In this document: piece by piece, positions 1 through 64,000 of the stretch
How the letters are laid out: the number at the start of each line of letters is the position of its first letter
Position numbering within the stretch: the first letter of the stretch is position 1
Assembly: GCA_033977065.1 (NCBI GenBank)
Contig: JAXCHI010000002.1
Coordinates: 26,901 to 90,900 of the forward strand
Origin: Candidatus Algichlamydia australiensis
GTDB lineage: Bacteria > Chlamydiota > Chlamydiia > Chlamydiales > JAJFMI01
Length of the DNA: 64,000 nucleotides
Direction: 5' to 3'
Made by a program: the position numbers and the translations under genes
The notes under the pieces: model-generated
The model's database searches: none
What the model was told of the DNA's origin: nothing
The model's input: only the letters and a program-made list of their open reading frames with translations

Positions 1-186
1 AGAATAGATGCAGAGGCACTTTTTGGGTTTGCACCAAAAGAGTTTGCACGCCTAGGTTTTACCTACATCATTAAAAATGGGGAGGAGCTGCAACACTTTT
101 CAGTCTCATCAAAAGATCACGCTGTTGCCTCTCATCCTAGCCTTTGGGCTAGTATACTAATGCGAAAATTGGAGAATAAGAGATGA
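1..186 (+). CDS. 3' end of a hypothetical protein (partial)
   Basis: Frame 1 is open from base 1 (RIDAEALFGFAPKEFARLGFTY...HPSLWAS...) to TGA at 184-186, overlapping the gcvH ATG. Confidence 0.6.
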   Translation, partial: RIDAEALFGFAPKEFARLGFTYIIKNGEELQHFSVSSKDHAVASHPSLWASILMRKLENKR

Positions 187-542
187 AATTTTCAGAATCA
201 CACGAATGGATCAAGGCAACAGATGGCATTGGAACTGTTGGCATCACAAACTTTGCACAAAAAGAGCTGGGGGAGATCGTTCACGTCGAACTGCCAAAAG
301 TAGGTGATCATGTAGAAGTGGGACAAGAGGTTGCTGTTGTGGAGTCGACAAAAGCAGCAGTAGATATCTGCTCACCTGCATCAGGCGTTATTGAAGAGAT
401 CAACCCTGCTATCGTTGAAAACCCTTCACTCATTAATAAAGATCCGCAAATTGAGGGGTGGCTCTTTAAGATCAAACTTTCAAAAGTAAATGAGCTTGAA
501 GATCTCCTCGATCATGTCCAGTATCTCGCCCTAATGAGGTAG
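183..542 (+). CDS. gcvH: Glycine cleavage system H protein (lipoyl carrier)
   Basis: SHEW, GITNFAQKELGEIV, lipoyl-Lys motif VESTKAA, GWLFKI. Confidence 0.96.
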   Translation: MKFSESHEWIKATDGIGTVGITNFAQKELGEIVHVELPKVGDHVEVGQEVAVVESTKAAVDICSPASGVIEEINPAIVENPSLINKDPQIEGWLFKIKLSKVNELEDLLDHVQYLALMR

Positions 543-555
543 GGTATTTGGGTAT

Positions 556-1638
556 ATGGGAAAGTTTTATGTCCGGTTCCCTCCCCCTGGTAGATATGAG
601 GGTTATTCTATCCCTACTTTTAGAGAGTTTAGCGAGCTGGACTGTTTTAAAAAAATTGAAGTTCTCTCTATCGCCTTTTTTGCCCAATTCGGTCTAATTG
701 AAGAAAGAAAAATTACTATTTGCTCAGAGCAATACAAGATTGATTTTGTATTACCTTCGGTGGAGAAGATTTTACTGAGGGCGTTTAAAAAACAAAATGC
801 AAGTTTAATAAAAACCCTATTTGCAATTCAAAATTACCTACCCACTTCTCATTTTTTAGATAAGATTGCAACTCTTAGAAGCTTAGACGAAAAACGTTTT
901 GGTGAAAAAAGAGTAAAAGACTTTTGGTTAGAAATTGATAAAACTGTCGAAAATAAATGGAATGAGAGAGTCGAATGTGTTTTTTCTACTTGTAACATTG
1001 AAGAGATAAAAGAGCTCTTCTATTTCGCTCATAAAACTAACAACAAAAATATATTAAGTTTGTTTAAATTAAAAGTGTGCTATTTATTACAATCTCTATA
1101 TAAAAAAGTCTTAGAATTGCGTTATGATCTAGAGTATTCTTCCGGTATTCCTTTAAACGCTTCAATTTATTTAAAGGGAGTAGATTGGAATCTTTCTGGC
1201 TTGATGGAAAAATTTTTGTCTGGAAAATGGATCTCTATTTTGATCAAATGTACTTTACTTAAAGCGCAGTTTTTAACTCTGCTTGGGAAGTCTGAAGAAC
1301 TTAAGGATTTATTAGAAAAGCAGACATCAATCCTCATTTTTTCAAGTGAAATCTGGTTAGTATTTTCAAACTGTATAAATGAAGACGGACACACAGAGGA
1401 AATCTCGAAAGAATTTTCAATTGGATTGGCTACACTTTATGAAAATCGAGCTGAAGCGGTTCATCGCGCTCTTTTTTCGGGAGAGAATCACTCTCCTTAT
1501 TTTCTCAGTGTAGCAAAAACTTTGATTCCTCATTTTGGTAAGCAATTTTGGTCTAATTTTGGTGCTTTTTTGGTAGGGAAAAAAGAGAGCAACCCTGAGA
1601 GGGTTGCTCAAATGGAATGCTTAAGAGACTGTCTGTGA
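556..1638 (+). CDS. Hypothetical protein, AT-rich
   Basis: 360-aa ORF with no recognised motif. Confidence 0.65.
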   Translation: MGKFYVRFPPPGRYEGYSIPTFREFSELDCFKKIEVLSIAFFAQFGLIEERKITICSEQYKIDFVLPSVEKILLRAFKKQNASLIKTLFAIQNYLPTSHFLDKIATLRSLDEKRFGEKRVKDFWLEIDKTVENKWNERVECVFSTCNIEEIKELFYFAHKTNNKNILSLFKLKVCYLLQSLYKKVLELRYDLEYSSGIPLNASIYLKGVDWNLSGLMEKFLSGKWISILIKCTLLKAQFLTLLGKSEELKDLLEKQTSILIFSSEIWLVFSNCINEDGHTEEISKEFSIGLATLYENRAEAVHRALFSGENHSPYFLSVAKTLIPHFGKQFWSNFGAFLVGKKESNPERVAQMECLRDCL

Positions 1639-1691
1639 ATTAAAATTCGACAAAAGTTAACTCACAGACAGCCTCTAGAAAGCGCTTAAGC

Positions 1692-2906
1692 TTAGCCGCG
1701 TCTTCCTCTACGGCCCTGTCCGCGACGCCCCTTTGCGGGAACCTGCTTGGCGTCACTCTGTGCTACAGCAGTACGGCCTTGTCTTCCCCTGCGGCCACGT
1801 GCACGACGATTTTTTGCAGAACTCTCTTGAGTATCATTTGGTGCAACAGAAGCGCGGCTTTGTTTTCCTCTGCGACCACGTACACGACGTCCTTTTGCAG
1901 GACTCTCTTGGGCATCATTTTGCGCAACAGAAGCGCGACCTCGTCTTCCTCTGCGACCACGTACGCGACGACCTTTTGCGGGAACTTCTTGCTCGTTGCC
2001 CGTTGCTGCGCCTGCGCGAATATTCCCTCTGCGTCGTCCTCTTCTTCCGCGTTGCTCTTTTATATCGCGGTTTGTTTCAACAGCAACAGGCTCTTTTTCT
2101 GGAGGGACCTCTGCTGGTAGAGCAACGGGGGCAGGAGCGGGCCTTGGTACAGGTCGTGGTTGGACTACCGGAACAGTTTTTGGTGGTGGTGCAGGCTTTC
2201 TTGTAGTAGGTTTTGCATTTTTTTCGATTGTTTTTTGATGCACTAATTGTTCTGTAGAGAGGAATTTTCGGCGTATGGCTTCTTGGATACAGTTTGCCGC
2301 CTCGTTAACTTCGCCCTTTAGCAGCGCTTCACGCGCTCTTTCAAAAAATCGTAGGCACTCTTTCTCAATTTCTTTAATGCATTGTGAGATTTTTGGTGGG
2401 ATTTCATGAAAGCTTGCTAAGCTATCTCCATCATAGAGAAAGTCCCATGCTCCTCCCACCTCTCCTTTAGAGGGGTGTTTTAATGAATTGTTGCGGTGCT
2501 CTATAGCAGCAGCAAAGATGAGAGGTTTCATAGAGGGCAGTGAGTTCTGCATCCCATCGGAGATGGAGGCTTCTACAACATGATTAAGGCTAGAAGTGTC
2601 CATCAAATCGGTAAAAATATTAAACTCTGAGGAGTGAAACGATCTTGAAAAATCTGCAATGGCAAGAGACTCTTCACCAAGTTCTGCATAGAGAAGGCCT
2701 CTGCGGAGAGTTGCTGCTTCAAGCAAATTCGGGCAGTCTGTCTCATTAATCACTTTTGTGTAGCAGCGTTCCGCTTCACGTTCATTAGACCAGCGCCACC
2801 AGTTATCTCCCTGATGGATTAGGCTTTGTGCTTTCTCGTAGCTACTGTTTGCTTTTGCAAACAAGCTGCAGGCGAGAAGAGCAAGGGGCACAATCATCTT
2901 TCTCAT
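1692..2906 (-). CDS. Putative secreted TPR-like protein with Pro-rich linker and Arg-rich repeat tail
   Basis: Signal peptide MRKMIVPLALLACSLFAKA; TPR-like LRRGLLYAELGEESLAIADF; PAPPP linker; RGRRG repeats. Confidence 0.75.
   Translation of the reverse strand: MRKMIVPLALLACSLFAKANSSYEKAQSLIHQGDNWWRWSNEREAERCYTKVINETDCPNLLEAATLRRGLLYAELGEESLAIADFSRSFHSSEFNIFTDLMDTSSLNHVVEASISDGMQNSLPSMKPLIFAAAIEHRNNSLKHPSKGEVGGAWDFLYDGDSLASFHEIPPKISQCIKEIEKECLRFFERAREALLKGEVNEAANCIQEAIRRKFLSTEQLVHQKTIEKNAKPTTRKPAPPPKTVPVVQPRPVPRPAPAPVALPAEVPPEKEPVAVETNRDIKEQRGRRGRRRGNIRAGAATGNEQEVPAKGRRVRGRRGRRGRASVAQNDAQESPAKGRRVRGRRGKQSRASVAPNDTQESSAKNRRARGRRGRQGRTAVAQSDAKQVPAKGRRGQGRRGRRG
1695..2055 (-). repeat. Intragenic ~81-bp (27-aa) tandem repeats, about 4-5 units
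   Basis: Units such as PAKGRRVRGRRGRRGRASVAQNDAQES and PAKGRRVRGRRGKQSRASVAPNDTQES. Confidence 0.85.
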
Positions 2907-2981
2907 ACGTTTCTCCTTGTTATAAACATTTCAGGTAATATTAATTTTATATTTAGAGATTTTAAAGACAAGAAAAATTTT

Positions 2982-3677
2982 TCAATTGCTCTCATCATCT
3001 GTGATGATAAGAGGGTAGGTATCGTCCTCTGCTACTTTATCCAGGGAGATCCCTGCAAATCCCATAAAACTTAAAGAGATTAATCCTGTCATTATAAATG
3101 TGATTCCCATCCCTTTGAGTCCAGGAACAACATTTGAATAGGTAAGTTTTTCGCGAATAGATGCAATAAGGAGAATCGCAATCCACCAGCCGATTCCAGT
3201 TGAAAAGACGTAGACGATGTGTGGCACGATTGGGTACTCGCGTACTGTCGCAAAGAGAGAAGCTCCTAAAATTGCGCAGTTAACTGTAATTAAAGGGAGG
3301 TACATTCCAAGAGCGCGGTAGAGTGGTGGAGAGAATTTTTCAATAAAGATTTCCAAAACTTGTACAAGGGCAGCAATGACGGAGATGTAGATGATGAGTT
3401 GCAGAAAGTTTAAATTGATTTTCCCGGGATCGATACCAAACACAGAGAGCCATGAGAGAGCTCCGTCACCTGTAAGGTAGTGGTTGATGAACCAGTTGGC
3501 TGTCCCTGAAATGGTGGTGACAAAAATAACGGCTAAGCCGAGCCCATTTGCCGTTTTAATTTTTGCAGAACAGGCGAGGTAAGAACACATCCCCAGAAAG
3601 TAAAAGAGAAGAATATTTTGAATGAAGATCGATTGAATTGCCAGCCCAATGAGATTGACCCAAGAGTAATTGCCCAT
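2982..3677 (-). CDS. nqrE: Na+-translocating NADH:quinone oxidoreductase subunit E
   Basis: FLGMCSYLA, LGMYLPLITVNCAILG, GLKGMGITFI; operon context. Confidence 0.95.
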   Translation of the reverse strand: MGNYSWVNLIGLAIQSIFIQNILLFYFLGMCSYLACSAKIKTANGLGLAVIFVTTISGTANWFINHYLTGDGALSWLSVFGIDPGKINLNFLQLIIYISVIAALVQVLEIFIEKFSPPLYRALGMYLPLITVNCAILGASLFATVREYPIVPHIVYVFSTGIGWWIAILLIASIREKLTYSNVVPGLKGMGITFIMTGLISLSFMGFAGISLDKVAEDDTYPLIITDDESN

Positions 3678-4313
3678 TTACAGCTCTCCCTTGTGTTTGA
3701 TCAAATTCGCGATCCAGATCAGAAAGCCTAAAATGAAAAATGCCGAGGGAGCTAAGGCCATTAAATTATTATTAAAGTAGGCGTCTGGATGCGCCTCTGA
3801 GGCGTAAAACATGGTAGGGATAAGTTGAAAGCCAAAAAGGGTGCCAAAGCCAAAAAATTCGCGAATGACACCCACGGTAAGGAGTACAATCGCATAGCCT
3901 GCAGCGGCACCAGCACCATCGAAAAAAGCAGGAAGAGGAGCTACGTTGCGTGCCATGCTCTCAGCTCTTCCCATTACAAGGCAGTTAGTAATGATCAAGC
4001 CGACAAAAACAGAGAGGCTAAGTGACATCTGGTAGAGGTAAGCTTTTAAAAACTCATCTACGGTAATCACAAAGAGGGAGATGATTGCAAGTTGTGCGAT
4101 CATGCGCACACTATCAGGTGTCTTATTGCGGATGAGCGAAACAAAGAAGCAGCTAAAGGAGGTCACAAAAATTACGGCAAGGCCCATTGTAATTGCGACA
4201 TTCACTTTAATTGTCACAGCCAAAGCAGAGCAGATACCTAGTACTGCTACAAGAATCTGGTTTTCTTGCCAGAGTTGCTCAACAAAATAAGTTTTAATTG
4301 GCTTTTTGCTCAT
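3678..4313 (-). CDS. nqrD: Na+-NQR subunit D
   Basis: [31 protein letters not shown]. Confidence 0.95.
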
Positions 4314-5106
4314 TTGCTTTAATCAAAAATGGTCTATATTGTGCTAAACAGTTACGATACGCTTCTGAAACACCGCGCATCGTCTCTGTTGCTCCTGTCA
4401 CACCATCTACAGAACTATCTGCAAGTGGACTATCTCCTAATTCCTTTACACTTTTTATAATATTGATTCCCAAAGGGGCTGTCTTGTAATCAGTGTTTCC
4501 ATCCGCATTCTTCTGGAAAACTACTTTATTGTAAAATTGTGCTTGCCACGCTTGTGTAGAAATTTCTGCACCAAGTCCTGGTGTCTCTTTCTGTTCGTAC
4601 CAGGTGGTTCCTAAAATGGTATCGGCATCGCTTTCAATTGCGATGTAGCCATAAATTGCGTCCCACAGGCCATACCCATTGATTGGAATAATATACGCAT
4701 CAGGTGTTGTAGCCTCTTTTTTTTGTACGAGGTAGAGAAGCTTATATTTGAGTTTGGAAAACCCATACTTTGTGTTTTCTCGTCTGTACACTTCTTCATC
4801 GATACCCGCCTCTTCAAATGTGTAGAGGTTTCCCTGAGTGTCTGTTAATCGCGGTTGAATGTTTTCTTTTACAAAGGTGGTAATCTCACTATTTGTCGCT
4901 TTTTTTACCGGAACTCCATCCTCTAAGAAAAATCCTCGATGATTGAGAATGCGTGCAGCAATAAGCATCTGTTTGCTTTGGTAGAGTTCTTGTGCCTCTT
5001 TCTGTTTTGAAGAGAGTGTCGAGGCGAGAAAAGAGAGGAGTCCTGCACAAATAAGGCAGAGAGTGGTCACAAAAAGAAGGGTGTAGCGATTAGACGATTT
5101 TGGCAT
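4294..5106 (-). CDS. nqrC: Na+-NQR subunit C
   Basis: N-terminal [24 protein letters not shown] site DGVTGAT. Confidence 0.95.
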
Positions 5107-5207
5107 GAACCGATCTCATTAAAGCTGTTATTTGAATTTTTTTTGTTATTTTGAGGCAATTTCCCTCTGTACTGGACAAAAATTTCACCAATGGGAGAGC
5201 TGCGCCT

Positions 5208-6725
5208 TTATGAAATAGATTCATATCGTCTCCTTCTCATGCGTTTGAGAGCAAAGTGGTCAAAGAGGGGGGCAAAAACGTTACCAAGCAAGATGGCGAG
5301 CATCACACCTTCAGGGTATGCGGGATTGATCGTTCGAATCAAAATCGCCATGGCACCTACAAAAATTCCGTAAATCCACTTGGCGCGGTTAAGACTTGGA
5401 GAGGAGACGGGATCTGTCAACATAAAGACAAGACCAAAAGCAAAGCTCCCAATCAATAGATGTTTATATGCAGGGAAATCAAATTTCGCGGGATTCCACG
5501 CGCCGTGGTTAGGGCCAATCCAAGAAGAAGCAAACTCAAATAGATAGGCAATGCCTAAGGCGCCAATTAACATAGCCAACATGGAACGCCAAGAGCCGAT
5601 GCGTGTTACAAGGAGGACTAGTGCACCGAATAGAACAAAGAGAGTGGAGGTCTCACCCATAGAGCCCAGCATGTTTCCGAAGAAAAAATTACCATTTGTA
5701 AAGAGGCCACTACCCCATTTGAGTTTGGCGAATTGAAAGGCACTCTCAAAATTTTCTGGGGAGAGACCAAGACCGCCACTCTCTATCTTTGCGGTGATAA
5801 AATTTTTCAATTGTGTGGGATTGAGCATACCCAGTTTTGCTCCTGGGGCAAAAAGCGCGCTCCATTTTGCGAACTGTAGGGAAATCAGATCCCATGTACC
5901 TACTTTTTCGGTAAACTGTGTCGCAATCGCATCTACATGAATGCGTTTTATTTCAAAAGGAATATTAAAAATTCCAAGAGGGGTGTCTTGTGAAATGCCA
6001 TCAAGTGTGCCGAGATCAAGAGAGTGATTCATTGCCTGAATACTCTCTTTAATTTTGACCGGGTTTGTCCCTACCCAAATTTGCCCCGCCATCTTTGTTG
6101 GGTAGGCAAAAAAGAGAAAGCAGCGACATGTGAGGGCAGGATTTAAAATATTCATTCCCGAGCCGCCAAACAGCTCTTTGCTTAAAATAATTCCAGCACT
6201 CACACCCACAGCGACCATCCAGTAGGGAATGGTTGGAGGCAGAATAAGAGCAAACAAGATCCCTGAAACTAAAAATCCTTCGGAAATTTCGTGGCGTCTG
6301 ACAATAGCAAAAAGGGCTTCCCAAAATCCCCCAACAGCATAGGAGATGATGAGAACAGGTAAAAAAGCGCCGCAACCGTAAAGCAAAATTTTCCCTATAT
6401 GCGAAAAACCAAATTGAAAATATTTAGGAAAACTTTTTGAGGCTTCAAGATAAGACTCTAAAAAAGCAAGATCACCGCTACTGTAGACCAACTTTTGTAG
6501 ACCCGTATTCCAAATGGCCATAAGGGTACAGGGCAGCAGAGCAAAGACAACAATCACCATCCAGCGCTTGAGATCGATCGCGTCACGAATGTGAGGGCCA
6601 GATCGCGTTTGATCGGGAACCTCGTAGAAAAAACTATCAAGGGCAGTTACAAGAGGGCGAAACCGGTTGAGTGGTCCACCTTCTTCACTTATTTTTAGTC
6701 CGTAATCGAAGAGTTTGCGTAGCAT
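5208..6725 (-). CDS. nqrB: Na+-NQR subunit B
   Basis: PHIRDAIDLKRWM, KELFGGSGMNILNPAL, GSMGETS, TDPVS, YPEGVMLAIL. Confidence 0.95.
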   Translation of the reverse strand: MLRKLFDYGLKISEEGGPLNRFRPLVTALDSFFYEVPDQTRSGPHIRDAIDLKRWMVIVVFALLPCTLMAIWNTGLQKLVYSSGDLAFLESYLEASKSFPKYFQFGFSHIGKILLYGCGAFLPVLIISYAVGGFWEALFAIVRRHEISEGFLVSGILFALILPPTIPYWMVAVGVSAGIILSKELFGGSGMNILNPALTCRCFLFFAYPTKMAGQIWVGTNPVKIKESIQAMNHSLDLGTLDGISQDTPLGIFNIPFEIKRIHVDAIATQFTEKVGTWDLISLQFAKWSALFAPGAKLGMLNPTQLKNFITAKIESGGLGLSPENFESAFQFAKLKWGSGLFTNGNFFFGNMLGSMGETSTLFVLFGALVLLVTRIGSWRSMLAMLIGALGIAYLFEFASSWIGPNHGAWNPAKFDFPAYKHLLIGSFAFGLVFMLTDPVSSPSLNRAKWIYGIFVGAMAILIRTINPAYPEGVMLAILLGNVFAPLFDHFALKRMRRRRYESIS

Positions 6726-6769
6726 CTATAGAGAATGTTATAATCAACAGACGGTAGCAAAAAAAGATT

Positions 6770-9700
6770 ATGTGGAAAAGAAAAAAACTTTTATTTCTGA
6801 TCATTCCTGTTTTGGCAGTTGGTTTGCTCTTCTCTTTCCGTCGTCAAGTAGCTACTTTTGCCTTTAAATCCTACCTAGGTCGATATGTAGAGGGGGCTGG
6901 CAAATGTGATCTCACATTTGGTGAAGTGACATGGGAAGGAAAGGGATTTACGATTGAGCGTTTTCATCTCGAGAAAGAGGGGGAGTATGAGCTTAAAATT
7001 CGCAAACTTCACTTTAATTTCCCAAGGGACCTCTATCTCCATAGACCAAAATTTAAAGTTTGCAAAACAGATGGTCCTGCGATCCGTTTAAAAAATCGAC
7101 GTCATAAGGGATCATCAGGAAATCTGATAGTAGAAAAAGGGGAAATTGAAACGCCCCTCTCTAAAGCCTATTTTGCTTATGAAGACGACATTTTGCGCTG
7201 CTATTTCGATGATTCAGAAGTTCTTGCTAACTTTTCCACGCCGCAGAAAAAAGAGTTTTTAACCCACATCTCTACACGTGGGGCAGATGCTGCCTGGCTC
7301 TTTGGGCTTCTCTATCCCTTCGTTCCAACACATGACCTTGAGTTAGAAAAAGGCAAAGTAAAAGGGGAGTTGGATTGGCTTGTTTCAAAAAAAGAGTCCA
7401 CAGCAAAAGGAGCTTTTCATTTTGAAAATCTCTCCGCTAAACGAGGTGATATGGAATTTTTTGCAGAGAACCTCCACCTCTTAGGAACCTGGCCGGAAGC
7501 AAAAGTGGAGCTTACGGGAGGGGAACTAGAACTTTTGTCAGGAAACTACCACTTTTCAGGACTGCAGGGCCGCTATGAGCAGGGGGATGCCCTTTACTTC
7601 TCTTTTGAAGGGGAGTGCGCACATAAAAATCTCTCAGCACCCTTTTTTGTTCAAGGACAGGATTTTGGTGATCGTCTATTTGCAAACCTTCTTTTTGACC
7701 GCAGCTCTCTTGCAAACATCGAAGTGAAAGGATCTGATTTTTGCAACTGTTCCATAAAAGTGGAGTCTCCTCAAATTTTAACTTCACATGTGGAGTGGCT
7801 TAGTCCGATCTCTCCGCTCTTTCACGAAATTACAGAAGGGCGTTTTTCGGGAACTGTTTTTACTCAGATTGAGCAAGGAGCTTGTAAAGAGATCAACGCT
7901 TGTAGCATAAAAGGGGAGAACTTCCTCTTTCGAGACATTGAAGTGGAAGAACTTCTTTTAACGGGATGGATTTCTATAGAAAAACTGGCCCGCTCGCGTG
8001 TGAAGGGAGAGTTTCTCTTGAAAGAGAGGGGAGAGGGAAACTTTTTCTATGAGATGGGGGAGTATGATCTTTCAATTACAGCTCCCCCAGACTTGCTTGT
8101 GGGAAAAGAGAAATGGACGATCCCTTCCCTCTTTCTAGAAGCAAAAGGGAGAATTGCAGGGGAGTTGATTACCGCAAAGGGAAGGGCGCATGCAGGGGAT
8201 GAAAGTGTTGACTTCTCCCTGCTCTACGAAGGAGATTCTTTGCGCAAACTTTCACTCCGCTCAGACCGAATCTCCGACCCTTTTTACAGCTACCCTCTCT
8301 CGTTGACAGGTCACGAGATCGATGTAAAAGGAGAGCTGGCTCTGCGAGCGAGTTTTGATAAAGAGAAAGGGACAGAATTTGAACTTCTTCCAATAGATTT
8401 GACCTATGAAAATGAAGAGCTCATTTTACAGGTGAAAGGAGCAACGATTCCTTCCCATTTTATTTTTGAGCCAGGCAAATGGAAGAGCGAAATCATTCTT
8501 TATGGGTCTGAACTAACAGAAAAATCGCGTGATATTCACTTCACGGGATTGAATGGGCGTCTTTTTCTTGAAAATGGTGTGGGGTACTCCTCTTGGATCG
8601 AGGGGGAAGTAGAGGCGTGTCACATTGGAGGAGAGCTAAAATTCAAAGAGGAGCAGTTTGTCTTTCGGGGCAAAGAGTTTAGAGGGGAGCTTTCAGGGCT
8701 GCTCACCTTTTTGCGCCATTTTGAAATGTTTGAAGATTTAGAGACTCCTCTTACGGGAAAGTTTCAATCTTCAGGTGATGGACTGACAATTATACAAGAA
8801 GATGAAAAGAGAGAGATCCAAGTGGCAATGTGTGTTGAAGGGGGAGAGTTGCCACTTACTTATGACACCTCGGCAAAAGATTTGAGTTGCAAAATCCTCT
8901 TTGACTCCCAAAAAAAAGAGTTTGAAGTCCAAGATCTTACAGGGAAGTTGCACCTTTTTGATACACCTGTTTATGGAATTGATGGGCGTCACCTAGCCAT
9001 TAATGATGGTAAGCTGAGTTTTGACTTGCGCGTAAGCAACCATGTGCGAGAAATCGTGAAACTAGTGGGAAGCGGCATCGCTCCTTTTTCCTACTTGATC
9101 GACCTCGATTTAGAGCAGAGTCACCTCTTCGGAGAGCGTTTTGCAAAGGGATCTTTAGAACTCAAGCCCAATGGAAAAATTGTTGCACTCCACACCACTT
9201 TCCCGCTTCACTTGGAGAGTTTAGAAAGACAGGTGCTTGCCCATCTGCCCGACCTTAAGGAGCATCGTCTTGAAGGGCGCGTAGATCTCTCCTTGACCGT
9301 TGAAGAGAGTGGGCAAAAAGCAGCACTTACACTCTTTGGAGAAAAAGTTAGTATTTTAGAGAGAGCTTACGCTCCTTTTTCTACGCTCTTGATCAAAGAG
9401 GGCAAAGAGATCCATCTCGATCATATTCGACTGGGAATGCACGAGTTGCAAGGCGAAGGAGAGTGGCGTGCCGATCAGCTTGATATTACAAAAATTGTGG
9501 GTTTTTCTCCGCAGGGAGAGATCACAGCCTTGAGTGGCAATTACAATTTTGCAAAAAACCGAGGAGAACTGACTTTTGCTTCGAAAAATTGCAATTTGCA
9601 AAAAGTTTTTCCTGTCCTACCATGCTCTGTTGACGCGCAAGCAAAGCTGCATTTTGATCTGCCCGCCAAATCAATCGAAGGAGAAATGGAACTCCAGAGC

Positions 9701-11158
9701 GCAAAATCCCCGATCTGCTTTGCAACAGAGGAACCGATACAGTTTGATTATAAATGGAGAGAAGGAACAGCAGTAAAAAATATCTCACTCAATGTTGATC
9801 AAGCAAAAATTCGCGTAGAAAAATTGCTCCACCGCAAAGGAGAGTGGCACTGCAGAGGAGTCAATCTCTTTCTGCCTCCCGACACCTTTCGTAAAGTTGC
9901 CCATCTCTCACCCTATCTGGATCCGATTCCTTGGGAGAATCAGATCGACCTCTCAGGTGATTTTAGTTTTGGCAGCGAAGGGATTTCTGCTTTGGGAACG
10001 ATAAAAGAGGGCTACTACTGGATAGGCGGACAGTCACTCTTTCTTGAGAAGGGAGCCTTCTCCATGCAACGCAGCAAACTTTTTCTGGATCTTACGACTT
10101 CGCTTCGGGAATTGCCCATTCAGTTAATAGGGGAAATTGATTGCGCTCACCACTTTCGCACGCAACTCAATCTCAAAACGGATCGCGATTTAGAAGGGCT
10201 GAAAATTGTAGGGGATTGGAAAAATGGTCCTATGATTGAGCGGGTAGAAGGAGAATTTTCCGGGCAGAAAGCCCACTTTATCGGGGCAAATATACCAGAA
10301 GAACTTGATGCCATTGCGCTCTCTGGAAACATCCATTTGGACATCCCTCAACTTTTGCCTCTCTTGCCCCTCAATGTACAAAAGAACCTGCAAAAGATGG
10401 AGTTAACGGGAGGTTATGAACTCTCAGGAGATTTGATTCTAGATCGTACAAAGCCTCTTGATGCTATCTTCCAAGGTTTTTTGAAAGGGCGCTACTTTGG
10501 TTTAAGTGGCAATCAATTTAAAACTCTACTGAGTGAAATTGAAATTACGCAAGACCGCATTTTTCTGCGCGATTTTAACCTCTCAGATGAAGCGATTCTG
10601 ATGAAAGTTAACCATGCACTCTTCTCAAGGAAAGAGAAAGATTGGCACTTTTTTATCCCAAAAATTGCTGTTCAAGACTTTCGTCCCTCGCTCATGCGCA
10701 AAAACCATCGACATGAAAAACGCATGAAACCCTTTACTATCCGTAAAATGGCCATTGAAAAATTAGAAGGCTCTCTAGGTGACCCGCACACGATCACGGG
10801 TCGCGGTTCACTCCACTTTATCAATACCTTCAAACGAAGCAATAATCTTCTTGATATACCTATTGAGATTATCTCCCGTCTCGGACTTGACCAATCGATC
10901 CTCATCCCCGTTATGGGCGATATAGATTTTGTTTTTGAAGATGGAGAGATGCAGCTTGTCAAACTCGACAACTGTTTCAGTGAAGGGCGCCACTCACGCT
11001 TTTCCCTCTCTAAAAATCGCCACTCTTACATCGGCCTTGATGGCTCTATTCATGTTGATATCCGAATGAAACAGCATGTGCTTCTACGCTTTACCCAACC
11101 CTTTATGCTTTCTCTGAGAGGAACCCTTGCTAAACCACGCTACTCTCTTAAAGGATGA
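6770..11158 (+). CDS. Large N-terminally anchored beta-rich envelope protein (AsmA/YhdP-like by architecture)
   Basis: 1462 aa; single N-terminal TM; amphipathic beta pattern; C-terminal LSLRGTLAKPRY resembles AsmA-family termini. Confidence 0.6.
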   Translation: MWKRKKLLFLIIPVLAVGLLFSFRRQVATFAFKSYLGRYVEGAGKCDLTFGEVTWEGKGFTIERFHLEKEGEYELKIRKLHFNFPRDLYLHRPKFKVCKTDGPAIRLKNRRHKGSSGNLIVEKGEIETPLSKAYFAYEDDILRCYFDDSEVLANFSTPQKKEFLTHISTRGADAAWLFGLLYPFVPTHDLELEKGKVKGELDWLVSKKESTAKGAFHFENLSAKRGDMEFFAENLHLLGTWPEAKVELTGGELELLSGNYHFSGLQGRYEQGDALYFSFEGECAHKNLSAPFFVQGQDFGDRLFANLLFDRSSLANIEVKGSDFCNCSIKVESPQILTSHVEWLSPISPLFHEITEGRFSGTVFTQIEQGACKEINACSIKGENFLFRDIEVEELLLTGWISIEKLARSRVKGEFLLKERGEGNFFYEMGEYDLSITAPPDLLVGKEKWTIPSLFLEAKGRIAGELITAKGRAHAGDESVDFSLLYEGDSLRKLSLRSDRISDPFYSYPLSLTGHEIDVKGELALRASFDKEKGTEFELLPIDLTYENEELILQVKGATIPSHFIFEPGKWKSEIILYGSELTEKSRDIHFTGLNGRLFLENGVGYSSWIEGEVEACHIGGELKFKEEQFVFRGKEFRGELSGLLTFLRHFEMFEDLETPLTGKFQSSGDGLTIIQEDEKREIQVAMCVEGGELPLTYDTSAKDLSCKILFDSQKKEFEVQDLTGKLHLFDTPVYGIDGRHLAINDGKLSFDLRVSNHVREIVKLVGSGIAPFSYLIDLDLEQSHLFGERFAKGSLELKPNGKIVALHTTFPLHLESLERQVLAHLPDLKEHRLEGRVDLSLTVEESGQKAALTLFGEKVSILERAYAPFSTLLIKEGKEIHLDHIRLGMHELQGEGEWRADQLDITKIVGFSPQGEITALSGNYNFAKNRGELTFASKNCNLQKVFPVLPCSVDAQAKLHFDLPAKSIEGEMELQSAKSPICFATEEPIQFDYKWREGTAVKNISLNVDQAKIRVEKLLHRKGEWHCRGVNLFLPPDTFRKVAHLSPYLDPIPWENQIDLSGDFSFGSEGISALGTIKEGYYWIGGQSLFLEKGAFSMQRSKLFLDLTTSLRELPIQLIGEIDCAHHFRTQLNLKTDRDLEGLKIVGDWKNGPMIERVEGEFSGQKAHFIGANIPEELDAIALSGNIHLDIPQLLPLLPLNVQKNLQKMELTGGYELSGDLILDRTKPLDAIFQGFLKGRYFGLSGNQFKTLLSEIEITQDRIFLRDFNLSDEAILMKVNHALFSRKEKDWHFFIPKIAVQDFRPSLMRKNHRHEKRMKPFTIRKMAIEKLEGSLGDPHTITGRGSLHFINTFKRSNNLLDIPIEIISRLGLDQSILIPVMGDIDFVFEDGEMQLVKLDNCFSEGRHSRFSLSKNRHSYIGLDGSIHVDIRMKQHVLLRFTQPFMLSLRGTLAKPRYSLKG

Positions 11159-11691
11159 GAGACTTCTTCTTTCCTAGAAGCTGTTTGCACTGCAAAGAGC
11201 CGCTCACAGGCAAAGAAAACTTTTTTTGTCCTGTATGTAGAGAGCTTCTGCAACTCCTCTCTCCTAAAAACCGCTGCCCGCGCTGCTTCCGCCCACACCT
11301 GCCCTGCACCTCCTGTCGCAAAAAACCGACAATTTGGACGCGCCGTGCCGCGCTCTTTGATGCAGCAGGTCCAGGCAAAAGTTTGCAGCTGGCGCTTCAT
11401 GAACCCGCTGTCCAGAAACTTGTCGTTTCGTTCATGATTCTCCAAATAGAAAAGCTACAGTGGCCCCAGCCAAATGAAATTCTTTGCCAGCCCTACACTT
11501 TTTTGCAGCGTGTAGCAAAAGGAGCCGATCCCGATCCTGAAATTGTGAAACAACTGAGAAAAAAATTGCGCCTGAAAAAATCGTTGGACACAACTATTCT
11601 TGTGGTGACTTCAGACGGAAGGGAGGTAGATGAAGACAAACTCTTGAGGCGCTTTCCAAAAGAACTCTTACGTCTCGATATCACTCGCTGA
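11155..11691 (+). CDS. ComF-like double zinc-ribbon protein
   Basis: FFPRSCLHC, FCPVC, CPRC, CTSC; the phosphoribosyltransferase part is degenerate. Confidence 0.7.
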   Translation: MRDFFFPRSCLHCKEPLTGKENFFCPVCRELLQLLSPKNRCPRCFRPHLPCTSCRKKPTIWTRRAALFDAAGPGKSLQLALHEPAVQKLVVSFMILQIEKLQWPQPNEILCQPYTFLQRVAKGADPDPEIVKQLRKKLRLKKSLDTTILVVTSDGREVDEDKLLRRFPKELLRLDITR

Positions 11692-14385
11692 AAGAGGGTG
11701 TTTCTTTAGAATGTAGGAGATAGCCCAATCGGTGAGGGGGTCTCTTTCACTGTTGCAAGCAAATATTGGGTTTAAAGCTCGAGGCAACCGATAAAATAGA
11801 GGGGGGACCCTATATATTTCTTGTGATTTCGATAGCAGTTTTTTAATAATCAGATCTTCCGTATAACCTGTCATTGAATCGGTAAAATACTCTTTCCAAG
11901 CTTCATTCATTTTTTTAATGGAGTCGACAGAGTATTTATCTAGAGAGATATCTTTTTTTTGAAAGACAGTAATTGGATCCCAATTTTGAATTGCACTTTC
12001 TAGAGGACCGTATAGGTGTGCATAAGGATCTGGTAGATCATCATGAAATTCACCTAAATGACCTGCCATTTCACTATTTTCTATTGAACAAATATTTTTT
12101 AGAATCGATAAAATTTTATCGTTTTCAAAATTTAGATCCTCTTCGTAGGTGATTCTTCTTAACTCCTGAATTCGATCATTTTGAGGATTTATGTCCCTCA
12201 TTAAAAATCGGGCGCATTGTTCAGCTGCGCCATTATGATCCTCTATGTCTTCTTTGCAAGAGGTTAAAAAATCACAGGCAATTTTGTTTTTTTCGGCGAT
12301 TTTCTCTTCTAAGAGATTTTTCTCTTCTAGTTGTATTGATTCATTTAAGAGAGATTTTTCTTCGGAAAAAGTTGAAATCGAATGGGGGATATCCCAGATT
12401 TCTAGCTCTTCTTCACAATTCAAAAGATTTTTCAATTCCCTCTTTAAGTGTTCAATAGATTCGTCATGTCCAATCAGACTCTTTGATAAAAGATGTCGGC
12501 AACATTGCATTGCAGTGGTAGCTACTTCTCGATAAGCTAAAATCGAATTTCTAGCAGAGCCAATAAAAGTTCCTGATGAAACAAGAAAAACAGACTTTGG
12601 AACTTTGCTGTTTCTTTTGTATTTAACCTTTGCAGATGTATCAAGAGGGTGATTGCTGACATGCAAAAGAAATTGTTTTCCAGCAATAGCTCCTTGCGGA
12701 ACCAGGGGCATTTTATCTATTGCCTCTTTAAAAGACCAAATACCTAATTCTACGCTAAGAAGCATGATATAATTCGCTGCGATTGAGGCGGTGTCATAAG
12801 CAGGTTCTTTACCTAAAATAAGAATGACCAAAAAGGGTAGGAGTGGCTTATAATCTTCTCCGCAATCTTCTCCTTGATAGAGCTTAAGAAGAGACTTGGC
12901 AAGAAAGGCATCTGTCGTTTTGCGTAATTTTTTAAGTTCGTCCCATTTGGATAAAATAGATATATCATTATTCTTACCCTTGCGGTAGGGCAAATCTTCT
13001 CTCTTTTGTGATGTTTCTGATGGACAATATACACGTCGACTGATATCCCCACTTTTTCCAATCTTTAATACTTCTTTAATTTGTGTTCCTTGAATGTTCC
13101 AATTGATTTCTTTTTCGTAGAGCTCTTTTATCAAGGAAGAAGAATTGGCATTGATTTTAGTTTTAGAGTAAGTACATATGAAATTGAAGATATCTATTTT
13201 AAATTCATCGAATAGATTCTTTAAATGATCTATGTTATCCATAGCTCGAAAGAATCGGGATTGGGCATCAATTTTTTTTGTTTCTTCTTCAAATTGTTTT
13301 TCGGTTTTAAGGCCTTCCTCTAATTTTTCGATTTCCTTAAGATCTAGATCATATTTTGTTTTGATATCAGTTACGCTATAATTGGCATCTTTTTCAAAAT
13401 TTTCTAAGATCGGAATGATATACTTATAGTTTATTGCGCCAGCAATAAGATTTTCTCTAAGATCATTAGGGATTTCAGCATTTGGTGATGTATTTCTTAA
13501 CTCTTTTAAAATACTACAAACAATTTCTTTTGTCTTTTCGTATATTTTTTTACTAATTTCTATTTCTTTTTCGAAGTTTAGCAATTCATTGTCTGCGATA
13601 GGATTTGACGGCTCTAGAAATATGAGATTATTTAGTTTGAGTTTCTTAGATTTAAGTCCAGGAAGGTACTCGCCTGTTTTTAGATTCAACAAAGGGCGAA
13701 GCTTTTTGCTATTATTATTTTCTTTAAAGGCAAGGCAGGTGATAAGAAGTTCCGCATCATCTACGGATATTTTATTTTCAGTCATTTTTGACAAAAGTAA
13801 CGGGTCGAGAAACTTTGTATTCGTCAAAAATAGTCGCAAGTGGTTCATATTATCAGGATCTTCTGGGCATATTTTTTTTGATAAGTAATGCTCGGCATGG
13901 CTCATAATATAGGAATTGAAGTTTGCAAGATCACGTGCAGAGTTGACATCGAACGATAATTTGCCTTCAATTTTGTTTGTGTCTGTTTTGTTTGTGTCTG
14001 CGGACTCGATCAGTAGCTTTTGTCCATACGAAAAAAGTTGAGAGAAGTGAACAATAGATCTATTTAATTTTTCTATGTATGGTAATTTTTTTTGTAATTC
14101 AAAGAGTGATTCCACATAAGGAGAGCGAGCCCATCTCACAAAGGTTTGGATAAAATGATCACCATATTCTGGGAAAGGTAGGTTATTAAACTCGGCTAAT
14201 TCAGCCCCTTCTTCAAGAGAGGAAGTGCTTCTCGAAGCATGGATCGTTTGAGCTTCTTCAGAGGATTTGCGAAGAGTTTCAGAGCACAAAGAATTTATTT
14301 TGCTAACAGTCTCATTTTTTGGAGTAGAAAAAGAAGTTGAGCTGGCTGCTTGTGAACTTCTAGAACCTGTTAATTGTACATCCAT
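11668..14385 (-). CDS. Large hypothetical protein, candidate type III-secreted effector
   Basis: 905 aa, AT-rich, Ser/Thr-rich N-terminus, coiled-coil stretches. Confidence 0.7.
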   Translation of the reverse strand: MDVQLTGSRSSQAASSTSFSTPKNETVSKINSLCSETLRKSSEEAQTIHASRSTSSLEEGAELAEFNNLPFPEYGDHFIQTFVRWARSPYVESLFELQKKLPYIEKLNRSIVHFSQLFSYGQKLLIESADTNKTDTNKIEGKLSFDVNSARDLANFNSYIMSHAEHYLSKKICPEDPDNMNHLRLFLTNTKFLDPLLLSKMTENKISVDDAELLITCLAFKENNNSKKLRPLLNLKTGEYLPGLKSKKLKLNNLIFLEPSNPIADNELLNFEKEIEISKKIYEKTKEIVCSILKELRNTSPNAEIPNDLRENLIAGAINYKYIIPILENFEKDANYSVTDIKTKYDLDLKEIEKLEEGLKTEKQFEEETKKIDAQSRFFRAMDNIDHLKNLFDEFKIDIFNFICTYSKTKINANSSSLIKELYEKEINWNIQGTQIKEVLKIGKSGDISRRVYCPSETSQKREDLPYRKGKNNDISILSKWDELKKLRKTTDAFLAKSLLKLYQGEDCGEDYKPLLPFLVILILGKEPAYDTASIAANYIMLLSVELGIWSFKEAIDKMPLVPQGAIAGKQFLLHVSNHPLDTSAKVKYKRNSKVPKSVFLVSSGTFIGSARNSILAYREVATTAMQCCRHLLSKSLIGHDESIEHLKRELKNLLNCEEELEIWDIPHSISTFSEEKSLLNESIQLEEKNLLEEKIAEKNKIACDFLTSCKEDIEDHNGAAEQCARFLMRDINPQNDRIQELRRITYEEDLNFENDKILSILKNICSIENSEMAGHLGEFHDDLPDPYAHLYGPLESAIQNWDPITVFQKKDISLDKYSVDSIKKMNEAWKEYFTDSMTGYTEDLIIKKLLSKSQEIYRVPPLFYRLPRALNPIFACNSERDPLTDWAISYILKKHPLSASDIET

Positions 14386-14462
14386 CCTAATCCTATAAAA
14401 GGTTTATGAGGAAGACTATAAATAATTCAACTTTAATATTCAATTGAATTAAAAATTTGTTT

Positions 14463-15821
14463 TTAGGCCTCAATATTACGGCGCGCCATCTGAATCTGGC
14501 GAGCTAACTTCTCATCTTTTTCGAGTAACCCGCGGACCTTTTTCCATGCATGCAGAAGGGTAGAGTGGGTTTTTCCACCAAAGGCGCTGGCTATTTTGAT
14601 GAGAGGATCGCTTAAAAGTTCTTTAGCTAAGTACATCGCAATTTGACGCGGAAGGGCGATCTCTTTCGCACGAGATTTTCCGCGAAGTTCGCTCTCGCGT
14701 ACATTGAAAAGGGTGGCAACAGCACGCAAGATGGTATCCGCATTGATATGTTTTTGCGGTGCGTACTGAAACATTTCGCCCAAACTTTTCTCTGCGACCT
14801 CTTCTGTGATATCAAGATCCATTACGCGGCAGTAAGCGGTAAGGCGATTGAGCGCACCTTCGAGCTGGCGCACATTGGTAAAGATATGTTCAGCAATGAA
14901 GAAGGCGACACCTTGTGGGAGGCGCAAACCGCGTGATTCGGCTTTATGTTGCAAGATGGCTACGCGTGTCTCGAGATCGGGCATACCGATATTAGCAACA
15001 AGGCCCCACTCCATGCGGCCGACCATGCGCTCGGAGAGTTTTAATTGGCCAGGGGGTTTATCTGATGTAATGACAATCTGCTTGCCCTGATTGATCAGCG
15101 CTTCAAAAGTGTTGCAGAGCTCCTCTTCAAAATTCATGCGCGATTGCAAAAATTGGATATCATCGACGAGCAGAACATCTAAAGAGCGGTAGAAGCGCTT
15201 CATCTTCTCAATCGACTTGTTTCTTAGTGCATCAACCAAAGCGTTAATAAAGCCTTCAGTCGTAATGCACTGCACTTTTAAATTCTTGTTGTGCTTCAAA
15301 ACTTCATGGCCAATGCCGTGCAAAAGGTGGGTCTTTCCAAGACCAACACCGCCATGTATGAACAATGGATTGTAAGAGCGACCAGGACGCTTAGCAACCC
15401 CCATTGCAGCCGATTTAACAAACTGATTGGCAGGGCCTTCAATGAAGTTTTCAAACAGATAATTGCGGTTGAGATTGGGAGAATGGGTGTTCTTTTTTTC
15501 CTCTTTTTTTGCTGTCTCTTTCTTCTTTTTTGTAGTCTTGATCACAAACTCAATAGCAGGTTCTCCCTCAGATTTTAACGGAAGAAAAGTAGCAAGATCT
15601 TGCTTGTAATTGTCTAGTAAATACTGCTGCACAAAGATGTTGGGAACTTCCAGTGAGACGACTTCATCTGAGATCGAAAGTAGCTTGACCGGTTTGATCC
15701 AGTTTGTGAATTCTGCACTTGAAGAGCGCTCCTTCATAAAGAGGAGAAACTGCTGCCAAGCATTTTCTTGATTTGATTTACTTGGTTCTAAAACAGAAAC
15801 GGGGTTTTCTTTTGCGAGCAT
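14463..15821 (-). CDS. dnaA: Chromosomal replication initiator DnaA
   Basis: [52 protein letters not shown]. Start placed at MLAKEN (uncertain). Confidence 0.97.
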
Positions 15822-16015
15822 AGTCATGATATCTACAGAAATTGGGTTTTTTGAACAATCCTTCCACAAAGATTGTTTCGTCCCTATTCGGCTGAGAATT
15901 TACCAACAAAAAGCCAAACTCGCAAGCTTTTTCTGCCAAATTTTTGTTGCGCTTAAGGGGGAGTTAAGAGGGGATAAATTTTCCAAAAAAAACACGAAAT
16001 GATAACGTTTCTCTG

Positions 16016-17854
16016 ATGGATGTAAGTATCAATGAATTGCTCACACGTTTGCAGTCATGCGATGAATCTTGTCATATTGAAGCAAAGGAATCTCGCAGCG
16101 CATTAGGCAAAAGCGCAAGAGAAACAATTTCTGCGTTTTGCAACGAACCTGATTTAGGTGGGGGGTATTTAATTTTGGGATCAAAACGCATTGATCAACG
16201 CTATGTCATAACAGGCATACAAAATCCTGACAAAGTGCAATGTGAACTTGCAAATGCTTGTAGGCAAGAGTTTAGTGTTAGGCTTTCTCCTAAAATTCGA
16301 GTTGAACAGGTAAATGGGAAAACTCTTATTGTTGCCTACATCCCTGAAGCCTGTTCTCGTGAAAAGCCGGTCTATATTAAAAGTTTTGGATTAGAAAAAG
16401 GTTCTTTTAGGCGGATTGGTTCAGCAGATCATCGCTGCACTTCTCACGATTTAGACTTACTATTCCAACTGCGAAGCAATATACCTTATGAAAAAGAGCT
16501 ATTGCCGGATGGAACTTGGGAAGATATTGATTCCGATGCCATCTCAACCTATCGTAGGAAGCGAAAAGAGGTGGATCCAGAGGCAGCAGAGCTTGCTCTT
16601 GATGATCAAGAATTGCTCGCCTCTCTACGCTGTCTTGTTCGTGATGGGAGAGCTTATATACCGAACATTGCGGGCCTTTTGCTATTTGGGACCAAAAGGG
16701 CTCTGCGTCGCATGATGCCTTCCGAAGCGCGGGTAGATTATGTCATTACTGGAGGACCTGAATGGGTAGGAAATCCTTCAGCACGTCACTTTTCCATTGA
16801 CTATCGGGAATCGCTTATAACACTATTGCCCAAGTTACATGCAGAGATTATGGGAGATCTCCCAAAACTTTTTGGTTTAAAAACAGGTGAACTACAACGA
16901 ACAGACACACCAATCATTCCAGGGAATGTCATTCGAGAAGCACTGTCAAATGCTATGATGCATCGAGATTACCGAGTCGCACAACCTACCCTTGTCATTC
17001 GCTATTCGAATCGACTTGAATTGAAAAATGCGGGGTATTCTCTCAAACCTTTTGAAGAGCTAGGACAATCAGGTTCTAGGCAAAGAAATCCGATAATTGC
17101 TTCCGTTTTTCATGAGTTGAAATATGCTGAAAATAAAGGAACAGGCATTGCTTCCATAAAAACTTGGATGAAAGAGGCGGGATTAACAACCCCACCAATT
17201 ATTGAAACAAATCGTGAAAGTAACGAATTTGACCTTGTGCTTCTTCCCCACCATCTTGTTGATAAACAAGATCTTGAATGGTTAACACAATTTGCCAAAG
17301 TGAAATTATCAGATGCTGAAAGACGCGCACTGGTGTTAACGCGAGAGATGGGAGCGATTACAAATCAAGATTATCGCCAGATTAATGGGATGGATACACT
17401 TGGGGCGAGCAAAGCTCTTGTTCACCTGCGCGATTTAGAGCTTCTTACAATGAAAGGTTCGGGCAATCGTACCTACTATATACTCTCTAATTTAGGTCGA
17501 ACCCCTCATATAAGCGCTATAAATGAGGGGTTAACCCCTCATATAAGCGCTATAAATGAGGGGTTCAAAGCATTACCTGAGGGGTTCCCTCCACTAAGTA
17601 AAGAGTTGATAAATGAACTTAAGTCTTTAAAAACTCGTACATCTCCTGAAAAGGTTAGAAGGTTAATTAAAGCGCTCTGCTCAATACAAGCTCTACAGCT
17701 TGCTCACTTATCTAAAATTTTTGATCGAGCTCCTCGTTATTTAAGAGATAAATTTTTAACTAAGATGATCAAGGCAGGTGAATTATCCTATAAATATCCC
17801 GATCAACCCGCTCATCCCAAACAAGCATATATCACACAAAATGAAGGTGAATGA
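16016..17854 (+). CDS. AlbA_2/Schlafen-domain protein with RecG-C-like (HATPase_c_4) and HTH domains
   Basis: ESCHIEAK...ETISAFCN...GGYLILG; REALSNAMMHRDY; RNPIIA; ENKGTGI; C-terminal P..P.HPKQAY. Confidence 0.85.
   Translation: MDVSINELLTRLQSCDESCHIEAKESRSALGKSARETISAFCNEPDLGGGYLILGSKRIDQRYVITGIQNPDKVQCELANACRQEFSVRLSPKIRVEQVNGKTLIVAYIPEACSREKPVYIKSFGLEKGSFRRIGSADHRCTSHDLDLLFQLRSNIPYEKELLPDGTWEDIDSDAISTYRRKRKEVDPEAAELALDDQELLASLRCLVRDGRAYIPNIAGLLLFGTKRALRRMMPSEARVDYVITGGPEWVGNPSARHFSIDYRESLITLLPKLHAEIMGDLPKLFGLKTGELQRTDTPIIPGNVIREALSNAMMHRDYRVAQPTLVIRYSNRLELKNAGYSLKPFEELGQSGSRQRNPIIASVFHELKYAENKGTGIASIKTWMKEAGLTTPPIIETNRESNEFDLVLLPHHLVDKQDLEWLTQFAKVKLSDAERRALVLTREMGAITNQDYRQINGMDTLGASKALVHLRDLELLTMKGSGNRTYYILSNLGRTPHISAINEGLTPHISAINEGFKALPEGFPPLSKELINELKSLKTRTSPEKVRRLIKALCSIQALQLAHLSKIFDRAPRYLRDKFLTKMIKAGELSYKYPDQPAHPKQAYITQNEGE
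17500..17565 (+). repeat. Perfect 2 x 33-bp tandem repeat of a palindromic unit, in frame
   Basis: AACCCCTCATATAAGCGCTATAAATGAGGGGTT twice; encodes TPHISAINEG twice. Confidence 0.95.
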
Positions 17855-18111
17855 ATGAACTTTGTTCTTCCGGGTTCAGAATTACTTAAGGCAGCTCTTA
17901 TAGAGGAGATAGAAAAACCGCTCACCACTGAAGAGATCAAGGCTGTTGAAGTATTTAAGGAAACATCGCAAGCTTGTTCTCAAGCGTTGCATCAACAAGT
18001 GGGTGGAAAACCAATTACGCAAGCCGAAGTTATTGAAAAACTTGCATCTCACTTTGCCTCTAGAGGTTTTTCCGAAACACCCAATAATCAGTATTTAAGA
18101 GCTTGCTTGAG

Positions 18112-19520
18112 GATAAAGCAACACTTTGTCTGTAAAATTTGAAATCTGTTTCTCTTAAGGTGTTTTTTTACACCCTATTTTTGCCCGTTCAGCCATCTGC
18201 CTGCTCCCAGCTATCTAGGGGCTTCTCGCAGGCAGCTGACTTCTCTTGAGGCTTATTTTAGCCTAGATATTTCCTCCCACTTACCCATCCTTCATGGATT
18301 TCCACTACTACTGCTGTTGTCAATCTCAGTAGTGATTCTGTGTTCGGAAATACTCCTATTACTCTTGCTCTCCTTCGGAGTTCCCTATTTAATCTCTCCG
18401 ACAAATTGTTTGTTCTCAGCTTTTTTCTCTCTCTTTTTGGATGCTCATAGTGCGTCAGCCCTTCTTCAAAATTCTCCTCTAGCCAAACGCTAAATTCTGA
18501 CGCTCTCATTTCGTACTTCTTTACTACTCTTTGCAGGCGCTCTCTTGCTTCTTCTTTGCTTGCCGCTAGGTAGATATCTCTTACATCATCTGCTATTTCT
18601 CCTCTCATTTGATTCGATTTCGCGTAATGTTGCGCGTTTTGCGTTAAGTGAAATAGGCATCTTTGCCATTTCACGGATGGCAATACTGCCTCTCTTGCTT
18701 TTGAGAGTCCTGTGTGGGCGTCACTGATGATCAGTTCTACTCCGCATAAACCTCTCTTTAAGAGCTTTTCTAAAAAACTCCTCCAGTGTACTTCTGCTTC
18801 TGATAGGCTACAGGATATTCCCACTACCTCTCTGTAGCCCTCTTCATTCACTCCTATTGCTGTTAGTATTGCTACACTGCGGACGCATCCATCTACTCGT
18901 GCTTTTTCATATGTAGCATCCAGATAAAGGTACTTGATTTTACCAAGTGGTCGATCTCTAAATTTTTTTAGCTCTTCGTCTAGCAGAGCAGTTAGCCTCG
19001 AAACCTGGCTTGAGCTCACCTCATGATCGCATAGCTTATCTGTGATCTTTTTTACTTTTCTTGTTGATACTCCTTTGATATACATCTCTGCTATTGCCAA
19101 TTGGAGCGCTCTTTCTGAGCGCATTCCTTTCTCTAAACAACTTGGATAAAAAGGCTCATCTCGTGTCTTTGGGACTTGCAAATGCAGTTTTCCACACCGC
19201 ATTTGCAGCGTTTTATTCTTAAATCCGTTAGCATAGCCTTTACGTTGCTCACTCCTTTCATACGGAGCTGCTTGCAGAACTTGATTTCGCTCTATGAGCA
19301 TAAGCTCATTGAGTAGCTTTTCTAAAGTGGGTGTGAGACACTCTAGCCCGCTCATAGCAAGTTCGTGTAATATCTCTGCTACCAGAGGTGAAAGTGTTTG
19401 GTTTGAGATCATTTGATTTTCCTTTTGTTTGTTCAACTTAAGAGAATCTGATCTCAAACCTTTTTTTTCAACCCCGAGTTTCCTCGGAATTTGAATTTAC
19501 AGACCTAATGTTACACTACC
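18112..19520 (-). mobile_element. IS256-family insertion sequence (1409 bp) with 8-bp TSD
   Basis: Imperfect TIRs GATAAAGCAACACTTTGTCTGTAAA (from 18112) and TTTACAGACCTAATGTTACACTACC (to 19520); TSD TGCTTGAG at 18104-18111 and 19521-19528. Confidence 0.93.
18258..19412 (-). CDS. IS256-family (Mutator) transposase
   Basis: EMYIKGVSTRKV, YLYLDATY, IISDAHTGL, WQRCLFH, RTNNLSERLNRELRRR. Confidence 0.95.
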   Translation of the reverse strand: MISNQTLSPLVAEILHELAMSGLECLTPTLEKLLNELMLIERNQVLQAAPYERSEQRKGYANGFKNKTLQMRCGKLHLQVPKTRDEPFYPSCLEKGMRSERALQLAIAEMYIKGVSTRKVKKITDKLCDHEVSSSQVSRLTALLDEELKKFRDRPLGKIKYLYLDATYEKARVDGCVRSVAILTAIGVNEEGYREVVGISCSLSEAEVHWRSFLEKLLKRGLCGVELIISDAHTGLSKAREAVLPSVKWQRCLFHLTQNAQHYAKSNQMRGEIADDVRDIYLAASKEEARERLQRVVKKYEMRASEFSVWLEENFEEGLTHYEHPKRERKKLRTNNLSERLNRELRRRARVIGVFPNTESLLRLTTAVVVEIHEGWVSGRKYLG

Positions 19521-19605
19521 TGCTTGAGGCTGTTTCTATATCAAATTAAAGTAAAAATAGGACCAGAACAACGATTTATTCTGATTTCAAGAGTTATTTC
19601 TGCAT

Positions 19606-20496
19606 TCAGTCAGGTGTCTCAAAAGAGCTGTTGCTAGTGATTGCATTGCCAACATTTTTTTTGTCGGGAATAAAAGAAGAGATAGCAAGCCCTGTAGTGT
19701 AAGCAAAAAAGAGACTTACAAGGATTCGATCGATGTGCGGTATTTTGCTGCAGTTGAAAACAAAAAAATTAAAGAGGAAATGTGAAAGGATCGGGCAAGC
19801 TAAGCTATCATAAGTTTCATACTGGATAGACATTGCATTTGCAAAAAGGATGATGATAAGGCATTGCGGTAAGGCGGTTGTTCTCTTATCCGCTTTATGA
19901 TTAAGAATATGAGCAAATCCAAAAACTAGAGAAGTGGTTAAGCAACGAAATGAAGGCGAGAGTAAATAAGAATCTTTTCCATAGCCTTCAGGGATTTTTT
20001 CTTTGAGGCTTTCTTGGAGATAGTGCAGGCCCCTTTGGAAAGTAAAACGGAAAATAACTTCTTCTGCAATTGCTATCATAACATAAGTGCTTATGCTTTT
20101 TGGTAATAGGTTACAGATGGGGTAAATTAGCTCTTTCAATCCATCATTAATTCGTATAAAAGAGGTGGTAGAATAAATGAGTGGTTGAAAATTATTAATC
20201 CGTTTATCAAGGCTCGATCCAATAATGAATTTTTTCACTGGAAGCGAAAAAATTGAGCACATTGTTAGATATTTTATTGATGACAGAAAAGAATAGCCCC
20301 CTTTTGCGTAAAAGGAGGTCGATTTTGCTTCTACTCGTTCTTTTTCAAGTTGTTTATTGCTTAAGGTATGGAAGATCGAGTTCCCAAAAACCACGCTCTT
20401 TAGACGCTCTATAGATTTTTCTTGAGAAGAGGGAAAAAGTGCTTCTGAACAGTTTTTTGCAATCTTTTGTAATTTTATTGAGGGGATTTCTAACAT
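19606..20496 (-). CDS. CPBP (Abi/CAAX) family intramembrane protease-like protein
   Basis: AEEVIFR, FGFAH and HFLFN motifs. Confidence 0.8.
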   Translation of the reverse strand: MLEIPSIKLQKIAKNCSEALFPSSQEKSIERLKSVVFGNSIFHTLSNKQLEKERVEAKSTSFYAKGGYSFLSSIKYLTMCSIFSLPVKKFIIGSSLDKRINNFQPLIYSTTSFIRINDGLKELIYPICNLLPKSISTYVMIAIAEEVIFRFTFQRGLHYLQESLKEKIPEGYGKDSYLLSPSFRCLTTSLVFGFAHILNHKADKRTTALPQCLIIILFANAMSIQYETYDSLACPILSHFLFNFFVFNCSKIPHIDRILVSLFFAYTTGLAISSFIPDKKNVGNAITSNSSFETPD

Positions 20497-20549
20497 CTTG
20501 CAAAAATTATATCAGAAGAAATCTTTAATTAAAATTGGTATTAAAAAAT

Positions 20550-20942
20550 TTATGAATACGCTTCAATCAGAGCGGAAGCTTGGTTGGCAACGCTTGTATC
20601 TTCGTTTTGGGAGAGGGCGCTAGCAGCTTGTAGAGCTTGGTCGCGGTAGCCGAGAGAGAAGAGCGTTTTGACGCGGTTGAGCTGGGTGGGTACGTGATTG
20701 GGATCAAGCTCTAAGGCGCGTTCCAAAGTTTTGAGGGCGGCCATGTTGTCTCCCATTTGGAGGTAAAGGGCGCCGAGAGTCTGATGATCATAGGCGCTAT
20801 CGGGATGGAGGACGATGAGCGCTTCAAAAAAGGTAAGGGCAATTTTGTACTGTCCCTCCTTTATATAAGAGTAGCCGACGTAGCGTATGTCTTCTAAATT
20901 CTCCTCGTTCCAGCCGAGTAGTTCCATCCAATTGCGCGTCAC
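20550..20942 (-). CDS. TPR protein, type III secretion chaperone-like (CT274-like)
   Basis: TPR repeats (YDHQTLGALYLQMG...ALELDPNH); synteny with dnaA and rsmH. Confidence 0.8.
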   Translation of the reverse strand: MTRNWMELLGWNEENLEDIRYVGYSYIKEGQYKIALTFFEALIVLHPDSAYDHQTLGALYLQMGDNMAALKTLERALELDPNHVPTQLNRVKTLFSLGYRDQALQAASALSQNEDTSVANQASALIEAYS

Positions 20943-20949
20943 AAAAATT

Positions 20950-21408
20950 TTATCCTTTTTTAAATTGGTTCATACTACCTGTGATATCACCTAAGACGGC
21001 TGTAAGGTTGCTTAAGGTGGAGAGGAAAGAGATGAGTTTCCCACTCTGCCTGTTCTCTGGCTCAGTTAGGTTTTGGAGCGATTCCAATTTTTCTTTATGA
21101 GAAGTCAACCGGTCACTATTTCCAAGCGAGGGAATAATGAAGTAACTGGTGAAGATTCCTCTCTGCCTAGTATAGCCTTTTGGGGGATAAAAATCAGGAA
21201 AGGGTTTATTGCGATTCGCAGATCCGGTCAAGACGCTCGATTGGGTCGGATAAGCGGGGGCGGTGACGTCAACTCTCGCTCGCCCTGCAATTTGAGGAGC
21301 TTCGCGTAGATTTACGCCTTCGCTCTCCATATCTTGTGCGCGTCGGGTGGAGGTTTCAACGGGCAGGTTATCAATTGTATTGTAATTGGTGAAATCTTCT
21401 GGAATCAT
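20950..21408 (-). CDS. Conserved chlamydial hypothetical protein (CT273-like)
   Basis: DFYPPKGY, IIPSLG, C-terminal QFKKG; synteny. Confidence 0.65.
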   Translation of the reverse strand: MIPEDFTNYNTIDNLPVETSTRRAQDMESEGVNLREAPQIAGRARVDVTAPAYPTQSSVLTGSANRNKPFPDFYPPKGYTRQRGIFTSYFIIPSLGNSDRLTSHKEKLESLQNLTEPENRQSGKLISFLSTLSNLTAVLGDITGSMNQFKKG

Positions 21409-21465
21409 GTGTTTATACTTTTTTCTTTAGATATAAAGTATTTTCTTTAGATTCGGCAGAAAAAG

Positions 21466-21615
21466 TTTTCCCACTTTTTCCCACATATCTATCTTCTTTT
21501 AAATGAAGGGTTTGTAAAGTTTATAAACGGGTTTATGAACGCTTTTGTCGACAGTTTGTGGGAAAATCATTTGCAAAATTGGGGTTTGATCGCTACCATG
21601 TGGAATTAAGTGGGA
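21466..21615 (+). promoter_or_regulatory. Putative MraZ-binding GTGG(G/A) boxes
   Basis: CCCAC at 21470 and 21480 (10-bp period); GTGGG 21558; GTGGA 21600; GTGGG 21610. Confidence 0.6.
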
Positions 21616-21620
21616 ATGAA

Positions 21621-22136
21621 ATGAATAATCAGCACTTTTTTAGTGGATCACATGAGTCTAAGCTCGACGAGAAGGGTCGCTTTGTTTTGCCGCAGGCAAT
21701 GCGTTACGGCTTGGTGGAAGAGGGCAAGCTAGAGTTTGTCATCGGTCTTGGCTTGGGCGGTTGTTTAGCGATCTATCGCAAAAGCGAAATCGCTTCTCTT
21801 GTTGAAAAGTTCCGTGCAAAGATGCACATTGCCAAGTTTCAGAAGTTTTTTACGATTTTCTTTTCTACGCTGCACCACACGACTTGCGATAAGGTTGGCC
21901 GTGTAGGTATTCCCCCGATTTTGAAAAAAGCGATCGGCTTTGATAAGGAGATCGTTGTCGCTGGAGTTCTCGATAAGATTGAGCTCTGGCCGAAAGAGAA
22001 ATATATGAGCGAGCTAGAAGATTTCCTAGGTGGTGAGAATCCACAGGAGCTCTTAAAAGATCTCTTGGATGAGTCGTTTGCTCAATTAAATGAGAAAGAA
22101 GATGCCCCGAAAGAAGAAGAACTCCTGCCCCTCTGA
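21621..22136 (+). CDS. mraZ: Division/cell-wall cluster transcriptional repressor MraZ
   Basis: FSGSHESKLDEKGRFVLP, DKVGRVGIP, GVLDKIELW; start at MNNQHFF. Confidence 0.92.
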   Translation: MNNQHFFSGSHESKLDEKGRFVLPQAMRYGLVEEGKLEFVIGLGLGGCLAIYRKSEIASLVEKFRAKMHIAKFQKFFTIFFSTLHHTTCDKVGRVGIPPILKKAIGFDKEIVVAGVLDKIELWPKEKYMSELEDFLGGENPQELLKDLLDESFAQLNEKEDAPKEEELLPL

Positions 22137-23042
22137 ACCTCATGTCTCAGTGTTAAGGCAAGAGTTTATTGATCTTTTTGCAGATCAAAAGATTGGGGTC
22201 TTCTTTGATGGGACACTAGGTGCAGGCGGTCATGCTGAGGCGCTTTTAGAAAATCATCCCGAGATCAAAACCTACATTGGCTGCGATCAGGACGATGAAG
22301 CGCTAAAAATTGCGATGGAGCGTTTAAAGCCGTTTGGAAAAAAAGTTGTGTTTATGAAGAGCAACTTTGCTGATATCGATGAGGTGCTAGGTGAGCTAAA
22401 CATCGATCAGGTCGACGGTTTTTTTTTGACCTAGGAGTCTCATCGATGCAGTTAGATGAAGGGGGGCGGGGGTTTAGCTTCCAAAAGGAAGGACCCCTCG
22501 ATATGCGTATGGATCAAACACTCAAGACAACAGCCGAGGAAGTAGTCAACCGCTACAACGAGAAAAAGCTTGGCGAAATTTTGCGAGATTATGGTGAAGA
22601 GCCTAAATGGCGTCTCTATGCCAAAGCAATTGTTGAGAGTCGTAAAAAGAAAAAGATCGCCTCGACTAAAGATCTTGCGGACATCATCTGCAATGCTGTG
22701 AATGGTGTGCGCAGACGTTTGCATCCTGCAACTTTAGTCTTTCAAGGGTTGCGTCTCTTCGTCAATAAAGAGCTTGAGTCTGCAGAAGAGGGTTTGAAAA
22801 AAGCGATGGAATTTATGGCACCAGGTGGGACGATGGGGGTAATTAGCTTCCACAGCTTAGAAGATCGCATTGTAAAAAATCTTTTTCGAGATGCGGCAAA
22901 ACCGCTTGATAAAATGAAAGGAGCGGTGGCGCCTTTTGAAAATTTAACTAAGAAACCGATTGTACCGACGCGATCAGAGATTCTTGCGAATCCGCGCTCG
23001 CGCAGCGCAAAACTCCGCGCACTGATGAAAAATGCTTTATAA
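22090..23042 (+). CDS. rsmH: 16S rRNA m4C1402 methyltransferase, split by a frameshift at a T9 run
   Basis: HVSVL and DGTLGAGGHA in one frame; DLGVSSMQLD, GPLDMRMD, ISFHSLEDR, NPRSRSAKLR in the -1 frame; T9 at 22419-22427. Confidence 0.9.
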
Positions 23043-23376
23043 GAAACTCTCTTTAATTCTGCTAGGTCTTTTCCTCCTCTCTGGGATGGTCGCCTCCTAT
23101 TTGATTAAGCAGAATGAAGTGACAGCAGCACGTGTAGAAATTCCTAAAATTTCTAAAGAGATCAAGCAGTTAAAAGAAGAGTTGCGTAGCATGCAGTATG
23201 AGGTAGACGTCTTAGAAAACCCAGAGCGTCTTCTTGAACTTGCCAGACAGAGTGAATATAGCCATTTGAAATTCCCGCAAGATTGTCATATCGTAAAAGC
23301 TAATGAAACGCCGTTGGAACCTGAAACAGCCACAGTCCCTGTCAAAAACCCACTCGTTGTCGGGTCAATACAGTAG
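23032..23376 (+). CDS. ftsL: FtsL-like cell division protein
   Basis: TM plus coiled coil, ENPERLLELA; located between rsmH and ftsI. Confidence 0.7.
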   Translation: MLYKKLSLILLGLFLLSGMVASYLIKQNEVTAARVEIPKISKEIKQLKEELRSMQYEVDVLENPERLLELARQSEYSHLKFPQDCHIVKANETPLEPETATVPVKNPLVVGSIQ

Positions 23377-25288
23377 AGCTCGCCGCCTCATCATTGTTGC
23401 GCTCTGCTTAGCTTTTTTTTTCTCTCTTCTCATCATCCGTTTTTTTCAAATCCAAATTATTGAGGGAGAGAAGTGGTGCCGGATTGCCAAATCGCAGCAT
23501 CAGCTCAAAGTCACTATCCCTGCTAAACGCGGACGCTTCTTTGCGATGTCACGACAAAAAGGACATCCCAATGAGTGGATTCCTCTTGTTGTTGATGTGG
23601 AAAAGTTCCATTTTTATGTGGATCCTCTTGCCATTCCTCGAGGTTATTGTGAAGAGATTGCACGGCATGTGGCAGAGATGATGGAGTATGATCGCAAAGG
23701 AGAGGAGAGAATTATACGCGAGCTTACAAAACTCTCCCGCTCTCGAAAAATCGAAGGGTTTATTCCAATTGAGAAGAAGGAGCGAATTGCTAGCTGGTGG
23801 AAGGGGTTTGCAAAAGAGAATCGGTTGCCGCGTAATGCACTCTATTTTATCGAAGATCGTGAACGCTCCTATCCTTACGGCAAGTTAATGGGGCAAATCT
23901 TGCATACGGTCACGCGCGGCATTGATGAAAAACTCCCGACAGGAGGTTTAGAACTCTTTTTTGATCGGGATCTTAAAGGGAAAGATGGTTCAAGGCTTTT
24001 GCTGCGCTCTCCCCGCCATCCGATGGAGACAGGTGTTGTGTTCGAGGAGGCGCAAGATGGGAAAGATTTTTATCTCACGATCGATCCGACTATCCAAGCC
24101 ATAGCAGAAGATGAAGTGGAGAGGGCAGTCAAAAAGACGCGTGCAAAAGGTGGGTGGGCATTAATGATGGATCCGCATACTGGTGAGATCATGGCATATG
24201 CACAATACCCTTTCTTTTACCCTGCAAAATATAACGAATATTTTAATGATCAGGAGCAAATGGATGCGACCCGTATTCATGCTATTTCTGATTGCTATGA
24301 GCCAGGGTCCACTGTGAAAATGATCACTTCGGCTATCATTCTTTTTGCTAATGAGGAGATGAAGGCAAGAGGAAAAAAGCCGATTTTTGATCCTGATGAG
24401 ATGATCCCTTGCGATCGACGCTATTTTAAAGGAAGAAGTAAGCCTCTTAAAGATGTGCGTACGCACCGGTTTTTAAACTTCGACCTCGCAATTCAAAAAT
24501 CTTCTAATGTCTATTTGGGGCAAATAGTAGAGAAAATTATTGATCATTTGGGAGAAGAGTGGTTGCGCGAAAAAATGATCACCTGCTTTGGTTTAGGTCA
24601 AAAAAGTGGAATTGAACTGCCTTCAGAGTCACCAGGGTTTATTCCGAAACCGGGACGACTCTATCCCTCAGGACATCCTGAGTGGTCAGGTCCTACGCCC
24701 TACTCTCTCATGATGGGATATAATTTGATGACAAGTGGAGTCCAAATGGTGCGGGCGTTTGCGATGATTGCAAATGGAGGAAGGCTTGTGAATCCTACGC
24801 TCCTTAAAAAAGAGAAAACAGAGGAGCTTACCCCTAAAATCCCCCCTCATATTTTTGAAAAACTCCGCTATTCATTAAAATTCGTGACAAAACCTGGTGG
24901 TTCAAGTTCGCGCGCAGATATTCAAGGATACACCGAGTTAGGAAAGTCAAGTACAAGGGAAAAATTAAAAGGAGGCAAATATTCAAAGCGAATGCATATG
25001 GCTTCTTTTTTGGGATGTGCACCTGCAAACAATCCACGTTTTGTATTAATGGTTTGCATTGATGAGCCAGAGTATCGCCACATACCGGGCTATGGTTTTG
25101 TCCATTACGGAGGAAAGAGCGCAGCACCAGTATTTAAAAAAATTGGTCAGCGTACTCTGCAATATTTAGGTGTTGCACCTGACGATCCAACAGGATATCC
25201 TAAGGGCGATCCGCGCTCTGATTTTAATCGAGCAGACTGGATGAAAGAGACAAGAGAATTAAAAAAACTCTACGACAGCTACAACTAA
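23303..25288 (+). CDS. ftsI: Penicillin-binding protein 3 (transpeptidase)
   Basis: AKRGRF, RSYPYG, YEPGSTVK (SxxK), KSSNV (SxN), GKSST (KS/TG variant). Start uncertain. Confidence 0.92.
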   Translation: MKRRWNLKQPQSLSKTHSLSGQYSRARRLIIVALCLAFFFSLLIIRFFQIQIIEGEKWCRIAKSQHQLKVTIPAKRGRFFAMSRQKGHPNEWIPLVVDVEKFHFYVDPLAIPRGYCEEIARHVAEMMEYDRKGEERIIRELTKLSRSRKIEGFIPIEKKERIASWWKGFAKENRLPRNALYFIEDRERSYPYGKLMGQILHTVTRGIDEKLPTGGLELFFDRDLKGKDGSRLLLRSPRHPMETGVVFEEAQDGKDFYLTIDPTIQAIAEDEVERAVKKTRAKGGWALMMDPHTGEIMAYAQYPFFYPAKYNEYFNDQEQMDATRIHAISDCYEPGSTVKMITSAIILFANEEMKARGKKPIFDPDEMIPCDRRYFKGRSKPLKDVRTHRFLNFDLAIQKSSNVYLGQIVEKIIDHLGEEWLREKMITCFGLGQKSGIELPSESPGFIPKPGRLYPSGHPEWSGPTPYSLMMGYNLMTSGVQMVRAFAMIANGGRLVNPTLLKKEKTEELTPKIPPHIFEKLRYSLKFVTKPGGSSSRADIQGYTELGKSSTREKLKGGKYSKRMHMASFLGCAPANNPRFVLMVCIDEPEYRHIPGYGFVHYGGKSAAPVFKKIGQRTLQYLGVAPDDPTGYPKGDPRSDFNRADWMKETRELKKLYDSYN

Positions 25289-26742
25289 TGAAGTTAAAAA
25301 AACTGTTTAAAGGGATCCCAAAGGTTAGCATTAAAGGGGCTAAAGAGGTAGAGATCAGTGGCATCTCTGTTCACTCAAAGCTTGTGAAGCCAGGCAACCT
25401 TTTCATTGCAAAGCGAGGCGTTTCAGATGATGGCGCGCGCTACATTGATGAAGCCGTTGTTGCAGGAGCAAAAGCTGTTCTTACAGACATTTACGATCCC
25501 TTTTTATCCGGAGTAACGCAAGTCATTCATCCTGATCCAGCCTCTATTGAGGCGCAGGTAGCTACAATCTATTACGATGATCCCTCCCTACATCTGTTTA
25601 CGGTTGGAATTACAGGAACCAATGGAAAAACAACGACAAGCTACTTAGTTAAACACCTACTTGATGCGGAAGGGGAGTTTTGCGGTTTGCTTGGGACAAT
25701 TGAATATATCATAGGCAAAAAGCACCTGCCTGCTCCCTTAACTACTCCCGATAATATTACTCTGCAAAGTCTTTTATCGGAGATTCGCTCACGTCGCTAC
25801 GCTTCTGCTGTTATGGAGGTCTCTTCGCACGGGTTAAAGCAGGGGCGTGTTGACGGGATCGATTTTGATGTCGCGATTTTTACAAACATCTCTCGTGATC
25901 ATCTCGACTATCATCAAAATTTTGAGGATTATTTTCATGCTAAGAGCAAACTGTTCCGAGATCTTTCTCCCCAAAAAACAGCAATTATCAATATTGATGA
26001 CTCTGCAGCGCAAAAAATTCGAGTACTTACCAAAGCAAAAATTTTGACGTATGGAATTGAAAATTGCGCAGACCTGCAGGCCTCAGAAATCACATTTAGA
26101 GAAAAATATATGAGCTTTTGTGTGACCTTTGAAGGCGAGAAGGCTCATGTGAAAACTTTATTGATGGGGCGATTTAATATTTATAATATCTTGGCAGCTA
26201 TTGCTGTTGGGCTTACTCGAAATATTCCTCTTATTGAGTGTGCTGCTGCGGTCTCAACATTTAAATTTGTTCGAGGTCGGTTAGAACCAGTAAAAAATAG
26301 CAGAGGAATTTCGATTTATATCGACTTTGCCCATTCTGATGATGCCCTGAAAAATGTTTTAAAAACCCTTCGGGAGTGTAAAAAAGGAAAAATCATCACA
26401 GTTTTTGGTTGTGGAGGAATGCGCGATAGGACAAAGAGGCCTAAAATGGCACAAGTAGCAGAAAAAGAGTCTGATTATACCATTGTAACGTCAGATAATC
26501 CTCGTGGGGAGGACCCTCTTGCCATTTGTTTAGAGATCGCAAAAGGGTTTGCATCAAAAAAGAGTTACTGTGTAGAAGTAGATCGCAAAACGGCAATTGA
26601 GAGAGCGATTCAGATGGCTCAGAAGGTGGATGTAGTTCTTATAGCAGGGAAAGGGCATGAGAATACACAGATTTTGGATCATAAAACTATCGAATTTGAT
26701 GACAAAGAGGTTGCGCGATCAGCCCTAAAAAATTTACACTAG
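25288..26742 (+). CDS. murE: UDP-MurNAc-dipeptide:meso-DAP ligase
   Basis: GITGTNGKTT, MEVSSHGL, DHLDYH, DFAH, TSDNPR, AGKGHE. Confidence 0.96.
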   Translation: MKLKKLFKGIPKVSIKGAKEVEISGISVHSKLVKPGNLFIAKRGVSDDGARYIDEAVVAGAKAVLTDIYDPFLSGVTQVIHPDPASIEAQVATIYYDDPSLHLFTVGITGTNGKTTTSYLVKHLLDAEGEFCGLLGTIEYIIGKKHLPAPLTTPDNITLQSLLSEIRSRRYASAVMEVSSHGLKQGRVDGIDFDVAIFTNISRDHLDYHQNFEDYFHAKSKLFRDLSPQKTAIINIDDSAAQKIRVLTKAKILTYGIENCADLQASEITFREKYMSFCVTFEGEKAHVKTLLMGRFNIYNILAAIAVGLTRNIPLIECAAAVSTFKFVRGRLEPVKNSRGISIYIDFAHSDDALKNVLKTLRECKKGKIITVFGCGGMRDRTKRPKMAQVAEKESDYTIVTSDNPRGEDPLAICLEIAKGFASKKSYCVEVDRKTAIERAIQMAQKVDVVLIAGKGHENTQILDHKTIEFDDKEVARSALKNLH

Positions 26743-26747
26743 CGAAT

Positions 26748-27437
26748 ATGCTTGCAAAGCGATTTTTTCTCTGTGCCCTGTTGATTCTCTCTGCCTCGTG
26801 TGCGAATGCACGTCGTACCAACTCAAATCCCAAAGTAAAAAGTTCTGTTTCAAAGGCAGCTCCGAGACCCCCAATTTCAAAAAAACCAGCTCCGCTCATT
26901 ATAATTGATGCGGGTCATGGTGGTTTTGATAATGGCGCGAGTTGCGGAGGACTCCTGGAAAAAATCTCTGCCCTTCGGACAGCAAAACTTGTGCAGACTC
27001 ATCTGATAAAAAAAGGGTATCGTGTCAAGATGACGCGAACGAAAGATGAATTTATTCCCTTAGCAAAGCGAGCGCAAATTGCCAATCAAGCTAAGGCGCG
27101 TCTCTTTGTCAGCATCCACTACAACGCAGCAAAAAGTGCTGAAGCCAAAGGGATCGAAGTTTACTATTACAACTCCAAAGAGCCGTGGCGTCTCAACGGT
27201 TCAAAAAAGCTAGCTACCTGTGTTTTGCACCGCCTCATAGCCCGCACGGGCGCTCGCTCGCGCGGCGTGAAAACGGGCAATTTCCATGTGATACGCGAAA
27301 CGGACATGCCATCGATCCTTGTCGAAGGCGGATTTGTCACCAACAAAAACGAGAGATCGCTCCTCAAAGAATACCGCTATCTTGACCGTATTGCTCTATC
27401 CGTCGCGGAAGGCGTAGATCGTTACTTCAAAAGCTAA
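26748..27437 (+). CDS. amiA: N-acetylmuramoyl-L-alanine amidase
   Basis: IDAGHGG, FVSIHYNA, ILVEGGFVTN. Confidence 0.92.
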   Translation: MLAKRFFLCALLILSASCANARRTNSNPKVKSSVSKAAPRPPISKKPAPLIIIDAGHGGFDNGASCGGLLEKISALRTAKLVQTHLIKKGYRVKMTRTKDEFIPLAKRAQIANQAKARLFVSIHYNAAKSAEAKGIEVYYYNSKEPWRLNGSKKLATCVLHRLIARTGARSRGVKTGNFHVIRETDMPSILVEGGFVTNKNERSLLKEYRYLDRIALSVAEGVDRYFKS

Positions 27438-27483
27438 TAGAAATTGCAGTCGGGGCTAAAGCCCCTGCTGCCCCTTCGGCTTC

Positions 27484-27578
27484 ATCTTGCTGTGCCAAAT
27501 AAAATTTCTGCTATTGCGCCGTACGCAGTACTGTCACAACAGCAGAAATTTCATTTTGCTTTGCGATATGAACCCGCG
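27484..27578 (+). repeat. Structured palindromic element, copy A (candidate ncRNA or MITE-like)
   Basis: Long imperfect hairpin (AAATTTCTGCT/AGCAGAAATTT) homologous to 57450-57546. Confidence 0.7.
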
Positions 27579-27636
27579 GTTCCGCTTCGCGCTTTAATCG
27601 TTAGTTTTGTTAGAATGCTCATGCGAGGAGTGATCT

Positions 27637-27879
27637 ATGAGAAAAATTTTATTGATTTTGCCAGTCGTGAGTGCGCTTTGTGTTGCAGAAGCAAAAGTAA
27701 TCTCACATAAAGAACAACTTGCTTTTGAAGCTCCTTGCACAGTTATCTGTCCTGCAAATGTTCCGCATGAATTTTTTAATACAGGAGATGTGCCAACAGA
27801 TGCCATTGCCATCTTAGGAATTGACTCGAAGATCATCGATCAAAACGAAATTGTGATGGAGCTCCCTTGGCGCCATTAA
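27637..27879 (+). CDS. Small putative secreted protein
   Basis: RBS GAGGAG; signal peptide MRKILLILPVVSALCVAEA. Confidence 0.6.
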   Translation: MRKILLILPVVSALCVAEAKVISHKEQLAFEAPCTVICPANVPHEFFNTGDVPTDAIAILGIDSKIIDQNEIVMELPWRH

Positions 27880-48454: not shown

Positions 48455-49001
48455 TTTTCTTCTCCGTAATAGAATCTAATTCTTTTTCTCTATTTGGATT
48501 TGTTGCTAAATAGCAATAAGAGAGGAAGCCTGTGATGAAGAGAGCTATGACGGCTGAGACTTTGATGAGGTTAGATGAGAAATGGGAAGAATTCTCAAAA
48601 ATAATTTTGCTTCCTACAAGGTGAATGAGTCCTTGAGTAAGCAATCCTGTATGATTTTTTCTTCTACAATCAATTTTTTGATTTATAAGCGGAGTGAGTT
48701 GTTTGCAAATTTTGCAGGTGCTCTCTTCTTTGCTAGGATAGTGCTTAGGATAGAAAAATTTAGAAGCAACTAAGGCAACAACTCCAAAACTGGCGCCTGT
48801 TATTTGTGTAGTTTGTAAGATCTTTTTTGTTTTGATTCCTGAATAAGAAGTGCATAAAAAAAGTTGCAGTCCTATGGCGCTAATACCAGCTAACGTAGTA
48901 AGAGCTGTAAACCCAGTATTCCATAATTCGTTATCTTGAGAATACTCACTAATAAGGCTATTTTCTGCCGCACCTTGATGTTCGCAACATTTCGTAGTCA
49001 T
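48426..49001 (-). CDS. Hypothetical 4-TM protein (tandem paralogue 1)
   Basis: Two hydrophobic hairpins; CxxC; similar to 49001-49570. Confidence 0.7.
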   Translation of the reverse strand: MTTKCCEHQGAAENSLISEYSQDNELWNTGFTALTTLAGISAIGLQLFLCTSYSGIKTKKILQTTQITGASFGVVALVASKFFYPKHYPSKEESTCKICKQLTPLINQKIDCRRKNHTGLLTQGLIHLVGSKIIFENSSHFSSNLIKVSAVIALFITGFLSYCYLATNPNREKELDSITEKKIKDLTSTSS

Positions 49002-49570
49002 TATAAGAATTTTTCATTTACAATCTTTTGGATCGCCTTATCAAGAGGAGGTTCATCGTCGTTGTTTTGGGACATAGCTGCAATAGCAATACTAGAAATG
49101 AATGTAAGCACAGGAATTAGGTTGAATTTATCTTTGAAAAAATAGGGTGATAGTGCCATGCCCGCATAAAAAACTGAGCAGAACGTAAGTGCGTCAAAGG
49201 AAAGTTCACGCGATTTTGTGATTTCGTTATTTTTTAGCGGAACAAGCTTTTTGCAAATCTCGCAAGGTACATCGTCTTTGGAAAGAAGTTTTGGTCGTGG
49301 GATTTGACGAGCGATAAGTGCTAAACCAAACGTTACACTACCTGCGAGTAAAGTATACTTATGTGCTGTTTGTGTTTTACTTCCAGCATAGGAAGTTATT
49401 TGCGGAAGTGTACCCAGAATAAAAGCTGTAATCGAAGTCATTAGAGCGAGCATACTAGTTGCATTCCACATAAACTCAGGATAGTCACTTTTATGAATTT
49501 CTATTTCTAGCTGAGAAAAAAGTTCATTGCTATCTGTAAAATTATTGTGTTTGCATGAAACTGATGCCAT
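49001..49570 (-). CDS. Hypothetical 4-TM protein (tandem paralogue 2)
   Basis: Shares WN, G..FG and SK...CxICK.L.PL with its neighbour. Confidence 0.7.
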   Translation of the reverse strand: MASVSCKHNNFTDSNELFSQLEIEIHKSDYPEFMWNATSMLALMTSITAFILGTLPQITSYAGSKTQTAHKYTLLAGSVTFGLALIARQIPRPKLLSKDDVPCEICKKLVPLKNNEITKSRELSFDALTFCSVFYAGMALSPYFFKDKFNLIPVLTFISSIAIAAMSQNNDDEPPLDKAIQKIVNEKFL

Positions 49571-49628
49571 AGATCGTGCCCTTAATAATTTTCATTTGGC
49601 TGAATTATAAATGAAATCTTAATAAAAG

Positions 49629-49654
49629 AAAAGCCCCGCGAATAGCGAGGCTTT
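49629..49654 (-). terminator. Terminator of the dnaK operon
   Basis: AAAAGCCCCGCGAATAGCGAGGCTTT hairpin with T tail on the minus strand. Confidence 0.7.
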
Positions 49655-49676
49655 AGAAGAAGGGTTAAATTAAAAT

Positions 49677-51593
49677 TTAACTTTTGTCTTCCTCGTCAAG
49701 GACTTCAACTTCTGCATCCTCAATATCGGGTTTTTCTTGTGCAGCGCCTGCTTGTGGGCCGGGTTGAGGACCGGGTTGTGGTCCAGGCTGGCCGCCTGCT
49801 TGCTGCATCGCTTCCCCAATTTTTTGAATCGCAGTATTGAGCGCTTCGATCTCCGTACGGATGATGGCAACATCTCCACCCTCTTTTGCCTTTTTCAGGG
49901 CATCAATGCGGGTTTGGATTTCGCCCTGCACGTTTTCAGGAAGTTTATCCTTGTAATCCGTAAGCGCTTTTTCTGATCGGAAGATCAGGGCATCTGCTTC
50001 GTTGAGGGTGTCTACGCTCTCTTTGCGTTTTTTGTCCTCTTCCGCGTTCTCCTCTGCTTCTTTGATCTTCGCATTAATCTCATCTTCTGTGAGTCCTGAC
50101 TTGGCTTGGATTTTAATTTTCTGTTCTTTACCAGAGCCGAGATCTTTTGCGGAGACGTTTAGGATCCCGTCAGAGTCGACGTCAAAGGCGACTTCAATCT
50201 GAGGCGTACCGCGTGGAGCGGGAGGGATCTCAGTGAGGTCAAAGCGGCCGATCTCTTTGTTATCTTTGGCCATGGAGCGCTCTCCTTGGAGAACGACGAT
50301 GGTCACAGCAGGCTGGTTATCAGCTGCTGTTGAGAAGATCTGCTTTTTCTGTGTTGGGATAGTGGTGTTGCGCTCGACAAGCGGGGTCATCACACCACCC
50401 ATTGTTTCAATTCCGAGAGTTAGCGGAATCACATCAAGAAGAAGAACGTCTTTTACATCCCCTGCAAGAACTCCACCTTGAATTGCAGCACCAAGAGCTA
50501 CAACCTCATCAGGGTTTACTCCTTTGTGAGGTTCACGACCGAAAGCTTCTTGTACTTTTTGCTGTACAAGTGGCATGCGGCTCATTCCACCAACAAGAAT
50601 CACTTCTTGTATTTGGTCTTTAGATAGGCCAGCATCTTTTAGCGCTTGTAAACATGGTGTAATTGTGCGTTCAACAAGATTTGCTGTTAAGCTTTCAAAT
50701 TTTGCTCTTGAAAGGGTCAGTGCCAAGTGTTTTGGTCCACTTGCATCCATAGTAATAAAGGGTTGGTTGATCTCTGTAGAGTTTGTTCCTGAGAGTTCAA
50801 TTTTCGCCTTTTCAGCAGCATCTTTAAGGCGCTGCAGAGCCATTTTATCTTGAGCGAGGTCGATACCTGTTTCTGATTTGAATTCGCTAAGCATCCACTC
50901 GATCACAGCATTATCAAAGTCGTCTCCACCAAGGTGTGTATCACCGTTTGTGGCAAGTACTTCAAAAACACCTTCGCCAACTTCTAAGATAGAGATATCA
51001 AATGTTCCTCCACCAAGATCGTATACAGCGATTTTTTTATCGCCGCCCTTCTTATCAAGGCCGTAAGCAAGCGCAGCTGCTGTCGGTTCAGGGATAATGC
51101 GTTTGACATCAAGACCTGCAATGCGGCCGGCGTCTTTTGTTGATTGGCGTTGTGAGTCGTTAAAGTAGGCGGGCACAGTAATCACAGCTTCTGTTACCTC
51201 TTCACCGAGATAGCTCTCCGCAGTCTCTTTCATCTTTGTAAGAACTTGCGCAGCAACTTCTTCAGGGGATAGAGTTTTGCCATCCACTTCAAAAGCGGCC
51301 TTACCGCCAGTGCCTTCCACAACTTTGTAAGGAACTTTTTCACTTTTCACTTCTGAAAAGTTACAGCCAATAAAGCGTTTTGTTGAATAGAGTGTCTTGT
51401 CTGGGTTTGTAACAGCTTGACGTTTTGCAGGAACACCTACTAGACGCTCATCGCCTTTGTAACCAACGATCGAAGGGGTTGTGCGTGTACCTTCAGCATT
51501 GGCAATCACTTTTGCCTCAGAGCCCTCCATAATTGCTACGCAGGAGTTGGTGGTTCCAAGATCAATTCCGATGATTCTTTTTTTCTTACTCAT
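49677..51593 (-). CDS. dnaK: Chaperone DnaK
   Basis: [36 protein letters not shown]. Confidence 0.99.
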
Positions 51594-52140
51594 CTTCTTT
51601 TTCTCCAATTTTAATTTTTGTAACTTTTACTTTCGCGGGGCGTAAGATACGCTCTTTACTTTTGTAGCCGCGAATGAACTCTTCTACGATCATGTTCTCT
51701 TCACCCTCTTCAATCTCTTCAATCTCCACAGCTTCGTGCAGTGTGGGGTCAAAGCGCTCTCCAACGGAGTTAAAGGGAACAATCCCGTTATTTGCTAGGC
51801 CTTCCTGGAGCTGGGAGAGAATCATCTCAAATCCCATCGACCAGTTGCGGACTTCTTCACTCATCTGCTCTTTAAAGCCGAGAGCCTTTTCAAAATTATC
51901 GAGAGGAAGAAGAAGATCGCCTAAAATATTGTCGATCGCGTATTGCATGGAGTCGACTTTCTCTTTCTGCATCCGCTTCTTCGCATTCTCTGTCTCAGCT
52001 AAAGCACCTAAATATTTGTTTTGGTATTCTTTGATCTGCGCTTCAAGATCCTCCATCGTCGGCTCTTTCAGCTCTTCAACTGTCGGTTCTTCAATTTTTT
52101 CTTCTTCTGGTACTTCTTTGTCACTCATCGTTTGGCTCAT
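51586..52140 (-). CDS. grpE: Nucleotide exchange factor GrpE
   Basis: [28 protein letters not shown]. Confidence 0.96.
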
Positions 52141-53251
52141 CTATTTCAGTTAATTTGGTTTCTGGGAGCAGCGGACTCTCCTTAAAAGGAAGATCAAGAC
52201 GCGGCTCGCGGTACGTAATTTGGTATTTATTCATGCTTTTCATCAGAGATTGTCCCATCTCCTTTGCAATCTCTTTTAAGAGCGCAAACACTTTGCTGTA
52301 CTCCATGCGCGCGGGACCAAGTAAGCAAATCACGCCCAAGGAGCGCTGCCCAATAGAGTAGGGGATTGTGATAACGGAGCAGTGCTCAGTAGCAAGGTCT
52401 TTCTTGAGCTCATCACCAATCCAGTAGCATAGCGAATGGTCTTCTACAGCCCGATGTAAGAAGCGATTTAAGAGGTGGGGATTTTCAAAAAGTGAGAGTG
52501 AGCCAGCTAGAGCAGTCGCTTCTAATAACTCGGGATGGTAGAGCATTTTAGAAAAACCGCACTTGTAAATTTCGGAATGTGTGAAGTTAGCGTAGTTGAC
52601 AATGTGGCGCAGAATGAGCTCGCTGTACAATTTTTCCGCTAGCTCCTCTTCGCCCTCTTCAAGATCCGGTTTTGGTAGATTTTTGATGCGGTGGGTAAAA
52701 TAGGTTTCAAGTCGTCTTAAAGAGAAGCTATTGATCTTTCCGGGAGTGTGGAGAACTTCGGTGCGAATCAAGCCAAATGTGGTAATTAGGACCGCTAAGA
52801 GGCGGTTTTCGCCCACAGAGACAAGTTTTACCTCGCCAATTGCGTCTTGATCAAATCGTGGCCCAGTGACAAGAGTCGCACACCCTGTCATCTCCGTGAT
52901 TGTTTCAGCTGCCTTCTGTAAATAGTGGGCTACCTCTTTGGTCTCTTGGCCAAGCTGGCTCTTAATAAGGAGGCGCTCCTCCTTCTTCAAATGGCTGCTG
53001 TTTTCTACCTCTTTGGCATAGAGTTTAAGGGCTTTGGATGTGGGAATACGGCCACCAGAGGTGTGAAGCTGCTTGAGTAGCTCCGCTTGCTCTAATTTAG
53101 AGTAGTAGTTGCGAATCGTAGCGGAACTCATATTTTTCAAACCGCTCTCTTTAAGTGTGTTAGAGCCAACTGGTTCCCCAGTTTTAAGGTAGAGTTCAAT
53201 CAGACTCATAAGCACCGCGTGCTCTTTTTGCTCAGATTTTCTACTTTTCAT
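52121..53251 (-). CDS. hrcA: Heat-inducible transcription repressor HrcA
   Basis: TGEPVGS, SSATIRN, HTSGGRIPT, LGPARMEY. Confidence 0.96.
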   Translation of the reverse strand: MKSRKSEQKEHAVLMSLIELYLKTGEPVGSNTLKESGLKNMSSATIRNYYSKLEQAELLKQLHTSGGRIPTSKALKLYAKEVENSSHLKKEERLLIKSQLGQETKEVAHYLQKAAETITEMTGCATLVTGPRFDQDAIGEVKLVSVGENRLLAVLITTFGLIRTEVLHTPGKINSFSLRRLETYFTHRIKNLPKPDLEEGEEELAEKLYSELILRHIVNYANFTHSEIYKCGFSKMLYHPELLEATALAGSLSLFENPHLLNRFLHRAVEDHSLCYWIGDELKKDLATEHCSVITIPYSIGQRSLGVICLLGPARMEYSKVFALLKEIAKEMGQSLMKSMNKYQITYREPRLDLPFKESPLLPETKLTEIDEPNDE

Positions 53252-53278
53252 TTAGCAATCACAACCCTCTTCTGCTAG
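53252..53278. promoter_or_regulatory. CIRCE-like operator adjoining the hrcA start
   Basis: TTAGCAATC-N9-TTCTGCTAG. Confidence 0.65.
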
Positions 53279-53314
53279 AATTTTATCACAGCTTGTTTCC
53301 TTTGGCAAGGTTTT

Positions 53315-53341
53315 TTAGCACTCAAAGATTTAGATCGCCAA
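53315..53341. promoter_or_regulatory. CIRCE operator
   Basis: TTAGCACTC-N9-GATCGCCAA versus consensus TTAGCACTC-N9-GAGTGCTAA. Confidence 0.8.
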
Positions 53342-53448
53342 AAACGCAACTTAAACTCTTGTTTATCAATAAATTAATTAAAAATGCTTTTTAAATCCTC
53401 AAATTTGCTACATTGCTTAATTGTGCAAAAAAATTGAGGAGAGAAAAA

Positions 53449-54063
53449 ATGAGCATGATTAAAAAAACAGTTTTTAGCTTGATGCTTTTGTCTAGTATGA
53501 GGGTTTTTCCAACGGATGTAGAAAAAGTCTCTAAGATCAGTGACTCTTTAACGCTACTTTTGGGAAAAGAGGAAATTAACGAGGCAATTGAGAAGTTTGC
53601 AGCGGAGTTTAATCAAGATCAAACCCCACTCACAGTGATCTGTATCTTAAAGGGTGGTTTTGTATTTACAGCGGATGTGGTGCGGGCATTTACAATGCCA
53701 ACAAACGTACAATTTATTCGCTGCTCAAGCTATGGCACACGCGGAACAACCCCTGGCGCTTTAACGATTAACGGGCTTGAGAAACTGTCACTTGAGGGAG
53801 CAAATGTTCTTCTTATTGATGAAATTTTGGATTCAGGGCAGACTTTGCATGATGTCTATCACAAAATTTTAGAAATGAACCCAGCAAAATTGCAAACACT
53901 TGTTTTGCTTACAAAGAAGGTAGAGAATCAAAAATTTTCTGCTGACTATTCACTCTTTGATGTGGAAGACAACTTTGTTGTGGGCTATGGCATTGATTAC
54001 AAAGAGTGGTTCCGCAACCTGCCTGACATCTACATCAGTCGTGATCCAAAGCTGCTTGATTAG
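53449..54063 (+). CDS. hpt: Hypoxanthine(-guanine) phosphoribosyltransferase with signal-peptide-like N-terminal extension
   Basis: ICILKGGFVFTAD, VLLIDEILDSGQT, FVVGYGIDY, RNLPDIY. Confidence 0.9.
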   Translation: MSMIKKTVFSLMLLSSMRVFPTDVEKVSKISDSLTLLLGKEEINEAIEKFAAEFNQDQTPLTVICILKGGFVFTADVVRAFTMPTNVQFIRCSSYGTRGTTPGALTINGLEKLSLEGANVLLIDEILDSGQTLHDVYHKILEMNPAKLQTLVLLTKKVENQKFSADYSLFDVEDNFVVGYGIDYKEWFRNLPDIYISRDPKLLD

Positions 54064-54225
54064 ATAGCGTCGTCAAAAGGCTATAATCAGATTATTTTTC
54101 ATGTTTGCAGCTTATTTTTGTGCGGAAATTGAAGCTGAATTTGTAAATTCCGCTTCATTTGAGCACAAAAATGGAGCCCAAACATGAAAAATAAGATGGT
54201 TGTATGCTTTTGACGACGCTATCTA
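54061..54225. repeat. 165-bp palindromic element (MITE/RPE-like) supplying the stop codons of both flanking genes
   Basis: 19-bp perfect terminal IR TAGATAGCGTCGTCAAAAG; inner 16-bp and 10-bp perfect stems. Confidence 0.88.
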
Positions 54226-57200
54226 GTCCAATTTTTTGACTTTGTGACCCGAAAGTTTTGGCTCCATAATAAGCGGGTCGACGGTGAGAAGTGGTAGGAC
54301 GTCGACGATCGAAGGCGACCAGGAGAGGCCTTTGCGGTAGACCGCTTTTGCTGCAATGTAGGCAGCGATCATTGCTTTTTTGTGCACATCAGGGATCTCT
54401 TTGAGAATGCGGTCAGGGAAATCTTTACGCAGGAAAGGTGGGCAGGAGTGGAAGAGGCATTGGATGAGGGGATCCTCTGGGTTTTCAGGTAGATGAACGC
54501 TCTCTAAGTAGTCTAAAATTTGGTAGGTGTAGGCGTTGATGCGTTCAGAGACTTCTTCTGAGAGATCTGTAAAGTATTTACCTGTCTCAGCATTTGCGCG
54601 GATGAGAAGCTGCGCTTCGCTGCGCGCTTTGTCTGCAATGAGAGTGAGGATTTCCGGCATAAAGCTCTCTTTCAGTTTTAGAAATTCTTCATCGGAAAGG
54701 GTCAGGCCGAGCAGGACTTCAAATGAGGAGCAGATCACGCCTCCTTTGTTTGCAGAGCTATCTTTGACAATCATCACACCTTTGTCTTCAAGTTTGCGGC
54801 GCGCTTCTTGTGTGATATAGAGGTTAGCGCCTTCAACGATCGCTCGTGAGGTGGGATTGCCCGATTCATCGAGAAAGTCGGTCCAATTTTGATTATTTAG
54901 TGTGCGGGGGCGGCCACCAGCAGGAATGAAGATATCCGCTTTGACTTGGTGCACATTGTGCCGCAAAAGGTGATTCATATCGTTACCAGAGAGCCAGTCT
55001 TCTTCCAGTTTTTTCCCTTTCATGCGATAGCAGAGCGTCTGCTGGGTATAGGCAGTCTGTTCGCGTTTTGTGAAGGCGTCAAGAAGAAATCCGCCGTCGT
55101 GAAGGAGCTTAGCAGGGTAGTGGCGAATCGATTTTCCTTCGTGAAAGAGCTTACTCATCTCATCTAAGTTGAGTCCTTCTGGGTCAAAGATGGTGCCGGA
55201 GACATCGATGAGAGCGACAAGCTTTGCGGTTTTCGGAAAATCTCTATAGAGATTCAAAATCTGATTTCCTGCAACGTCTCCATCGGGCCCGCCAGAAATT
55301 TTTACAGTGAAAGAGTCTTTTGTTGGATCGATATCGAGATGTTTGAGGGTCTCAATCATGTAGACGTTTACCCCGAGCGAGGTGACTCCAAACTCTTTGT
55401 GGTTGATTCCCACATCGGGTTTTGAGGAGATGAAGGCTTTTCCTGGCTTGTATTCAGCTGATACAGCATAGTCAGCGATCCACTCAATCATCTCATTGTG
55501 CATATTTTCATCAGGACCAAGATAGATGTATTCGGGACGCTTGTAGTAGTCGACAATATGCTTCGCTTTGAGAAGACCGTTCTCTTCGCAGTTGACTAAG
55601 GTTACAAAGCTGTGCACGTAGGAGCGCTGCGACTGGTAAAGATATTGAATCTTTTGTTCCTCTTCATACGTGGCAACTTTTTTTTCGATCTCTTCGCTTG
55701 GGACGCCTCCAAATCGAAGCTCTTTTTCGTAAATTTTTCCTTCTGCCTGTAAAACATCATAGGGCTCTAAGAAAATGACCCCTTTAGAGCCCCCTTCAGG
55801 AATATCTTTGTTTTTTTTCTGCTGTGTATAGGCGAGGTTGTAACACTCAGAAAAGACAGTATTTCTTTCTGCTTCCATCTGTTCCATTTTGCGTGGAAAG
55901 ACGGTGCGCAGCCCTCCGCGAGAGAGGTCTTTGAATCGAATATGGAAGCCGATAAAATGCATGCCTTTAAAGAAAAAAATGGCAAAAGGAAGTTCAGGAA
56001 ATCGTTCTTGGCGGTCGTAGGGGAGCGCATCAAGATAGTGAGGGTCAAGACGGAAAGAGAGGCTGCTCTTATTATTTCGGTAAAAGTTGTTTTTTAACGT
56101 GTACTCTATGAAGGTATGGCCAAGAGTTAAAATATTCTTTCGGCGAGTGTCATTGATCTCATTTCCTGTATCAAGATCTTCAACAAGTTGCAAAAACTCT
56201 TTGGATTTTTTCTTATACTCCTCCGGACTGTTTTTATCCGGATGAAACTTGAGTTTAAAGAGTTCGGCGAGCATTGCAGTTAACTCAGGGTGACGACAGA
56301 GTCCCTCTTCTATATTTTCCCGGTCGTAGAGATTGGGATCGGCATAGGTGAGTGCTTGGTGAATAAAATCGAGCATTGCGCGAATTAAATTGGCATAGTT
56401 TCCCGATGCAAGCTTGGTATCAACTAGGACATTTTCAATCGTATCTTGTGTGTCGAAATACTTGAGCGTAACAAGTTCACGTAAAAAGACATTGAGATCA
56501 GTCGCTTCCCAGGCGGCTTTGCCATCAATACCATCAAAACCAATTGACATGATTAGAATATTTTTTTTGCTCCACGGGTCGATGTAGGTCGCATTAACGC
56601 GTTTCATCACAAGATTGTGGCGATAGACCATCTTCGCAAGACGGTACAAAAATCTATGTTTGGGCGCGTTGCGCCACGCAAGAACAATCTGAAGAGAGGG
56701 AGCGCCGGTCTCCTTCCAATCTTCGTTTTTCTTTATCTCATACTGGCAGTGATCGCGCGATTTAGCGCGCAGAAACATCTCGAGGGCGGTGATGAGACGA
56801 TCTTCGTTCATCGAGCGTACAAAGCGCGCATTCATATTTTCTAGCAAATGCTCAAAGAGGTCGCGCTGCATCTCTGGATTTTTTTTCTGAATCTTGCCAA
56901 AGAGCTCATCACAGCTTTCTTTTGATAAAATCTCATGGACTTGTTCACCACTCTCTTGATACTCAGTGAAGTAGATCACGCCAACGCGTAACTTTTGTGT
57001 GATTCCCTCAAATGGTGGAGGCACATCAGAAATAAAAGCTTGATAATTCTTTATGCCATACATGTTGTAGTGGCGCAGAATCTTGATATCTGCATCTGGG
57101 GCATCAAGGCACATGACAATCGCGCAATGCTGTAGGCGAAACTGAGAAAAGTGGTCTTGCAGGGGGAAGCCCATCATGTTGTGGGCGACCATCATGGCGT

Positions 57201-57348
57201 GTAGAGGCTCGATTTCCTCAAAAAAAGCGGGAGGCATGTGCTTTTCCAGCCAGTGGAAGTAGTCTTCGAAGAGCTCGCTCTCCTTCTTGACCGCTCCTTC
57301 GACCTCTTGTTCGGTTAGTTTTTTATGCTTTCTTTTCTTCCAAATCAT
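54223..57348 (-). CDS. Large NAD-specific glutamate dehydrogenase
   Basis: FHIRFKDLSRGGLR, KNKDIPEGGSKG, GPDE, GGPDGDVAGN, PAGGRP, VEGANL, DSSANKGGVICSS. Confidence 0.93.
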   Translation of the reverse strand: MIWKKRKHKKLTEQEVEGAVKKESELFEDYFHWLEKHMPPAFFEEIEPLHAMMVAHNMMGFPLQDHFSQFRLQHCAIVMCLDAPDADIKILRHYNMYGIKNYQAFISDVPPPFEGITQKLRVGVIYFTEYQESGEQVHEILSKESCDELFGKIQKKNPEMQRDLFEHLLENMNARFVRSMNEDRLITALEMFLRAKSRDHCQYEIKKNEDWKETGAPSLQIVLAWRNAPKHRFLYRLAKMVYRHNLVMKRVNATYIDPWSKKNILIMSIGFDGIDGKAAWEATDLNVFLRELVTLKYFDTQDTIENVLVDTKLASGNYANLIRAMLDFIHQALTYADPNLYDRENIEEGLCRHPELTAMLAELFKLKFHPDKNSPEEYKKKSKEFLQLVEDLDTGNEINDTRRKNILTLGHTFIEYTLKNNFYRNNKSSLSFRLDPHYLDALPYDRQERFPELPFAIFFFKGMHFIGFHIRFKDLSRGGLRTVFPRKMEQMEAERNTVFSECYNLAYTQQKKNKDIPEGGSKGVIFLEPYDVLQAEGKIYEKELRFGGVPSEEIEKKVATYEEEQKIQYLYQSQRSYVHSFVTLVNCEENGLLKAKHIVDYYKRPEYIYLGPDENMHNEMIEWIADYAVSAEYKPGKAFISSKPDVGINHKEFGVTSLGVNVYMIETLKHLDIDPTKDSFTVKISGGPDGDVAGNQILNLYRDFPKTAKLVALIDVSGTIFDPEGLNLDEMSKLFHEGKSIRHYPAKLLHDGGFLLDAFTKREQTAYTQQTLCYRMKGKKLEEDWLSGNDMNHLLRHNVHQVKADIFIPAGGRPRTLNNQNWTDFLDESGNPTSRAIVEGANLYITQEARRKLEDKGVMIVKDSSANKGGVICSSFEVLLGLTLSDEEFLKLKESFMPEILTLIADKARSEAQLLIRANAETGKYFTDLSEEVSERINAYTYQILDYLESVHLPENPEDPLIQCLFHSCPPFLRKDFPDRILKEIPDVHKKAMIAAYIAAKAVYRKGLSWSPSIVDVLPLLTVDPLIMEPKLSGHKVKKLD

Positions 57349-57449
57349 AATTAAATCTAATTAGACGTGTCTCTAACTATTATAATATTATTAAACGTGA
57401 TTAGATATGATCGGAATAATTTTCCTAGTGATTAGTTTAGTTCGTCTCG

Positions 57450-57560
57450 ATCTCGCTTTGCCAAATCGCTCTTCAGCCGTCGTGCCGTATTACCTATGCT
57501 GTCACACCGGCTGAATTGCGATTTTGCTTTGCGACATGAACCCGTGACGACGCTATCTAG
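57450..57560 (+). repeat. Structured palindromic element, copy B, ending in the terminus of the 54-kb element
   Basis: Homologous to 27484-27578; TGACGACGCTATCTAG at 57545-57560 is identical to 54211-54226. Confidence 0.75.
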
Positions 57561-57608
57561 CTTTTTTATGAAAAAGGTTTTAAACTTCTGTTTTTTAGGA
57601 GAAAGTTT

Positions 57609-58412
57609 ATGTTCGAGAGAGTTGTTGTTTTTTCTGTTTTTGCGTTCAGTGCTCTGTTTTCTAATAGAACTGCTACAGTTGAGGAGGTATTTGAAAGTGA
57701 TCCTTTCATTGGGTCGTATGAGGAGGCGGAAGCGGCAAGAGAATGGGAGAACCGCGCTTTTTTAGCAACCTATCCACGTTCTGGCAATCACTGGATGCGC
57801 TATCTCGTTGAAGAAGCAACAGGAATTGCAACGAGTTCAGTTTATTGTGATCCTGACCCGCAGCATATGGAAAAAGTATTTCCTTGGGGAGGGTACTGTC
57901 TCGATCATGGTTATGAGGGAAATCCAAGATATCCGATGGAAGGCGAAATGGTTTTTTTAAAAACGCATTTTCCGGTCTCTCATATCTCTTTTTTTGATGC
58001 TCTTCCTTATAAAAAAACGGTTCGCATTACTCGCCACCCAGTAGATAGTTTTTACTCTCTTTATCTTTGGATTCAGGATTTTAACAAAGAGTCGGCGGAG
58101 TTTATGATACCGAGGGAAGCGTTAGAAAAATATGTAGGTCAGTGGCGACGTTTTCAGGAGTATTGGGATGAAGCAGAAAACGTGCTGACTATTCGGTATG
58201 AAGATCTTCTTGAAAATCCCAAAGCGAATTTAGAAAATATTCTTAACTATCTTGGCTACCAAGTGAGTAAAGAAGATATTCAACGAGCAGTAAAGAAATA
58301 TCCTCCAACTGGAAAACCACTTAAACATCTTGTGCATTTTACTGAAGATGATCTAGAATTCATCTACGAAAACTTAGATGACTTGATGGAAAAGCATCAA
58401 TACAAAAATTGA
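57609..58412 (+). CDS. Sulfotransferase-domain protein with signal peptide
   Basis: PAPS loop ATYPRSGNHW, KTH, RHPVDSFYS, RYEDL. Confidence 0.85.
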   Translation: MFERVVVFSVFAFSALFSNRTATVEEVFESDPFIGSYEEAEAAREWENRAFLATYPRSGNHWMRYLVEEATGIATSSVYCDPDPQHMEKVFPWGGYCLDHGYEGNPRYPMEGEMVFLKTHFPVSHISFFDALPYKKTVRITRHPVDSFYSLYLWIQDFNKESAEFMIPREALEKYVGQWRRFQEYWDEAENVLTIRYEDLLENPKANLENILNYLGYQVSKEDIQRAVKKYPPTGKPLKHLVHFTEDDLEFIYENLDDLMEKHQYKN

Positions 58413-58738
58413 TCCCAGAAACAAGGTTCAACGAAAAGAGAATGGAGGGAGGTTTCTTCGAGAAAAAATGCTAGACGATTCTCTTTCTCGTAAATAGCAG
58501 TTGTGCCAAGTAGGGTTTTACAGGAAGGGCAGAGTAGTGTTTTGGGGTAGTCTTTTTTTTTCTGAAGATTCATGAAGCTTTTAGGCGCATGAATTCGATC
58601 AAAGTAACAGCGTAGAAGAGGGCCTGGTCCATCTTTTTGGTAGAGAAGAACAATCTCATTGCAACGTGTGCATGAGAGGGCAAGCATGGCAGGTTCACCT
58701 CGTTTTTTTGTAAATTCGTTAATTATAAATTTCATCAA
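58397..58738 (-). CDS. Hypothetical zinc-ribbon protein
   Basis: CTRC...YQKDGPGPLLRCYFDRI...CPSCKTLLG. Confidence 0.7.
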   Translation of the reverse strand: MMKFIINEFTKKRGEPAMLALSCTRCNEIVLLYQKDGPGPLLRCYFDRIHAPKSFMNLQKKKDYPKTLLCPSCKTLLGTTAIYEKENRLAFFLEETSLHSLFVEPCFWDQFLY

Positions 58739-60648
58739 CTCCTTTTGAGTAGACGGAGGCTGTTGAGGCCGACGATGATGGTACCGCCTTCATGAAGGAG
58801 CACGGCCATCCAGAGGGGAACAAGGCCGAGTAGAGCGGGTGTTGTGGCAAGGGCAATAACGCCAAGAGCGAGGACGAGATTTTGGCGGACGATGCTCATG
58901 GTTTTTTTTGCTTTTTTGGTGAGCCAGGAGAGGGAAGAGAGGTCATCGTTTAAGATGACGATGTCAGAGGCTTCGATGGCAGTGTCTGAACCGATAGTAC
59001 CAAGTGAGATGCCGACGTGGGCACGAGCAAGGGCTGGCGCGTCGTTAATGCCATCGCCGACCATTGCAAGCGGTGATTGATCGGAGATTTCTGCGATAAG
59101 ACGCAGTTTATCATCGGGGCGCAGGTTCGCTTTGTAGTTTTGGATGCCGGTGAGGTGGGCGATATTTTTCGCGCTCTCTTCATGATCGCCGGTAAACATG
59201 TAGAGCTCATATTTAGAGAGATTTTGGAGGGCTGTTGCGGTCGATTCGCGCAGCTCATCTTCAAAGTGGAAGGTGTAGATTTGGTTGCCAAGAAGGAGAA
59301 GGGTGACCATTTTTCCCTGGCTTTCAAACTCTGGGCTCTTGCCAAGGAGCGATTCGATAAAAGCAGCGTGACCGATCGCAACGCGCTTGCCCTCAACTTC
59401 TCCCATAAGACCGTAGCCCGCTTTTGATTCAAATTGGGTCAATTTGGGAAGGGCGAGGTTTTCCTCTTTGGCTTTTGTGATGATGGCGTCGGCGATTGGG
59501 TGGTGCGCGTGGCTCTCGAGTGCGGCGGCAATGCTAAGTGCGTCTGGGGAGTGAGGAGTAATTTGAATCAGTTTGAGTTTTCCGGTGGTAAGTGTGCCGG
59601 TTTTATCAAAAGCGATACGCTTGCATTCGGAGAGGGCATCAAGTGTGACGCCGCCTTTGAGAAGGATACCGCGGCGCGCGCAGGCACTCATGCTAGCCAG
59701 ATAAGCGGTGGGGGTTGCGATGATGAGGGCGCAGGGTGAGGCGGCGATGAGGAAAGCGAGGGCGCGATAGAGGGCGCCTTCAGGGCCTAAGAAGGCAAGG
59801 CCAAAGAGAGGAAGGATAAAAGCAAAAAAGGCGGAGATACCAATGATCGAGGTGGCGTAGACGCGGCCAAAGCGATCGAAGAAGCGCTGCAGGCGCGGTT
59901 TGCTCTCTTGCGCCTCTTCCATGAGTTTTACGATGCGTGAGAGCGTAGATTCGCTTGAACTTTTTGCTACTTCAACAGTGAGGCTCCCATCTAAATTTTT
60001 ACTTCCCGCTTGCACCATATCTTCGCTTTTTTTTGGGATGGGAAGGCTCTCTCCTGTGAGGTGGACGAGATTAAGGAAGGAGGAACCAGAGAGGACTTTG
60101 CCGTCAAGGGGGACTGTTTCGCCTGCTTTGATCAGGATTTTTTCGCCAGGTGAGATTTCACGAACGGCTTTTTCAAAATGGGTGCCATCATCAGAGATGA
60201 CGGTGGCAAAGTGGGGGGTGAGTTCATTAAGTTTGTGCAGGGCTCCTTTTGCTTTTGCGGAGACAGCGTGTTCCATAGAGTGTGAAAGGGAAAAGAGAAC
60301 AAGAAGCAGAGCGCCTTCCATTTGCGAGCCAATAAAAAAGGAGAGAAGGGCAGCTAGGGTCATCAGAACGTCAATATTAATTTCAAGCGAGCGTAAATCT
60401 TTGATTGTGTGAATGAGAGCTGGAGTACCAGCTAAAAAGTAGACGATACAGAGGCTAATTGCTGAGAGGTCTCTTTGGAAGAAGGAGAGGATAAAAGAGA
60501 GGGCTAAAAAAAAGGCAGATGCTAAAGAGCTTTTTAAATCGAGATTTTTAGCGACCTTGCGCGAGCGCGGTTTTAAAAAAGGACTAATGCTTTCTGCTTT
60601 TCCTGAGGCGAAGTACTCATCAAAGAGAAAGGGGGAAGTTTTGCTCAT
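58735..60648 (-). CDS. Heavy-metal P1B-type ATPase (SPC motif, CadA/ZntA-like)
   Basis: LTGES, SPCAL, DKTGTLT, GDGINDAPALA, HEGGT. Confidence 0.93.
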   Translation of the reverse strand: MSKTSPFLFDEYFASGKAESISPFLKPRSRKVAKNLDLKSSLASAFFLALSFILSFFQRDLSAISLCIVYFLAGTPALIHTIKDLRSLEINIDVLMTLAALLSFFIGSQMEGALLLVLFSLSHSMEHAVSAKAKGALHKLNELTPHFATVISDDGTHFEKAVREISPGEKILIKAGETVPLDGKVLSGSSFLNLVHLTGESLPIPKKSEDMVQAGSKNLDGSLTVEVAKSSSESTLSRIVKLMEEAQESKPRLQRFFDRFGRVYATSIIGISAFFAFILPLFGLAFLGPEGALYRALAFLIAASPCALIIATPTAYLASMSACARRGILLKGGVTLDALSECKRIAFDKTGTLTTGKLKLIQITPHSPDALSIAAALESHAHHPIADAIITKAKEENLALPKLTQFESKAGYGLMGEVEGKRVAIGHAAFIESLLGKSPEFESQGKMVTLLLLGNQIYTFHFEDELRESTATALQNLSKYELYMFTGDHEESAKNIAHLTGIQNYKANLRPDDKLRLIAEISDQSPLAMVGDGINDAPALARAHVGISLGTIGSDTAIEASDIVILNDDLSSLSWLTKKAKKTMSIVRQNLVLALGVIALATTPALLGLVPLWMAVLLHEGGTIIVGLNSLRLLKRS

Positions 60649-61379
60649 GCTCCTCCTGCAAATAGGTGGGTGACAAAGTAAGCAACGCCATATGTGAGAG
60701 CAATTAAACTTAGATTCCAGACGGTTGAGGGAATCACTTCGTTTTTACGGCGGCGTGCCATGAGCGCTGAGCTTGCTGCAACAATCAAAAAAGAGGCGAT
60801 GGGAAGTCCATAGGGGAGAAAGAGCGCACCAAGGGCGATACCGCCTGCAAGTAAGATTCCCAGCCCAGCACCAAGCGCTTGTATCAATGGATGATCAAAC
60901 GATTCAAAAGTAAGGCCGAGCTCTTCTTCGAGCATAATCGCAAGAAGACGGTTGTCATCTGCCATCAAAACGTCGATCACTTTTTTTAACAGATCTCCTT
61001 TTAATCCTTTGGCAGCGTACATCTCAGTGAGCTCTTCACGCTCCTGTTCGCGGTGGTGCTCAATTTCAAAGCGCTCCTCCTCAATCAAGCGGTGCAGGCG
61101 GTCAAGGCGTGAGTAAGCGAGTAGCCCGCTTCGGCCTATTTTCCACACAAGGAGTGCAAGGATAAAAAGAGGAAAAAAATAGGGAGGAATTCCTCCGAGC
61201 TGCGGGAGTATAGCAGAAAATAGTAGGAGGTAGACTGCGGTCTCTTTTGCGCTATCACAAAAAGCAACAAAGCTGCCTGGCGCTTCTGTACCGTGAATTT
61301 CAGCAGAGGCGTGAGCGCCTTTAAGGCGGGCTGCTTTTAAATGCTCTGCTGCACTTTTCCCTTCAAAGTGGTTACACAT
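60645..61379 (-). CDS. VIT1/CCC1-family membrane protein
   Basis: EIEHHREQEREELTEMY..KG, MLEEELGL. Confidence 0.75.
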   Translation of the reverse strand: MCNHFEGKSAAEHLKAARLKGAHASAEIHGTEAPGSFVAFCDSAKETAVYLLLFSAILPQLGGIPPYFFPLFILALLVWKIGRSGLLAYSRLDRLHRLIEEERFEIEHHREQEREELTEMYAAKGLKGDLLKKVIDVLMADDNRLLAIMLEEELGLTFESFDHPLIQALGAGLGILLAGGIALGALFLPYGLPIASFLIVAASSALMARRRKNEVIPSTVWNLSLIALTYGVAYFVTHLFAGGA

Positions 61380-62646
61380 GAATTTCTGAGATGCCTCCAA
61401 GGTAGGGTTGCAGAGCTTTTGGTATGGCAATGGAACCATCTTCACGCTGGTTATTTTCAAGTAGAGCTACAAACAATCGCGCAGTCGCAACTCCTGAGCC
61501 GTTGAGCGTGTGCACAAGTTGCGGTTTTTCTCCTTTTTCACGGAAACGCGTTTTAGAGCGTCGCGCTTGGAAATCACGGCAGTTAGAAACAGAGGAGACT
61601 TCGTAGTAGCGATCTTGACCGGGGAGGAAGACTTCGACATCGACCGTACGTGAGGCAGGAAAGGACATGTCACCTGTGACGAGCAGCATGCTGCGATAAT
61701 GGAGCTCTAACCCTTCTAAAATTTCTTCCGCGCTGCGTACCATCTTTTCAAACATCGCATCGCTCTCTTCTGGTTTTGTAAAGCAGTACATCTCTACTTT
61801 ATTGAATTGGTGGACGCGGATTAAGCCGCGCTCGGTGCTGCCAGCAGCACCTGCTTCGCGACGAAAACAGGGAGTATAGGTAGTGTAACGTTTAGGGAGT
61901 TCTTCTGCATCTAAAATTTCATCGAGGTGAAGGCCGTTGAGGGGGACCTCACCAGTAGGGATAAGCATTAAGGGGTAGTCTGGATCTTCTAGCTTAAAAA
62001 GCTGCTCTTCGAATTTGGGAAGTTGTCCGGCGCCCATCATTGCATCGCGTTTGACAAGGTAGGGAGTGAGGATAAATTCAAATCCATTTTTAATATGTGT
62101 CTCAATCATGTAATTGAGCAGTGCAAGCTCAAGACGCGCTCCGAGGTCGCGATAGACGGGCCAGCCGCTGCCACTGATTTTGGCACCTCTTTTGAAATCG
62201 AGTAGATGATGCTTTTCAGCGAGTTCCAGATGATTTTTTGGCATAAAGGAAAAATTTTTCTTTTCGCCGTGAGTCTTGATACAGACGTTATCAGCCGGAT
62301 CTAAAGAAATTTTTACATCAGGATCGGGCAAATTAGGCAAACGAGCGAGAGAGTCTTGCAGCTGCTCTTCAACACTTCGCATCTCGTGCTCAAGTTTTTG
62401 AATTTCATCTCCAAGACCACCTACTTCCTTCATAATCGCGCTCGTATCTTCTCCAGCGCGCTTTTTTTCGCCAATCATCTTGGAGGTTTTTTTTAGCTGT
62501 GAGCGCATCTCTTCGACTTGCAAAAGAAGATTGCGGTGCTGCTCATCTAGCTTTAAGATAGGAGTTAAAGAAATTTCTTTTTCTTTCGTTCTCAGTCGCT
62601 TTTCGATCTCTTCAGGGTGTTCACGAATTTCTTTAATGTTGAGCAT
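61372..62646 (-). CDS. serS: Serine-tRNA ligase
   Basis: GQLPKF, LIPTGEVPL, CFRREAG, RVHQFNKVE, HTLNGSG. Confidence 0.98.
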   Translation of the reverse strand: MLNIKEIREHPEEIEKRLRTKEKEISLTPILKLDEQHRNLLLQVEEMRSQLKKTSKMIGEKKRAGEDTSAIMKEVGGLGDEIQKLEHEMRSVEEQLQDSLARLPNLPDPDVKISLDPADNVCIKTHGEKKNFSFMPKNHLELAEKHHLLDFKRGAKISGSGWPVYRDLGARLELALLNYMIETHIKNGFEFILTPYLVKRDAMMGAGQLPKFEEQLFKLEDPDYPLMLIPTGEVPLNGLHLDEILDAEELPKRYTTYTPCFRREAGAAGSTERGLIRVHQFNKVEMYCFTKPEESDAMFEKMVRSAEEILEGLELHYRSMLLVTGDMSFPASRTVDVEVFLPGQDRYYEVSSVSNCRDFQARRSKTRFREKGEKPQLVHTLNGSGVATARLFVALLENNQREDGSIAIPKALQPYLGGISEIHV

Positions 62647-62713
62647 ATTTGCCAGCCTTTTCGTCTAATCATAGTACAGGAAGAGGAAAATTGGGAGTCA
62701 AAAATTTTTTACC

Positions 62714-62742
62714 TTGTAAAAAGGGGAAAAATATGGTATAAG
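62714..62742 (+). promoter_or_regulatory. Putative sigma66/70-type promoter
   Basis: TTGTAA-N17-TATAAG with extended TG, upstream of the ATG at 62769. Confidence 0.5.
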
Positions 62743-62768
62743 TAGAGTACTTAACTGACAAAATTTTC

Positions 62769-63863
62769 ATGAATAAAGCAAAATCTTTACCTCAGGCAAA
62801 ATCTCCTTTAATTCTTCGATTTCATCGATTTATGGATGCATTTTCAAAATCCGATGATGAGCGCGATTTCTATCTCGATCGACTAGAGGGTTTTTTGCTC
62901 TATATCGACCTCGACAAATCGGAAGAGGAGCTTGCTGCTTGCGATAAAGAGCTAAAAGAGCAGGGCGATCGCTTTGTTATGCTTCCTAAGATGACGTTTT
63001 TCGAAACAAAAAAGTTTATGGAAGGATTTGTTCAGGAAAAAGTGTACGATATCGATGTTAAGGAAAAGCTTCTCGATATTATTTCCGGGAAAGAGGCGCG
63101 AGAAAATTTTCTAGAATTTATTTACGATCATGTCACGGAGATCGAACGTTGGCAGCAGTACTATCATGAACGCTCACGCATTCGCATTATTGAGTGGTTG
63201 CGTACCATCGACTTTCAATTTGTTTTTGAAGAGGATTTAGAGCTACCTAAATTAGTTGTACGCCAACTTAAAGAGCAGCTTTTCCAAGGGAAAGTCTCTA
63301 AAGAGCTAGATTCAGCCCGCCAAACCATTGAGACAAAATCAAAAGTCTACTACTCCAACGAAGCTCTCAATCCAAGACCCAAGAGAGGTCGCCCTCCAAA
63401 ACAGCAGCAGAAAGTTGAACTTGAACCGCAACTCTCAGAAGATCTCTACATGCAGGTCCCATCAACAATGCGACCTTTCCTCTTTATGCCAGACTTTAGC
63501 AGTTCAACAGTGACTTTCTCAGCGAAATTTGATACTGAAGCGCAGTTTCTTGCCTCACTTAAAGGAACGACAACAAAAGTTGATACGCGTCTTGAGGCCC
63601 TCTCTCAACGTTTGGAATCTCTACGCCACCTCTCTGCAAAAATTAAAGGAGTACCAGAACTTGGAGGAGAAGAAGATAAAATCATCCAAGCTATTGCTCC
63701 TGAAGGAGGAGGAGATGCTCTTTCTGGCATTGCCAAAGGATTATTTCCTAAAAAGCGTAGCGCACCACCAAAAGAAGCAAAAGAGATTGGTGAATACCTT
63801 GCTAAAAAACGCCAAGCAAAAATTAAAAAGGTCTCCCAGATTACGAAGAAAAAGAAACAATGA
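62769..63863 (+). CDS. UPF0158-family conserved chlamydial protein
   Basis: AFSKSDDERDFYLDR, ERSRIRIIEWL, NEALNPRPKRGRPPK. Confidence 0.8.
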   Translation: MNKAKSLPQAKSPLILRFHRFMDAFSKSDDERDFYLDRLEGFLLYIDLDKSEEELAACDKELKEQGDRFVMLPKMTFFETKKFMEGFVQEKVYDIDVKEKLLDIISGKEARENFLEFIYDHVTEIERWQQYYHERSRIRIIEWLRTIDFQFVFEEDLELPKLVVRQLKEQLFQGKVSKELDSARQTIETKSKVYYSNEALNPRPKRGRPPKQQQKVELEPQLSEDLYMQVPSTMRPFLFMPDFSSSTVTFSAKFDTEAQFLASLKGTTTKVDTRLEALSQRLESLRHLSAKIKGVPELGGEEDKIIQAIAPEGGGDALSGIAKGLFPKKRSAPPKEAKEIGEYLAKKRQAKIKKVSQITKKKKQ

Positions 63864-64000
63864 GCGCCACATTAACCCAACCTACTCTTGATATTGTTGC
63901 TGCTTACCGCCGTTCCCTGCTGTGCCGTCTGGTTGATGATAAAATGTCAAAGATGGTGCGCCAGAATAAGGGTGGAACGTTCCATCTCTGCATCAATGGT
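63860..64000 (+). CDS. 5' end of 2-oxoacid dehydrogenase E1 component (partial)
   Basis: MSATLT...RLVDDKMSKMVRQNKGGTFHLCING. Confidence 0.7.
   Translation, partial: MSATLTQPTLDIVAAYRRSLLCRLVDDKMSKMVRQNKGGTFHLCING

Follow-up and report, generated by a model that had tools for sequence, protein, structure and literature searches.

The Correia/NEMIS repeats of Neisseria and the ERIC/IRU repeats of enterobacteria are MITEs derived from the ends of insertion sequences (IS). The element described here is like the IS-derived MITEs treated in a 2024 prokaryotic MITE review (PMC10969869) in being a small, ORF-less, imperfect palindrome of 100-150 nt that is intergenic and multi-copy, in varying in presence between species, in being related to the ends of transposase-bearing elements and in giving long hairpins if transcribed. 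It is unlike them in that most copies are single arms with neither an outer terminal repeat nor a detectable target duplication, in that its full-length relatives carry three transposase families, and in that no cognate transposase was found in the host genome. With REPINs, as set out in Bertels and Rainey 2011 (PMC3116915), it shares a hairpin of ~100 nt with conserved flanks and a variable, compensating middle, the lack of target duplication, long persistence, vertical inheritance and a plausible fold in single-stranded DNA. Compensatory stem changes are common in REPINs according to that source, and long hairpin repeats with compensating stems are already a known kind. Unlike in REPINs, however, the halves of the element are not short REP palindromes, there is no RAYT in the host genome or in the genome with the freshest copies (G151), and RAYTs of the order have a different repeat family beside them. 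The same hairpin and tail are found, in conserved blocks, in foldback IS with structured arms (in G151 and at the loci L147/L167 and L149); these are 1.7-2.3 kb long and have both arms as well as outer termini, and those of G151 also have 10-bp duplications, whereas the two copies studied here correspond to one inner module. Our combined findings make it probable that these two copies are members of an old and dispersed family of mobile DNA that is non-autonomous, with arm modules of ~120-150 nt built on an imperfect hairpin core of ~100 nt. The element is most likely an orphan MITE/REPIN-like repeat and not a gene-specific regulatory RNA.

We analyzed a 64,000-nt stretch (the window) of the genome of Candidatus Algichlamydia australiensis (G000; 1.8 Mb, 93.4% complete), together with the genome of a congener (G001) and those of other relatives. 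The initial annotation of the window had described two intergenic segments of ~95 nt, starting at 27484 and 57450, that share a sequence frame and have central stems differing in sequence but still complementary. Both segments are present at these places and are homologous (mean column identity of 81% on alignment), both contain the frame as it had been written, and the central stems do retain complementarity despite their different sequences. The segments are thus real, but their length had been set too short, the unit being ~120 nt and extending over 27475-27592 (copy A) and 57441-57560 (copy B). Their shared 24-nt 3' motif has two occurrences in the window, compared with 0.00 expected (100 shuffles). 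A covariance model built from 15 copies (R1) scores copy A, in which 27484-27578 is included, at 120.8 bits (E = 3.1e-27) and copy B at 100.4 bits (E = 2.6e-22), both on the plus strand, and no third copy was found in the window by an R1 search with filters off.

In the alignment of all copies, the unit begins at its 5' end with TTCG, followed by an outer stem (GGCTCCATCTCGC paired with GCGATATGAACCC) and a conserved 3x3 internal loop (TGC opposite TTT). Inward of this loop come two G-C pairs and a pyrimidine mismatch, AAAT paired with ATTT, a variable inner stem of ~17 pairs and a conserved apical hairpin with a bulged T; the 3' tail ends in ..GCCGCTTCGCGC. Copy A forms a long imperfect hairpin (27477-27576) on either strand, which consists, from the outside in, of the outer stem, the 3x3 internal loop, 2 bp, the pyrimidine mismatch, the variable inner stem and the apical hairpin (27518-27537, with the bulged T). 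It folds better on the minus strand, at -38.2 kcal/mol compared with -26.5 kcal/mol on the plus strand (the latter with a z of -2.98 against shuffled sequence). The tail of copy A (27577-27592, plus strand, ..CCGCTTCGCGC) is kept in most copies and forms a 3-bp mini-hairpin, our helix 3, at which 91.8% of cells are paired. Copy B folds on the plus strand at -39.5 kcal/mol (z of -6.81 against shuffled sequence); its tail has diverged and it lacks the 5' extension of copy A. This extension (27440-27474, plus strand, 35 nt) consists of a small G+C hairpin (GTCGGGGC..GCCCC) and, after it, a C-rich run with TTCG at its end; it begins directly after TA, 2 nt beyond the stop codon of the upstream amidase gene. 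Extensions of this type precede six G000 copies in a pattern search, with a seventh also seen, and are homologous to the outer part of transposon arms in the relative G009, in G151 and at metagenome loci.

The initial annotation had inferred that selection acts on structure, and strong covariation supports this. In a MAFFT alignment of 46 copies that was not fitted to any structure (A4), and for a named structure of 43 pairs, 87.2% of cells pair, compared with 74.6 ± 0.5 in column shuffles; 31 pairs are changed on both sides (19.9 in shuffles), double changes are seen in 251 cells (86.9 ± 7.6 in shuffles), and the covariation score of 0.326, compared with 0.130, was reached by 0/500 shuffles, all being controls that overstate independence as the copies are related by descent. 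Sliding the partners by 1-3 columns lowers pairing to 32-44%. The outer stem, an imperfect inverted repeat of 12 pairs, is formed in 81.9% of cells, and RNAalifold, run unaided, reported compensation at 18 of 21 pairs in A4 and at 19 of 35 pairs in the first 15 copies. At several pairs, three or four pair types are represented in similar numbers (e.g., AU 17, UA 17, UG 3, GC 1), and because this holds despite the kinship of the copies, the inference of a maintained structure stands.

The strand assignment, on the other hand, has to be corrected. Mismatches had been read as G-U pairs on the plus strand, yet across 41 copies and 43 pairs only 23 cells are G.U on this strand and 75 are A.C. Since A.C on the plus strand is G.U on its complement, the wobble pattern favors the minus strand. 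Minus-strand RNA also folds better in 41 of the 46 copies (mean of -46.9 compared with -39.8 kcal/mol on the plus strand; Wilcoxon p of 1e-8), a gap that comes partly from mismatches fixed in all copies and is drawn from 46 values that are not independent. The preference recurs, more weakly, in 9/10 diverged copies from other genomes. By our reasoning, the observed wobble asymmetry is the opposite of what a replication-linked C-to-T bias would produce on the G-rich strand. Both the wobble counts and the folds weaken the proposal that the copies encode a plus-strand noncoding RNA (ncRNA).

A search of this genome and of other Chlamydiae with the covariance model, which had been suggested at the outset, found many further copies, so that the initial count of two is correct for the window but not for the genome. 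In G000, 43 R1 matches correspond to 27 places, the other 16 being reverse-strand reads of the same palindromes, and in G001 there are 65 matches at about 41 places; many of the G001 copies are located at contig ends. Matches in the relatives G009 (eight), G021 (one) and G035 (one) are weaker than those in the two congeners. Altogether, R1 matches are present in 5/41 relatives, and in 4/151 sampled genomes of the order (E up to 1e-4). Among named genome records, the motif is present in 10 contigs of one MAG titled 'Chlamydiae bacterium' and in two stretches of one MAG titled 'uncultured Verrucomicrobiae bacterium', which is G151. Five single motif matches in other named records have no R1 match. 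The initial annotation did not recognize the family, in agreement with a comparison to Rfam that gave no match to the element: Rfam 15 at the gathering threshold returned only tRNA for the window, and a search at E up to 1 of seven copy-bearing loci (from G000, G009, G021 and G035) returned nothing on the element. The sole gathering-level match in the window is a tRNA gene at 30245-30318 (minus strand, 67.6 bits).

Some relatives of the unit fall outside these counts. The palindrome ATCTTGGCATGCCAAAT recurs nine times in G000, outside the window (C2:3447, C2:96095, C3:149538, C3:149946, C3:390763, C3:675338, C4:266770, C4:340071 and C4:453791). The occurrences viewed in context belong to a sister subfamily that folds with a three-way junction and carries the GTCGGGGC extension, and the palindrome forms its 5' arm. 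The family is therefore larger than the 27 R1 places. Two G000 copies (C3:138181-138730 and C3:370861-371300) have the same ~155-nt hairpin insert at the same point of the 5' arm; thus the long variant was itself copied. At C3:505034-506249 (locus L022), two inverted copies, both of a variant that has an additional hairpin on its 3' side, surround a 321-aa ORF without a Pfam family, and at the counterpart of this pair in G001 the copies lie only ~570 nt apart. Other repetition in G000 includes a long, internally repetitive coding region at C2:299-304 kb (76-81% self-identity) and a 4.4-kb duplicate between contigs (C1:47691-52141 and C3:12246-16654, 87%).

All 27 G000 places are intergenic between long ORFs, and none lies inside a long ORF accepted as real. 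Copy A is preceded by an Amidase_3 gene and has an 80-aa ORF with a weak Cupin_2 match downstream; on this small ORF converges a 450-aa ORF (27876-29228, minus strand) with SLFN/AlbA_2, HATPase_c_4 and winged-helix domains. Copy B occupies the spacer from which a 1041-aa ORF (minus strand) and a sulfotransferase-like ORF (plus strand) diverge. Elsewhere in G000, the gene for bacterial RNase P RNA (222 bits; L028:1640-1982 on the minus strand, C3 near 600.2 kb) is convergent with the copy at C3:600103-600221, whose tail is ~20 nt away. ORFs also cross copies A and B, and we rejected coding for a small peptide as, on reading, the stem variation is compensatory and not codon-like.

Both copies were originally placed ~60 nt upstream of plus-strand genes for signal-peptide proteins, and this is true of the two: the ORFs start at 27637 and 57609 and their N-termini are hydrophobic. 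Together with the strong covariation, this arrangement is what would be expected of an ncRNA gene family, or of 5' leaders regulating the downstream signal-peptide genes. The relation fails for the family, however. By our count, a co-oriented ORF start lies within 150 nt downstream in only ~6 of the 27 G000 copies, whereas in 30/48 copies from the two congeners a co-oriented frame (open for at least 60 codons) stops within 40 nt before the 5' end of the unit, in 21 of those within 15 nt. This speaks against a cis-regulatory leader. Moreover, copies A and B contain no promoter-like consensus and the element has no Rfam match, copies have been gained and lost between species, and the module is part of transposon arms in other genomes. 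We consider a family of regulatory or noncoding RNAs very improbable.

Proximity to stop codons raises another explanation, which is compatible with a mobile origin: that the host has taken over the copies as RNA hairpins at mRNA 3' ends, serving as stabilizers or as terminators without a U-tract. Co-oriented stops just before the unit (30/48 copies) are indeed more numerous than converging frames that end within 40 nt of its 3' end (15/48 copies, G000 and G001 combined), the plus-strand RNA hairpins are very stable (mean of -39.8 kcal/mol), and paired changes have occurred between one pair of orthologous copies. Yet no terminator-like site (hairpin and T-run) was found on either strand at copy A or copy B, whose tails lack a T-run, and the wobble pattern favors the strand that such mRNAs would not contain. 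Some G000 copies are, furthermore, antisense to both neighbors or lie in divergent spacers, copy B among them. A host role at mRNA 3' ends therefore seems unlikely as the main explanation.

Comparison of the two congeners indicates that copies come and go. The initial annotation had called for a search for empty sites at orthologous loci, and 10 G001 loci could be placed in G000 by their flanks (70-82% identity). At three of these sites (L034, L049 and L055), filled in G001, G000 is short or empty, with 49-153 nt in place of the G001 copy. The intergenic DNA of the two species is too diverged for base-exact empty sites; L034 offers the only usable boundary, and there the extra DNA of G001 agrees with the limits of the unit. 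Other orthologous sites are filled in both species by different subfamilies, as with copy B and its G001 counterpart L029, or with a tRNA-adjacent site that has a three-way-junction copy in G000 and a long-hairpin copy in G001. Neither genome contains a pair of copies that are more than 92% identical. For all 16 G000 copies in A4 the closest match is within G000, the 16th being a tie at 0.73, and the other 15 reach 0.64-0.91 within G000 and 0.72-0.85 in G001. That G000 copies are nearest to each other, yet without near-identical pairs, indicates that they have multiplied or been homogenized since the species split, but not recently. In one orthologous pair (L022:1746-1860 and L052:1840-1959), paired changes have arisen in place at two pairs; such changes would not be expected of dead relics and count against the reading as orphaned mobile DNA.

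In other genomes, the same module lies next to the termini on both sides of IS, and of their transposase-less foldback derivatives (MITEs with target-site duplications), within inverted arms of 200-350 nt. In the Verrucomicrobiae-labelled G151, 17 R1 matches are found in both arms of foldback units of ~740 nt, of which they form the inner parts, and these units are 94-99.8% identical to one another. Their ends read CAGGG..AAATTAAGAAG (36 such ends compared with 0 in the control), and 10-bp target direct repeats flank six of them: L113, L118, L138, L140, L142 and L141 (9/10 matching). A 1.8-kb member encodes a 363-aa IS701-family transposase (353.5 bits, cut-off of 250); the 740-nt units are deletion derivatives of this IS701-type member, and minimal forms of 166-215 nt are also present. 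At C1:1847649-1848204 of this MAG (L142:50-700), the initial 178 nt of the IS left end are present four times, head to tail, ahead of a full IS701-type copy.

A metagenome scan with a two-block hairpin pattern matched 37 contigs, compared with an estimated ~0.05 expected. Eleven of them have inverted hairpin pairs, spaced 270-440 nt apart in seven contigs and enclosing an ORF of at least 170 aa in the other four. The arms enclose an IS630-family transposase in L147 (191.7 bits, cut-off of 100) and in L167, an IS4-family transposase in L149 (130.8 bits, cut-off of 115) and a 170-aa non-transposase ORF in L158; the two IS630-family genes have clearly diverged. These arms are 213-318 nt long, 93-99% complementary, and the sole long inverted repeats found around those genes. 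Hairpin copies in IS arms score 30-47 bits with R1 (E of 1e-5 to 7e-8) and, by our reading, the conserved blocks of copy B and a G151 copy are identical at 20/20 and 17/17 letters. The termini of the metagenome arms (..GACATGTCGGGG..) resemble the 5' extension of copy A (..GCAGTCGGGGC..).

All four transposase-bearing copies share one geometry, in which the tails face inward; whatever exits through an arm, strand or transcript, therefore has the minus-strand version, the one that folds better. In L147, the arm begins 2 nt after the transposase stop codon. Outer termini (GTCGGGG..) on both sides were found in one G000 unit only, C3:92974-93251, which has 30-nt terminal inverted repeats and TA on both flanks, and an arm unit in G009 likewise has TA on each flank. 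Such TA flanks are what an IS630-type insertion would leave. With filled and empty sites in the congeners and the hairpin in transposon arms elsewhere, a structure-recognized mobile palindrome is the best fitting of the three options originally proposed, the others being an unannotated ncRNA and a cis-regulatory leader. The family keeps its standing as absent from Rfam, but its homology to IS ends removes most of its novelty.

In the host genome, the module stands on its own. We found no match in G000 for Y1_Tnp, RAYT, IS701_2 or an IS630-type protein, in an assembly that is 93.4% complete, such that a transposase could lie in the missing part, and there is no IS-sized multi-copy repeat. Searches for IS701_2 in G001, G009, G021 and G035 and for an IS630-type protein in G001, G009 and G021 were also negative, and G035 has fragments only of the latter. 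The 27 copies, with no near-identical pairs and no arm-associated transposases, are thus orphans. As in a MITE, the unit is short (~120 nt), ORF-less, multi-copy (27 places) and intergenic, and transposase-bearing relatives with the same ends exist in G151, L147, L167 and L149; target-site duplications flank six G151 units and were not found at single arms in G000 and G001. In these two genomes, most copies are single arms, which share a TTCG start and have no outer terminal repeat, and a search at all offsets for direct repeats of 5-10 nt derived from the flanks was, at best, positive for 1 to 5 of 41 copies. The sole recurrent flank signal, TTCG in 20/41 copies, is the element's own sequence.

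We tried and rejected two sources for the copies. A Y1/IS200 transposase as mobilizer has no match in G000, and its presence in relatives does not track the element. Chlamydial IS701-type (12) and IS630-type (10) loci, tried as parents, gave no hairpin with R1 (filters off) except for a single partial match of 16 bits. Integron attC sites, retron ncRNA, IS110 bridge RNA and CRISPR were also set aside, since the copies are dispersed, no such gene is found among the flanking ORFs examined, and loops are conserved while stems vary.

Alternatively, the copies could be REPIN-like, with a single-stranded DNA hairpin cut and pasted by a single-copy RAYT without target duplication. Their form is consistent with this: they are long hairpins that keep their ends, vary with compensation in the middle and lack target duplications, and they show the hairpin doublet with compensatory changes that characterizes REPINs. 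The plus strand of 21/27 G000 copies is on the G-rich replication strand, as judged by GC skew, a bias that is not separable from that of gene orientation. The congener G001, which has the most copies, also has a RAYT (NF047646, 85.7 bits, cut-off of 80), and this gene runs off the end of its contig, as does its downstream flank. No RAYT flanked by the repeat was found. Repeats often cause contig ends. Against this mechanism, G000 has no RAYT or Y1 match, and G151, with at least 17 near-identical copies, has no RAYT on its one sequence, which is recorded as a chromosome. Furthermore, where G001 has its RAYT, G000 has the rest of a longer ORF, and the gene is therefore not a shared old locus. 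RAYTs above 60 bits occur in 9/41 relatives, with the element present in 3/9 of those and in 2/32 of the others. Finally, a different repeat, with the head TTGGAGTGC, borders the RAYT genes of G009, G011 and G022. Taken together, these findings make mobilization by a RAYT doubtful.

The TTGGAGTGC-head repeat (L081, L090 and L091) is a second, separate REPIN-like family, found mostly as inverted pairs ~110-130 nt apart. It has 61 matches in G009, 134 in G011, 55 in G022, eight in G000 and none in G001, with 1-4 in controls. One of its units is nested inside the G000 copy at C4:223089 (minus strand).

Returning to the preferred reading, orphan modules of IS arms, we propose that loops, bulges and pairing are kept because the machinery that mobilizes or regulates the element may need a folded single strand. 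The strand needed would be better formed as the complement of the plus strand of the window, as carried by a strand or transcript exiting the IS via the arm, and variants that keep the fold would be the ones that get copied. The fold may thereby be useful to the element: it could provide the transposase mRNA with a 3' end or an insulator, or be a feature recognized in single strands. Copies may persist mainly just past stop codons as this is where a compact genome would tolerate them, and any effect on neighboring mRNA ends would be a by-product. Three observations do not sit easily with derivation from IS arms: the spread of short single-arm units without target duplication or outer termini is left unexplained, three unrelated transposase families share the arms, making the action of any one of them only putative, and the chlamydial IS701-type and IS630-type loci lack the hairpin.

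The arm may, instead, be an autonomous 'end module', either a structure-recognized landing pad by which different IS are captured or a hitchhiker mobilized in trans. This is suggested by the recurrence of the arm, as the sole inverted repeat, around IS630-, IS4- and IS701-family genes and around non-transposase cargo, and by its recurrence as lone units; lone units are present in transposase-free genomes, and the module is found both in Chlamydiae and in the Verrucomicrobiae-labelled MAG. If so, the fold on the outward-reading strand would be the recognized feature. We regard such autonomy as a minority possibility, less probable than derivation from IS arms. The common TTCG start without duplication or outer termini, the three transposase families and the paired changes between orthologues keep alive the REPIN-like mechanism, the host role at 3' ends and the autonomous module.

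A narrow literature search, judged by title, found no description of such a MITE family in Chlamydiae among the papers listed, and one for IS701 with MITE terms had nothing relevant among its listed matches. Neither 'Chlamydia' nor 'IS701' occurs in the 2024 review (PMC10969869). The family may be undescribed, which a literature search of this breadth does not prove.

Our findings turn an apparent unknown structured RNA into a placeable repeat family, and the covariation seen here cautions that, where a repeat is palindromic, covariation does not prove an RNA gene. Environmental Chlamydiae gain a defined MITE/REPIN-like family, one that breaks assemblies and marks gene ends. Its unusual point is that one structured arm is common to three transposase families; if upheld, this bears on how IS ends are built, exchanged and silenced.
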